Shown here: positions 1 to 64,000 of the stretch, one piece after another
How the letters are laid out: every line of letters begins with the position of its first letter
Position numbering within the stretch: position 1 is the stretch's first letter
Assembly (NCBI GenBank): GCA_965287045.1
Contig: OZ336882.1
Coordinates: forward strand, 65,100,001-65,164,000
DNA length: 64,000 nt
Source of the DNA: Carcharhinus amblyrhynchos
Lineage: Eukaryota
Direction: 5' to 3'
Program-made: the position numbers and the translations under genes
Notes under the pieces: generated by a model
The model's database searches: none
Seen by the model: only the letters and a program-made list of their open reading frames with translations
Told to the model about the DNA's origin: nothing

Positions 1-262
1 GAGGGTGCCAGTACTTCGACAGGGTCTGTAGGCCAAGTGGAACTTTCCACACAGTCTCTGTAAATGGCCAGTTAAGGTGAACTAACTGTACTTCAACTGG
101 CTACCTGCTCTTATGGGTAGGTAGCCTTCCACTAACCACTGGTAAATGGCTCAGGGAGGAGGCTGGATGATGCCAGCAAACTGTCATGCCAGCCAGCAAA
201 GTGACTTTTCACGCATTCCAATCTTAATGCTCCCCCCAGGAATGGGGGCAAAAATTCTGTCC
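1..262. mobile_element. End of an old non-autonomous DNA-transposon-like element (Harbinger/MITE-like)
   Basis: Ends in AAAATTCTGTCC, resembling the GGAAAAT..GCC terminal inverted repeat of the MITEs at 40999 and 61746; no coding capacity. Confidence 0.3.
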
Positions 263-325
263 ATTAAATCTGTTTCTCTCCATCAATTCTGCCTGACCTG
301 CTGCGCATTTCCAGCATGTTCATAT
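263..325 (+). mobile_element. 3' half of a short Penelope-derived repeat
   Basis: CTGTTTCTCTCCA..CTGCCTGACCTGCTG..ATTTCCAGCAT is similar to 12150-12222 and 46733-46775. Confidence 0.4.
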
Positions 326-960
326 TTGAATATGTTTTTATGTTAATCAAATAAATTGAATAGTAATATATACATTTAATGCGTATAAACTTTCTTTTCA
401 AAATAAAGAAACGGGGGGGCTTTTTTAATTGTTAGTTAACCCATTAAGATGAACAAATCAGGCCCTTGTCACTATTTTAAATTAAATAATTGCTCTTCAA
501 ATTACACTGTTCCAAGTATGATATGAATCTGAATATGAAGAGACTGCACAAGAAAAAAGAAATTATTTTAGCAAAGCTCTTCAAGAATTCACCTGACTGG
601 CCATTAATAATGCATCTGAACGAAAGGAGCAGGCTTTGAAAAGCACTAAACTGAACCCAATTAAAGCCTACTTCGTTACCAAGGCTCAAGATGTAAAGGC
701 AAGTCTAGCTTAAATTTTTTTCCCCTGTTGCAGTCTGTCTTAATGTAATATTAATGAGGCTGGATGGAGGGGCCATAAAAACTGATAGGTTTGCGATTGT
801 AAATTATAAATCGCTATTGATTTTTCCCGGCACTAACACAGTTGGCTTATTGTAAGCTACTACAGGCACAGTGCACTTTATCAGATTAGGCTGGAGCCTG
901 ATATCAAATATACATGAGAAGGATGCATTCCTGACACAGTTGATTCTGATAAACAACAAT

Positions 961-1238
961 ACACAGATGCACACTTGCGCACGCACACACAGCCCCTCAC
1001 ATACACACACACAAACACACACATATGCGCAGCCCCTCCCATATACACACACACACAGCCCCCTCACAGAAACACTNNNNNNNNNNNNNNNNNNNNNNNN
1101 NNNNNNNNNNNNNNNNNNNNNNNNNNNNNNNNNNNNNNNNNNNNNNNNNNNNNNNNNNNNNNNNNNNNNNNNNNNNNNNNNNNNNNNNNNNNNNNNNNNN
1201 NNNNNNNNNNNNNNNNNNNNNNCACGCACACTCACGCA
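961..1238. repeat. CA-rich simple repeat interrupted by an assembly gap
   Basis: Degenerate (CA)n on both sides of the N run. Confidence 0.9.
1077..1222. other. Assembly gap (146 N)
   Basis: Run of N. Confidence 1.
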
Positions 1239-1640
1239 AGAAAGATCCCACTAGAAAACAAACATTCCACAGATTCAACAAATTTTGACAGAATTGTTAG
1301 AAAACAATTCATAAGGTGAACTGCAATAAAATCACTTAATTCTTGGTGAATACAAAATAGGTACTTTACTTTTCCTTTAAGCCTTTTCAAAAGGTATTTT
1401 GAGTCAAATGAATAGTGTTCACTGGGTTAATTCAATTTTTTTTCGCTCTCTCCTTGTTTTCCCCTCATTCTCCAGTACTATTCCAGAGATGCCCTGCCGT
1501 TGCACCTGGTCATCCTTTCCCAGTGAAACTAGACAGTAATATCCAGTGAAACCATGGAATATATCATAGTCTATTCTCCCATCCACATAAGCACTTTCCA
1601 ACAGGTATCCCAAAGATACATGCAGGATGCAGGATAAGCT

Positions 1641-1954
1641 GGCACGGTGGCACAGTGGTTAGCACTGCTGCCTCACAACACCAGGGACCCAGGTTCGATT
1701 CCAGTCTTGGGTCACTGTCCAAACTGTCTGTGTGGAGTTTGCACGTTCTCCCTGTGTCTGTGCAGGTTTCCTCTGGGTGCTCCAGTTTCTTCCACAGTCC
1801 AAAGATGTGCAGGTTAGGATATTTGACCATGCTAAATTGCCCCAAGTGTCAATTTTTGGGTTAAGGGGGATAGCGTCTGGGTGGCATTGTTGTCAATGCA
1901 GGCTTGATAGGCCAAATGGCCTACTTCTTCACTTTAGAGATTCTATAATTCTAT
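1641..1954 (+). mobile_element. HE1-type V-SINE (tRNA head, V-domain, CR1/HER1-type tail)
   Basis: GGCACGGTGGCACAGTGGTTAGCACTGCTGCCTCAC (A box), GGTTCGATTCC (B box), TGTGGAGTTTGCACGTTCTCC core, tail GGCCAAATGGCCT..TTCTAT. Confidence 0.9.
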
Positions 1955-1957
1955 GTG

Positions 1958-2100
1958 TAGGCCATTCAATCCAGCTAGTTTGCACTTTGATTGAAACCTA
2001 TGCCCTGACATTCAACTACTCAACCAATTCTTGAATGATCCAGATTTATTGGTTTCATTATTTTACCTTGAAGACCATTCCAGATACTGATCACAAAGGA
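1958..2100 (-). mobile_element. Old CR1 LINE 3' fragment
   Basis: Begins with GGCCATTCAATCC (reverse complement of a CR1 3' stem motif); heavily degenerate. Confidence 0.35.
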
Positions 2101-2299
2101 ATGCCATTGCAATGATTTTATTCCCTCTGCCAAGTCTGTGGACAACAGGAATAGTTGTCACATTCTTTTCCCTGCTTCTGGCAAACGTCAGCTGACCCAC
2201 TACAATAGCTTACATTTCTGTAATGCTTCTTGCCTACGAAAAAGCATCCTAGAATGTGGCACACAGCAAATGGAGCAGCAGATAAAGAGTAAAGGAAAA

Positions 2300-2800
2300 A
2301 GCTTCAGAATGAGCAAGGGTAAGGCTAATGAGGAGGACCTTAAGGAGGTTTAGAAAGCACAGAGGGAGACAGCAAAGCAGCAATGCCAAGGAAGGCAGCT
2401 GCAGAGGAAAAAGGAGGCTGAGAAAGTGACTGGTAGTGCAGTAGATGGCACATGGGACAAGAAGTGCTGAAGAACCAGACAGTGCATGGAGGACATAGAT
2501 CACTGAGGTCAAGGAAGATTCTGAGGGCAAAGACAATAATACTCGAGTCAATTCTTTGGGACGCAGGATGTTTAGTGGAGCTTGGTAAAGACTGAGTCAA
2601 CAGGAATGGGAGGGTGAGCAAGGACATGGCCCAAGGTGTTCTGGATCACTTGAGGTTTATGAATAGAAGAAACAATGAGAATAGCAAGAGAACTGTTGTA
2701 AAAAGGCAAGCACAAGGTGTTAAGAGTGTGGGTGATAGTTTCAGCAGAAAAGGAAGAGAGTTGAGGCAATGTTCTGAAATGAAAACCAGGAATATCATTA
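2300..2800 (-). mobile_element. Highly degenerate L2-clade LINE RT fragment
   Basis: Minus-strand translation contains IFLDLSDL (cf. L2 LLDLSAAFD); purine-rich plus strand typical of antisense L2. Confidence 0.45.
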
Positions 2801-3750
2801 ACAGAACAGTTCAGTAAGCCAAGGAATGTGAAGATATGATGATTATAATAATTCACAGGGCTGTACATTGCCTTACTATGCCATGCTATTATTGAAAATG
2901 CCTGTAAAGCATGGCATTAGAAGCAATTTATAGGTATATCAATGGATGCAAACTTCCAGTCTTGAGATATAGGACATTGAAACATTCCCTGTTGTGCTGC
3001 TCTTTGAAGAGTTAATCAATAAAAACATTTACATGACTTTTTGTGAAGAGACAACTTATTTCTGGATAATGATCAGCACAAGACAACAATAAATTTACTT
3101 TATGGGGCTGTTTGTTTTGCATGCATTTTGAATAATAATTTTCTCATTCTGACAGACCTATTTATCTGTGTACACTACCTAAGCAGCGTGTGTCAAGTCA
3201 GGATTTTTTCAAAGTGGTTGCAACTTGTAAATTGGAAATTATGACATCCAAAGTATTTTTTTATAATTTGCCTTCCTCTGCTGAAGGTTCATACATCATA
3301 GTAAATGTTCCACACATGGCGCCACCATTCGGGTGTCCAATCTGCATGTTTGAGCCAAGATGGTGAGCACTGACGAGCTGCTTAACTGCAGGTTGCGTCA
3401 CAGAAATGAAATGCAGACGCATGTATTTCTAGGTTGGGCGGGACTGGTTTTCTTTTTTTCCCTCTCTCCCTGCCCCAGTCAAAGAATTTCTTCCTTTGGA
3501 CTCATGGTAAACAATCACTGAAACAACATCAACAAGTTCCATCCCACCATCAGACTCACCATGGACTAGTCTCCAGAATCAGTTGCATTCTTGGACACAC
3601 ACATCTCCATCAAGGACAGTCACCTCAGCACTTCACTGCACCGCAAGCCCCATGGTAAACTCACGATGTTCTACTTCTCCAGCTTCCACTCTAAACAGGT
3701 TAAAGAAGCCATCCCCTATGGACCAATACCCTTCGTCGTCCAGTCCTTAA

Positions 3751-3831
3751 AATCATAGAATCATAGAACCCTACAGTGCAGAAAGAGGCCCTTTGGCCCA
3801 TCGAGTCTGCGCCAAACACAATCTACCCAGG
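3751..3831 (-). mobile_element. HE1 SINE 3' tail fragment nested in the Penelope element
   Basis: ATCATAGAATCATAGAACCCTACAGTGCAGAAAGAGGCCCTTTGGCCCATC matches 26486-26526; it interrupts the PLE frame between PFVVQ and FPGAEKL. Confidence 0.85.
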
Positions 3832-4630
3832 AGCTTCCCCGGAGCGGAGAAGCTATGACATCTTCTCCGGAGTCTTCAACATATCATTGATGAAGACGAA
3901 CATCTCGCCAAGGCCATCCCCATACCCCCACTTCTTGCCTTCAAACAACCACACAACCTCAAACAGACCATTGTCCGCAGCAAACTACCCAGTCTTCAGG
4001 AGAACAATGACCACGACACCACACAACCTTGACACAGCAACCTCTGCTGGATCATCGACACAGATGCCATCATCTCATGTGAGAACACCATCCACCAGCT
4101 ACACAGAACATACACTTGCAACTCGGCTAACGTCTACTTGATACGCTGCAGGAAAGGATGTCCCGAGGCATGGTACATTGGGGAGACCGTGCAGACGCTA
4201 CGACAATGGATGAATGAAAACCGCTCAACAATCGCCAGGCAAGAGTGTTCTCTTCCTGTTGGGGAACACTTCAGCAGTCACGAGCATTCGGGTAAGCATA
4301 CTCCAAGGCGGCCTTCATGACACACGACAGCGCAGAGCTGCTAAGCAGAGACTGATAGCCAAATTCTGCACACATAAGGACGGCCTCAACCGGGATCTTG
4401 GGTTCATGTCACACCATCTGTAACCCTCACGACTTGCCTGGGCTTGCAAAATCTCACTAACTGTCCTGTCTGGAGACAATACACATCTCTTTAACCTGTG
4501 CTTAACCCTCTCTCCACTCAAATTATCTGTACCTTTAAGACTTGATTACCTGTAAAGACTCGCATTCTAATCATTATCTTGTAAATTGAGTTTGTACCTT
4601 TATATGCCCTGTTCGAGAACTGAAATCCCA

Positions 4631-4668
4631 CTCACCTGACGAAGGAGTAGCACTCCGAAAGTTAGTAG
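4631..4668 (+). ncRNA. Minimal type-I hammerhead ribozyme motif in the Penelope pLTR (probably damaged)
   Basis: CTCAC-CTGACGA-A-GGAGT/AGC/ACTCC-GAAA-GTTA-GTAG: core boxes and stem II intact. The AGCT palindrome and the stem I 3' strand each carry a substitution relative to sister copies. Confidence 0.75.
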
Positions 4669-5299
4669 CTTTTGCTACCAAATAAACTTGTTGGACTTTA
4701 ACCTGGTGTTGTGAGACTTCTTACCCAGTCAAAGAGGCCAACTGCAACATCACGACTGCCCCACATATTGAGATAAGCAAAGCTTGGGTCTAGGAGGATC
4801 CATGGTCTCACTTAGGTGTCAGGCAAGCTCCCAGTTAGCTCTTTATCATCACGAGTGTCACATTTTGGATAAACTGCATGCATCAAAGCTAAGGCTGTAG
4901 TTTAGGGACTGGGCAGCATTTGCTATCAAATTCTACAAATGTTTACAAAAGGTTTTAAATTCATTTTCAGGAGTAACTTTTAAAATATTCCAACATCCAT
5001 GCCAACTCCATTCAATGGGTATAAACTAACATCTTGAACTTTCTCCTGTGACAATCTCTGCAAAGAACACCATTTCTTCAATCTTTACCTCTTGACATGT
5101 CACTCTTAGAAGGAATTTACTAATTGAGTACAACCACTACACTCTGTCTCGTCAAGCTACAGTTGCTTCCAAAGCTTATAACTGTGGTGACACCAAATGG
5201 AGTTTTCAGAAGGAGACACAGTCTTGATCTTTTGAGAGATTTTCAGCTGTGGCCCCCATCAAGAATTATGAAAGTTACCCAACTGAGGCAAATGAGTTC

Positions 5300-5900
5300 A
5301 AGTGAAGGACAAAGTTCAAAGAAACCAGGCTACCAAAATAGAGGCTGGACTACTAAATTTCAGGCACTTGGTTAGTTCATTTTGTTAGGTTGCTGGCTGT
5401 GACAACAAATGTGATTTTGCATCTGTGAGGGGTTTGGATTGGAAATGGATTCACTGGGCCACTTCAGGTCTTGGCTGGCACAGTGCTTTTGTTGTGCTGT
5501 TTTTGATTTCAAAGCTAGTGTAGTTCCGAGTATTCCTGGTGATGATTAATTCAATCACGTTTAACTCATTCATACATTGTTCTTGGTCAGATTAACACCA
5601 CTATTAAAATAGACAGATGACTTTGATTCAAGTGCATTAGCCTATGTGTTATAATACCACTGACAGTAGTTTCCGGCATATGGAGATCAGGCAATAGGAA
5701 GTCTTAAGATTTTAGCCAACACACACCACAAAGTGCGAAGGCACAAATTAGGCTTTCAAAAGGCAAGATGCAAATTACAGACAGAAAAGATTGGTAGCAC
5801 AAGTCAAGTGATGGTCTTGCACCAGATGCCCAGGCTGGGAGTGATAAAACTCTTCAGAAACCTGCGAACAAGTTCCCTACCAGCCTTCTCATCTGTGGGA
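5300..5900 (+). mobile_element. Very old Gypsy-like LTR retrotransposon RT relic
   Basis: Colinear weak motifs across frames: CICEGF (RICGDF), ISKL (FSKLD), QINTT (TINTH), SSALA (SSAPA), KVRRHKLGFQKARCK (RLREAGLRLKKEKCK), SSDGLAPDAQ..LQKPANK (SAEGIKPDPE..MPAPTN). By-eye comparison only. Confidence 0.45.
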
Positions 5901-6894
5901 GCAGGACACAGGGTAAACAACACCTAGCAGAAAAAGAGTGGGAAAACTCTCAGTGAGAAATAGCATTCAATAACAAACACCTTCCCTCTGGAAACCTTTA
6001 AATATCAAACAGTACAATTACGCAGAGTCCTGATTTACAGCTTTGGTGAGTGTCAATCAATCGCTATTAGTTGACTCAATTACTACTAGTTGAGTAAAAA
6101 AGAGATACTTTAAATCAAGTGGCTTTATTCCAACTAGCAATCCTTTGTGCAGGCTGTCTGCCTTTGGACCAGCATGCATGTTTAGAAGCATTCCTCCTCA
6201 CATGCTAATGACTATTGGCACTCCTTATGTAAACATTTTAACACTTCACAGTCTCTCTTAGCTTATCGCGACGTGTTGCCACCAGGCCAGCCACATTCTT
6301 TTGTGAAGTGCCACTTGAGACTGGGAACTGGCACTGGGGGCTTCCCATCATATAAAAGAACAACTCTTGTGTCTCAGCTGGCGTGAAGAGAGACATGATG
6401 CGCCAAAACCTGGCAAATTCCTCCTGCTGCCATTTGTTTATTGGCAGGTCATTAACAAACAAAATAATTATCGTAAAAATCGTTGGCTTCAGTTCACTCG
6501 TGCTGGCGTAATGTGTCTGCAGAAGATTATTAGGAGTTGAGGGGTGCAAAGAGAAGCAGCCAAACAGCAACACTCTCACCAGACTGCGATGTAAAAATCC
6601 CACTCTCTATAAACATCAAAGTGCTGAAGAATAACATCATTAAGTGCTTAGATCCCAGTCAGATGAGACATCGCTCTCCACAGGGGCCTCCCTCAATTAG
6701 AACCTGCTGGATGCTTTTTTGACTGTCACAATTGGATTACATTCTTTGGGCAATTTTGTCCTTTTCCTTCCTGTTCTCCTGAATTCTTCAGCCACTGTAT
6801 GGTCAATTCCATGGATACCCTCCAAAATGAAAATCAGCACCCTTATGTTTTTGGTTCTAGATAGGGAATATCAGCAAACTCTTTACCTTACACT

Positions 6895-7062
6895 AAGTTG
6901 ATACTTCTCTACACCCTAGTTATGACTGTAACACTACATTCTGCACGCTCTCCTTTCCTTCTCTAGGAATTATAGGCTTAGTCTGTATAGCATGCAAGAA
7001 ACAATACTTCTCACTGTATACTAATACATGTGACAACATAAATCAAAACAAATCAAAACAAC
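6895..7062 (+). mobile_element. Rex1/Babar LINE 3' end
   Basis: Closely matches 55130-55290, which follows a Rex1 RT C-terminus; ends in an (AATCA)n-like tail. Confidence 0.8.
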
Positions 7063-9670
7063 TATCATTGCCAAACACAGTCATGTTCCAAACATACTAG
7101 ACTTCGAAGCAAAAGTGCAGGTTGATAATTTATGCTGTCACTCTGAGATGCTGAGATCAATCTAGCACTCCTGTCTCTGGTCAAACTAAGATCAGCTGGC
7201 CCAACACAGATTCGTGATATCTTGCTCTCTATCCCTCTTAGTGGTTTACTCACGGTGGGAGTTTTTTTTCTGACAACACAAGCTCATATCCTAGGTTGTT
7301 ACATAGGTCAGAATGTAAAGCAAGGTTTGCAATACAGATTGCCATCATGATGTCCCAGTAATGTAGTTTTAGGATAGATTTTGCACTTGCTCACTGAGCC
7401 TTCGTCCTATATTCCCACAAGAATCTCTCTCAAATTCTGTATGTGAATCTAAATACTGACACACTCTGTTAGATCTTCTGAATCCTACAGGTTACTGTGG
7501 TTTTGTCAGATCCCACAAGACATAACTTATAGAGAGACACACAAGATTTTCAAAGGTGCTGTTTTAACTCTTTAAGGGTAAAGTTGGGGATGTTAAGCAA
7601 GCCCCGAGATACCCCACAACCTCTGATATAAAATACCAGACTAATGTCACCCTCCTGTAAAACAGAAAGGATAAAGCAAACCCTTTCTGTTGTACATCCC
7701 TATAGCTATAACTATAGCTCTCTCAGATACTGTACCAAGATGCTTTTCTCTTTCTGTTAGAAAGGCCATCTCAGATGCTCTCTTTATCATGAGCATTCAT
7801 AACTAAATTAAGTTCCAGGGCAAATTTGAATAAATTTACTCCTCTATTACAGAATACAAAGAAAAATTATACCATTTAGCTGGTGAAGGGAGTAAGAGTT
7901 GGAGATATCGCGATGAAACTGTAGCACCAATTCTCCAATATTGTTTCTTTTTTCAAATCTCAAAGGAAATGCGCATTCAGTTTATCCACAGTCTGATAGA
8001 CAAATACATATCAGCCATTGGCAGGGAGCTACGATTAAATTCCATTATTAAGGTATATTTAACAAGTTGCTCAATTCCAGAAAGACAATGCAATACAAAC
8101 TTCCCTCATTATTCACCCATATTTATTCCATCACACAATGTGTTTACTTTTGATGGACCAATGCAGCAGCTGATTGGAAAAATGTGAGAGACCCATTCCC
8201 TGAACATCTTTGGTATTACCAACATCAGACATTAAACCTGCTTTCATGTACTTAGCCGAACCATCGCATGGGATCCAAAACAAACGTGCCATGCTTCATG
8301 GGGGGAGAATGGCCTGCTTTCTGCTGACTGCAGCCCATTCACATAAAATCTATTTTAGGACTTCAGGTCAACCCCTTTTAAGAACCTATATAATGCCAAA
8401 GTAAAAAGCCAATGTGCTCTTTTTTTGGAAGAGAGACTTTATCAAGGATTAATGCTTCACTCAGCAACCAAATAAAACACGATGATTTGTACAGTGTAGG
8501 CATCAATAAAATATACAGTAAAATTCCATAGACGCCTCTATTTTCCACATCTATCAGCTTATGCATTAAAATGCTTTGCAGGCTACTGCATTTAAGCAGA
8601 TTTCCACATTTACAATTTACTACTGAATCACTTTCCACCTAATAAACCAACTACACTCAAAGAAATAAACTTCAATTAAAACCACTCATTATATTTCTTA
8701 CCCTGACAAGATTAATGGCCAGAGTTTTATATGACTGTTGATACATTTATTGGAACTATTTTTCTAAGCTTAAAGACTGTCCGGATTCCACCTCAAGGCA
8801 GTGAGATCTGTTTCCATTATCAGTTGAGGGTTCTCCAGAGTGCTATTGATTGGGCTGTGATGGGACACTTCGAGGACAAGGCAAAACTAATTAAGCAGTG
8901 AGCACAAGGAATTGTACCTTCAATACTGTTTGAAGCTGCATTTAATTACTGCGTGGATAAAACAACATAGACCCCAGCATGCATTTGTTACGGTATAAAT
9001 GTACTACTCTGTAATATTGACTGGAAACCTACTGTTTGATCTAACATTGGGGACTGCTACCCTGAGGTGTCTGAAAAAAACAGAATGAAGTCGGCAGCAA
9101 TGAGCTGTGTGATGTTTGTGTTTGTATATGCACATCGGAAATTCAACAAAACACATCAAGCACAGCTCCAGACTTGGACTCCCGAGTAGGAGAATAAAGC
9201 AAGGCCACACCCCTGTATCACAGTTAAGTTAGATGTCTCCACAGAAGCTGTAGGTGCTTTGTTTGGGGTTCAGCAAGAGGTGGCTAACCCTGTGCAACTC
9301 ACCCAAAGCAGCAATGTCTCACATGGTCAGCCAGGGCAGCAGGCATCAAAGTGAGAATCAATCAAGGTAGTTGTGCAACAGTTAAGGCTTAGTTCACACC
9401 CACATGGTCTCACTGTCCATTGGCAGTATGTGTGCTCAACTGTAACGTCCCTGATGGATGGAGACTACCAAGTGAAACAATAGGCTACTGCAGTATTCCC
9501 ACATCAACCACCAGCCACCCAATCAAAGCAGTAACGGCAGGCTCACGGTTCTGTTAAAACACTTGCATACTCGTAGAAGCAGCAATATTCAGGAAAAGTG
9601 AATAGTACCCCCTTCCCCTTATTCGAAAATAGAATTCTGTCCTGTAACAGCAACCAGCCACTATGTGGAA

Positions 9671-10832
9671 TCTGTGATTCGGTGTGGGGTATCGGTGATT
9701 CGGTGTGGGGTATTGGTGATTCGACACCCTGCACCGAATCACTGACACCCCGCACCGAATCACTGATACCCTGCACCGAATCACCGATACCCCGCACCGA
9801 ATCACCGATACCCCGCACCGAATCACCGATACCCCGCACCGAATCACCGATACCACGCACCGAATCACCGATACCACGCACCGAATCACCGATACCCTGC
9901 ACCGAATCACCGATGCACCGCACCGAATCACCAATACCCTGCACCGAATCACCGATACCCTGCACCGAATCACCGATACCCCGCACCGAATCACCGATAC
10001 ACCGCACCGAAGTTGAGCGGGGTATCGGTGATTCGGTGCAGGGTATCGGTGATTCAGTGCGGGGTATCGGTGATTCAGTGCGGGGTATCGGTGATTCGGT
10101 GCGGCGAATCAGTGATTCGGTGCGGGGTATCGGTGATTCGGTGCAGGGTATCGGTGATTCGGTGCAGGGTATCGGTGATTCAGTGCAGGGTATCGGTCAT
10201 TCGGTGTGGGGTATCGGTGATTCGGTGCGGTGTATCGGTCATTTGGTGTGGTGTATCGGTGATTCGGTGCGGGGTATCGGTGATTCGGTGCGGGGTATCG
10301 GTGATTCGGTGCAGTGTATCGGTGATTCGGTGCGGGGTATCGGTGATTCGGTGCGGGGTATCGGTGATTCAGTGGGGGGTATCGGTGATTCGGTGCGGGG
10401 TGTCGGTGATTCAGTGCGGGGTATCGGTGATTCAGTGCGGGGTGTCGGTGATTCAGTGCGGGGTGTCGGTGATTCAGTGCAGGGTGTCGGTGATTCAGTG
10501 CGGGGTATCGGTGATTCATTGCAGGGTATCGGTGATTCAGTGCGGGGTATCGGTGATTCAGTGCAGGGTATCGGTGATTCAGTGCGGGGTATCGGTGATT
10601 CAGTGCGGGGTATCGGTGATTCATTGCAGGGTGTCGGTGATTCAGTGCAGGGTATCGGTGATTCAGTGCGGGGTATCGGTGATTCAGTCCAGGGTGTTGG
10701 TGATTCAGTGCGGGGTATCGGTGATTCAGGTGAGGTATCAGTGATTCAGGTGGGGTATCAGTGATTCAGTGTGGGCTATCGGTGATTCAGGTGGGGTATT
10801 CTCGATTCAATGTGGGGTATCAGTGATTCAGT
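9671..10832. repeat. 21-bp minisatellite (GGTATCGGTGATTCGGTGCGG)n, ~55 units, with inverted block 9722-10011
   Basis: About 2.5 forward units, ~14 reverse-complement units, a GTTGA linker, then ~39 forward units decaying at the 3' end. Confidence 0.97.
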
Positions 10833-10865
10833 GGCTATTATTGAAGATCACTGATGTAATTGTAA

Positions 10866-10960
10866 TAGAACATAGAACACTACAGCACAAACAGGCCCTT
10901 CAGCCCACAAGTTGTGCCGATCATATCCCCACGTACTCATCCAGAAGTCTCTCAAATGTC
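10866..10960 (-). mobile_element. 3' end of the same CR1 family as 37002-38800
   Basis: TAGAACATAGAACACTACAGCACAAACAGGCCCTTCAGCCCACAAGTTG and TACTCATCCAGAAGTCT match 37002-37127, with an internal deletion. Confidence 0.85.
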
Positions 10961-11479
10961 TTAGATGGAGGCAATGTCCATTTTTAAGTAAATAACTCCA
11001 TTTGGAATTGTCAGCAGTTTCTGATTTCCTAAGATTGTGATTTACACAGTGCATGAGAAAGCCAGTACCAGCGTTCTTTAGCAACAGCAGGTAATAACAT
11101 CAAGCTGGTGTTAATGTTGTAAACCAGCCTTGTAAGCAAACTGCAACTTCATGAGGTTGTGAATGAGAAGTGACAGGCAGCAATCAAAACTGCTTTTACA
11201 CTTTAGGAATGCAGCCATCTGCAGACCCCATGCACCTCCACCAGAGCTTGAGCTTCTGCAGTCAGGATTTGTGTGAGGGAGCAAATCCAGAAGGCAGCCC
11301 TCTGCTTGTCAAAGAGATGGCCCATTCCCGAATCCAGGCATTACAGCAGGAGAACAGCACATGGAGGTCACTCGCTCTGCTCAGTCTGAATGCAGGTAGC
11401 AAAGCAGATATGTGCCATGAGGCATCACTGAGGCAAACAATTAGCCATTATATAATCAACAACTCATCCAATAATTAAT

Positions 11480-11730
11480 AAAGAACTAAACAATTCACAA
11501 TAGAGATTTCAGAAGAAACTTCTTTAACCAGAGAATGTGGCACTCGCTACCAAAGCAGTGGCTGACATGAATATCTTAGATTCATTTAAGGGGATGTACG
11601 AAAAACAACAGAATGGAAGATTAGGTTGAAAGAAAGAGGTGGATAGTGTGGGAGGAGGTTTGTGTGGAACATTCACACATGCCTAATCAGTTGGTTTGAA
11701 TAGTCAGGTCCTGTATTGTGTATGTATGCA
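11480..11730 (+). mobile_element. Old CR1 LINE 3' fragment
   Basis: AGAAACTTCTTTAACCAGAGAATGTGG..TCATTTAAGG (RNFF..R..W..F motif of the CR1 ORF2 end). Confidence 0.6.
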
Positions 11731-11973
11731 ATAGGGTGCAGACGGGATGGAACACTGTGTAAGCACAGTCCCGAGTCCCAGGCCAAATCCTGGTCTGTTC
11801 TTACAGCCCAGGACAGCTACAGTAGGAATGGTATGTACCATTCACCTTAGTGAGCATGTTTTCGGAACGTGTAAGCCAGTTAAATTGGAAGGCAACTCCT
11901 GCTCCGTCACTCATGTCACACTCACACGTGGGGAAGTAGTCAACTGGCTCAGGTACAGAAGGTGGTCATCACT

Positions 11974-12108
11974 GATTTGATTTGATTTATTATTGTCACA
12001 TGTATGAGCAGACAGTGAGAAGTATTGTTTCTTGCATACTATACAAAGCATACTGTACATAGGGAAGGAAAGGAGAGTGGGCAGAATATAGCATTACAAT
12101 CACAGCTA
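11974..12108 (-). mobile_element. Rex1/Babar LINE 3' end
   Basis: Reverse complement of the 6920-7055 type sequence; begins TTTGATTTGATTTATTATTGTCACATGTAT. Confidence 0.8.
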
Positions 12109-12135
12109 ATAACTGTACCTGAACAAGAGCTATGT

Positions 12136-12224
12136 GAGTCATCTAGACTTGAAACGTTGCCTCTATTCTCTCCCCACAGATACTGTCAGAGCTTCTGAGG
12201 TTTTTCAGCATTTTCAGTTTTTGT
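12136..12224 (+). mobile_element. Penelope-derived fragment with the 3' half of a hammerhead motif
   Basis: GAGTC/ATCTA/GACTT-GAAA-CGTT followed by CTCTATTCTCTCCCCACAGAT..CAGCATTTT; the CTGAnGA box is missing. Confidence 0.55.
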
Positions 12225-15210
12225 CCCTCCCCCTCCCCCGCCAACCTCCCCCCCCCCAACACCGCCCGTAACTTTATGTGAGTTAGTGATCTGTTCTTAT
12301 TGACATGCCTCATGAAATCAGTCAATCACAAGTTACTGCTAATCGAAACCACATGGTATCTAGCAGGAATTGTATAATCACATTGCTAAGCTTCAAGGTA
12401 CAGCCAGCAAATTGCAGCACCCTGAAACCAATTATTTTGTATAATCATACAAAATGAAGTGGTGAGTCCAGATGAGAAAAAGTTCATTCTTCAGGGCTGA
12501 TGGTGAGTTAAGTATAAACTTTAATAAAATATCTGATTTCGGATGAGGTTCCTCCAACAGAAGAGTTATATGCTTACTTTGTATCCAGGTTCCTTAGTTC
12601 TTTGTGTTTTAATTATCTTGATGCATGCTGGCTTGGTCTCAGCCAAATATGCATCACCTTTTACATGCCCCCAACTTTCCCCCACCACTTCCAGTTTCTA
12701 AGTCTCTCCTTCCACCACACTCCCCCTCCCCTCCATATCCATTAAGCCGTTTATTGGTTTCCTGCTATAATAACACATACAAGTGCTCTGCCGGAGTCCT
12801 CTCTTTGCACTGAGGGTTGTTGATTCATATCGAATGTGGAGAAACAATCAATTTGGATTTAAGACAATAATGGATGTGTGTGCAGGCTGCTTGGGTACAG
12901 ACGAGGTGACTGATGGACAAGGCCAAAGGCCAAATCCACCAATTTTCCTACCAGCCCTCAAGTTCTGCAAGGCAGTTTTGCAGAAGGTTCATCCTCACTG
13001 TTCGATCACACTTTCAACTTTTCCCTCAAGTTTCCATGCTTTTCCAAAAACTAACTCTGTGGCAATGTTCTGATCGACGCCCCCCCCTCACCTAATTCCT
13101 ATTAGTTTGATTCAGAGTGCTCCCCAGAAAAACAACTGCCCCAGCTAGAAAAACTGCTTCCTTCTTGATTTTGCTATGCTCTTTGCATTCTTTATTATAT
13201 CATTCTCAAGGCTCTGTTGTACAAATTACTGATTTATTTCAGGTTAGTTGTAAAATAGTTGACTGGGGAATTTGTTGCAATCTCTTTATGAATCTTTTCC
13301 ATTGACTGCATCTAAGATTTTTTTTTACTTCAAACCGGACAGATTTGTTTTAAAACATAGATAGTTTTAATGAGAGCTTTCAACTCTGCTATGTCTGCTG
13401 AGATATAATTCCACCTCTTATTTCCTTCCATTATAAGAGCTGAGATTTAATGACACAGTTCATGGGGCCTGGAGTTAGCACTTCTGAAATGGGAAGAGCT
13501 AGTAGGCCTGGTAACCATCACCACCCATAATTTTGCACAGAGAATGGCCTCTTGAATTACCCACCCAAGGGTTACATACTCATGGCAAGTAACACAGATA
13601 CATGCATTCAAAGACACTAGGTTTTTTAAAAAAGCAAAAAAATCTGTATTTTGTTGTATCACGTTGAATTCTAGGTGTAAAGATACATTCCCCAGCCATG
13701 GCAAAAACAGTGCTCTGAAATATTGGGAAACATACAAAGAGTAGGTCAGAAAGTGCCTTACTGTAACCTGATGTCAGCCATAAAATCTTACCTTTTCAAA
13801 GCACATGGACGCAAACCATAAACTACTTATGAATCGGAGATGTTCACCAATGGCTACCTATCAAGGCAGTGAATTAAGTTAAGATAGAGAACATTCCTAC
13901 GTATTTAGCACCAAGTGAATGACTAAAAACATTCCAGCAAAACTCTGAACTGAAAGAGAATATTCTGGTCTGTGTTTGGGCCATTTTATCAAACTCATTT
14001 AGAATCATTTCTCAATGCAACAATGAGCAGGCCCACAAGCCTAACTCTAGCTGCCATATTTGTATGAGCTGAAGAAGAAAGGATTGACACGAAAGGATTC
14101 AATGTTTGTGTAAAGTATTGGCGTGTAGGTATTTTTTTATATTCTTAAATGTACCCAAGGGACACCAACAAAAAAGAGGTATCCCACCCTTTTAAGAAAA
14201 AAAAGAAAGTTCAATGTTCCTAATAGTCTCAATTTGTAAAGTACTAACAATTTAAGTGAAATATAATTGTGTCTAACAACAGCCTTTAACATTGCTGAAA
14301 CTTTTTAACAATGAAAATGACATTAATGTATGTGCTTTTTATATAAATTATTACCATAATAGAAAGAAGCTGGAGCGCTCTCTCGACTATAGAGCAAATC
14401 ACTTAACAGTAATTTACGCCTAGGCAACAATTTGGGAATCAGATCCCAAACAGACAAAAGTCCTCATGGTATCAATTTTGGGCTAAGAGCAAATTGTTTT
14501 TCTTCCCTACAATGCCCTAATTGCTTCAAAAGTAGATTGGTTAAATACTGGTGTGCTCACACTCTCTGACACCAACATGCTGCACCTCAGCACGCCTTTC
14601 ATAGTTCAAAAATTCTGAAATTGTCTTCCACCTTCGATTTTCTTCCCCATTCATTCTTCCTGAAGGTGCTGCCTTCTTTCTAGCAGATGGGCATCAGTCT
14701 CCCCTCCTCCCCCTTCTCCGTCCTTCAGATGAGTGCACTGGGCAATAAGCACCACATTTTCCAGGATGAGCATCACAATTGAAGGCAATTCTTGACTTCA
14801 ACACATGCATGCACCTTCTGGTATCAATCTGGAATGGGAGCACTGACTGGGGCTTCCCATCTTCTAATCAGCCCAGAGAACACTGGAGTCAAACCCAGTT
14901 CTCCTGACATCATCTGACCTGATTCCAGCGAACTCACCATGGAACAGGGAGGGCAGCTGGGATCATAAGGGCTTCTAGTAGCACAGCTCTTCATTACCTT
15001 CACCAGCAGAAATTAGCACTGTGCTTCGAGCACATTACTGTGCATTTGCAAATTGAATCGTTTATTATTTCTCACTATAGTCAAAAGCAAAGGATCCGTT
15101 TTTACAGAGAGTTGGTGGTGATATTTGATGAGCCCAATTGAAAACAAAACTAACATTTCTTGTAAATTTCAGTCATTTGAACTGCTCAATAAATGAGTAA
15201 ATAAACCGTA

Positions 15211-15433
15211 TAGGGTCATGGTTTGAGGATAAGGGATAAACCTTTTAGAACAGAGGTGAGGAGAAATTTCTTCACCCAGAGGATGGTGAACATGTGGCAT
15301 TCACTACCACAGAAAGTAGTTGAGGCCAAAACATTGTCTGATTTCAAGAAGAAATTAGATACACCTCTTGGGGCTAAAGCGATCAAGGTATATGGGAGGA
15401 AGGGTGGATCTGGATATTGAATTCGATGATCAG
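15211..15433 (+). mobile_element. CR1 LINE ORF2 C-terminal fragment
   Basis: GHGLRIRDKPFRTEVRRNFFTQRMVNMWHSLPQKVVEAKTLSDFKKKLD, the canonical CR1 ORF2 end. Confidence 0.92.
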
Positions 15434-16096
15434 CGTTTGTCCCAGTGATCAGGGAAGGGGAAAATACTAAAATCATTGGGGTCTCCAATCCTGACCATTA
15501 ACCAACTACCCAGACTGGAGATTGCATTTCCATAGGCATCGCTTACAGGCAGGGTCTTCTCTAGCTGCAGTGCATTCCTCAGTTGAATAGATTGTCAGTA
15601 CAAATTGTCTAGAATTGAAGTGAAGAACAGCCGCTGTGCTGAGGAGGGAGTGTGAAACCTTCCACGTAGCTCCCCATCATCCTCCCACACCCCTAATCAC
15701 GCACCCCCCCCCCCATCCTGCCACCCAGACATTTGTGCCAACAAAAGTGGCACCTTCAAGAGTAGAGAGAAGTAAACCTGCTGGGATCAACCATTCAGCA
15801 ACAGTCACTTTTCCCTGAACAACAGATTAAGCCAGAATGCTAAAGATTGCAGCTGACAGCAGAGTTGAGTATTGTACAACTGCCCTAGAGAATACTGCCA
15901 TTCTGTAAGAGTACATTGAAGCTGGCAGGGGTAGGAATTGTGACCAGTTACAGGTTCCAGTGAATGCACGGAGAATTATTAATAAAATAGAGGAAAAAAA
16001 GTTAACAATTACATTGCCCCTTCATGTCTTGTTTTGACAAACCCCAGAGGAATCCCTATCTACCCAGACACTTGAGTTTCACAATAGCAACATGGT

Positions 16097-16098
<2 letters not shown>

Positions 16099-16140
<42 letters not shown>
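16099..16140. repeat. (CA)21 microsatellite
   Basis: Perfect dinucleotide run. Confidence 0.99.
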
Positions 16141-16141
<1 letters not shown>

Positions 16142-16550
16142 CTTCACTCATGGGTGCACCTCTCTGCATACGCTTGACTACATGTGTGTGTTTCAATCAG
16201 AAATACATATTTAAATTGACTGTCTGTGTAGAAGGGTGGGGGACTCTGCGTTTCTTTTTATATTTCTGTCAGGAAAAGCTGACAATTGTCTGACATTAAG
16301 TCAACGACACCATTAATCACACAGATGACAATGAGCGGAAAAAGCATGGTATGTTCAGAATTTTGGCCACCCCCAGCAATTCTCAATTTATACTGGAGTG
16401 GCTTTGGCACTACAATGTGTGAGGCAGGGCCAAACCAGTGAAGAGAAGTAAATGGCAGGAAAGAGAACTGTCACACCTCCTCAACGTTACACTGGCTTTA
16501 ACATCGCATTGGAGTTCCTTAGTAAAGAGCTTCATCAGTGAACATGTTAT

Positions 16551-16892
16551 CACCATAAAACCACAGTACCCCAACAATGCAGGAGGTGGCCTTTCGGCCC
16601 ATTGAGCCTTCACCAGCTCTCCAAAAGAACTCCTGCCCTTCCCCTCAACCCAACCATATAACCCCATGCATTTATCATTGTTAACCTACCTAACCTGCAC
16701 ATCTTTGCACAATTTGGCATGACCAATTCACCCAATCTGCACATCTTTGGATCGTGGGAAGAAACCAGAGCACCCGGAGAAAACCCACGCAGAGAACATG
16801 CAGACTCCACACAGACGGTCACCCAAGGCTGGAATCGAACCCAGGTCCCTGGCACTCTGAGGCAGCAATGCAAACCACTGTGCCACCATGCC
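16551..16892 (-). mobile_element. HE1-type V-SINE
   Basis: Reverse complement of the 1641 family; contains a small internal tandem duplication (ACCTGCACATCTTTG / ATCTGCACATCTTTG). Confidence 0.9.
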
Positions 16893-17614
16893 ACTCACAC
16901 ATTTAAACCTATGTTGAGGCAGATGACAAGAGAACCCTTAAACCACGAACAAAAAATTTATTATATCAGCTCTCTCCTAAAGACATCTTGCTGGAACACC
17001 TGAATCCCAGCCATCGCTCCACAAGACCTCTGTCTTCATGTAATGATTGCAGACTTTGAATGCCATTCGATTATTCAATAATCAATGGCAATGTAGCTGA
17101 CCCTGTTATTGAATTTAATACCCACCTCCAGTACTTGCAAACAAGGGTCTCTTGCTATTGCCTAACCCAGTGAAACATTGCATCGTGCTGACCTGAAAGA
17201 TGTGTCCTGTAAGCCACGTGGGAGTAAGACAGATAACCAACAAATTATCAAATGAAGCGCTATTGCAGAATGCCTTGATGGAGCAGCAATTAATATATAC
17301 TGATCCAATTCTCAACTAGCATCCCACTATTGGAGTGAATGGAAGAATATAAAATAAGCTGACTTTTTCCCTCCCTTTCTTGCCCAGCAATAGCGAAGCC
17401 AGCTGTAACAGCCCACTGCTGTTCTAGAGATCAGTTAACTTAGCTCTGGAGATGGACCCTATGACCCATCCGCTCTTCATGGCTCAGCTATACACCAGTC
17501 TATTTAAATAGACCAAATGAGCATCAGAGATGAGCACATTTTGATTGGACACAGAAGCTGCATCTTCTAACAGTTTGTTATCCAAAAATACATAGATCAT
17601 ATAACGAGAGAGGG

Positions 17615-17808
17615 TTAGTTGTTCTTTGTTCAGGGAATGTTGGGTCAGCATTTATTGCTGATGGTACGTTTCCTTCCCTAAAGAGCATTAGCAGGTTTTA
17701 CAGCAATGGTTTTGTGGTCATCATTAGGCTTTTAATTCCAGATATTACTTGGAGTCGAACCCAGGATTACTGGTCCAATGACAATACCACTACACCATCA
17801 CTTTCCCT
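17615..17808 (-). mobile_element. Old tRNA-derived SINE (second family), internally deleted
   Basis: TTTCCTTCCCTAAAG..CATTAG and GGATTACTGGTCCAATGACAATACCACTACACCATC are shared with the 31200, 47083 and 51215 copies. Confidence 0.6.
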
Positions 17809-18499
17809 AGTGTGGGGAAACCTTTTGTTTCATTTTATCCCAAGGGAATACCACCAAATCCAAGTCTCCCATCACGTCAATCCTTCAGCAAAGCCTCATC
17901 CCACTCTTCATTCACAGTGCCACCCTTTTCTAAAAGAAAATCAATTCCCCTTCCCTGTCCACACAAAAAAAATAACTTTGGAGGTGTGAGGGGAGTGTTG
18001 ACAGGCAGCATCACCAGGCAGCTCAGCAAGTTCCTTCTAACAGCCCGATGTTTCCAGACATTTTCCTGCAGGCCGTCTTGGTTTCTTGGCCTGCCTTACG
18101 TTATTTATGAGATACCTTTTCTTCTCATTCCCTCTCTGCAAGAGAAAATCTAATACAGCAGATTGTGCACAGTAGGTTCCAAATGTACAGGAACGGAAGG
18201 AATGAAGAAAAGTTGGACTTGTGCCATCTACTTTAAAGATGCAATATGATCGTAATGGAAGGTGATTATTGACGACTCGCAGACAGTTGATGGATGTTTT
18301 CCTGTGTGAATGACACTGCTGTTGTATATCAGAATTCATCATATGGTACAAAAAAAACCCTGTGCAGTTTATTTTCTTCTCAGTGATGGAAAATGATCTT
18401 TTAACTCCTTGAGTCCCTCTTCAGCCCTGTGTTTGGATTGGAGAAGTAGCCGTTGTTTCCATTCAGACTGAGATTCTTTCTATAGTTCCTACATGGAGT

Positions 18500-19700
18500 C
18501 TTATTGACACAAAACAGGGGCACTCAACCCTTTCCTGCTCCAGCACAAGACCTTAAAGGGCTGGGGCTCCACAGGCAACAATGGCTCTCCAATGCCTCAC
18601 ACTGGTGGCTGTTATTTACACATGACCACCAGGTTGCTAAAATGGACAGAATATCCTCGCCTGTGCAGTCCAAATATGATCCCATCCTCAACCAATACCC
18701 ACCCAGACTCACATTTCTCCTCTTCACTCCTGAAGCTATCAATTCTCTTGTTGGGGCACTATTTCCACGGTTGCAGGGTGTTCTCCAGAACATCAACCAC
18801 ATTGCTGTTATTCAGCAATGTGAGACTAAACAGTGAATGGAAGCAAACAATTCAAGCATGTCCATGTCCAATATCAGCTGGGGCCACCAGGTGAATTTAT
18901 TTATAACCCACCTGTCAACTCCAGAGGCACTGATGCCAATTGTGATTACACTGCCAGTGGAGTAACTGTTCAGACTCCTGCAGGCCAGGGTCAATGTGTC
19001 TCCATCATCCAGAACGGGATCTCAGTAGCAATACCCTCTGGCACTGAATGGCCTTTGGATAGTCATTGTCTGGGCTCACATACAAAGACTGGCCAAGTGC
19101 TCAATGTACAGTTAGACTATCAGTGCCCATGGAGTTATGTATCAACAAAAGACAGAGCTTTAAAAGAGGAAGGGAGAAAACTGGGAGGGAAGGAACTAGG
19201 CAGTTTATCTTGACAAAAGTAATTCGACAGGTTACTACTTAAAAGCCTTTAGCATTTCCTGATATCAGTTGTTCTGCGAGGGTAAGACATGATGGGGACA
19301 ATGTGAAACAATCAGCAAGCAAAGCAAAAAATACTTCAAGAAAAGCAGACTCACGGCTAGAAAATGTGTGACCCAACAAACACCAGACCCATTCTGTCAC
19401 AGAGGCCTGCTGTCCCTTACAGTGCAGCAGCTCTTGAAGTAGTTCACTGCAAACGAGCAAGAATTTCCAGCCTCCTGTGTTCTGTCAGCCTCTGACATCT
19501 CGCCAGAATCCTCCAACAAAAGGAAGTAATCCAAAAAGATTGGGGAATTCATTAGTCAAATCCCATAAGTGTCTGTATCTGATACAGTAACAATCTCCTC
19601 ACCTCAGCATTTTCACACAAAAAAACTATTTAGTCTACTGGAACACTGCACATCTACAGCTGAAGGATTTTGTCAAACGCTGGGCTAGCAGCCGTCTGCA
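18500..19700 (-). mobile_element. Very old Gypsy (Mag-like) pol relic: RT thumb, RNase H, integrase N-terminus
   Basis: Colinear motifs on the minus strand: FDKILQL, DTYGI, EFPNLFGLLPFVGGF (ELRSFLGLLNYYGKF), ELLHCKGQ..EWVW, GYK*IHLVAPADIGHGHA (AYQYTIVYRPGKDIGNADA), VLENTLQPW..LVEDGIIFG (VLEYTLNGW..SVEDGCILWG), EPLLPVE..WSR (APLHPWE..WSR). Many stops and frameshifts. Confidence 0.55.
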
Positions 19701-20154
19701 TTCTACTACGTATTTGCCCTTGGCTCACCCACATGCCATGTCAGAACTGACTCAGAGCCACTCAATGACGGGATAAGAGATTGTAAGTGGGGGCTTAAGG
19801 TGAAAGATAACTACCGCAGACAGGAAATTTATTTTGTCACCATCTAGGTTTCTATGGAGCTCGAGCTGTCAGATCTATCTTCATGTGTTGTGATCTCTAA
19901 TGTTCAATTACCATCTTTCCCTCCCACTTCAACTCTCTCTTGTCCGCAATGTGTTTCTACTTTTACTCACTTGGTCCACGCTATATTACCCAGACGCCTC
20001 CCAAAATCATTTAGCAACTCTTCCTGTTTGGTTTATTTTGTCAGTGTTCAGGCACTTTTTTTCTTATAACACCAGCTACTGGTTTAATCCAAAGTAATGT
20101 GTTAAAGCCAGCTGCTCCAGCAGTTTACCTTTGTAATATCGAATCATCGGTATT

Positions 20155-20420
20155 TAGACCTACAGTTGGTGTGGTAGTGGCACAATGGCCCAGTTTGATA
20201 TTCAGGCCTACAATCTGGTGTGGTACAGAGCCCAACAGTCTTGTGCACTACTAAGTTCAACAATCTAGTGTGGAACTGAGCCCAATGACCTGGTGTAGTA
20301 CAGAGTTCAGTGATTTAGCATGGTACTGAGGCCTACAGGCTGGTATGGTATTGAGCCCAGTTGTGATATTGAACCCAATGGCCTAGTCAATTATTAAGTT
20401 CAGTAGCCTGATGTGGTAAT
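20155..20420. repeat. Degenerate ~25-bp tandem repeat (~10 units)
   Basis: Recurring CTGGTGTGGTACTGAGCCCAA-like unit. Confidence 0.75.
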
Positions 20421-20624
20421 CATGCTTTGCCGCTGTTCACCTAGCTGTTTGTTTTCTGTATCTGCTTCAAAGGTGAAGAATGATGGTGATCCAATACAGC
20501 ATTGACTTGATTTGGTTCCATGTCCAACAGCCTGACTGAATTTTCTGAGTTGTCATCTTTGGCCAATGGATAGTGATTCAATGTGGTCAATGTCTGAGTG
20601 AAGACTTATTCTATAACGTAAAGC

Positions 20625-21125
20625 CTTCATAAAATCCCAGGACAATATACTGGAGGATCCAGCCAGTCAGTCCATTTTAATGCATCCATCCACAACCATT
20701 CTGCACTCTCTGTATCGCGACATCTAATTGTTTCTTCAATTATTCCTGGGTTTTAGCTCCACCACTCTACCTAATGGAAATCTTTGTCCATCTTTGTGCA
20801 AAGGAAAACAACATGACAGTGGTCCTAAATTTGGATTTCCACTGGTTTAAATCTGTGGAGACCTTTGTCCTGCTTCAGTAACTTAATTTAAAGTTATTAC
20901 CTTTTCAACTGCCTTAATTGTCATGCATACCTTTAGAAAATTACCTCTTGATGGTCTCTTTTGCAGTTAAAAAGGTCCAAATCTCTCCAGTCTTTTGCTT
21001 TAGCTGAGACCCCTGATGCCAATAATCAGTTTCATGCCTCTTCTCTGCATTCTTTCTCACATTTAAATGTCCCTTGTATTTCCGAGACCAGAACTAGTAC
21101 TCTGTACACAAGATGACCAGAACTT
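20625..21125 (-). mobile_element. Old CR1 LINE fragment
   Basis: CTTCTCTGCA..GAGACCAGAACT..TACTC and AATCTCTCCAGTCTTT match antisense CR1 ORF2 (cf. 37420-37495). Confidence 0.55.
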
Positions 21126-21259
21126 CACTTACTCTACTCCCTCTGTGCTCACTGTTTGATCCTGACTCTCTATTTGTTGATACATTTGAGTAAGTAGAAT
21201 ATAAGAAGTACCTAAAGGTAAGTAACAATTAAATCCTTTCACAATCCCAAAACATTCTG

Positions 21260-22408
21260 AAAGCAAAATGTTTTTCTCCAGAGTAGGTGGGTGTGGGGTG
21301 GTGTCAGACCAATTGCCTCCAGAGACTGTTGATTGCCAAAACAAGCTGTTTAAAAGGCCTGCCTTGATTCTCTCGAGATTTCATCTTATTTATATTAAAT
21401 ATTAGGTCTTCTAGCCCACACCCCTCATATCTCTTCATCCCACCATCCACTCCCCATGCCCCATCCATGCCGAACCATGCCTGACGCCTCATAGCCCCCA
21501 TGCCAGCTTATGGCCCCTCACCCAACAACATCTCATGGCTCTATATTGCGCCATGCCAAGTTAATGTCAATCCATACTGACCCACATACCCCATGGAGAC
21601 TTGTAGCCCATGTGAACTTAATGCCATCTCATGGAAATCCATGTCCATCCCATCCAACATCTTTGCTCTACATTTTCATTGCCACACCATCAAGTCTTCA
21701 CCATGGTCAGACATCAGGTACCATACTGAGATGAAATTAAACAAAGATCTAGATATCTATTATGGTTTCATCATAATAAAAGCTCCATTCATGAAAGCCA
21801 GTTCAGAACATTTAACTCTCCTCAAGTACTTTATCCCTTATAAAACAAACAGTTATATCCATAATAGCAGATCAAATACAACTAATCCTTTAATAACCTC
21901 TTCAAACTGTTAATCAATTTGTAAACTCAAAACCTCCTACTGAAATAATGATAGGTTGTGGAAACAAGCGAAGCATTAATACTAGTAAACGATAACACTG
22001 GGGTAAAGTTAATAGCTATTGTAATGGATTTTTCAACGTTTTGCTTTTTGTTAATTTTGAGGGCTTGGGGATTTAAGTAGCAGGACAGCTTGAATATTTT
22101 TAAACCTCAATGATATAGGTAGGCTGTTTAATGTTTAAAGGACCGATGATTTAAATAACTTGACAGTTCTATGGACCATATCTGCTTTTTAAGAACTTTT
22201 TATGACTATTCTAAAAGTCCGTAACTCCCACACTGCAGGTTAAGGCCCTTATAACTGAAATGGGGTCTGTGTGAATGCAGCACTGAGTTCGGTGTCGCCT
22301 ATGTTAGCCACAAATTTTTCTCCTCCCAGTGGAACTGTTAGAAATGGGGTAGGGCTTCTGTCATTCTTAAAGGTGGTGGGAGTATTCAACTCTGCAAAAA
22401 TCTGGGCC
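21260..22408. mobile_element. Probable non-autonomous DNA transposon remnant
   Basis: Internal CCCATGCC low-complexity tract; ends in GCAAAAATCTGGGCC, a TIR-like end. Left end uncertain. Confidence 0.35.
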
Positions 22409-22419
22409 ACATATTAGAA

Positions 22420-22700
22420 TAGAAAAGACAAGATGTGCAGTTTTCCAAGTTACACCTCAACTGCAGGACAACATGATGTAGGTACATTGGGAAAGAAGCA
22501 GAACATTAAAAAGCACTTCTACACATTAGGAGTATTGAACACTTGAAATCATCTTCTTAGTAGAGTAAGGCAGGCAAAAATATGGGACTCATTTAAGGTC
22601 ATTTAAGGATGCTATGGTGGGGGAGGGGGAGTTCCATAGGTTTCTAGAATGAAATGGATGGGTTGAAAGGTCTCCCTCATTCGGCCTTATCAATGTTGAT
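22420..22700 (+). mobile_element. Old CR1 LINE 3' fragment
   Basis: AAGCACTTCTACACATTAGGAGTATTGAACACTTGAAAT (KHF.T.RV..TWN) and the tail GGATGGGTTGAAAGGTCTCCCTC. Confidence 0.5.
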
Positions 22701-25287
22701 CTTTGTGAAACAGGAGCTAGGTTGATTTATAATCAACCAAGTGCTCAATGAGACTGAGGAGGAAAGAAGACAAGTCTGCAACATGAGTATGTTCCTTTTG
22801 GAACAAAATCCTGAGGAAACTTTGATTTAAAGGTTTTCACCCAATTATTTTTAATCTTTTCAATTTCTACTCCAAGCTGACATTTAGCCCGAGCTGAAAT
22901 TTTTGTTCAAATGGCGAGGAAAGCACACCCCCCACCCCACCTTGAACAAGTTCTCAATGACTTCCACTCATGCTGAGCAATAGAGAAGGAAAACTGTTGT
23001 TTATGTGACTAAAATGGATTGTGAAATTCAAACAAACAAGGAAACGGTATTGCCCACTGCAACAAGCTCTACCCAGAGGTTTCCGATCCTTAGGGGAACT
23101 TGGAGCAGCACTGCAGCAGCAAGCAAATAAAACAGCAAACTGCTCTGCTACAGGTGGGAGACCAATGTCACAGCACTAACAAGCATTCGCTCAGATTGCT
23201 TGTGTTGCTTCAAAATCTCATTAACATGTATAAAATGAAAGTCTCTGTTCCATAACATAAAAACAGGAAGTCTTTGGATTCTCACTCACAAATGTGAGGC
23301 AACGGGCAACAGAGGGAAAAGCACAGTGATCCGGAATGATCCAACCATCATGACACATGCGCCTCACATGGGTCAGTGGATTTGAAATCCACTCTGCAGG
23401 ATTATTAGAAACAGAAATTCCCACTTTAGGCAAGCTCCTATCTCTTTATTTCATGCAATCTTGTCTGACAATGATGCATGGGGTGAGGTCAACCATTCCC
23501 AGGTCTCTGGCAATGGCGCTGTTTGTTGGCTAGTGAGGACATTTGAGATAGTGACTCTGTGGTGACTCCTCAGTTTGTCCTTCCTTCGTCTTCTCCGATA
23601 ATACATTTAAGAATTCCACAACCATCCAGTGCGTTCAAGATCGGGGGAATATTGAATTTTAGTGCAGTGTTGTTGAGTACAGTATTGTCTATGTTTAGAA
23701 CCAAGCAGTCATGCTTGGGTACTATTGGCTTTTGCACCTCCCCAATTTAAGGAGGAGAAACATCAAGCAGACTTCTTATTCCTCACTATTACTCTGCGCT
23801 CACAGCTGGAAAGTATATTGATGTTGGACTTGTCTTTAGCTTGGAAATGTCCCATTGTTGAATGGCCACAAATAAAATGGTAGCTACATATACAGAAACT
23901 ATTGACTACAAATTTTGGGCTGTCCTGTGATTGCAAATGGCACTATAGGAATACACGTCTTTCTTTAATGCTTACTGACATGGTATACTTGAAGAAAGGG
24001 CATGGGTTGAGGTATCAGAGGGGTGACTGGCCCTGCAGCAGCAAGGAGTTTAAACCTTACAGATGTGAAAATTTGGTGGGTGGTGGTGCGGAATTTGCCG
24101 TTCCAACTAAGTGGAGGTTCCTCTTTACAAACAATTGGGGAGCCGAGGCACTTCCAACAAAAACAAATTCAGAAATGTCGTTGCTCATCCGTTTTGCTCT
24201 TTGGCAAAGGGTCGCAGTACAAGCTGCGACTGAACACAAATATTTGCTTGCAGCACACAGACCCACCCACCGCTCCCCCCCCACCCTTCCCTCTACCCCC
24301 TCCTCTCCACTGCCACAGCAGCTTGTACTCAACAAACAGGCTGAGGCAATGGGAGTTGTTCAGAGAAAGCTCTCTGTTGCTTGGAAGACGGTGTGAGGGA
24401 CAACAGCAAATACCCGTGCCAAAGTCCTATTTTAGAAATTTTCAGCGCTACAACATAATACATATTGTTGTAAGGAAGAAGGCAGCTTGAGGCCTTTCCT
24501 GCTACTTTTATGGATCACCCTGCAGCCTCCGTTTTTAGAACATCTCGACAATAATTGCTGGAACCTGACCAGATGCAGGGTGCAGCTCCGAAACGGAAGA
24601 GAAGGTCCAAAGTCTACTGCTGTGACAGCCTTGCTGCTCACTGGCCTACATCCTCTAATTGTATATTTTCTTTAGTTAGCTGCCCGGAAGCTCTGCGCTG
24701 CTCAATTTGTTTTTGATCCTGTGAAGACCTTCCTGAGGCTGATGACAGCAGGGCTTCAAAGCTGTGGATTGTGTTGGCGGCAGAGGTGGTGGGGGCTGGG
24801 GAGGTGGAGATGGGGAAGCAGAGGCAAGGATCCTCTCTTCAAAATATATTGCAGAGTTAAGCTTTCAGTTGTCTTAGAAAAACAGATGAATCTCAGTGCT
24901 CACATTTGCAACTCCTTCCTTACAAATGATTTACACCAAACTCTCTTTCATTAATAAACTTAACACCTTCAGTGCACTGCCAAGTTGGCCTTTATCAGTA
25001 TTGTAAATCCAGAGTGTTGTAAAAATGTTCAGATTATATCAAAAATCCTTTCCAAGGCATTTCAGAATCTTTGGCACCAATTAGTAGGGCAAGTCAAACT
25101 GCCATTAAATGAAGACTTGTTAACCTAGAAGTTTCCCCAAAGAAAAACAAACAAACTGTCAACAGGTTACAGGATAAACCATTTAAACCATAAAAGCTGC
25201 ACTAACGTCAAGGAAACCACAACGAAATAGTATGAGGGAGTTATAAAGAAAATCTCCAAATTCCAGTCCATAATTTAGATGTTTTAA

Positions 25288-25635
25288 TCCAGGCTGCCTC
25301 TCCCCTGCAGTACTGAAGGAGCACTGCATTGGCAGCTATACTATCTTTCAGTGACACAATAAACAAGGCTCCTTCTGTTGGCTGGAAGGATTTTAAGGAT
25401 TCCAGATTATCACTCAAAGAGAAGCAAGTGGTTCTCCGTTGCTACACTGGCCTCAATCCCACACCATGACAAACAGATTAACCTGTCATCCATCTTACTG
25501 TTTCTTGTGGGGCCTTGCTAGCCACAAAATGGCTGCCCCATCCTCCTGCATGGCAGGCACAACTGCACATCAAATTAATCACATACAGATTTTGCATGTT
25601 TCTCGGAGAGGCACATAGAAATGCAAATCTGTTTC
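25288..25635 (+). mobile_element. DeuSINE/SacSINE1-like old SINE
   Basis: CAGTACTGAAGGAGCACTGCA..TGTGGGGCCTTGCT..AAAATGGCTGCC..TAGAAATGCAA pattern shared with the 27634, 36845/38804 and 61330 copies. Confidence 0.6.
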
Positions 25636-25699
25636 CTCCCGCCTCAGGCCGGGGACTATAGTTCCGCGCTGATCAACACTGATCCAACACCTCAACCAC

Positions 25700-25985
25700 G
25701 TGATTTTCTTGTATTTGTGAATTAGCCACCAGGAGACTATTCAACCCAAGCAGCATCACAACCAAGTTCAACTCTGTGTTTAGCCAATACCTGTACATGG
25801 GCACTTGCCAGAAGGATAACGATCAGAAGTGGAAATGCGGACGAACCTTTCTGACTATACCCTGTGGACGTTGAGACTAACTCTATCTGACTGAAGATGA
25901 GAGCAGCAAGCAAGTACAGACCAGAGTTTGAACGTAGGATTTTCTGGTCCGTTCCACACTGGGTAGAGCAGTTAGGCAGCTGCAA
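25700..25985 (-). mobile_element. Old tRNA-derived SINE (third family); similar fragments near 14650, 15440, 17340, 43000, 50950, 56090
   Basis: GAGATCAGCTAACTCAGCACAGAC-like motif (here AAGATGAGAGCAGCAAGCAAGTACAGACCAGAG) and a B-box-like TTTGAAC on the minus strand. Confidence 0.4.
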
Positions 25986-26485
25986 TAATAATGCTCTGGC
26001 ATTTGACACTGATTGTAAATGTTGCGATTTTCCATGGAAAATCAAGGTCCTAGGGGTTGTTCAAAGTGCACATTTATCCAGATTAAGGGCAGTATCTTTC
26101 AAAGTTAAACATGACCAGAATCATTTCAGAATCTTCAGATCTCCCAAAAACATTACTGCACCTCCCTCTGGTTTCCTTTGACAGTCTTCCTCTCTCGCTG
26201 CCAAACGTTACAAATTTCTATTTTGTTTCAGAGGATTGTTTTGGATATTGCTTTTCATTTTGAGCAGCACATACTATAGGAGGAGCTAAAATCCCCTCCC
26301 TTAGGCACTGGCATCAAGCAAAGGTGTCAAGTAAAAGTTACACAGAAGTGGTACATTCCTTTTAATAGGGTTTATAGATGTGGAAGTGCTACCAAGCAGG
26401 CCCTACTGATACCAGCTCCAACCAATTCAATGTTCAACCCAACATTAGTCATAGGCAATCAGCCAAAATTGACACAATATGGGTC

Positions 26486-26823
26486 CATAGAACCCTACAG
26501 TGCAGAAAGAGGCCCTTTGGCCCATCAAGTCTGCACCGACCACAATCCCATTCAGGCCCTACTCCCATATCCCTACATATTATTACCTGCTAATCCCTCT
26601 AACCTAAGCATTTTAGGACACTAAGGGGCAATTTTAGCTTGGCCAATCAACCTAATCCGCACAGCTTTGGACTGTGGGAGGAAACCGGAGCACCCGGAGG
26701 AAACCTGTGCAGACACGAGAAGAACATGCAAACTCCACACAGACAGTGACCCGAGCCGGGAATCAAACACAGGTCCCTGGAGCTGTGAAGCAGCAGTGCT
26801 TACCACTGCACTACTGTGCCGCC
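26486..26823 (-). mobile_element. HE1-type V-SINE, full length
   Basis: Reverse-complement head (GGCGGCACAGTAGTGCAGTGGTAAGCACTGCTGC), V-domain and TTCTATG tail. Confidence 0.92.
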
Positions 26824-27308
26824 CCTTTTTATTCATTCTATCCCGAGATATGGGCGTCGCTGGCTAAGCCAGCATCAATGCCACTTTATAAAGCAGTTCA
26901 GCAGAATCACCATCCACTGAGCCACACCATAACCTCTGATTTCTGGTGCAAGTGCAAATGGCCAGAAGTTGCAGTGTCATTGTGACTCTCAATAGAGGCC
27001 AATGTCGCAGCATTGACCACTACAGGGACCACAAAACTTAGGGTTTTTTTCAAACATGTCAAGCACATATTTCTGTTGGGTTTTATTGCAATAATTGGCA
27101 ATGTTGTATCTTGCTCCTTTATCAGATTGTCTCAAGCTTTCATAAGCAATAAGCATTAAATTGATTAGTAAGGCAACACATCTTCGAGATGCAATTTGTA
27201 GTATGCATTAACAAACATGCTCAGGATCTGTTAATAACATTTTTAACACAGCAACTACAATTTCAAGAGACATTGTATGCTGCTGAGTTCAGGTGCCAGC
27301 CATGTTTC

Positions 27309-27940
27309 AGTTCGTAACACTCACATCTTTTAAGTCAGGAGGCACGATGTCACCGTGGTTAGCACTGCTGTCTCACAGCGCCACGGATTAGGGTTCAATT
27401 CCCAGCTTGGGTCACTATCTGTGTGGAGTTTGCACATTCTCCCCGTATCTGTATATGTTTCCTCCAGGTGCTCCAGTTTCCTCCCACATTCAAAAGACAT
27501 GCTGGTTAGGTGCATTGGCCATGCCAAATTCCCCCTCAGTGTACCTGAAGTGTGGCAACTAGGAGATTTTCACAGTAACTTCATTGCACTGTTAATGTAA
27601 GCCTACCTGCGACACTAATAAATAAACTTAAACATGTGAGTTCGAACCCCACTCCAGATACCTGAGCACATTATCTAGACTGGCAGTCCAGTGCAGTGCT
27701 GAGGGGATGCAACATTGTTGGAGCTACTGTCCTTTGGATAAGATGTTGAATCTGTCTGCCATCTCCAGTGGATGTAAAAAAAACCCCACAGCATTTTGTG
27801 ATGAACAGTTGCTCCAGTTTCCTAAACCCATGCAAATTGGCTGCTAAGTTTCCTACATTGCAGCCATGACTGCATTTCAAAAGTATTTAATTGTCTATAG
27901 AGAGATTGTGAAGATGCTCTGTAATTGCAAATTCCTCCTT
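27309..27940 (+). mobile_element. DeuSINE/SacSINE1-like SINE, split by the V-SINE at 27341-27633
   Basis: Head GTAACACTCACATCTTTTAAGTCAGGA resumes after the insert as TGTGAGTTCGAACCCCACTCCAGA, then CAGTGCTGAGGG..CAAATTGGCTGC..AAAGTATTTAATTG. Confidence 0.65.
27341..27633 (+). mobile_element. V-SINE with HE1-like head and core but a non-CR1 (Rex1-like) tail
   Basis: Matches HE1 up to CATGCCAAATTCCCCCTCAGTGT, then TTTTCACAGTAAC..TACCTGCGACACTAATAAATAAACTT. Confidence 0.8.
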
Positions 27941-30900
27941 TGCTGTACACATATATATGTATATAGTGGTAAATTTAATTTGTGATAGATTTTCTGTATG
28001 AATGTTATTTCCCAGCTTTGAAATATTTACCTAGAGTCTCTCATTTTATTGTATCAAAATTATCTCCTTTTTTGTTTTGATAATCTTTACCACCACTTGT
28101 GTCTGGTGTAATCCTAATCAGTGAATGCCATCAGGCAATTTTGCTATGAGTGTCAGTTTGTGATTGCTCAATTTATGCAAATTTTGTTCTTCTACTCTCT
28201 GCCAAAATTATGTGCCATCCGGTCTTGGACATATATCGCCACACACTCTGAGAATAAATTCAGTCACGGAAGACATCATAGTCAAGCCTGATCTCATCCC
28301 CAGTCCAATGACTAATGAACTCTGAGATATCAATTTATTGATCAGGAGAATACTACAGTCCAAGGTCGCAAACACTGCTTACAAATGTGGACCATACGCC
28401 CATCTAATCCATCTGTCCGTGCATCCTGAGACATACAAGGAGGGGGTAGGGCACTGTCAGAAATTCTGCTCTTCCAATGAAATGTGAAACTTTTCTGTGC
28501 TTCAGCTGAACACTAAGGACTTCCCAGCCCTAAGGAGACAGGTTTGAAGGTGAGGGGTGTGGGGAGGGGGAGCGGTGGGGAGGCATAAGCATGAAAGGCC
28601 ACACCATCCACCCTCTGGAGGGGTTTCTGTTCTGCCCCAAAGCTTTCAATCCACCCCAGTTTTTAATTTAATTATCACCTCCAAGAGTTCCTGCATGCTG
28701 AGTCACAGTCACAGTCCTTTTCTTGGTGAAGCTGCCAAGGCTCCAGAGCTGCTGGGACTATGACTGGGCCGACCACTTCAATTTGGCGATACAGGTGAAG
28801 ACAGCCAATTAGGAAGGTTGAGCTGACAAGGAAAACATGGCCAATCGGGACCCCCCATTTGATCTTTGCGATGGGGCTCCCAAAGCCCCAGGGAAAACTC
28901 TGTTCTAAAGATACCAAAACACTCTTCAAAGAACAGCAAGTTTTCCTTATGACTCAGGTCAGCGGTCTTCTTTCAACCCACACTAAACGAGATGAACGGG
29001 TCATTCATCCCATTGCTTTCAGCGGGACTTTGCTGTCTGATCAGTCATTACCATAGATGTTTACCTAAATAATAATATTGAACTAATTCATTGTTGGAAT
29101 GTTTTTAAGAGATAGGTTCAGTATCTGTATCAAAGCACATCCTTCCTTCCTCCTTTCATTATTAAACATGTACAGCCTAGAAATTGTTCTTGGCAGGATC
29201 AGCTTACAGATGTATTCAGTGTTTATTCACTAATATCCCTCAAAGTAATTTCTAGGCTATATTGGACAGAGTAATAAGTTGGGATGAATACCCATTACTG
29301 TGCTCTGTAAAACAGAAAGTTAATGGGGTTAAACTGTAAGGTGCGGAAAAACTGCATCACTGATTTATATAATTTTAGTCTTTTTTAAACACAATGCATT
29401 TTTGAAGCCCATCCCCATCCTCCACGCTGATGCCCAAAAGGAAGAATCAGTGTATCAGTCTCAGCTTTCTGAATGACCAGCTGGTCCCTGTATTTCAACA
29501 CCAGACATATGGAGATGAGACAGGCCTGGTGGCAAAGCACAAGCCTGACCGAGTAATCAATTACATGTAATAACCATGCAACCTCACGGCAACCATCCAT
29601 TTCCACACAACGTTACAGCGGCCCACCACAATAACACACTGGACTGAAAGGCAGTACACACCTGACTCTCCGCTTTTACACAGAAATCCATATTTATTAG
29701 CCCCAAGTTTTAAACCAACCTTCTGTTGCTATGGATACCCCCAGCACTGTCTGTTTAACCTTATTAACCCTTGCCAGCATTTGACATCTCGACAACCTCC
29801 ATTACCTTCCAATATTGAACAGTATGCTTGAAATAAAAATAATGGCCTCCTTTTTACTTCCCTCTTTTAAACTGGTAATCTTTGCGGTCAATCTGAGATG
29901 GCCTGAAATGCACTCCAGGATCAATAAGCTCTCATTGCACGAAGGGGTGAAAGTAGGCCAGCACTGTTTAATCTGGGAGGCCTGCCTAATAGAAGACCAT
30001 GGTAAGGCATTTATCACCAGGCCAATCACAAACTTCAACATTTTCTTGCGCATTCCCCTTTCTAATTGGGCAGGGTATATAAACAGCTTAGTGCCCATTT
30101 TTCCCCTCTGCCAAATTTGAATTTCGCCCACAAAGTCTCATCAATCCAGTTACATTCCATGAATTTGAGAGCTGATGGACCTGCCCCTGAACAATATGAA
30201 GAGATTCATTTCAACTTAAAGTGCTGATGTTTTGAGCTAACCCATTGTTCTGTGCACCGACCCTTCTGAGCCACCCAACAGTTTTCTTACTTTATCATGG
30301 AACTGATTGCCCTTTATCCATTTTCTGAATAAGAATTCACCAAGTCCTTTTCATTTCAAACTTTGCCGTGGTTTTCTGTCACACCTCCCCAGAATCTGTA
30401 CCATTTTTCTATTTCCCTCCCACTAATAAAGAAGTTGCCTTATTTGTCCATTTTCTCTGGCGTCCTTAATTTTATAATGTGTCCCTAGTTGTTGGCCACA
30501 ATTCTCCCACCATTCATGCCCCGCCACCACTGCCAGCAAGGATGGAGAATTTGGTGCTCATTGGCATGAACGGTCAGAGAATCCTGCTCAATGAATCCAA
30601 CTATCAGCCAACTGCCTAAATCATCCATCAAGTTCCCCCATCCTCTTTGAGTGAAGTTCCAGGATAGCCCAATTTTCCTCATGCTGCAACTTTCAAAGTT
30701 AAGGAGTTAGCTCCATCAGCCTTCTCAGGACCTAATAATTCCCTGCAATCTGGAGATCACAGTCCTGTATTAATAAGGACAGAACAACTTCAACATCTCC
30801 TCCTCAGACACATCCACATCTATCCAATGTTATATCGCTTTCATAACTGCCTGCAAATAATAATTTCAAGGACTTATTGAAATATCTCTGGATCACTGTC

Positions 30901-31199
30901 CTGCTCTTAACCATGTTTGGTGGAATGTTCCCGTCCCACTCGCCACAGGAATCATAGCAGGCAGGACATGGACCTTTGCAGACCGTGCTCGCCCCAAGGC
31001 CAGAAATTCCCACCTGTTATGAGATAATCGCCATTCTCACTTCTATCCAACTCCCTGGTTTGTGTTGAACTCCTCCTGCCAGCTGACCTGACCTGTGCAA
31101 ATCAAACTGGATTTGTGGTTGCTTTCATTGGCCTTTGCACCTAATTGCATTCACAAGCTTAGACACTTTGGAGTGTCCATTCCCCAAATCATTTCTATT

Positions 31200-31588
31200 A
31201 CTTTATTCTTTCAATGGGAGTGAGTGTCTCTGGAAAAGCTGGCATTTCTTGCCCGTTCTTAATTGCCCTTGAACCAAGTGGCTTGCCACTTCAGAAGGCA
31301 TTTCTGAGTCAACCACATTGCTGCGGTCTGGAGTCACATGTAAGCCAGACCAGATAAGGATGGCAGATTTCCTTCCCTGAATGACATTAGTGAACCAGAT
31401 AGATTTTGATGACAATCAATATTCTATTATTCCTGAGATGAGCTTTTCAATTCCATGGGTTTTTTTAATTTATTGAATTTGAATTCCATTAGCTACCATT
31501 GTGGGATTTGAACGCATGTCCCCAGAGAATTAGTCTGGGCTTGAGGATTACAAGTTCAGTGATGTTACCACTATGCCACCATCTCCCT
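31200..31588 (-). mobile_element. Old tRNA-derived SINE (second family)
   Basis: GAGTCAACCACATTGCTG.GGTCTGGAGTCACATGTA..AAGGATGGCAGATTTCCTTCCCT..GTGGGATTTGAAC (B box, reverse complement). Confidence 0.75.
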
Positions 31589-33639
31589 GATGAGTGTGAC
31601 ATTAGGGACCACATATTTCTCTTGTCAGTTGAGAATAATCAATCAATTACCAACAGAAGTTGGGCCAATTGCATGACTTCCAGCTCTATAATTATTTTCG
31701 CAAAAGATCCATCCACTCCAAGGTAAATATACCCCAAACTGAAACTGGCCCAAATAATCACAGCAAAACAACTTAACTGATTTGCATACCTTTTGAGTAA
31801 ATCTTGATTGAATTACTTTTCACCAGTAATCATTTCACTAAAATCACTCAAATATTGCATTTTTAAAAAGAAAACAAATGCAAATTCCTTTTCAATGTTA
31901 CGGGTTTACTACAATTAATTTTCTGGTTTCCACATAAATTTGCCTGAATAAATTAATCATTAAAACATTTGGCCAGCAATATGAAATTAAACTTTTAAAG
32001 AGGGACTTTCATTAGAGTTGAAGAAAAATGTAATTTTGTCTTCACAATTTCAGATGTTCTTTAAATCTTTACCATTTTTGTAAGGGTATATTATATAAAT
32101 TATTCTTCACAGTGTAGCTGGAAGTTACTGCCTTATAAAACCATCTAGCAGTAAATTAGAGAGTAACTAAGAGATTTACTGTTATCAAGGAGTTTATCCA
32201 TGTGTGTAGCAATGGATTCCAAAGCATCTCCCAAAATGCTCTGTTCCATAAACACGGTACTTCATGCTCATGTGGGAATTCAAGGTATAAGTTCCTCACC
32301 AAGTGGCTATTCTTGGAGTGTGAGCCACTGGGCCTGATTCCAACGTTGTGTAAGTGAATGGGTTTAAGTAGATTAAAATCTCACTTGCTTTGCATGTGTC
32401 TCATTAGGTATGCAACTAAACAGCCAGGTCTGACATATCTGACCTAATGTTCATATGTACTCACTTCTGGAGTCTTGAGCAAGAACCTGGCTGAGGAAGA
32501 ATTGGGGTGATTTGGTGGAGGTGCATAGCCTAGTATAGGGGGCATGAGGGGGTCCTTTTGAATTTGCAATTCCAAAGGTTATCTCACGCAAACTATGTTT
32601 TATGACACCTCTGAGGGGCTGTGAACCACGATACTTTGGAAAGTTGGGCCGCACTACAAAAATTATGGAGGATTAGAATATGTCTTCCTCAACAACAGAA
32701 GCAGCCAGGTCAGGACTGCAGTATGCCAGCCCATGAACCAAACCCACCCCCTTTAAAAGACCCTGTAGAAAATCACAAGTCCCAGGAATGGGGTCAGAAA
32801 TCCTAGAATTGATGCCCACCTACATTTTTAGAGGGTTCATGAGTCATCCGGACTCAGTGAAAATCCAAACCCACAATTCCACTGAATATGAAAAAAAGTT
32901 TTCATGGACTCATATGGTTTGCATCCTATTTCAATCTATTTACTGTGCTACTAAAAGTACCTTCTTCGGAACTTTGAATGGCACTATTTAGGCCTTAATT
33001 TATTGCACGTGTATGTATATAGATCTAAATATATGTTTGTGTGTTCATGCATGTGCATGTCTGCATCTGTGTGTACATCTGTATATATTTAAAAGTCTAT
33101 GTATATCTGGGTATGAGCATTAATGGCTGTGTGTGTGTCTGTTTGTGGTTGAGTGGGTGCGCTTGTGTGCACGTGTCTATATCTGTGCACCTGGACATAT
33201 ATATGTCAGTGACCCTTATTCCCCAACACCTGCCAACCCAGACTTCTGCAAGAAAATCATTTTCAAATTAATTTCATTTCTCCTTGGAACAGAATCAAAC
33301 TTAATCTTGTTCTTACCCAATGGCCACACACAAATACAACCCAGCAGTGGGGAATGAAGAGGAATAAAAACCTTTCACTTTTTATTTCCCTCTCGCCCAA
33401 GGATGCAATGACCAATTTGAGCTTTGCAGTCGATCAGCTAATTCAGGTAGAATGGGGTTAGGACAGAGGAACTTGTGCTTTGTGGACATCCAAAAAGTCA
33501 CTTTGTTTTGAAAAAAAATAGCAAGTTGATTTCTCTGTTCAGTGAAATATTTAGCACTGGACTTGCAATACCTCCATCCTAGGATTGCAAGGTAATAAGG
33601 CAGGGTTAGTACAATACTTATTGTCTTGAAATGCCATCA

Positions 33640-33955
33640 AGAACACAAAGAACCATTCGGCCCCTCGCCCTTCCTGAACCATCTGATAAAGTCATGTCTG
33701 ATCTGATTGTGATCTCAACTCCACTTTCCTGCCTGCCCACCACTCACATAACCTTTGACTCCCTTGCAGAACAAAAATCGATCTAACTTAGCCTCAAAGC
33801 TATTCAGTGACCCAGCCTCCACTACTCCCTGAGTTCCACAGACTCACAACACTCAGAGAAAAGAATTCTCCCTCATCACCATCTTTAAATGGGGGACCTT
33901 AATTTTTGAACTGTGTCCCCGGTTCCAGTCTCCCACACGAGGGGAAACATCACAA
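33640..33955 (-). mobile_element. CR1 LINE 3' end
   Basis: CCATTCGGCCCCTCG..CTGATCTGATT..TTCCACAGACTCACAAC..GAATTCTCCCTCATC, antisense of the CR1 ORF2 end and UTR. Confidence 0.7.
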
Positions 33956-34149
33956 GAAGTCTTTATGTTTCCTTGTGCTGCTGGACCACAGCACCACTGC
34001 TGGCCAATACAAGCTATTGAGTACATCAGGCACCCGAGTTTCCACCTGGCAGCTCACTCATCCGCATTGACCCACATACTAATCCCCCTCTCCCTGCTTT
34101 CAGAAAATAAATATTGCATGTCTTGTTGAAACTTTGAAACTTTAGATCC

Positions 34150-34335
34150 ACATTCATGACAATATTTGGTCCATCATGCATTTCCTGGCACTAACTCTTC
34201 ATCCTTTCCCTGTCCTACCTCTTTCCCTTCTTCTATTACGTGATGCACTATCCAAATCCCTGCTCATTAGCATTTTCGTCATTATCTCATCAGCCACTTG
34301 TGGCAAAGCATTCCATGTTCTAATTGCTCTCTCAT
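34150..34335 (-). mobile_element. Old CR1 fragment
   Basis: Minus-strand ORF contains FFYERAIRTWNALPQ..SRDLD. Confidence 0.65.
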
Positions 34336-35472
34336 AGAAAAATACTATTGCGACTCCCTCTTCATTCATCCAGTGATAATCTGCAGTCTTTGCCCCATGC
34401 AGGCACCCTTCTGCTGTTGCTGGCACTCTGGCAACTGCAGTGTAACTGTAGTGTAAACGGGAGCTGCAGTCTGAGGCAGCCCTGTCAAATGTGCTGGTGT
34501 TTTCATGTTGTTGACAAGCCACAGGGAAAACGAGAGTCAGACAGAGACCTATGGCCTACCAGCTCCATTCTCCCTGCATTTGCTTGCAGTGCACTGCTGG
34601 TGCCTATTAGGCCCATCAGAAGCCTGCATTTGGCTCCCGTGGCAGCAATTCAGATGGCAACTTCTTTGTGTGCCTTCAGTGATAGGATTTGCCGTGGTAA
34701 TAACTCAGTTAGTGCGTTATCACAATAAAACTACCATAAATTCAGCCGTCACAGAAGGCCTCAATCCTCAAGTTCTAACAGAATTCCCGAGGGCAGATAC
34801 AGTTTTCTGTTCTTTCTCGGAATACTGTGGATCCAGTGTGTTTCCCCTCTTGGCTGTCCAATTATTTAAAGTGCTTAATCTCCTTTGTGAGGTGTTTACA
34901 TAAATGTAGGTTTTCTCTAATGGATTAGCAGGCATGCTTCAGATGCTGCTTTCCTCGGGATATTCCCCAATTCCCACATGTTTCAGGAGGCCCTCCCGTG
35001 TAACCAGAGCCTTTGTCTCTGTTAATTAGGGACATTAAGCACTGCCTAATAAAGAAGATTCAAACTCCAATTCAGATGGAAAACAAAACTGAGAGGAAGC
35101 TTTGATGGGCTTTAACATTCCCCAGGATCTTCTGAACATCGCTGGGAACCTTCGCCTGATTGATCTAATGACCACTGTCCAGTAAGATCTGTACTCCATC
35201 AATGCCAGAGGGCTCCCTTAAGCTATCCTAACAATCAGTTCCAATATTAAATACACAGGGCAGTAACTAAATCAGCCTTGTGATGGATATGTATATTAAA
35301 AACCATGCCATGCCATCAGTGATATCACCCCATAAGGCTCTGGGATCACAGTGTTAGGAGACACAAGTGTCAGTCAGATTTGTGAGTTATTAAAAACAAA
35401 CTGGGCTCCTCCAGGGGACACAGACTGCAACGGTTCAAAAAGGCAGCTCAGCAGCACTTTCTCCATGGCAAA

Positions 35473-35549
35473 AGCGCTCTGAAAGCTAGTGGCGTTTGCT
35501 ACCAAATAAACCTGTTGGACTTTAACCTGGTCTTGTGAGACTTCTTACT
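35473..35549 (+). mobile_element. Penelope pLTR terminal fragment (3' half of hammerhead)
   Basis: AGCGCTCTGAAAGCTAGTGGCGTTTGCTACCAAATAAACCTGTTGGACTTTAACCTGG..GAGACTTCTTAC matches 4649-4724. Confidence 0.88.
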
Positions 35550-35663
35550 GAAATTCTGGTCCAGCCAGCGATGCCTGGACCCTGAATAAAGAACAGTTCA
35601 TTGCTTAGTCTGTTGTAGGGGTTGTGAAGGCACTGTGATTGTTGTGTCTGTGTGAGTCAGTCA

Positions 35664-35700
35664 TTCACCTGACGAAGGGACAAACCTGAAAGCTAGTGAG
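35664..35700 (+). ncRNA. Apparently intact minimal type-I hammerhead ribozyme
   Basis: TTCAC-CTGACGA-AGG/GACAAA/CCT-GAAA-GCTA^GTGAG: stem I TTCAC:GTGAG, stem II AGG:CCT, palindromic AGCT for stem III, predicted cleavage after CUA (35695). Confidence 0.75.
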
Positions 35701-35754
35701 TTTACTATCAAATAAATCGGTTGGACTTAAACCTGGTGTTGTCAGACTTTTTAC
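35664..35754 (+). mobile_element. 91-bp Penelope pLTR insertion (hammerhead + terminus) with 7-bp TSD
   Basis: Homologous to 4631-4724; TCAGTCA at 35657-35663 and 35755-35761. Confidence 0.85.
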
Positions 35755-36760
35755 TCAGTCAGCTGATCTCAACCCTGGGAGTAGCTGGAGCCGCGTGCTG
35801 GCCTGAGTGTTCCTGAGTTGGAGAGGAGGGGAATGAGTTGTGGGGTTAGAAGGGAATGGAAAGTGCACGACATGAAAAGGGTAAAACTGTCAGATTCTTC
35901 AAGGTTTGGTACCCAGTTTCGACCCATTATTCACCAAAAAGCAGTGATTCGAGGAGGAGGGGAGGGAACTCTCAGGAGAGAATTAATGGGGAAAAGTCTT
36001 CACAAAAATTCTTTTTTCCCCCAGGAGGGAGCAGTGGTCTGTACTATCATCATGGGAATGTCCCATGCAAATAAGGTGCTCGAACACAAATGTCATACTA
36101 AGTTGTTAAATGAGTAAAGAAAATGTTTTTTTCCCTAAGTAAAGACAGAGTTCTTTTAAAAGCAATAAGGCAACTTGAATGTTCAAACTTCAAGTAATAG
36201 GTATAAACTGACTGGAGTATTCAGCATCTCAGTCATGTTGCTATCTCCATTCCTTTGTAAGAATTTTATAGCACAGAGGTGCAGATGTCCAGGGATCCCT
36301 TTTCCTGCTGTACTGCACAGTTATCTGAGTTTCCAGACATGGGGCTGTGAATATCCCACTGGTTAAGGCCACTGGTTTTAGTAAAAAGAGGGAGCTAGTC
36401 CCACACCTTTCCACCTTGGGCCTCCCTGGCACAATGGTCATTGACTCCCCAGGTAGATGGTAAAAAGGGAGCAGCAAGTCATTCAACTGAATCAAAAAGT
36501 TCTGGTAAAGTGTAAAACCACACCACAACTCTGTAACCAAAGGCTCAGTCATGATATCCAAACACCAGTATCGATGCCAAGTGTTCTTTCTGTTCAATGC
36601 TGTGTTTGCTGGGATTGAGTTGGAGGTTCAGCATCACTAACACCGCTTTCACTTTTCAGGTGAGAACACTTCCCACACTCAGAGAATGTGGAACTTGGCA
36701 CTGGCCACAATACTGATTTTACCTATAACTAGTCTGTCTGGTTTTGGACTTGGCGGTGTT

Positions 36761-36781
36761 GGGGGGGGGGGGGGGGGGGGG
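36761..36781. repeat. poly-G (21)
   Basis: Homopolymer. Confidence 0.98.
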
Positions 36782-36844
36782 TAGTTGGGGAAAGGTGGCA
36801 ATTTATTTCAAAGTCAACCAAGCATGTGCATTTTTCAAAAAAGT

Positions 36845-39055
36845 TGTTCTCTCTGCTCTAAATCAGAAAGTCGCAGCTTCAAGTCCCATTCCAGACCCTC
36901 AACCACGTCACTCTAGATTGCATTCAGCACAATACTGAGGGAGTGCTGCATTATCAGAGGTCTGTCATATAAGATGTTAAATCAAGGTCCTGTAAGCCCC
37001 TTAGAACATAGAACACTGCAGCACAAACAGGCCTTCGGCCCACAAGTTGCGCCAATCACATCTATACCTACCAAGCCATCTGTAACTTTCAATGCCATTA
37101 GATCCCATATACTCATCCAGAAGTCTTTTAAAAGACCCCAGCGAGTTCGCCTCTATCACCACCAACGGCAGCCGATTCCACTCACTCACTACCCTCGAGT
37201 GAAAAATTTTCCCCTAACACCTCCTCTGTACTTGCTTCCCAGCACCTTAAACCTCTGTCCTCTCGTAGCGACCATTTCAGCCCTGGGAAATAGCCTCCAA
37301 GAATCCACCCTATCTATTCCTCTCAACATTTTATAAACCTCTATCAGGTCGCCTCTCAACCTAGCTCCCTCAACCTATCTTCATAAGGCATGCCTCCCAA
37401 TCCAGGCAACATCCTTGTAAATCTCCTCTGCACCCTCTCATTAGCTTCCACATCCTTCCTGTAGTGAGGTGACCAGAACTGTGCACAGTACTCCGGGTCT
37501 GACAAGTGTCCTATAAAGTTGCAGCATTACCTCCTGACTCCTAAACTCAATCCCTCAATTAATGAAGGCCAGTACACCATACGCCTTTTTGACCACATCC
37601 TCCACCTGTGAGGCCGATTTAAGAGTCCTATGGACCCGGACCCCAAGATCCTTCTGCTCTTCAACCCAGCTAAGACTCCTACCCTTGATATTGTACTCCT
37701 GCATCCTGTTGGTCCTGCCAAAATGGACCACTACATATTTATCTGCGTTGAAGTCCATCTGCCACTTCTCCGCCCAGTCTTGCATCCTATCTATGTCATG
37801 CTGCAACTTCTGACATCCCTCCAGACTACCCACAACACCACCAACCTTCGTATCGTCGGCGAACTTACTAACCCATCCCTCCACTTCCTCATCCAGGTCA
37901 TTTATGAAAATGACAAACAGCAAGGGTCCTAGAACAGATCCCTGGGGCACTCCACTGGTGACAGACCTCCATGCAGGAAAAGACCCATCCACAACCACTC
38001 TCTGCCTTCTGCAGGCAAGCCAGTTCTGGATCCACAAGGCCAAAGCCCCTTGGATCCCATGCCCTCTCACCTTCTCAAGAAGTCTTGCATGGGGGACCTT
38101 ATCAAACGCCTTGCTGAAGTCCATGTAAACCACGTCCACCGCTCTTCCTTCGTCAATGTGTTCAGTCACATTTTCAAAGAACTCAACTCGGCTTGTAAGG
38201 CACAACCTGCCCTTGACAAAGTGTGCTGACTATTCCTGATCATTCTAAACTTCTCTAAATGCTCATAAATCTTGTCCCTCAGAATCCTCTCCATCAACTT
38301 ACCAACCACTGAGGTCAGACTCACCGGTCGGTAATTTCCCAGGCTATCCCTGTTCCCTTTCTTGAAAATAGGAACCACATCCGCAATCCTCCAATCCTTT
38401 GGAACCTCTCCCATCTCCATCGACGATGCAAAGGTCATCGCCAGGGGCTCTGCAATCACTTCCCTCACCTCCCACAATAACCTGGGGTACATCCCATCTG
38501 GTCCCGGCGACTTATCTATCTTGATAGAGTTTAAAAGTTCCAACACATCCTCTTTCTTAATATCCACATACTCAATCTTTTCAGTCTGCCGCAAACCTGT
38601 AGTACAACCTCCCAGATCACTTTCCACCGTGAATACCGAGGCAAAGTACTCATTAAGCACCTCTGCCATGTCTTCCGGTTCCACACAGACTTTTCCCCCT
38701 TCACCTTTTATAGGTCCTATCCCTTCTTTTCTCATCCTTTTACTCTTCACATATTTGTAGAACACCTTGGGATCCTCTTTAATTTTACCCGCCAAGGCCT
38801 TAGTTGTACGTTAAGCTCCCAAAGCTCAATTGGAAGAGTAGGGGTGTTCTCCTTCATCTCCTGGCTAATTGAGATTCCTTAACCAACTCACTCAGATTAT
38901 CAGGTCATTGTCACATTGCTGTGACCTTATTGTGCACAAATTGGCTGTAATATTTACCGAAACATCAGTAACCACACCTCCAAAATACTTAATTAACTGA
39001 CAAGCACTTTGAGACATGCTGAGGATGAGAAAGTAGCTATATAAAGGCACTTTTT
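36845..39055 (+). mobile_element. DeuSINE/SacSINE1-like SINE (36845-37004 + 38804-39055) split by a CR1 insertion
   Basis: Head TCAAGTCCCATTCCAGA..ATACTGAGGGAGTGCTGCA..AGATGTTAAA lies before the CR1; CACAAATTGGCTG..AATACTTAATT..GCTATATAAA lies after it. Confidence 0.7.
37002..38800 (-). mobile_element. 5'-truncated CR1 (HER1-like) LINE, ORF2 reverse transcriptase with frameshifts
   Basis: ORFs 38166-38795 and 37555-38205: KSPGPDG, NYRPVSLTSVVGK, DFSKAFDKVPH, GVPQGSVLGPLLF, FADDTK, KDLGV. The C-terminal WNRLP..SFKRLLD and a (TGTTCTA)n tail follow. Possible TSD CCTTAG at 36999-37004 and 38798-38803. Confidence 0.97.
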
Positions 39056-40998
39056 TAATTCCACCCCCGTGATGCTGTTGAAATGGCCATCTTCTCAGGC
39101 CAAGGGAGTTTTCCCTTACAATAACACCCCACCCCCCCCAACCAACCCCCTCTCTGCCCCATTCTTACATATTCAGATATAAATAAATGCTTTTCAGCAG
39201 AAAAAAGTTTATCCGACTCATTCCTGTTCTCATCTGTTTGTCAATATTGTTCCTCAAATCCCATTTCCTTCCGAGTAAACAGCGACACGCCACATTGTGG
39301 CAGGAATTTCAGTCTCCCCCACATTCCAGCAGGAAAACTTTATCCCATCATACAAATATTTGTTTTTATAAAAATAATTCAATATTCAGAGAAAATAAGA
39401 CAGAAAGGTCAGTTGAAAAAAAAGCCTTGAGGGTTTTTCATACTTCCCAGCGTTTTTGGACATTGGTCCATCCCTTGCTAAATTACTTCAAGTAACAGAT
39501 TAAATGAGAGGGAAGATTAAGGAGAACATTTCTTTTACAATTCATTTGATGCTTCAGTTTATATATCATTACGAAAACATATTATGATTTAAAACAAGCG
39601 ATATCCCACTTTTTAAGGACAATTAGGGATGGGCAACAATTGTTGGTCTTGCCAGCAAAGCCTGCCCACATTCAACAAAATAATACATAAATCCCTTTCC
39701 TCATTCTTATATAGCTGGTCCATAATGTATGTATGTTTGTGTGTGTGCGTGTGTGTGTGGGGAGGAGGAGGACGAGGAGTTGCCTGTATCCCAAGGCAGC
39801 TCCATTTATTTAATCACTGGTTTCTGCTTATGGACTAACCCAGAGGGACAGGACACTGGATTTGTACTTTGCCAATGGTGTGTTTCTCCAGGATCCCAAG
39901 AGGTTTCTGGTTGCCTCCTTCTCTTTTGGAGAAAGACTGGGAGAATGAAATTTCCCAGCATTGACATCTGAAGGTTACAAGTAGCTATATTTACCTGCTT
40001 AAACCTTGGAGTAAAACTACTCCTCAGACTCTCCAGAGGTATATTCTGTATACCGTGAAGAAATCTTCAACACAATCATTTGATGTACATTTCGCACTTT
40101 GAGTGCATGAAAATGTTCCAATTTATTTCTGTCCGTTGAGATCATTTGTTTTCTGCTTTTTAAAAGGAAGAAACGTGATTTTTTTAAAAAGTACAATTCA
40201 GATTAACTGGGAAAAGGCCAATCACGTCATTATCACCTTTCCATAGCATTCGTCCAAGCTTCCTTCCTTGTATACTGTACATATTCGTGGCAAGTCATAT
40301 TTTCCTGTATTTTCCTCAGAGAGTCCAGGTTTCTCCTGTAGGCTTGTCATGTGGCTGGCTTTCATTGCCCTCTGTCTTGGATACAGGGGCAACACTTGCT
40401 ATCAACAAACAAGGGACATCACTGCTAAGCACGCAACCCTTTCCTTTTGGTCTTCTCTGCTAAGCTACCAGTAGTTTCCTCTCCCAAAGACAAAGAGAAT
40501 CTCCGTATTTGAAGTTCAAATGAAACAATGAGTCCGGGTGACTTTCAATTCCAGGGATGGGTGTGTGGGTTTGGTCACAGGAAAGGCAATTTTGTGTTTC
40601 TTTTCAAAAAAATTTGGTAAGTATCGTGAATAAGGAAACATCACAGGAAATGTTTTTTATTCACCTGCCCCTCTGCCAACATCTCCCTGCTCCGCCCCAA
40701 AGCCTCAAGTCAGGTTAGCGAGGATTTTCTGCGACTGCGGATGCGCAAGGTTGCTGCCTCATTAATAAAGTAAGAATCTTCCTATTGACTGCCCTCCTGC
40801 CTGACACACACCGTTCATACCAGGGGTAAGTTACGCAGATGCCAAGAGTCTATTGGTATCTTGGGCCTGGGAAAGCCTCAGTCTGAATAGCTCACTATCA
40901 GAGACTACAGTGTGAGTATCTTGGCAGGGAATTGACCCGAGGCTTGTGATCTCCTCGTCCCATCCCATTTCATTGCAGAGATGAGCTGCTGACACTCA

Positions 40999-41219
40999 GG
41001 ACAGGATTTTCCAGCCCTTCTCACCAGTGGGATTATCCAGTCCTACCAGAAGCAATGCCCCACTAACCCCCCATCCCCAACAGGTTCCCCAACAGTGAGA
41101 AGGGTGAGCCAAGCAAAGCGCCCTAGACATCGATGAGGCTGGAAGATCCCACTGGTGGTCAGTGGCAAGCTGCTTCCTCACTTGAAAACGCTTCACAGGT
41201 AAGGGGGAAAATCTTGGCC
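40999..41219. mobile_element. MITE with 14-bp imperfect TIRs (Harbinger-like)
   Basis: GGACAGGATTTTCC ... GGAAAATCTTGGCC, flanked by TCA/TTA; reverse-complement relative of 61746-61951. Confidence 0.65.
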
Positions 41220-41682
41220 TTAGGCACTGAAATTGCCTGGTCTGGGCATGATTGAAATCCCTCCATTTGAGTGCAGGGCTCCGATGAGATGAGATTGGCA
41301 TATCAGGAAAGGTGGGAATTCTGATTACACCAAGATTCTACCCTATACTGCTATTCTTTAGAATCCAATATGGGAACAGCAAGAATGGATCTTATGCCCA
41401 GCCACCCTGGGTTTAGAAGTGACATTCCCCTTCGAGTTACATCCACTACACTGGGATAGATCTCAGCAGTCAGACCAGCTGGAGACCTGGCAAGAATCCC
41501 ATGTCAACAGACCCAAAGTCTTTACTAGGGAATGGCAGATCCAAAGAGGTGATTTTCCTTTGTGGCTCTTGCCTAGCTCCTTGTCTGCCAGCAAAGCAAG
41601 ATGCCAATGTCTGGCCATTCTAACTGGTGGTTGGGGGGTGGGGGTGATATTCTGCTGCTAGTGTGTACCCCCACCCCTCAAG

Positions 41683-41683
<1 letters not shown>

Positions 41684-41776
<93 letters not shown>
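41684..41776. repeat. C17 + (AC)38 microsatellite
   Basis: Perfect runs. Confidence 0.98.
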
Positions 41777-41778
<2 letters not shown>

Positions 41779-43312
41779 CAGCCATTCAACTTATCTCACC
41801 CACCCTGAGGATTTCAGTTGGGATTGCCAACTTTGTGGCTAAGCTGGTACAGACATCCCATTTCCCCTTCACTGCAGCCTATCTCAGGGCTATCAGGGAT
41901 AACCTCTCTAAGCTCAATACCACTTGGGGTGAATCACCAAAGAGGAACTTCGGAGGAATTGGCAGGCTAAATGCAAACAAAACAGCCTTTCAGTATTTAA
42001 ATGAGTTTAGAGCCTTCCTGATTATTTTCCTAAAACTTTTGATTGATTTGCTCTTCTGAAAGGCTCAAACTGTCGATCTTTCTAAACCAAATTATTAACA
42101 TAAGCGAATTGTTTAATCAGATTCCACATGTCAGCCAAACCTGATCATCTCCTCGCAGCCATTCCACAGGTAATTGAATTAAAATTACCCCCAAAACCTC
42201 GATAATTAGTGGATTTATTTAACCACAGTGAGAGGCGCATTCCAAACACTAACCGAATTAGCTTAGACAAATGCAGAATCAATACCGCACTTGGCAGTAA
42301 TTTTTGTTTTGTCCCTGTTTTTCATAAAAGGGTGCACAATAAAGCATCAGACAATTATGCAGATTAGAGCCAAAAGTGGTGCTCAGTTCTTATCCCACTT
42401 CAGGGACTGGCACCACCTTGATGGCAGATCGATTAGTGCTCTGGTGAAGGCAGCCCTAAGACCTTTGACCTCCACTCCATCTTTCATCTAACAGGGCAAA
42501 GGCTGCCTCAAGCTGATTGAATTACCTCCCTCCGCGAGCTTCTGTGCAAGACTTAAGTCACATTTACAAGTGTGGAAGACATGTTTCAGTGTCATGTTTT
42601 GCCTTTTTCACGAAACCCACGTCTACAAATTGATCCCAGTTTGTGTATCCCACATCCACCGAACCATGGATACTAAAACTCGGCCCAGGTTTTCATTTCA
42701 CACAAACTTTCTGCCTGATATTTTGTTTTCTCAGTCAATGACATCAGCAAAAGCTTACTTTGTTTTAGAAGTAACAGAGCACAAAACAAACAGAGTAATC
42801 CCTGTTACTCAGGGGCTAAAGGAAAAAAAACCATCTATTTTGAAAGAAGAAAATGGAAATCTACTGTGTGTTCACTAATTTAAGACGAGAGGAATTATTT
42901 TTAAAATACAACAAACATTTGATTTGTTTCCAGCCCCTCCACCCCTCCACCCAACTCCCCTAGTTTATTCCTGTCTTCTTCTCACGGAGCTGGGAGCCTT
43001 GTTGGGTGATAGTTAGGCGGTGATCAGAAGCAGGAACACTGGCCAATTTAAGTCACTGTAGCTGCACCATCACTCCAAGAGCTGAGATCTGCAAGTTCAG
43101 CGCCAACCGGGATCAAAGCAGGGACCTTCTTGCCCTTTACGGCTCAGCTACTTACTCAATAGATGGATAAACTCAAGGGAGTTAAAGAATTTATGGCAGA
43201 AGCTCGGGGAGTGGAGCAGCAAAGTAGGTGCAATCTTGTGCTTTCGCCAGGATTAGGTTCTGGGCTGGAAGGCAATTGTCCTGGCCCACATCTACTAATT
43301 ACCACTTGAGGT

Positions 43313-43627
43313 GGCACGGTGGCTCATTGGTCAGCACTGCTGCCTCAGTGTCAGGGACCTGGGTTCAATCCGGCCTCGGGTGACTGTCTGACTGGAGTCT
43401 GCACATTCTTCCCATGTCTGCATGGGTTTCCCCCGGGTGCTCCGGTTTCCTCCCACAGTCCAAAGTTGTGTGGGTTGGGTTGATTGGCTACAGTAAATTG
43501 TCTCTTCGTGTCAAGAGGATTAGCAGGGTAAATATGTGTGGTTATGGGGATAGGGTTTGGCTGGGATTGTTGCCAGTATGGCCTCAATGGGCCAAATGGC
43601 CTCCTTCTGCACTGAAGGGATTCTATA
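43313..43627 (+). mobile_element. HE1-type V-SINE
   Basis: Head, V-domain and GGGCCAAATGGCCTCCTTCTGCACTG tail; followed by a ~21-bp tandem duplication (ATATCAAGGAACCATAAAA x2). Confidence 0.92.
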
Positions 43628-43973
43628 TCAAGGAACCATAAAATCATATCAAGGAACCATAAAACCATAACCTTGATTTTATGGTTCAAGGGTCTCATTC
43701 CCCTGCCATCATTGGCATTAGTCTAGCTGAGTCTGGCCTGTCGATATGTGGCCTGCATGACAAGTAAAACTTTGCAGCCAGATTGTCACCTCCAGGACGT
43801 GGGTGGGACCAGAGGCACCTTGTGCCTGATCAAGCGACCCAACACTTGAAATGGAGAGATTCTAGTGTCAATCCTTCAGGCAGCAGCCACAGCCAGAAGC
43901 TGCTGGGCACAAGAGAGACTGGTCTCTGATTGGCCAGCAGCTCTCAGCAGGTAAGACCTCTGTCCCAGAGTCT

Positions 43974-44134
43974 TGATGTGGAGATGCCGGCGTTGGACTG
44001 GGATAAACACACTAAGAAGTCTCACAACACCAGGTTAAAGCCCAACAGGTTTACTTGGTAGCAAAAGCCACCAGCTTTCGGAGCGCTTGCTCCGTCAGGT
44101 TGGACTTTAACCTGGTGTTGTGAGACTTCTTACT
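43974..44134. mobile_element. Inverted pair of Penelope pLTR termini
   Basis: 44013-44046 and 44099-44132 form a 34-bp inverted repeat with 1 mismatch. The minus-strand copy carries a hammerhead with a core deletion plus ~38 nt of extra 3' tail (43974-44011). Confidence 0.88.
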
Positions 44135-46629
44135 GGGGTTTTGACTCCAGGGGAAGGCCTCACCACTGCCTGATTGGTCTGTGCTTTGGTGGGCCTTCCC
44201 AAAAAGAGACAGCATTGGTCTCTTCTGAGACACCCAACACCTCAATAAGATTCTGTTTATAGATTCCCAACACAAAATAGAGGCAATCCATTCTTAAGCA
44301 ACTCTAAATCCTTGAAAAAATAGCATTTTGTGCAAGCCCAGACTAGGACTGAGTCTTCCTCTGCCTTCTTGCCTGAAGTTACATGAGGCATAATGATAGG
44401 AAAGTTCCATGTGATGGAGGGAAGAGGGGCCTTATATAGGCCTAATTTCTTATCATCTCACCTCAGCACAGATGAAATTCTGACTCTCTGCTGGAGTTAA
44501 CTCCCCAGGATTGCCCTGTAGTCTCCAGGAATTGAAGATGAATCACTTAGACGTTGAGGCAAGCAAATACACGGCAAGTAAACCACAAAAAAATGAAACA
44601 TTTTGTATTTTTACACATTTTCTTTGATCACTTTAGTTTATTGATTTTAAAATTATTAGAGAATGGGGAGAAAAGGCCGGTTGATTGTAAGGGAGAATCA
44701 ATGCTGACTCACCAGTGACAGTCCAACAACAAATAGTTCATCCACTCTAGTCATCCCTCAAACCCAAATCCAGGCTGTCAGTAATGGCAGCTACCTCAAC
44801 ACAAGACACATCACAACCTATCCTACCTTACCAAGTAAGCATCAACAGAGAGTTAGCAAAGATGCACGACTAAGAGTTGGGGCATCAAGACCATACAAAA
44901 CAGCCCTAGCAGGGCCTGTGTTGGTTGACAATGGAGCCTTGATCCACAAGAAACATAAAAAAAGGCTCCAGCCATTGAGGTTACAAAGGCTGCCTATGTT
45001 AAAATGAGCTGGTCACAGAGCTATTTGCAATGCAATCACAGCAAATCCAGTATCTCACCAAAAACATTTCAGAGATCCACTGTACGTTTCCACAGAAAAC
45101 TGCTGACTTCACTGGGAAACCACAAACTAATTTTGACAAATAAGTGAATAACGTAATTCCAAGTTTAATTCTTTATCTAAGGGGCTTGCTCACAGACCTT
45201 TGTTGGAACCAACTAAAAAAAAGTCCCTAATCCTGACGGTTTCCTGGTCTATGGACAGGAGCTGATTGGAAGGGGGTTGGGGGGTGCGGGTGTGATAGCG
45301 GCAGGCCGCCAGGAAGGAAGGACAGAGAATCCCATAAATCGGCCTACTCTCTATCCCTAACTGCTATTGGAAAATTTGTGCAGGATCAGGTTAGCCATCA
45401 TGTGGAATAATCTGGTCATACCATGAAGGGTCTACCCAAGCACGAGTCAATGATACTGGAGAGAAAGGCAGAAAATTAGCAATCTTTTTTGAAACGGGTT
45501 TTATTGAGTGTAAGTTACTACTGTGATGACTGCTATGCATCATGGCCTCCTTTGAGATTATTTCCAGTGAGCCCCCTGCCTAAGTTATCTAAAGGTCCAT
45601 AATATTTGCATATGACCCATCAAAAATATATCGTGGGTTCATGCGTCATCACAAACAGCCTGAATAACCTTGTACTGACCAAAAGACGTTTAAAAATTCA
45701 CTGGGCTTTCTTCCAATAATATGTGTATAGGGAGAAAAAGAGAGATTGAGAAAACGGAGGGAGAGACATAGAAATTGAAATTGCAAAGGAGGAAGGGAGA
45801 GAGAAAAAAAAGAAAAGAAAGGAAGGAAGGATACGAGAGAGAAAGAAATTAAGGGGGGTGGGGGGAAGAGACAGACAGACAGAAAGTGAGAACGAGTGCA
45901 TTTTTACCAGCAGCAAAGGAATAGATTCTCTCAATTTGTTTTTGTATTCTAATAAGGGAGGAATCTGCAATTCTGAAGTGACTTTAGTAGTAACCATAGC
46001 AAACATAACCTCAGCTTTAACCTAAACTAAATACATTTTCAGTGCACTTGTACGACATTTTATTTGCAACAAAAATGTTAGGCTTTTCAATAATGCAATT
46101 AGTGTTAAATTGAGAAACTGAACTGATTAACATGACAGAGACTGAAGGGAGTGCTTTTTGAATACTGCCTAAAATACAGATGTTTTACTCTCCAGTCTCC
46201 CTATGTAAGTTAAAAGGTCTTCAGAGAACAAGTAATGGGTTAATACATTACCCTTGCCTCTACCCCCAGCCACAGCTTACCTAACTGCATTGTAAATATA
46301 AGGAAGGAGGAGGGACAGGACAATGAGATGCAGTGGCAGCAGCTCCACGCTGCCCTTTTTGCTGTTGTGTCTGAGCCTAATGTAATTACCATATGATTGT
46401 CTTTCTAAGAGTTTGCCTGAAGAGCAGATCGGTGTAATTATAAAGGAGATGCGACGGCTTTCAAACATTCTCATTATTCCTGCTGATTCACCATGTAACT
46501 GATATGTCACTGGTGTAGAATGATGTCAGCAGCAGGAAAAGGGGAGCTGGAGCTGGACAGCTACAGCTAGTAAATAATTAGCACAAAAGGCAGAAGATAC
46601 AAGCCAACCCTTTGAGTTGCTGCAATCAA

Positions 46630-46780
46630 AGACAGAAAATGTTGGAAAACACTCAGCACTTCAGGCTGGAGTCAAGAACAACAGTTAACATTTAGTCCAA
46701 ACTGATGAAAGGTCATTGACCTGAAACACTTGGTTTCTCTCTCCATGGATGCAGCTAACTGTTTTCCAGCATTTTACTTC
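46630..46780. mobile_element. Short palindromic Penelope-derived element with a central hammerhead core
   Basis: Inverted ends AAAATGTTGGAAAACA / TGTTTTCCAGCATTTT; internal CTGATGA-A-AGGTC/ATT/GACCT-GAAAC at 46702-46727. Confidence 0.65.
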
Positions 46781-47082
46781 AAGTTGCCGCATTTTAATTT
46801 TATCTCCCTCTGCCTCTCATCCCCCAGCCCAATTACCTCAACCCATACCCACCCACTCCCACCCCTCAGAATCCTATGACTCAATGCACTAATAAATTTA
46901 TTCATTTTCATGGCTCACAATTAGTGTTATGATGAGAAAAGCTGGACCAATGTGCTAATGTGAAGCTGAGGGAGACAGGCTGGGATGTTGCATATGTAAG
47001 TCCAGATCAGTGTTGAGTTACCTGATCTCGAGCACATTTGTTTATCGCCATTAGCCTCAATGGTTTTGGGCAAAGGAAGTAA

Positions 47083-47440
47083 TTTATTCTTTCTTAGGAT
47101 GTGGGCATCACTGACAAGGCCAGCATTTGTTGCCCATCACTAATCGCTCTTGAAAGTGCTTTGTTAGGTCATTTAAGAAGGAAGTTAGGAGTCAACCACA
47201 TTGCTGTGGGTCTGGAGTCACATGTAGCCAAATCAGGTAAGGATGGCAGATTTCCTTCCCTAAAGGACATTAGTTAACCATATGGCTTTTTTTACAACAA
47301 TCAATGACCACCATAATGAGCCTAGCTTTGATAGCACAGATTTTATAGTGCTGTGGGATTTGAACCTATGCCCCCAGAGCATTAGCCTAAGCTCTAGATC
47401 ACTAGTCAAGTGATATTGCCGCTACACCACCATCTCCCTG
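47083..47440 (-). mobile_element. Old tRNA-derived SINE (second family)
   Basis: Strong similarity to 31200-31588. Confidence 0.78.
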
Positions 47441-48519
47441 AAGTAAGATAAAATCAGCAAGCTGATTGGAAAGGTGAGGGAATGTCCCTACTCCTGATAC
47501 AACAATCTCCACTGGAAACTGAATGTGTGTGAATATCAAAGGATTGGAGGGGGCAGAGGTGTATTGGCTGGTCAACGATGCGTTTGAACGATGCTCAGTC
47601 TGTAAGCTCACCACAGAACAACAAGCATGAGGGGGAGTGGGCAGAGTTCTGTGGACAAACATGAAAGCCTAAGCCAACTGGAGCCCTCTTCAAGAATGAC
47701 AATTGAATATCTGATACTCTACCTCACCCCTCCAGTTTTGCCCTACTCTCCTGAAGGCATTCCTTCTTCTTGGCATTGGTTTAAACAAGAGAAGGGGATT
47801 TATCCCCAGTGTATTGGCCAATAATTGTCCCTCAGTCAGCTTCATTAAAAGAGGTTATCATGTCATTATCACACTATTGTCTGTGGGAACTTGCTGTGTA
47901 AAAATGGATGAGATCCCCAAGGTGAGCACAGATAGACCATGTGCCGACAATCGTTTCACACAGAATGGGTGGCCACTTGGATGAGGTACCAAAGGAGTGG
48001 AGGTGGGGAGGAAGGGGATGAGTTGTTGGAAAAGGACAAGTTCTATTTCTACTAGTAATAAGGGAGTGGAGGAGGGAGAGGAGGGAAAGTCAAAGTTCTG
48101 AACCCAGGAAGAGAAAGGGTTAACTAGGTTGGGAATTAAAGTTGCACGGTTCTTGAAATGAGTCTTTAGTTTCAAACTAGGACGTTTGCAGTCATCTGTT
48201 AAATCTGACAAGGTCTGCATTTTATTTGGACACTGTTATTAATAATACAGTGATATATGAGTGCTGCATCCTCTTCCTCTCTAATAATAATATTTATGAT
48301 AGATTTCCAAAAGGTATTATGCAGTGCCCACCATGTTAAAAAATTCAGCATTCCAAGATACTGGTGTGTGTGTGTGTCTGTGCAGCAGTCCTGTCACAAC
48401 ATTGACTTTGGATCGCAGAGCAACAAGGAAGATGCAGGGTGCCACACAGAAATGCAGAAAAATATGCCAGTTTGGTTTATCATACAATTCCTGAACACTT
48501 CATAACGTTCAGTATCATA

Positions 48520-49040
48520 GTGGTCGACTTGAAGCTGTCTATTCTCATTTCCTTCCCACCTCTCTCTCTCAGTATCTTCTCCCTCTCCTGTTCCACCTCG
48601 ATATTACACTCCTCGAATAAACTTCACTGGCTGCAGCCCTCTTAGTGAAATGCACCGCTCTTTCCCACCACATGTGCAAGCAATGTTCCTGCTTTCAGTG
48701 GCGACATGCTGGAGCCAGAGCCTTCCGTTTGAGAGATGGAGGGGGTAGGGAACTTTGCTACGTGTCGCTAAGAACAACACAAACACTGCCTGGCCACCCC
48801 CCACTTCACTCCATGCTCCACTGCCCACACTGAACTCATCAGTGGGCCTGAGATTTATTGCAGCTGATGCCAAACTAAGGCTTAATTCACAGCTACCTAC
48901 AATGACACCAGTGATAGGAAGCACAACACTAGCTGCTTTCTTATTCTGTTACCTTTTACCCTGCCTGGAACTCTCGACCCTTTCCACAAGCTTATCCCCT
49001 TCAGTTCAAGTGAAGACCATAAAAATTTCCTTGCCTGGTC
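48520..49040 (+). mobile_element. Degenerate L2 LINE 3' portion
   Basis: ATTACACTCCTCGAATAAACTTCACTGGCTG (IT..L..LHWL motif) and CCTGCCTGGAACTCTC (P..WNSL). Confidence 0.5.
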
Positions 49041-49533
49041 TAACATAAAAATAAAGGAAAAAAGAATCAATTTTTGAATTATAAATATTTTCTCTCCCTT
49101 CTCTTGACATGAACAAGTCATTAAACAGAGACTTCTTAGAAAGCATTGTACAGTGCACAGCCAAACTGTTTGACCTTAGTGAATAAAACAAACACAGCAA
49201 TTTGTAATTATACAACAATTTTCACATAACAAAACATCTTAAGGTGCTTTACTGGGGGAAATAGTCCAAGCTGATCTGAACTTACAAGAACCAGCCCGAA
49301 GCTTGAATTTGAGGGACGTTGAGAGATTTAAGAAGGTGTAGGTGAAGTTTGGTGAGTGAAAGTTTGTCACTGAGGGTAGAGGTGAGGTTTGAACCTATGG
49401 TAGAAGTGAAGTATGAGAGTGAAAGGCACACGCTGGGTGCACAAAACATTCAGATTTGGGGACTCCAGCCAACAGCTCCTCCAGGAAAGTTTGCCAATTT
49501 GGATGTGCATCATTTGAGATTTTCATTTCAATA

Positions 49534-49862
49534 GGGGTGGCGCGGCTGTACAATGGTTGACACTGCTGCCTCACAGCATCAGGGACCCGAGTTCGATTCT
49601 GGCCTCGGGTGACTGTCCGAAGTTTGCATGTTCTCTTTGTGTCTGTGTGGGTTTTCTCTGGGTGCTCCGGTTTCCTCCCACAGTCCAAAAATATGCAGGT
49701 TAGGTGGATTGGCCATGCTAAATTGCCCCTTACTGTCAGGGTGACCAGCAGGTTAAATACGTGGGGTTACAGGGATAGGGCCTGGGTGAGATTCCTGTTG
49801 GTGCAGGCTCAATGGGCTGAATGGCCTCCTTCTGCACTGTAGGGATTCTATGATTCTGTGAT
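49534..49862 (+). mobile_element. HE1-type V-SINE
   Basis: Head, V-domain and tail CTGCACTGTAGGGATTCTATGATTCT. Confidence 0.92.
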
Positions 49863-50129
49863 CTGCTGGCTAGAACTTGAAAATACACATTTTACTTCTT
49901 CACCCATCTGCCTTTCTCGAAGTTCTGGCCCTGTGTTGATATAAGGCCTGTCCACAGGGCTTTTCATCAGGGCAGGCATGTGTACGCGTGTGTGTGCACA
50001 TGCAGGGTGGGAAGTGTTGGTTAGAGGCAGAATGACTGAAAGCCATCTGCATTCCTAGCTGGCACACCATATATCCACACATGGCAGCAGCCTGGAGTAG
50101 AAAGTTCATGAGTTACCTACCCTGGTTCT

Positions 50130-50540
50130 CAGGAGAATCTGGACAGGCTGGGGCCCTTTTCTCTCTTCAAGGCAAGCTTGAGGGGTGACCCAAGATAGGT
50201 CTTTAAGATTATCAAAAGTTGAATGCAGAGAAGATGTCTCTCTTTCTGTTGGTGTTCAAAGTTGTGAGCTATAAATATGACTGACTCTTAAATTCAAAAG
50301 AGAAAATTCTTTACCTAATGAGTGGTAAGAATGTGGAATACACTTAGATGAAGAGTGGTTGAAGCAAATACGAGTTGAAAGTGAAACATGATGAACACAA
50401 GGGAGAAGTGATTAGAAGGTTATGCTGATACATTTGAGATGAGGAAGAGTAGGAGGAGTCTCATGTGGAGCATAAACACTACCAAAGAGTGTTGGACTGA
50501 ATGGCTCATTCCTGTGCTCTGTATTTTGTGTAATTCTATG
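50130..50540 (+). mobile_element. Old CR1 LINE 3' fragment
   Basis: CTTGAGGGGTGACC..AGGTCTTTAAGATTAT (LRGD..VFKI), TTCTTTACC..GAGTGGTAAGAATGTGGAA, and a CR1 tail. Confidence 0.75.
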
Positions 50541-51214
50541 TAGTTGCAGACTTGAGGTCAGTGAATTGACCTTTAGAAGGGTGTAGAAAGGACAGGTTGC
50601 CTTCCAGAACTTCCAAGATTGTCCCATAAGTGGCTAAAGGGAGAATCCACTTCAGTAAAATCTCTTCACAAAAAAACCTGGTGAATGGGATAATTCTCCA
50701 GGGTCCCAACAGCAACAAAGCTGTGAGAGGGCTCATTTTCAACACATTGCAGGAGCTCAAAGTAAATATTGAAACAGATAATAAATAATTTATGAAAATT
50801 TATCATTACTTCAGTTTTTTTTTATTGATGTCTTTCGTAAAACTTGGGGCATCACTAGACCCTAGAATGGGATGGGGTTAACAAGTGTCAGAGTAGGGAG
50901 ACAAGCTATATAAATATGTATCCTGCCCATTAATTCATGATGATTCCCAGTCTGCACTGAGTTAGCTGATAGGAGTCAACTTGATCCTAGTGGTTAGGGT
51001 GCTGCCCGGTGTTCCCTGACTGAAGGAAGGGATTATTCAGCTCTCGCTCCTGGGGATGGGATTTGCCTGTCAATCCACCTTAAAAATGATTCACTCCAAT
51101 TCAACAATTTCCATTTATGTGACACTTCTGACCCAATAAAGTATTCCAAACTGCTTCACTGGAACATCAGAAGTCAGTCACCGAGTCACAAAGTGAGATG
51201 TTAGGGCAAGTGAC

Positions 51215-51755
51215 CTATTCTTTCACAGAATGTGGGCATCACCTGCAAAGGCCTGGCATTTGTTGCCCATCTCTAATTGCCCTTGAACTGAGTGTCTTGC
51301 TCAAACATTTCAGAGGGCAGTTAAGGGTTAGCAACAGTGCTGTGGGGCTGAAGTCACATGTGGACCAGATCCAGGTATGGATGGCGGATTTCCTTCCCTA
51401 AAGGGACATTTGCGAACAAGATGAGTTTTTATAACAATCGATGATGATTGTTGAAGGAGGGTAATATAAAACGTATAGTATAAAAACCCATCATTTTAAA
51501 TTCACCATAATAAGTAGACTGAGTTAAGATAAAGATTACAAGGTGCCTTATATGTAAAATAAGGATTCACTATGTGCCTAATACTAGGTTTCACTATGAC
51601 GCACAGCAATTGCCCAAACTAATTTTCAATTCCCGATTTTATTAATTGAATTTAAACTCTGCCAACTGCTATAGTGGGATTTGAACCCATGTCCACAGAG
51701 CCTGACCTCTGGATTATTAATCCAGTGACATTATTAACGCACTACCATCTACCCT
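51215..51755 (-). mobile_element. Old tRNA-derived SINE (second family) with an AT-rich internal insertion
   Basis: Similar to 47083-47440 at 51215-51445 and 51615-51755. Confidence 0.7.
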
Positions 51756-53044
51756 CCAAAAGACTGGTTAAATAAGTAGGTGATAAGAAGCATCCTTAGG
51801 AATGATAGAGAGGTCAAGAGATGAAGACATTTAGGACAGGAATTTCAGCGCTTAGGGTCTCAACACCTGAAGGAAAGGCTGTCAATGGCGGAGCATACCC
51901 TACAAGGTCTAAATTGGAGGAGTGCAAAATCTCTGATGGTTTCTGGGTATGTTCCAAAAAGAACATGAGGCAATTTGGGGCACTGACCATGGGGCCACTG
52001 CCAAAAAGTTCATACCTTTGAAGGACAGGGGCACAGGGGAGTAGTGGATTTAGCAGTAAAGTTTTCTGCAACCATCAATGAACCTCTGGCACATACACTC
52101 CACGCAGACTCACACACAAAGAGGACTGAGCTGGGACTAAAGGTATCTGGACGACTCAAGCAAGATTCAGATCCTTCTGCTGAGGAGATAAGGCAGACAG
52201 AAAGGCCTACAGAAGCTAGGTCTTAAACAGAGAAGCACGAGGTTCATTGCCGTGAGGAGGGGGGCAGGGGGGTTGGGTAAGATTCACGCAGCCGAGATTA
52301 ATATGTTGGCACAAATTAGAATTAAGATAAATTTTCCCTTGTAGAATCAAATGGCTTTTACTCAGCAATTCCTGAGCAGGCGAAGACAAGGGACCCAAAG
52401 ACAACTCATTTCATTCCCCTCTCCGCATGCATATTTTGGTAATTGACACTGGCATTTGAATAAAGCAGCGCGCAACTATATTTGGAGACTCAGTCTGATA
52501 GCACAGAGACTCTGTGCCTTTAAGAGCATTCAGAACCTTTTGAGAGGTGAAATAATTGTGCAGTGAGAATGTCATTTAAACCTGGATTTTATTGCAGCAT
52601 AGTGGAAAAGGAGGGGGATTGGGGTTGTTGGGATCTTGCCAAATCGAAGTTAAACTTTTTCACATATTCACTTCCTGACATTGAAGCTGTCAATCAATGT
52701 CTCCCAGCTCCCCTGAGCTGCTTCTCCCAGGCTGGTTAGTGGGTAGAAAACACACACGGGAGGCTAGTTCCTGCATTTGGGCCCCTCTCTGACAGATGCT
52801 CTGACTTTCTGCTGACAATCCAGTGACAGGAAAGGGTTCTCTGCAGCTACTGCCTCTGCCCATTTCTGCATTCACTGTCAAAATATTTTTTTATAAAAGC
52901 AGGCGTTTGTCAAAATACGTGTTTTCCTTTTAAAAAAAACTGGCAATGTGAGTTGCTGGCTAAGAAAGAAAACAACTTTGAAAAATCTGGTTGTATTGTG
53001 CCACCCTTAGCCCACATCTTGCTACAACAGAACATATAGATGTA

Positions 53045-53408
53045 TAGAGAGAGATTGAGAATGAGAGAGAGTGACTGAGAGTGCGAGTGAGTGAGAATGA
53101 GAGAGTGAGTGAGAATGAGAATGAATATGAGAGTGTGTGAGTGAGAATGAGAGTGTGTATGAGCATGAGAGCATGTGAGTGAGAATGAGTGTGTGAATAC
53201 GAGAGAGAGAGAATGAGTGAAAGGGAGTATGAGAGAATAAGTGAGAATGAAGGTATGAGTGAAAATGAGAGAAAATGAGAGTGAGTGTGAGAATGAACAA
53301 ATGAGTGAGAAGGTGAGTGAGTGAGATAGTGACTAAAAAAGTGAGAGTATGGAAGTGAGTGAGTAAGAATGAGTGAGTGAGTGAGTAGGGATGAGTGAGT
53401 GTATGAAG

Positions 53409-53484
<76 letters not shown>

Positions 53485-53491
53485 ACGCGCA
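53045..53491. repeat. (GAGT/GAGAAT)-rich low-complexity tract followed by (GT)35
   Basis: Direct reading. Confidence 0.95.
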
Positions 53492-54920
53492 CATTTCCTT
53501 GCCTCTGATATTAAGCACAGCAGAACATTGGCACTGATGTACACAAGCCGGGAACATTCAGAAGGTCCAACGTTATATTAGCCTGTGCTGAAGTGTTTCC
53601 CGACTATATCATGGGGATAGAAGCTTTAGAGCAATGAGGGGGATGAAAGTTTGTCTTCCAGGTCACAACTTCCCAAATCTGCAAATCTTCTCCAGTCTGC
53701 TCTGATGGATACTGCCTGCTTGTCCGGGGTGGGGGGGGGAGAAGTGTGGTGGGAGAAGTGGGGCGGAGGGGAGGGGTGGGAGCAGGAGACCTGACAGTGG
53801 ATTCCACCACTTCCCGCCTGCTGCCTCATCACTTGTGCCCATATGCTGCCACTCGTCCTTTAACATTAACATTGTGTGTGCACGCTGGCACCTTACATCC
53901 AAGCAGAAGTGGCACCCACTTGTACTTCAGTCATTAGGATCTGTGCTTCCCATAGATTAAATCGCACCCAGTGTCTTCACTCTCCCTTCCCGTGCCACAC
54001 ATAAACTAGCACATTTCCCAATAGGAAGCATTGATTTGCAAACAGAAGCCAAAAACCTGGCTAATCTCTTTTCTTTTTTTGAGCCTGGGGCAAATGGCTA
54101 ATTGATGTGGTACGATGGAGGGCCATCACTATGGTAAGTGAACATCTGAAGGGTAGAAAGCAAAGGGAAGCAAAAATCATCCCAGGCCATTGTCAATCAA
54201 CTCCAAGGAATGAGTTACTCAGCACCATTTGGTGAGGTGTTGAAACAGGCTGCTTGCCCAATCTCTTAGTCAGGGGATAGACCCACAATGGCAGGAGGAA
54301 GGGGCCTGAAAACTTATCCCTCCCTCCAAAAGTAGAGCACTTAATACTTCAGAAGCTAATTAAATCTTCACAAAATTCTTAACTCGTTGCATCTGAAATT
54401 GTACTTAGTGAAAAAATGTATAGAATGACATTCTTTTATTCTTCTAGTATTTTTGTGATGCCTTTCATTTGTGCTGTTTAAAAGGGAGTTTTACACTTAG
54501 CCAAACTACATTTTACTTAACACAGCTGTTGGTGATTAGGGTTATCTCTGAAGCCCACAATGTGAAATCTGAACTATTACTCAAAAGTTCTTCTTCAGTT
54601 TGAAATGTTTATTTAGCCAATAAAACCTCAACTTTTAAAAAAAATTCTCAAAACCCAATTACACTCAGTGATTGCCTTAAAGTCATATTGAGCTTTCACT
54701 GGTTAAGGGCTTGGTTTATTATACCTGTTAACTGCAATACCTCAACCAATGAAAAACCAAGTGCATAAAGCTTTCAGAAACAGGCTCATACCTGTTTTAA
54801 GTTCAACATGGATTTTATCCCCTGATAGTTTCTTCAACTCATCTCTTTAAGGTGAGAACAAATATGCCTAGACCAATGAGGTACCTGATGCAAGCATATG
54901 ACTGGATAATAAGTATTGGG

Positions 54921-55300
54921 AGCCCAGTCAAACCAGCCTCCCATCCACTGACTCTGTCTATACTTCCTGCTGCCTCGGCAAAGCAGCCAGTATAATTAAG
55001 GATCCCACACACCCTGGACATTCTCTCTTTTACTTTCTGGCATCGGAAAAAAGATGCGAAAGTCTGAGGTCATGTACCAATTGACTCAAGAACAGCTTCT
55101 GTTAGACTTTTGAATGGACTTACCTTGCATCAAGTTGATCTTTCTCTACACCCTAGCTACAACTGTAACACTACATTTTGCATTCTCTTGTTTCCTTCTC
55201 TATGAATGGTATGTTTTGTCTGTATAGTGCGCAAGAAACAATACTTTTTACTGTATGTTAATACATGTGACAATAATAAATCAAATCAAACCAATCAATC
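54921..55300 (+). mobile_element. Rex1/Babar LINE 3' fragment (RT C-terminus + UTR)
   Basis: SLPSTDSVYTSCCLGKAASIIKDPTHPGHSLF..SEKRCESLRSCTN*LKNSF, a typical Rex1 C-terminus; tail TGTGACAATAATAAATCAAATCAAA. Confidence 0.88.
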
Positions 55301-55329
55301 ATGAGGAGCTGCACAGCTAATCCTAACTC

Positions 55330-55970
55330 TGTAACACAAACACACATGACTAACTCTCTCTCACACACACACACAAACTCACAAACTCTCACACACACAC
55401 ACTAACACTAACACACACCCTCACAAACACAAATTAACTCTCATATACACATTCACCTTCACAAACACAGGTACACACACTAACACTCACACACACACCC
55501 TCACAAACACACTCACACAAACACAATCACACATAATTATGAACATTCACTCACAGGCACACAGACATACATGAACACGTGCATGGAGTCTCACACACAC
55601 GCACACATATTCACCCTCACAAACACAGATACACTTACACAATCACAACCACACATAAACTTAAACACATGTTACATCCACACAGAGACACACACAGGTA
55701 CATGGATACACACACACTCACACTTTCACAAACACAACTTCATACATTCTTACAAACACACACATATGCACAAACTAACTCTGATTTCAAACGCACACAA
55801 ATACAATCACACAGCCACATGCACACACATTCTTTCATAGGCACACGTGTGTATGTATGCACATGCTGACAGATACACATTGTGCAAAGCTTACAAACGT
55901 GTATGCACATCGATAGGTACTAATATATGCACACAATTGTGCATGCATACAGACATACATATACACACAC
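55330..55970. repeat. Degenerate CA-rich low-complexity tract
   Basis: Direct reading. Confidence 0.92.
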
Positions 55971-56033
55971 ATTTTATGTGATTAGAGATAGGGACCATGG
56001 TTGATTTTCTTTCTCTCCCATGACCAAGGACAC

Positions 56034-56082
56034 AAAGTTTAAGTTAAGTTTATTTACTAGTGTCACAAGTAGGCTTACATTA
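56034..56082 (-). mobile_element. Isolated 3' tail of the 27341-type SINE or its partner LINE
   Basis: Reverse complement TAATGTAAGCCTACTTGTGACACTAGTAAATAAACTTAACTTAAACTTT matches 27593-27633. Confidence 0.8.
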
Positions 56083-56550
56083 TTGTCCTGGCTGGCTGAG
56101 GTCAACTAATTCAGCACAGACTGGGGATCAAGCCTGCATTCTACCTGCTCTGTAGGACTCAGTGTGGACATTTACCTTCTGAGTTCACAACACACCGGTT
56201 CAATCCATTCATGAATGTAATGATTTAAGAAACTGGAGGGGATAGTTAACAGGCAGAATAGAAGTAGCCTTTTGGTCATTTCTTGAAGGAGGCCATTGGT
56301 GGGCCCGCTCTCCTGAATAAGTTAAAATTCAACTGATCAAACAAGCCCAGATGTGCTGCAGTTAGCTCTAAATGCCCTGCATTAATCAATCTTTTTGTTT
56401 TACAAGCTAGAGATTACAATGATCAGTAATGGCTAATTCAGTTTAACTTAAACTCCTGCATAAGCAGTTCAGCTGCATTACTCCTGACTTTCACAATGCA
56501 GCTGCATATGTGCTTTTTGATTGTGAAACAACCTTCATTAAGCTGCAATT

Positions 56551-56915
56551 TTGGTCAGTGGTGTGGGGTGTGGAGGGAATGGGACAGCAGTGTCTTCCTG
56601 GTTGGTCAGTTGGTATGGGGATGGAGCGCATTGGGAGGGCAGTGTCTCCCTGATAGGTCAATTGGTCTGAGGATGGAGGGGATAGGATGATAGTGTCTTC
56701 CTGATTGGTCAGTTAGTGTGGGGGTGGAGGGAATGGGATGGCAGTGTCTCCTTGATAGGTCAATTGGCCTGAGGATGGAGGGGATAGGATGATAGTGTCT
56801 TCCTGATTGGTCTTGGTCAGTTGACATAGGATGGGAGGGAGGAGTGTCTCCCTGATTGATCAGTTGTTGTGGGGCTGGAGGGGCTGGGTTGGCAGTGTCT
56901 CCCTAATTGACAAGT
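56551..56915. repeat. ~51-bp minisatellite, ~7 units, with a 102-bp higher-order duplication
   Basis: Unit starts at 56551, 56602, 56654, 56705, 56756 and 56807; units 3 and 5 are nearly identical. Confidence 0.9.
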
Positions 56916-57059
56916 TTGGTACACTGTCCCACTGAGCAATGTTTTTTCTTAAACTTGTGACATGAATGCTATGTTTGTGGGATCTTCAGATGAAGGAAAT
57001 CAACCCTTCTAATGAGTTAAATGCCTCTTCAGTGAGTTCAATTCTTGCAGTGAGTGCTT

Positions 57060-57330
57060 CAGAATTTGAATCTAGTTAAATAAAAATTCCCACATTGAAA
57101 ATGTTGGCATCGGTAAAAGTGGCCATGAAGCTGTCAGATTGTTGTTAAGACCCAACTGGTTCACTAATGGCTCTTTAGGGAAAGAAACCAGCCATCCTTA
57201 CTCAGACCAGCCTGTGAGATTCCAGCCACAGACCAATGTGATTGACTCTTAACTACCTGCTCCCAAGGAGACCCACAACAACATCTCAGAGTGACTCAGA
57301 ATGTGTGATTAGTAAGATGCTTGTCATCCT
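57060..57330 (+). mobile_element. Old tRNA-derived SINE (second family), plus orientation
   Basis: CAACTGGTTCACTAATGGCTCTTTAGGGAAAGAAA..CCATCCTTAC..CAATGTGATTGACTCTTAAC is the reverse complement of 31300-31400. Confidence 0.7.
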
Positions 57331-57404
57331 GAAAATCAGTAACAAAGGGGAACAACATGTACTGACAATTCTCCAAATGAGGAGCCATCAACAAATGATA
57401 TAAA

Positions 57405-57680
57405 ATCCAAATAAAGGAACAGTCAGGCACAGTTTCCTTACCTAAAGAGTAGTGAGAACATGGAACTCACTATCACAAGGACTAGTTGACATGAAAAGTA
57501 CCGATGCATTTCAGGAGAAGCTGGATAAGTGCATGAGGAGAAAGGAGCAGGAAGGAGGTCATGCTGATAGGGTTACACATGTAACCCTATTGTTGCAATT
57601 GGACAAGGCTGGTATGGTGAAATAACTCAGGCTCAGAGCAGTGGAGTCAAATGGTCTTTGGCTATGTTGTACACCCTCTG
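57405..57680 (+). mobile_element. Old CR1 LINE 3' fragment
   Basis: TTCCTTACCTAAAGAGTAGTGAGAACATGGAACTCACTA..GCATTTCAGGAGAAGCTGGATAAG (R V V R T W N S L..A F Q E K L D). Confidence 0.75.
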
Positions 57681-57899
57681 TAAGTTACTGGCGATGAGGA
57701 GAACTACAACTACCTGAGAACATTCAGACTCAATGGCACGGTAAAGTGGGTTTAAAGGAGATGTGAGAAGTACAAGGACAACTTATCTGCTTGCAAAACA
57801 TTTTATCCTGTCTCAACATTTGGAAATGTTTCATCAGAAAGTAATCCAGTCTCTGGCTACTGCCACTTCCCAGTTCCCAGCAGTGCACTCACTGCAAAC

Positions 57900-58447
57900 T
57901 GGAATGCCACATTGCACCAGCAGTCCTCCAGTACCTCATTCATGTGGCCAAGGCAGCTGAAATGAATCCAGATGGTGGGTGCCACCAGGCTATTCAGCGT
58001 CAAGGTGCATCAACGCAGTTTCATTTTGTCCTCAGTGTCCTCCCATGTGTACACACTTCAACAGAAGACTCTGCAATCAGGGGTCCAGAACTGAGTCCTG
58101 ATAGCACCTGTAGTCCTCCTCATAGATACTGACTTATATGAAACATAGAGACCAAGAATTGAGGCACAGCAGTAATCTGTCCAATTGTCCAACCTGTACC
58201 AGAGCATTGCCAACCTGGCTTTCTTCTTGATGCTCTTTGAACAGGTGTGGCTATCTTGCCAAAAGTTCCTTGTTTTGGGTTCCTTAAATCTGGTGTCACA
58301 TACACAGCACTCAGGCAAAATCATTAGCCATATATCTATCCTCTGTAGCTGTATCATACCTGCCTTTCTGCAGCTGTTTGTAAGGACTACACAAACGTGC
58401 AAATATATTGCATCTTTCGTGGTTGCTTCATTCACCTGCTCTATCAC
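57900..58447 (-). mobile_element. Old Gypsy (Mag-like) integrase zinc-binding region relic
   Basis: ORF 58058-58447: EQVNEATTKDAI (QQIREETRRDPV), ECCVCDTRFKEP (GCLLWGLRVIIP), SHTCSKSIKKKARLAMLWYRLD (SHPGIVRMKALARSYVWWPGLD). Confidence 0.6.
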
Positions 58448-59084
58448 CCCGTCCCTTGCATAGCTCTATTTCTGTCCCTCTCAAAGCAGTATTTATTGGT
58501 ATTTCCATCCTCACACAGTCACCCTGAGGATTCTCAAGGATTTATCTCCACTTCTTCATTTATATGCAGCTTCTCAGTGAGGTTCTCCCAAAAAAGGGAG
58601 CTCAGATCCTGTGTGTGATTCCCAACACCTTGCTCAATCTCACCTTCACTTTCCTTGTTCTCACAATAAACCATGCTGTCCAACTGCCTGTTTGACATTA
58701 ACTTGTCAATATGGCAAAACTTTCATCAGCAAAACAGCCTAAGATCAAACTCATCTCTTCAGCCCACCTCATGAATTCATCTCCCTGCCTTTCCACCTAC
58801 TCTGAGCACACTGCCAGGCCTCGTGTAGATTGAATCGAGCCACAGCAATTGTTGGCACTCAGTTCAATCCAAAGCTGAGTTTCAAATGTCTTACCACAAA
58901 ATCAACACTTACCTGTGTTGATGCCTTACCCCAAAATCAACACTTACACGCTTCTGTCCCGATGTCACCAGCACTGGCGCCAAACTCATACAAATCTTTT
59001 TGACTCCCTGCCCCTGGCCTCCAATCTTCCAACCTCTGGAAATTTATAACAGTGAAGCCAGTTATTGCCCATCTACTTCTACCT

Positions 59085-59417
59085 CAGCTAAGTCAGCCCA
59101 GTTATGAGGATTTCTTTCCTTGGTTGTGTCGCTAAGCACTATACAACATATCCACAAGAACAGCATTGCCATTGGTGCCTGATACTCTGAGGACTCAAGG
59201 AAACCTATTGTTTATTAGGGCCTGAATTACAGATACTGCTTAGCCTTGGCTCTGTGGCACTCATGCCTCTAAGGCAGAAAGTTGGGTGTTCTGCATCTCA
59301 CCCCAGAGCCACCAGCACATCCACAGAACTGACATTTCAGTGCAATAATGAGGGAGTGCCGCACTATTAAAGGTGCCAACTCTCACATGACAGATTCAAA
59401 AGTCTGTTTGCTCTCCA
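59085..59417 (+). repeat. Diverged direct copy of 61157-61525
   Basis: Shared CATATCCACAAGA, ACTCAAGGAAACCTA.TGTTTATT, ACAGATACTGCT.AGCCTTG, CTCTAAGGCAGAA in the same order. Confidence 0.85.
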
Positions 59418-59649
59418 CCCCTATCCCTTACTGACTCTGTTCCCCAATCCTTTCAACTTTAAATCCCTATACTCATTTTCAGATCCCTCTGGCCTGCACC
59501 CTACCCTATGTCTGCAATTGTCTCTTTGCAGCACACTTCAGCTCTCCATTCCCGAATGCACACCCCCTCTCTTGCCCCAATCCACTTGACACCCTTGGTC
59601 CTACTCACTTTAACTTTCTCCCTGAATGCTGAGGCCAGAATTCTCTGAT

Positions 59650-59963
59650 ATCACAGAATCCCAGCAGTGCAAAAAGAGACCATTCAGCCCATCGAGCCTG
59701 CACTGATGACAATCCCAGCCAGGCCCTATCCCTGTAACCCACATATTTAGCCTGTTAATCTCCCTGATACTAAGGGGCAATTTAGCATGGCCAATCAATC
59801 TAACCCAAGCGTCTTTCGGACTGTGGGAGGAAACTGGAACACCCGGAGAAAACCCAAGCAGACAAGGGGAGAATGTGCAAACTCCACAGACGGTGGTCCA
59901 AGGCCCGAATCAAACCAGGATCCCTGGAGCCGTGAGGCAGCAGTGCTAACCACTGTGCCATCC
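59650..59963 (-). mobile_element. HE1-type V-SINE
   Basis: Reverse-complement head (GGCACAGTGGTTAGCACTGCTGCCTCAC), core and tail. Confidence 0.92.
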
Positions 59964-61329
59964 ATCATATGCTCCACCACCACCACCAATGAGAATGAAG
60001 AATTTGGCGCTCAGCCAAATCATCATTCAATGCAGTGGGAAAATCACATCTGCGGGCGAGGTTGGAGAGTTCCAGTCTCTGGGTCTTTTCGTTTCCTCTA
60101 CGGTTCTATTTACATGCTAAAGAACCTGCTTTCTGACCTGGATCTCTCCTAACTTTCACAAGGTGGTTCCATGTTAGTGGTTTCTCACCCCTTCTGTAAA
60201 GTGCCTCAGGACATGGCCTACATTAAAAGAGCAATATAAATGTAAGCTAATTATCAGCAGATTCAGATTCCAGATCCATCCGCTCACTCTGGGGAAGTAT
60301 GCTGACTGATGAAGAGCAGAAAATGTTAATCTGCTGATTTAACAACAAGCCCTTACAAGCAGACCAGCAGCTGGCAAGTTGCAGCAACACCACACTCCCC
60401 ACCCCTTCCATTCCTTCCCCAGTCCTCACTATTCTGTCAAAATTGGGGTGTGGGGGGTGGGGGGACCATCAAATCATGCTTCCAATATTAGCATTTGATT
60501 CAGCTGTCAGCCTGGCTAAGATCAAATCGGGATCCTTCCTGGTTTATAATGCCTATAGGAAATAAAATTAAAGAAAAAAGATATGCAACAAGTCAATTGA
60601 GGAAAAAGAAATGGATTGTTTCATTTAACTGTGCTTCAGTAATGTCTGTGATAATCTTCTCTTGTATAAACACCCTTTCTGAGTGTCTCTTAAAGTGACT
60701 GTATAAATATGATAAATGATGCCACCATCAAAATTAATCTCATCCATATTATGTGCCTGAGCAGCTCCATATTCCAATAATAAACTGTATCATTGCAACC
60801 GTACAGTCACTAGAACACTGCACTCAATCTGCAATAACTCGAACTTCATTCCCAGTGTTGCAAATGACCACGTTCCTCCTGTGTCCTTATGCAAACAAGT
60901 CACACTAGCTTTCCCTGTGACATTCATCTTTACCAGTTAATCAAAGAAGAAATAATGCATTGCAATTGCTGTTAGAAACAAGCTCAATCACATTAAAAGT
61001 ATTTTTCCAGCATCCCTGGACCACGTAGGCAGGAAAGAAAAAAAATCAGCCAAGGGTCCTGTTCATTATGCAAACACACCACCCAGGAAGTGATAGGATT
61101 TTGAGGTCAGATGTAGTACATCTACAGCCAGCTCAGCTGACTCTGCACATTGACTGCTAGCTCAGCTAACTCTGCATGATTACTAGGATTTCTTTCCTTG
61201 TTTGTAGGGCTCAGCACCGCAGCACATATCCACAAGAGCCTCATTGCTATTGGATAACACCATCTTGAACCCGATACTCTTGAAAACTCAAGGAAACCTA
61301 CTGTTTATTGCAGGCTTGAATGACAGATA

Positions 61330-61740
61330 CTGCTCAGCCTTGATCCTGTGGCATTTGCAGGGTCTCTAAGGCAGAAGACTGGCCCACTCCAGAGCCATAA
61401 GCACGTGCATTGACCTACTATTTCAGAGCAGTATTGAGGTAGTGCTGCGCTATTGGAGGTGCCATCTCTGACACGAGATATTAAAATAAGTATTTTTCCA
61501 GCATCTTCCTCTGCCCTCCAAGGTGACCTTAAATTCTTATGGCCAAGGTACTGTTCAAAGAGCAGAAGAATAGCTATCCAAATGTTTATTCACCAAAACC
61601 TTTTATATCATTGCTGTCCATCAGACGTTGCACATATCCCTACACTACAACAGTGTCAACATTTTAAAAATAAGTTATTAGCTTAATTAGTACTTTGGGA
61701 TGTCCTGAGGATATGCATCAATCCAAATGTTTTTATTTTT
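61330..61740 (+). mobile_element. DeuSINE/SacSINE1-like old SINE
   Basis: CCCACTCCAGAG..CAGTATTGAGG.AGTGCTGC..CCCTACACTACAACAGTG..ACTTTGGGATGTCCTGAGG. Confidence 0.6.
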
Positions 61741-61745
61741 GTTAT

Positions 61746-61951
61746 GGTTGGGATTTTCCGCTCCCTGCGCAGCATGTTTCGCAGTTGCTGAGACGGCTCA
61801 CTGTTGGCCAGCAGCAGGGTCTTCTGATCCTGTCACTTCAACAGGGTTTCCCATTGTACACAGCCCCCACCATTGGGAACCCCATGGATGGGGTTCACCA
61901 TTACTGGGACTAGAAAATCCCGCTGGTGGGAATGGCTGGAAAATTTCAGCC
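61746..61951. mobile_element. MITE with 14-bp imperfect TIRs and a 3-bp TSD (Harbinger-like)
   Basis: GGTTGGGATTTTCC ... GGAAAATTTCAGCC flanked by TAT/TAT. Confidence 0.68.
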
Positions 61952-61989
61952 TATGCATTCTGCCAAGCCTTGCACCAAAATCCTCGAGT

Positions 61990-62400
61990 CACAAGATCCT
62001 CAGCAGGAATGGAAGCTGTCCACTTCTTTTCCAAGCTTTGGTTTGCAGGACAGGTTAGACCAGACAATATTCAAGAATGGATCAACGAGGTATAAACAAC
62101 TTAACTAAGAAATTATACTCAATATTTTGACCCATATATACAATGTTAACTCGATATGCTATTGGTTTAGTGGAAAATGACCTCCACCCAGACAGTGGTG
62201 ACAAATTTTCATTCGACGAACTGCTTCTTCACCAGGTCTACAAAACATTCAACAGCATGTATACTGCATCAATTCAAGACCTGCACAGACAGGGTCAGTG
62301 ACAATTCCCAGGCTCACTGCAATGGCATTCTACGGAATCCCAATACTTCATAAAGAAACTGGCAGGGGCAATTGAAACAGCAAGACCAACCCTCAATCCA
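61990..62400 (+). mobile_element. Possible very degenerate, internally deleted Gypsy pol relic
   Basis: Weak colinear echoes: AVHFFSKL (MVNFYSKF), QYFDP..QC, YAIGLV (YGIGAV), RVSDNS..NGI (LVSDNG..NGI), LAGAIET. Confidence 0.3.
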
Positions 62401-64000
62401 CTTGCAATATTGTTGGGTGCTACTTTGATATGGACCCCTTGTTTGAAGAATGGTCATCCAATTTCCCAATTGGTTTTAAATGGGTTTCCAGAAGAACAAT
62501 TCCAATATAGATTAAGAGTGGTGTTTGGTGATGACTCTGTTTACCGATAGACCAGAGGAAAGTAGTTTTTGCAACTCAAGGGTTAATGTGCATTGCAAGA
62601 TTCTACTACCTCCTAGAAATGCTACACTGGTTGCTTATTTTACAATCAGGAGACATACAAGTGTAATTTTGTGAGGCTCTTACTGTGGAGACTTGCTTTG
62701 CAGGCCATTGATTCTGTGCTATTTCTGACGTGGTCCTACCTCCAAACCATGCTCCCACCTCCTGAGGCTCAAAACTGGGAGCAGAGCTTGATAAAATTAC
62801 ATCATGACGTCTTAAGGCATAAGTATAACTGCCTCTAAAAAATACAAGTGAAGGCTACATTTATATCTGAACTGCAACACACTGGTGCCTTTCTGTGACT
62901 ATCAGCTTGCTTCCAATTAAAGGAAATCACCTCATTTTAACCTGACTATAACAAGGCCGCTGCTGCCTTTGCCATAACATTGCAAATCAGTTCAATACAT
63001 ATGCCAGACAAAGCTTTCAGCCAAAACTACCTGGTACATTTGGCTCATTTTATTTTTAAATAGAAGAGGGCACAGAGTAACATTGTAGCTGCCCTTCATC
63101 TCATGTACAGAGGGTGAAAGTGCTGATTTAAATGTGAACTGCAGGTAACTAAAATTTTCTGCTTTCCCTCACTAACAAATAAATAAAAGAAAAATTGACC
63201 AAGTTTGTTTTTTTTTACTGGGTATTGTGAGAGAGAACGCTGTTCGGAAATGAAATTAAGAGGGAAACCAGTCCGATACTGTAACTAAATTAGCATCAAA
63301 TGCAAATCACTGGGTACTTAGTGGTAGAACAGGTGCAGGGAAGGCCTTTAAATGAGACAAATGAATAAAACATCCCTCTGCACAAATGTGTACGCTGACA
63401 CAAAGTCAATTGCATGAATAATTCAGCAACCTTGCTGCTGATGCAGGGGTCACCCTGCCTCGACCTTTATGACAGGAAGTGAAATAAAAATAAGGGGGAG
63501 TGGGCGGAGAGGAATACACCAGATAAAGCTGCTAACTGTGGAATTGGCTGGAGGTATTGTTTGAGACGCACCCACCCGAATAAATGTGCCAAGAGCCTGT
63601 AGGCATACAGTGTGGCCATCGTTGCCACCGTCCCAGCTCAGAACTTTGTGCCTCTGAGCACCAGGATCCAGGTTTTATTGATTCCCCAGAGTCACGTCTG
63701 CTCCGAAATATTCCTAATGGGTTCAGCACATGATCTCCCATATCCAATCTCCCAGCTCACTCAAAAAGTCTTTTTTATCCCCCGATCTTGGATATTTTTA
63801 TATCTAATAAACAAAAACATTTTTCTGAAAAAAAAGCACAATTTCTTTTGCTGCCCCCATGAATTTTCTCATCTGTGTCCAGGAAATTAATCTTCAAATG
63901 CTGGAGACTCCAGGGTAATCCTGGAGGTGTTGGCAACACAGACAGTGAAGGTATTAAGAGATCTGAAGAATGTGGGTCACTTCACATCCAGCCTTCCAAC

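Follow-up and report, generated by a model that had tools for sequence, protein, structure and literature searches.

A tail-less Penelope-like element end with a minimal hammerhead motif in Carcharhinus amblyrhynchos, probably copied from uncut RNA and predicted to be inactive

The window analysed here, a 64,000-nt stretch of contig OZ336882.1 from Carcharhinus amblyrhynchos, contained a short, 5'-truncated and tail-less copy of the pLTR of a Penelope-like element (PLE), which was very probably made by the reverse transcriptase (RT) and GIY-YIG enzyme of the element from uncut RNA, and whose hammerhead is predicted to lack activity (Table 1). The locus has many thousands of counterparts among dead Penelope ends, and its type of hammerhead has already been published, minimal type-I hammerheads in the pLTRs of metazoan PLEs having been described by Cervera and de la Pena 2014 (PMC4209133). 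A preliminary description of the sequence had recognized, on the Penelope pLTR end, a minimal hammerhead of type I, with all core nucleotides present and belonging to the dimer type known from the literature, and both points were confirmed, the motif lying on the sense strand of the element. The CUGANGA and GAAA boxes were accompanied by stems I and II, an extra nucleotide (A35676) separated positions 9 and 10.1, and positions 15.2-16.2 were palindromic (AGCT). The register of stem II required correction, with the unpaired A followed by G10.1-C11.1 in the family; the window copy had G10.1-U11.1 instead, likely a product of CpG decay. An Rfam scan of the whole window returned no hammerhead family at E ≤ 10, as expected of a minimal motif without helix III. 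In its core, its additional nucleotide separating 9 from 10.1, its G10.1-C11.1 pair (in the family) and its palindromic 15.2-16.2, as well as in a highly variable stem II and an occurrence mostly as single dispersed motifs of truncated elements, the motif resembled the hammerheads described in PMC4209133, from which the window copy departed by its G-U closing pair. Helix II had 3-5 bp, compared to the 7-8 bp given for Schistosoma.

Table 1. Features of the Penelope-like insert and its surroundings (window positions)
Feature	Position	Strand	Remarks
Older Penelope family stub, 3' half of hammerhead only	35471..35550	+	independent insertion
Left target-site duplication AGTCAG	35655..35660	+	from empty site; alternative is TCAGTCA, 35657-63
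One extra letter flanking each end of the 94-nt match	35661, 35756	+	
3' end of pLTR, young Penelope-like family, without ~37-nt tail, 94 nt	35662..35755	+	
Stem I, 5' strand ATTCAC	35663..35668	+	pairs with 35696-35701
Core CTGACGA (C3-U4-G5-A6-C7-G8-A9)	35669-35675	+	
Extra unpaired A	35676	+	typical of PLE hammerheads
Stem II GGG/CCU, loop ACAAA	35677..35687	+	closing pair G-U, G-C in family
GAAA box (G12-A13-A14-A15.1)	35688-35691	+	
Palindromic AGCT (AGCU in RNA)	35691-35694	+	monomer without helix III
A17 (A35695), predicted cut 3' of 35695	within 35688..35695	+	from sequence and PMC4209133
Stem I, 3' strand GTGAGT, then pLTR end	35696..35701	+	
GUCAG, predicted partner of core CUGAC in tail-less RNA	35741..35745	+	predicted to block hammerhead fold
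Right target-site duplication AGTCAG	35757..35762	+	from empty site

A TCAGTCA direct repeat could be read directly from the sequence at 35657-35663 and 35755-35761, with 91 nt in between, and the preliminary description had taken this as a stand-alone 91-nt insertion starting exactly at the first base of stem I. The orthologous site was without insert on contigs bridging it in organisms C and D, which have many substitutions in common and may amount to one witness; against these empty sites 102 nt were skipped, of which six letters (AGTCAG) fit either side. Provided that the outgroups show the ancestral state, the simplest reading of the alignment would be an insert of 96 nt with a 6-nt duplication, AGTCAG, as the 91 + 7 version would require an additional 4-nt change in one lineage. 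Junctions in the family read CCA/TTCAC and TTTTAC/TG (slash marking the boundary), so that 35662-35755 (94 nt) represents the part that matches the element exactly. The stand-alone insertion with a direct repeat is thus real, its size would be better given as 96 + 6, and its start would lie 1-3 nt before stem I, as the empty sites suggest. Organism A, with a flank about 3% different, appears to share the insert, as suggested by a contig that enters it by 23 nt, under our 31-nt rule. Chance can be set aside as the origin of the insertion, since near-identical copies were found genome-wide (8,857 exact matches to a 30-mer of the insert, against 0 for a reversed-pattern control) and the orthologous sites were empty.

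Among the 29 best-matching other copies, 21 extended at least 18 nt upstream as family sequence and three matched the insert without a difference over 91-92 nt, one of these belonging to the 21; none of the 29 stood alone without a tail and with its start at stem I. As longer copies have the same stem II letters, the stem II of the insert is a variant of the family and not, as had been proposed, a sequence of its own. Upstream of the pLTR, long copies reached a same-strand frame with matches to RVT_1 (E 8e-6) and GIY-YIG (E 1.6e-4), each falling slightly short of the Pfam cut-offs. At locus L108 a 413-aa open frame with RT plus GIY-YIG at its C-terminal end stood upstream of the pLTR, and its C-x4-C-xx-C linker (CHSNLCKTC) fits the CX2-5CxxC motif between RT and EN. 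Judged by these sequence features the parent is an EN+ Penelope-like element, putatively of Neptune type by its linker motif rather than by a tree; the motif also occurs in Nematis and Naiad (PMC8557442). The family had two 3' ends, one at TTAC(T), as at the locus, and one about 37 nt further on, matching the two RT start sites that an anole element uses in vitro (PMC11167929). Many copies were fold-back pairs with one arm tailed, and an optional 30-40 nt tail, an inverted 5'-truncated arm and a short target duplication were all found in the family, the tail and fold-back features being already published (PMC8557442; PMC3846280). With a parent that has RT, CxxC linker and C-terminal GIY-YIG, and with 3' ends some 37 nt apart, fold-backs with one tailed arm and short duplications, the family showed no essential difference from Neptune-type EN+ PLEs as these are portrayed in PMC8557442, PMC3846280 and PMC11167929, and the window copy would represent their shortest product class. 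A protein search of phage records gave no match.

Stem II was compared in 215 copies from loci picked independently of similarity to the insert, and 69 variants were found. Pair 10.2-11.2 was G-C in 109 copies, A-U in 89, G-U in 11 and mismatched in six, pair 10.1-11.1 was G-C in 197 and G-U in 18, and the extra unpaired A between 9 and 10.1 was present in 156/159 copies. These compensatory changes in stem II indicate selection on the hammerhead fold in source elements, in a sample of related copies that are not independent events. We also observed that the arms of one insertion differed in stem II or loop II in the fold-back pairs L076/L121, L127 and L139.

We evaluated where the 5' ends of the family fall relative to stem I. 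The first 100 places listed on contig C1 supplied 99 distinct copies, whose ends spanned -41 to beyond +218, eight of them at 0..+2, and the end rate was 2.3 per 100 copy-nt at 0..+11, compared to 0.5 further upstream and 0.8-1.5 downstream. Genome-wide junction patterns, in which three mismatches were demanded just past the junction, gave all-copy counts of 906 (0..2), 620 (3..5), 553 (6..8) and 925 (9..11), then 310 (12..14) and 398 (18..20), the last including a deletion variant that made up about 38/100 of the matches listed. There is a zone of raised 5' ends just upstream of stem I, and truncation is not uniform. Fold-backs accounted for 43/50 loci at 0..2, 33/40 at 3..5, 31/40 at 6..8 and 22/30 at 9..11, and for 6/10 each at 12..14 and 18..20, where deletion variants and duplicates among the matches listed were skipped. 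Stand-alone loci numbered 5/50, 2/40, 8/40 and 6/30 across the same four intervals and 4/10 in each of the two outer ones; the remaining 2/50 loci at 0..+2 belonged to another subfamily. Scaled to the counts, stand-alone copies were roughly estimated at 484, 125, 481 and 685 per 3-nt interval over 0..+11 and at about 400-500 at both +12..14 and +18..20 (from the 4/10 loci each), estimates that rest on 2-8 loci per interval with the inverted arm called at an 18-nt threshold, so that some "stand-alone" calls conceal inverted pieces shorter than 18 nt. This curve was flat (Fisher p=0.61, 0..+2 against the next three intervals), and the five stand-alone copies at 0..+2 had five different stem II sequences. 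The pile-up of 5' ends at stem I envisaged in the preliminary description was thereby borne out for all copies, as an enrichment 0-11 nt upstream made up mostly of fold-back junctions, and absent from the stand-alone ones.

Had the ribozyme cut the template, copies would start at 35696; an accumulation of 5' ends there, hinted at by the 99-copy sample, was not borne out genome-wide, with no excess in the counts: the cut-site interval counted 178 and its neighbours 260 and 67, with 57/100 of the matches listed for the 260 being one 2-nt deletion variant. Cut RNA is therefore not a main template, consistent with what is reported in PMC11167929. Insertions of 1 nt were seen at the cut site in about 4/30 loci, and the 2-nt deletion was common there; such indels may reflect either slippage or the trace of cut-and-rejoined RNA. 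As for the fold-backs, their junctions clustered 0-11 nt upstream of stem I (loci L117-L146 and L178-L307), with a recurrent +10/0 joint formed via a GAA..TTC hairpin and with short templated terminal repeats. An untemplated, cap-derived G at the 5' joint was considered and rejected, as either the inverted arm or the target duplication supplies the Gs.

In the account that we favour for the window copy, an element enzyme would have nicked the target and reverse transcription would have been primed there, from the inner of two start sites, as the anole data (PMC11167929) and the two 3' ends of the family suggest. The RT would have read through the intact cut site, both sides of which are present in the sequence, and would have stopped early, 1-3 nt past stem I, after which the cDNA was presumably end-joined to the target, leaving the 6-7 nt duplication that is seen. 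At the locus the hammerhead would since have lost its closing G-C pair, and it would lack both a partner and the fold-favouring tail. An alternative that we regard as unlikely, but worth weighing, has the same enzyme and dead end with a fixed instead of a random stop: the RNA would begin some 10-11 nt before stem I, the RT would start at the internal site close to this 5' end and run off, and the insert would then be trimmed by about 9 nt. The three-fold drop in counts from +9..11 (925) to +12..14 (310) fits such a run-off, as do the short templated repeats at fold-back joints, the partner arms of fold-backs, which ended at +6..+11 in 29/99 (mostly +10/+11), and an intron predicted (see below) 44 nt after +11, similar to that of Drosophila virilis Penelope, which has 75 nt and lies 46 nt after the start site (PMC2377424). 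However, the step was seen in fold-backs, stand-alone copies being about equally frequent beyond +11, and 16/100 of the junctions listed are explained simply by the GAA..TTC hairpin that joins +10 to 0.

ViennaRNA predictions, which omit tertiary contacts and protein help, put the probability of stem I at under 0.01 for the 91-mer as well as within contexts of +/-25..200 nt, at 0.03 when the repeats were included, and at 0.90 for a natural copy that is identical but has the tail. The tail improved the predicted fold in 26/26 intact family copies (median from 0.04 to 0.89), and a shuffled tail reached 0.43, or half of this effect. We consider it very unlikely that host transcripts cleave themselves at the locus, whether through this copy alone, as a trans dimer or in cis together with the older stub that lies 180 nt upstream. 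The full set of core nucleotides speaks for activity, stems I and II are predicted to form in the isolated 46-nt motif, and trans partners could come from thousands of family copies; against it stand the G10.1-U11.1 closing pair, a core predicted to be sequestered, and the energy of a double-hammerhead skeleton of the 40-mer (-9.7 vs -17.2 kcal/mol for two monomers). A cis hybrid with the older upstream stub was rejected at a predicted cost of +16 kcal/mol, and no complete second motif that might act as dimer partner was found near the locus. Single minimal PLE hammerheads did not cleave in vitro, and such motifs are described as having low or no activity (PMC4209133), while the anole PLE hammerhead cut only with its protein added (PMC11167929). 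The hammerhead at the locus is thus predicted to be inactive, and the self-cleaving unit suggested in the preliminary description found no support, its tail-less RNA being predicted to misfold with no dimer partner at hand.

Very improbable is a "ribozyme SINE" or retrozyme monomer, in which Penelope enzymes would copy a 91-nt unit that is itself the transcript, an idea which the whole motif inside a stand-alone insert with target duplication, the raised 5'-end counts near stem I and the derivation of vertebrate retrozymes from pLTRs, with monomers among them (bioRxiv 2026.07.22.740005), could recommend, but which is largely refuted because stand-alone 5' ends did not pile up at a common junction at stem I and their stem II variants differed. 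Dispersed copies agreeing in one 5' end and in diagnostic bases were not found among those compared, nor were a tandem unit or a promoter of its own identified, and a monomer running from cut to cut would start at 35696, not at stem I. Animal non-LTR retrozymes, as described in PMC7229834 and bioRxiv 10.64898/2026.07.22.740005, likewise have a type-I hammerhead, are non-coding and are related to pLTRs, but they consist of tandem units with a hammerhead in each and give cut-to-cut circles, whereas the window copy is a single truncated end; the upstream stub belongs to a different family and is missing the 5' half.

The cut site directly preceded GTGAGT (or GCGAGT), a consensus 5' splice site, for example at 35696 of the window and at loci L002 and L108, and 73 nt past the cut site stood TTTACCCCAG, 23 nt before an ATG. 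Of 112 tailed copies, 107 kept the 73-nt spacing and 76 had GTGAGT. We predict a 73-nt 5'-UTR intron in the parent element, with the cut site as its donor; the acceptor falls in the tail and is absent from the window copy. The donor match may be partly a by-product, since stem I also requires GTG. A junction probe for spliced genomic copies returned two matches, neither in element context, which we ascribe to chance. PLEs retain introns, so the absence of spliced copies argues neither for nor against splicing. The tail-less 3' end was seen to fall directly after a branch-point-like YTTAC. In D. virilis the end of the intron is described as lying where helix I has its 5' end, whereas here the cut site and the predicted donor coincide. 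No published description of this coincidence was found in titles and abstract openings, and the supplementary alignment of PMC4209133 may show it. A rather improbable extension is that hammerhead, 5'-UTR intron and tail form one switch, with splicing, self-cleavage and RT templating mutually exclusive; such a switch would set the fate of a transcript, be it translation, destruction or copying, and the ribozyme would fold only in tailed RNA. The function of PLE hammerheads is called unclear in PMC8557442, and the family offers a natural data set on their role, with copies from uncut RNA, no cut-site excess and compensatory upkeep of stem II. The coincidence of cut site and predicted donor bears on a possible link between ribozyme and intron.

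Elsewhere in the window, no host exon was identified by eye in the list of open reading frames. The older stub at 35471-35550 was also absent in organism C. The older Penelope family to which it belongs was further represented at 3819-4724, by an ORF 3' end and a complete minimal hammerhead (4629-4670), and at 43975-44134, by a small fold-back. An array of about 50 copies of a 21-nt unit occupied 9659-10780, with an orientation switch near 10010, broken LINE (CR1/L2-like) reverse transcriptase frames lay on the minus strand at 37555-38810, and tRNA-derived SINE copies were present, e.g. at 1640, 27340, 43385 and 49538.
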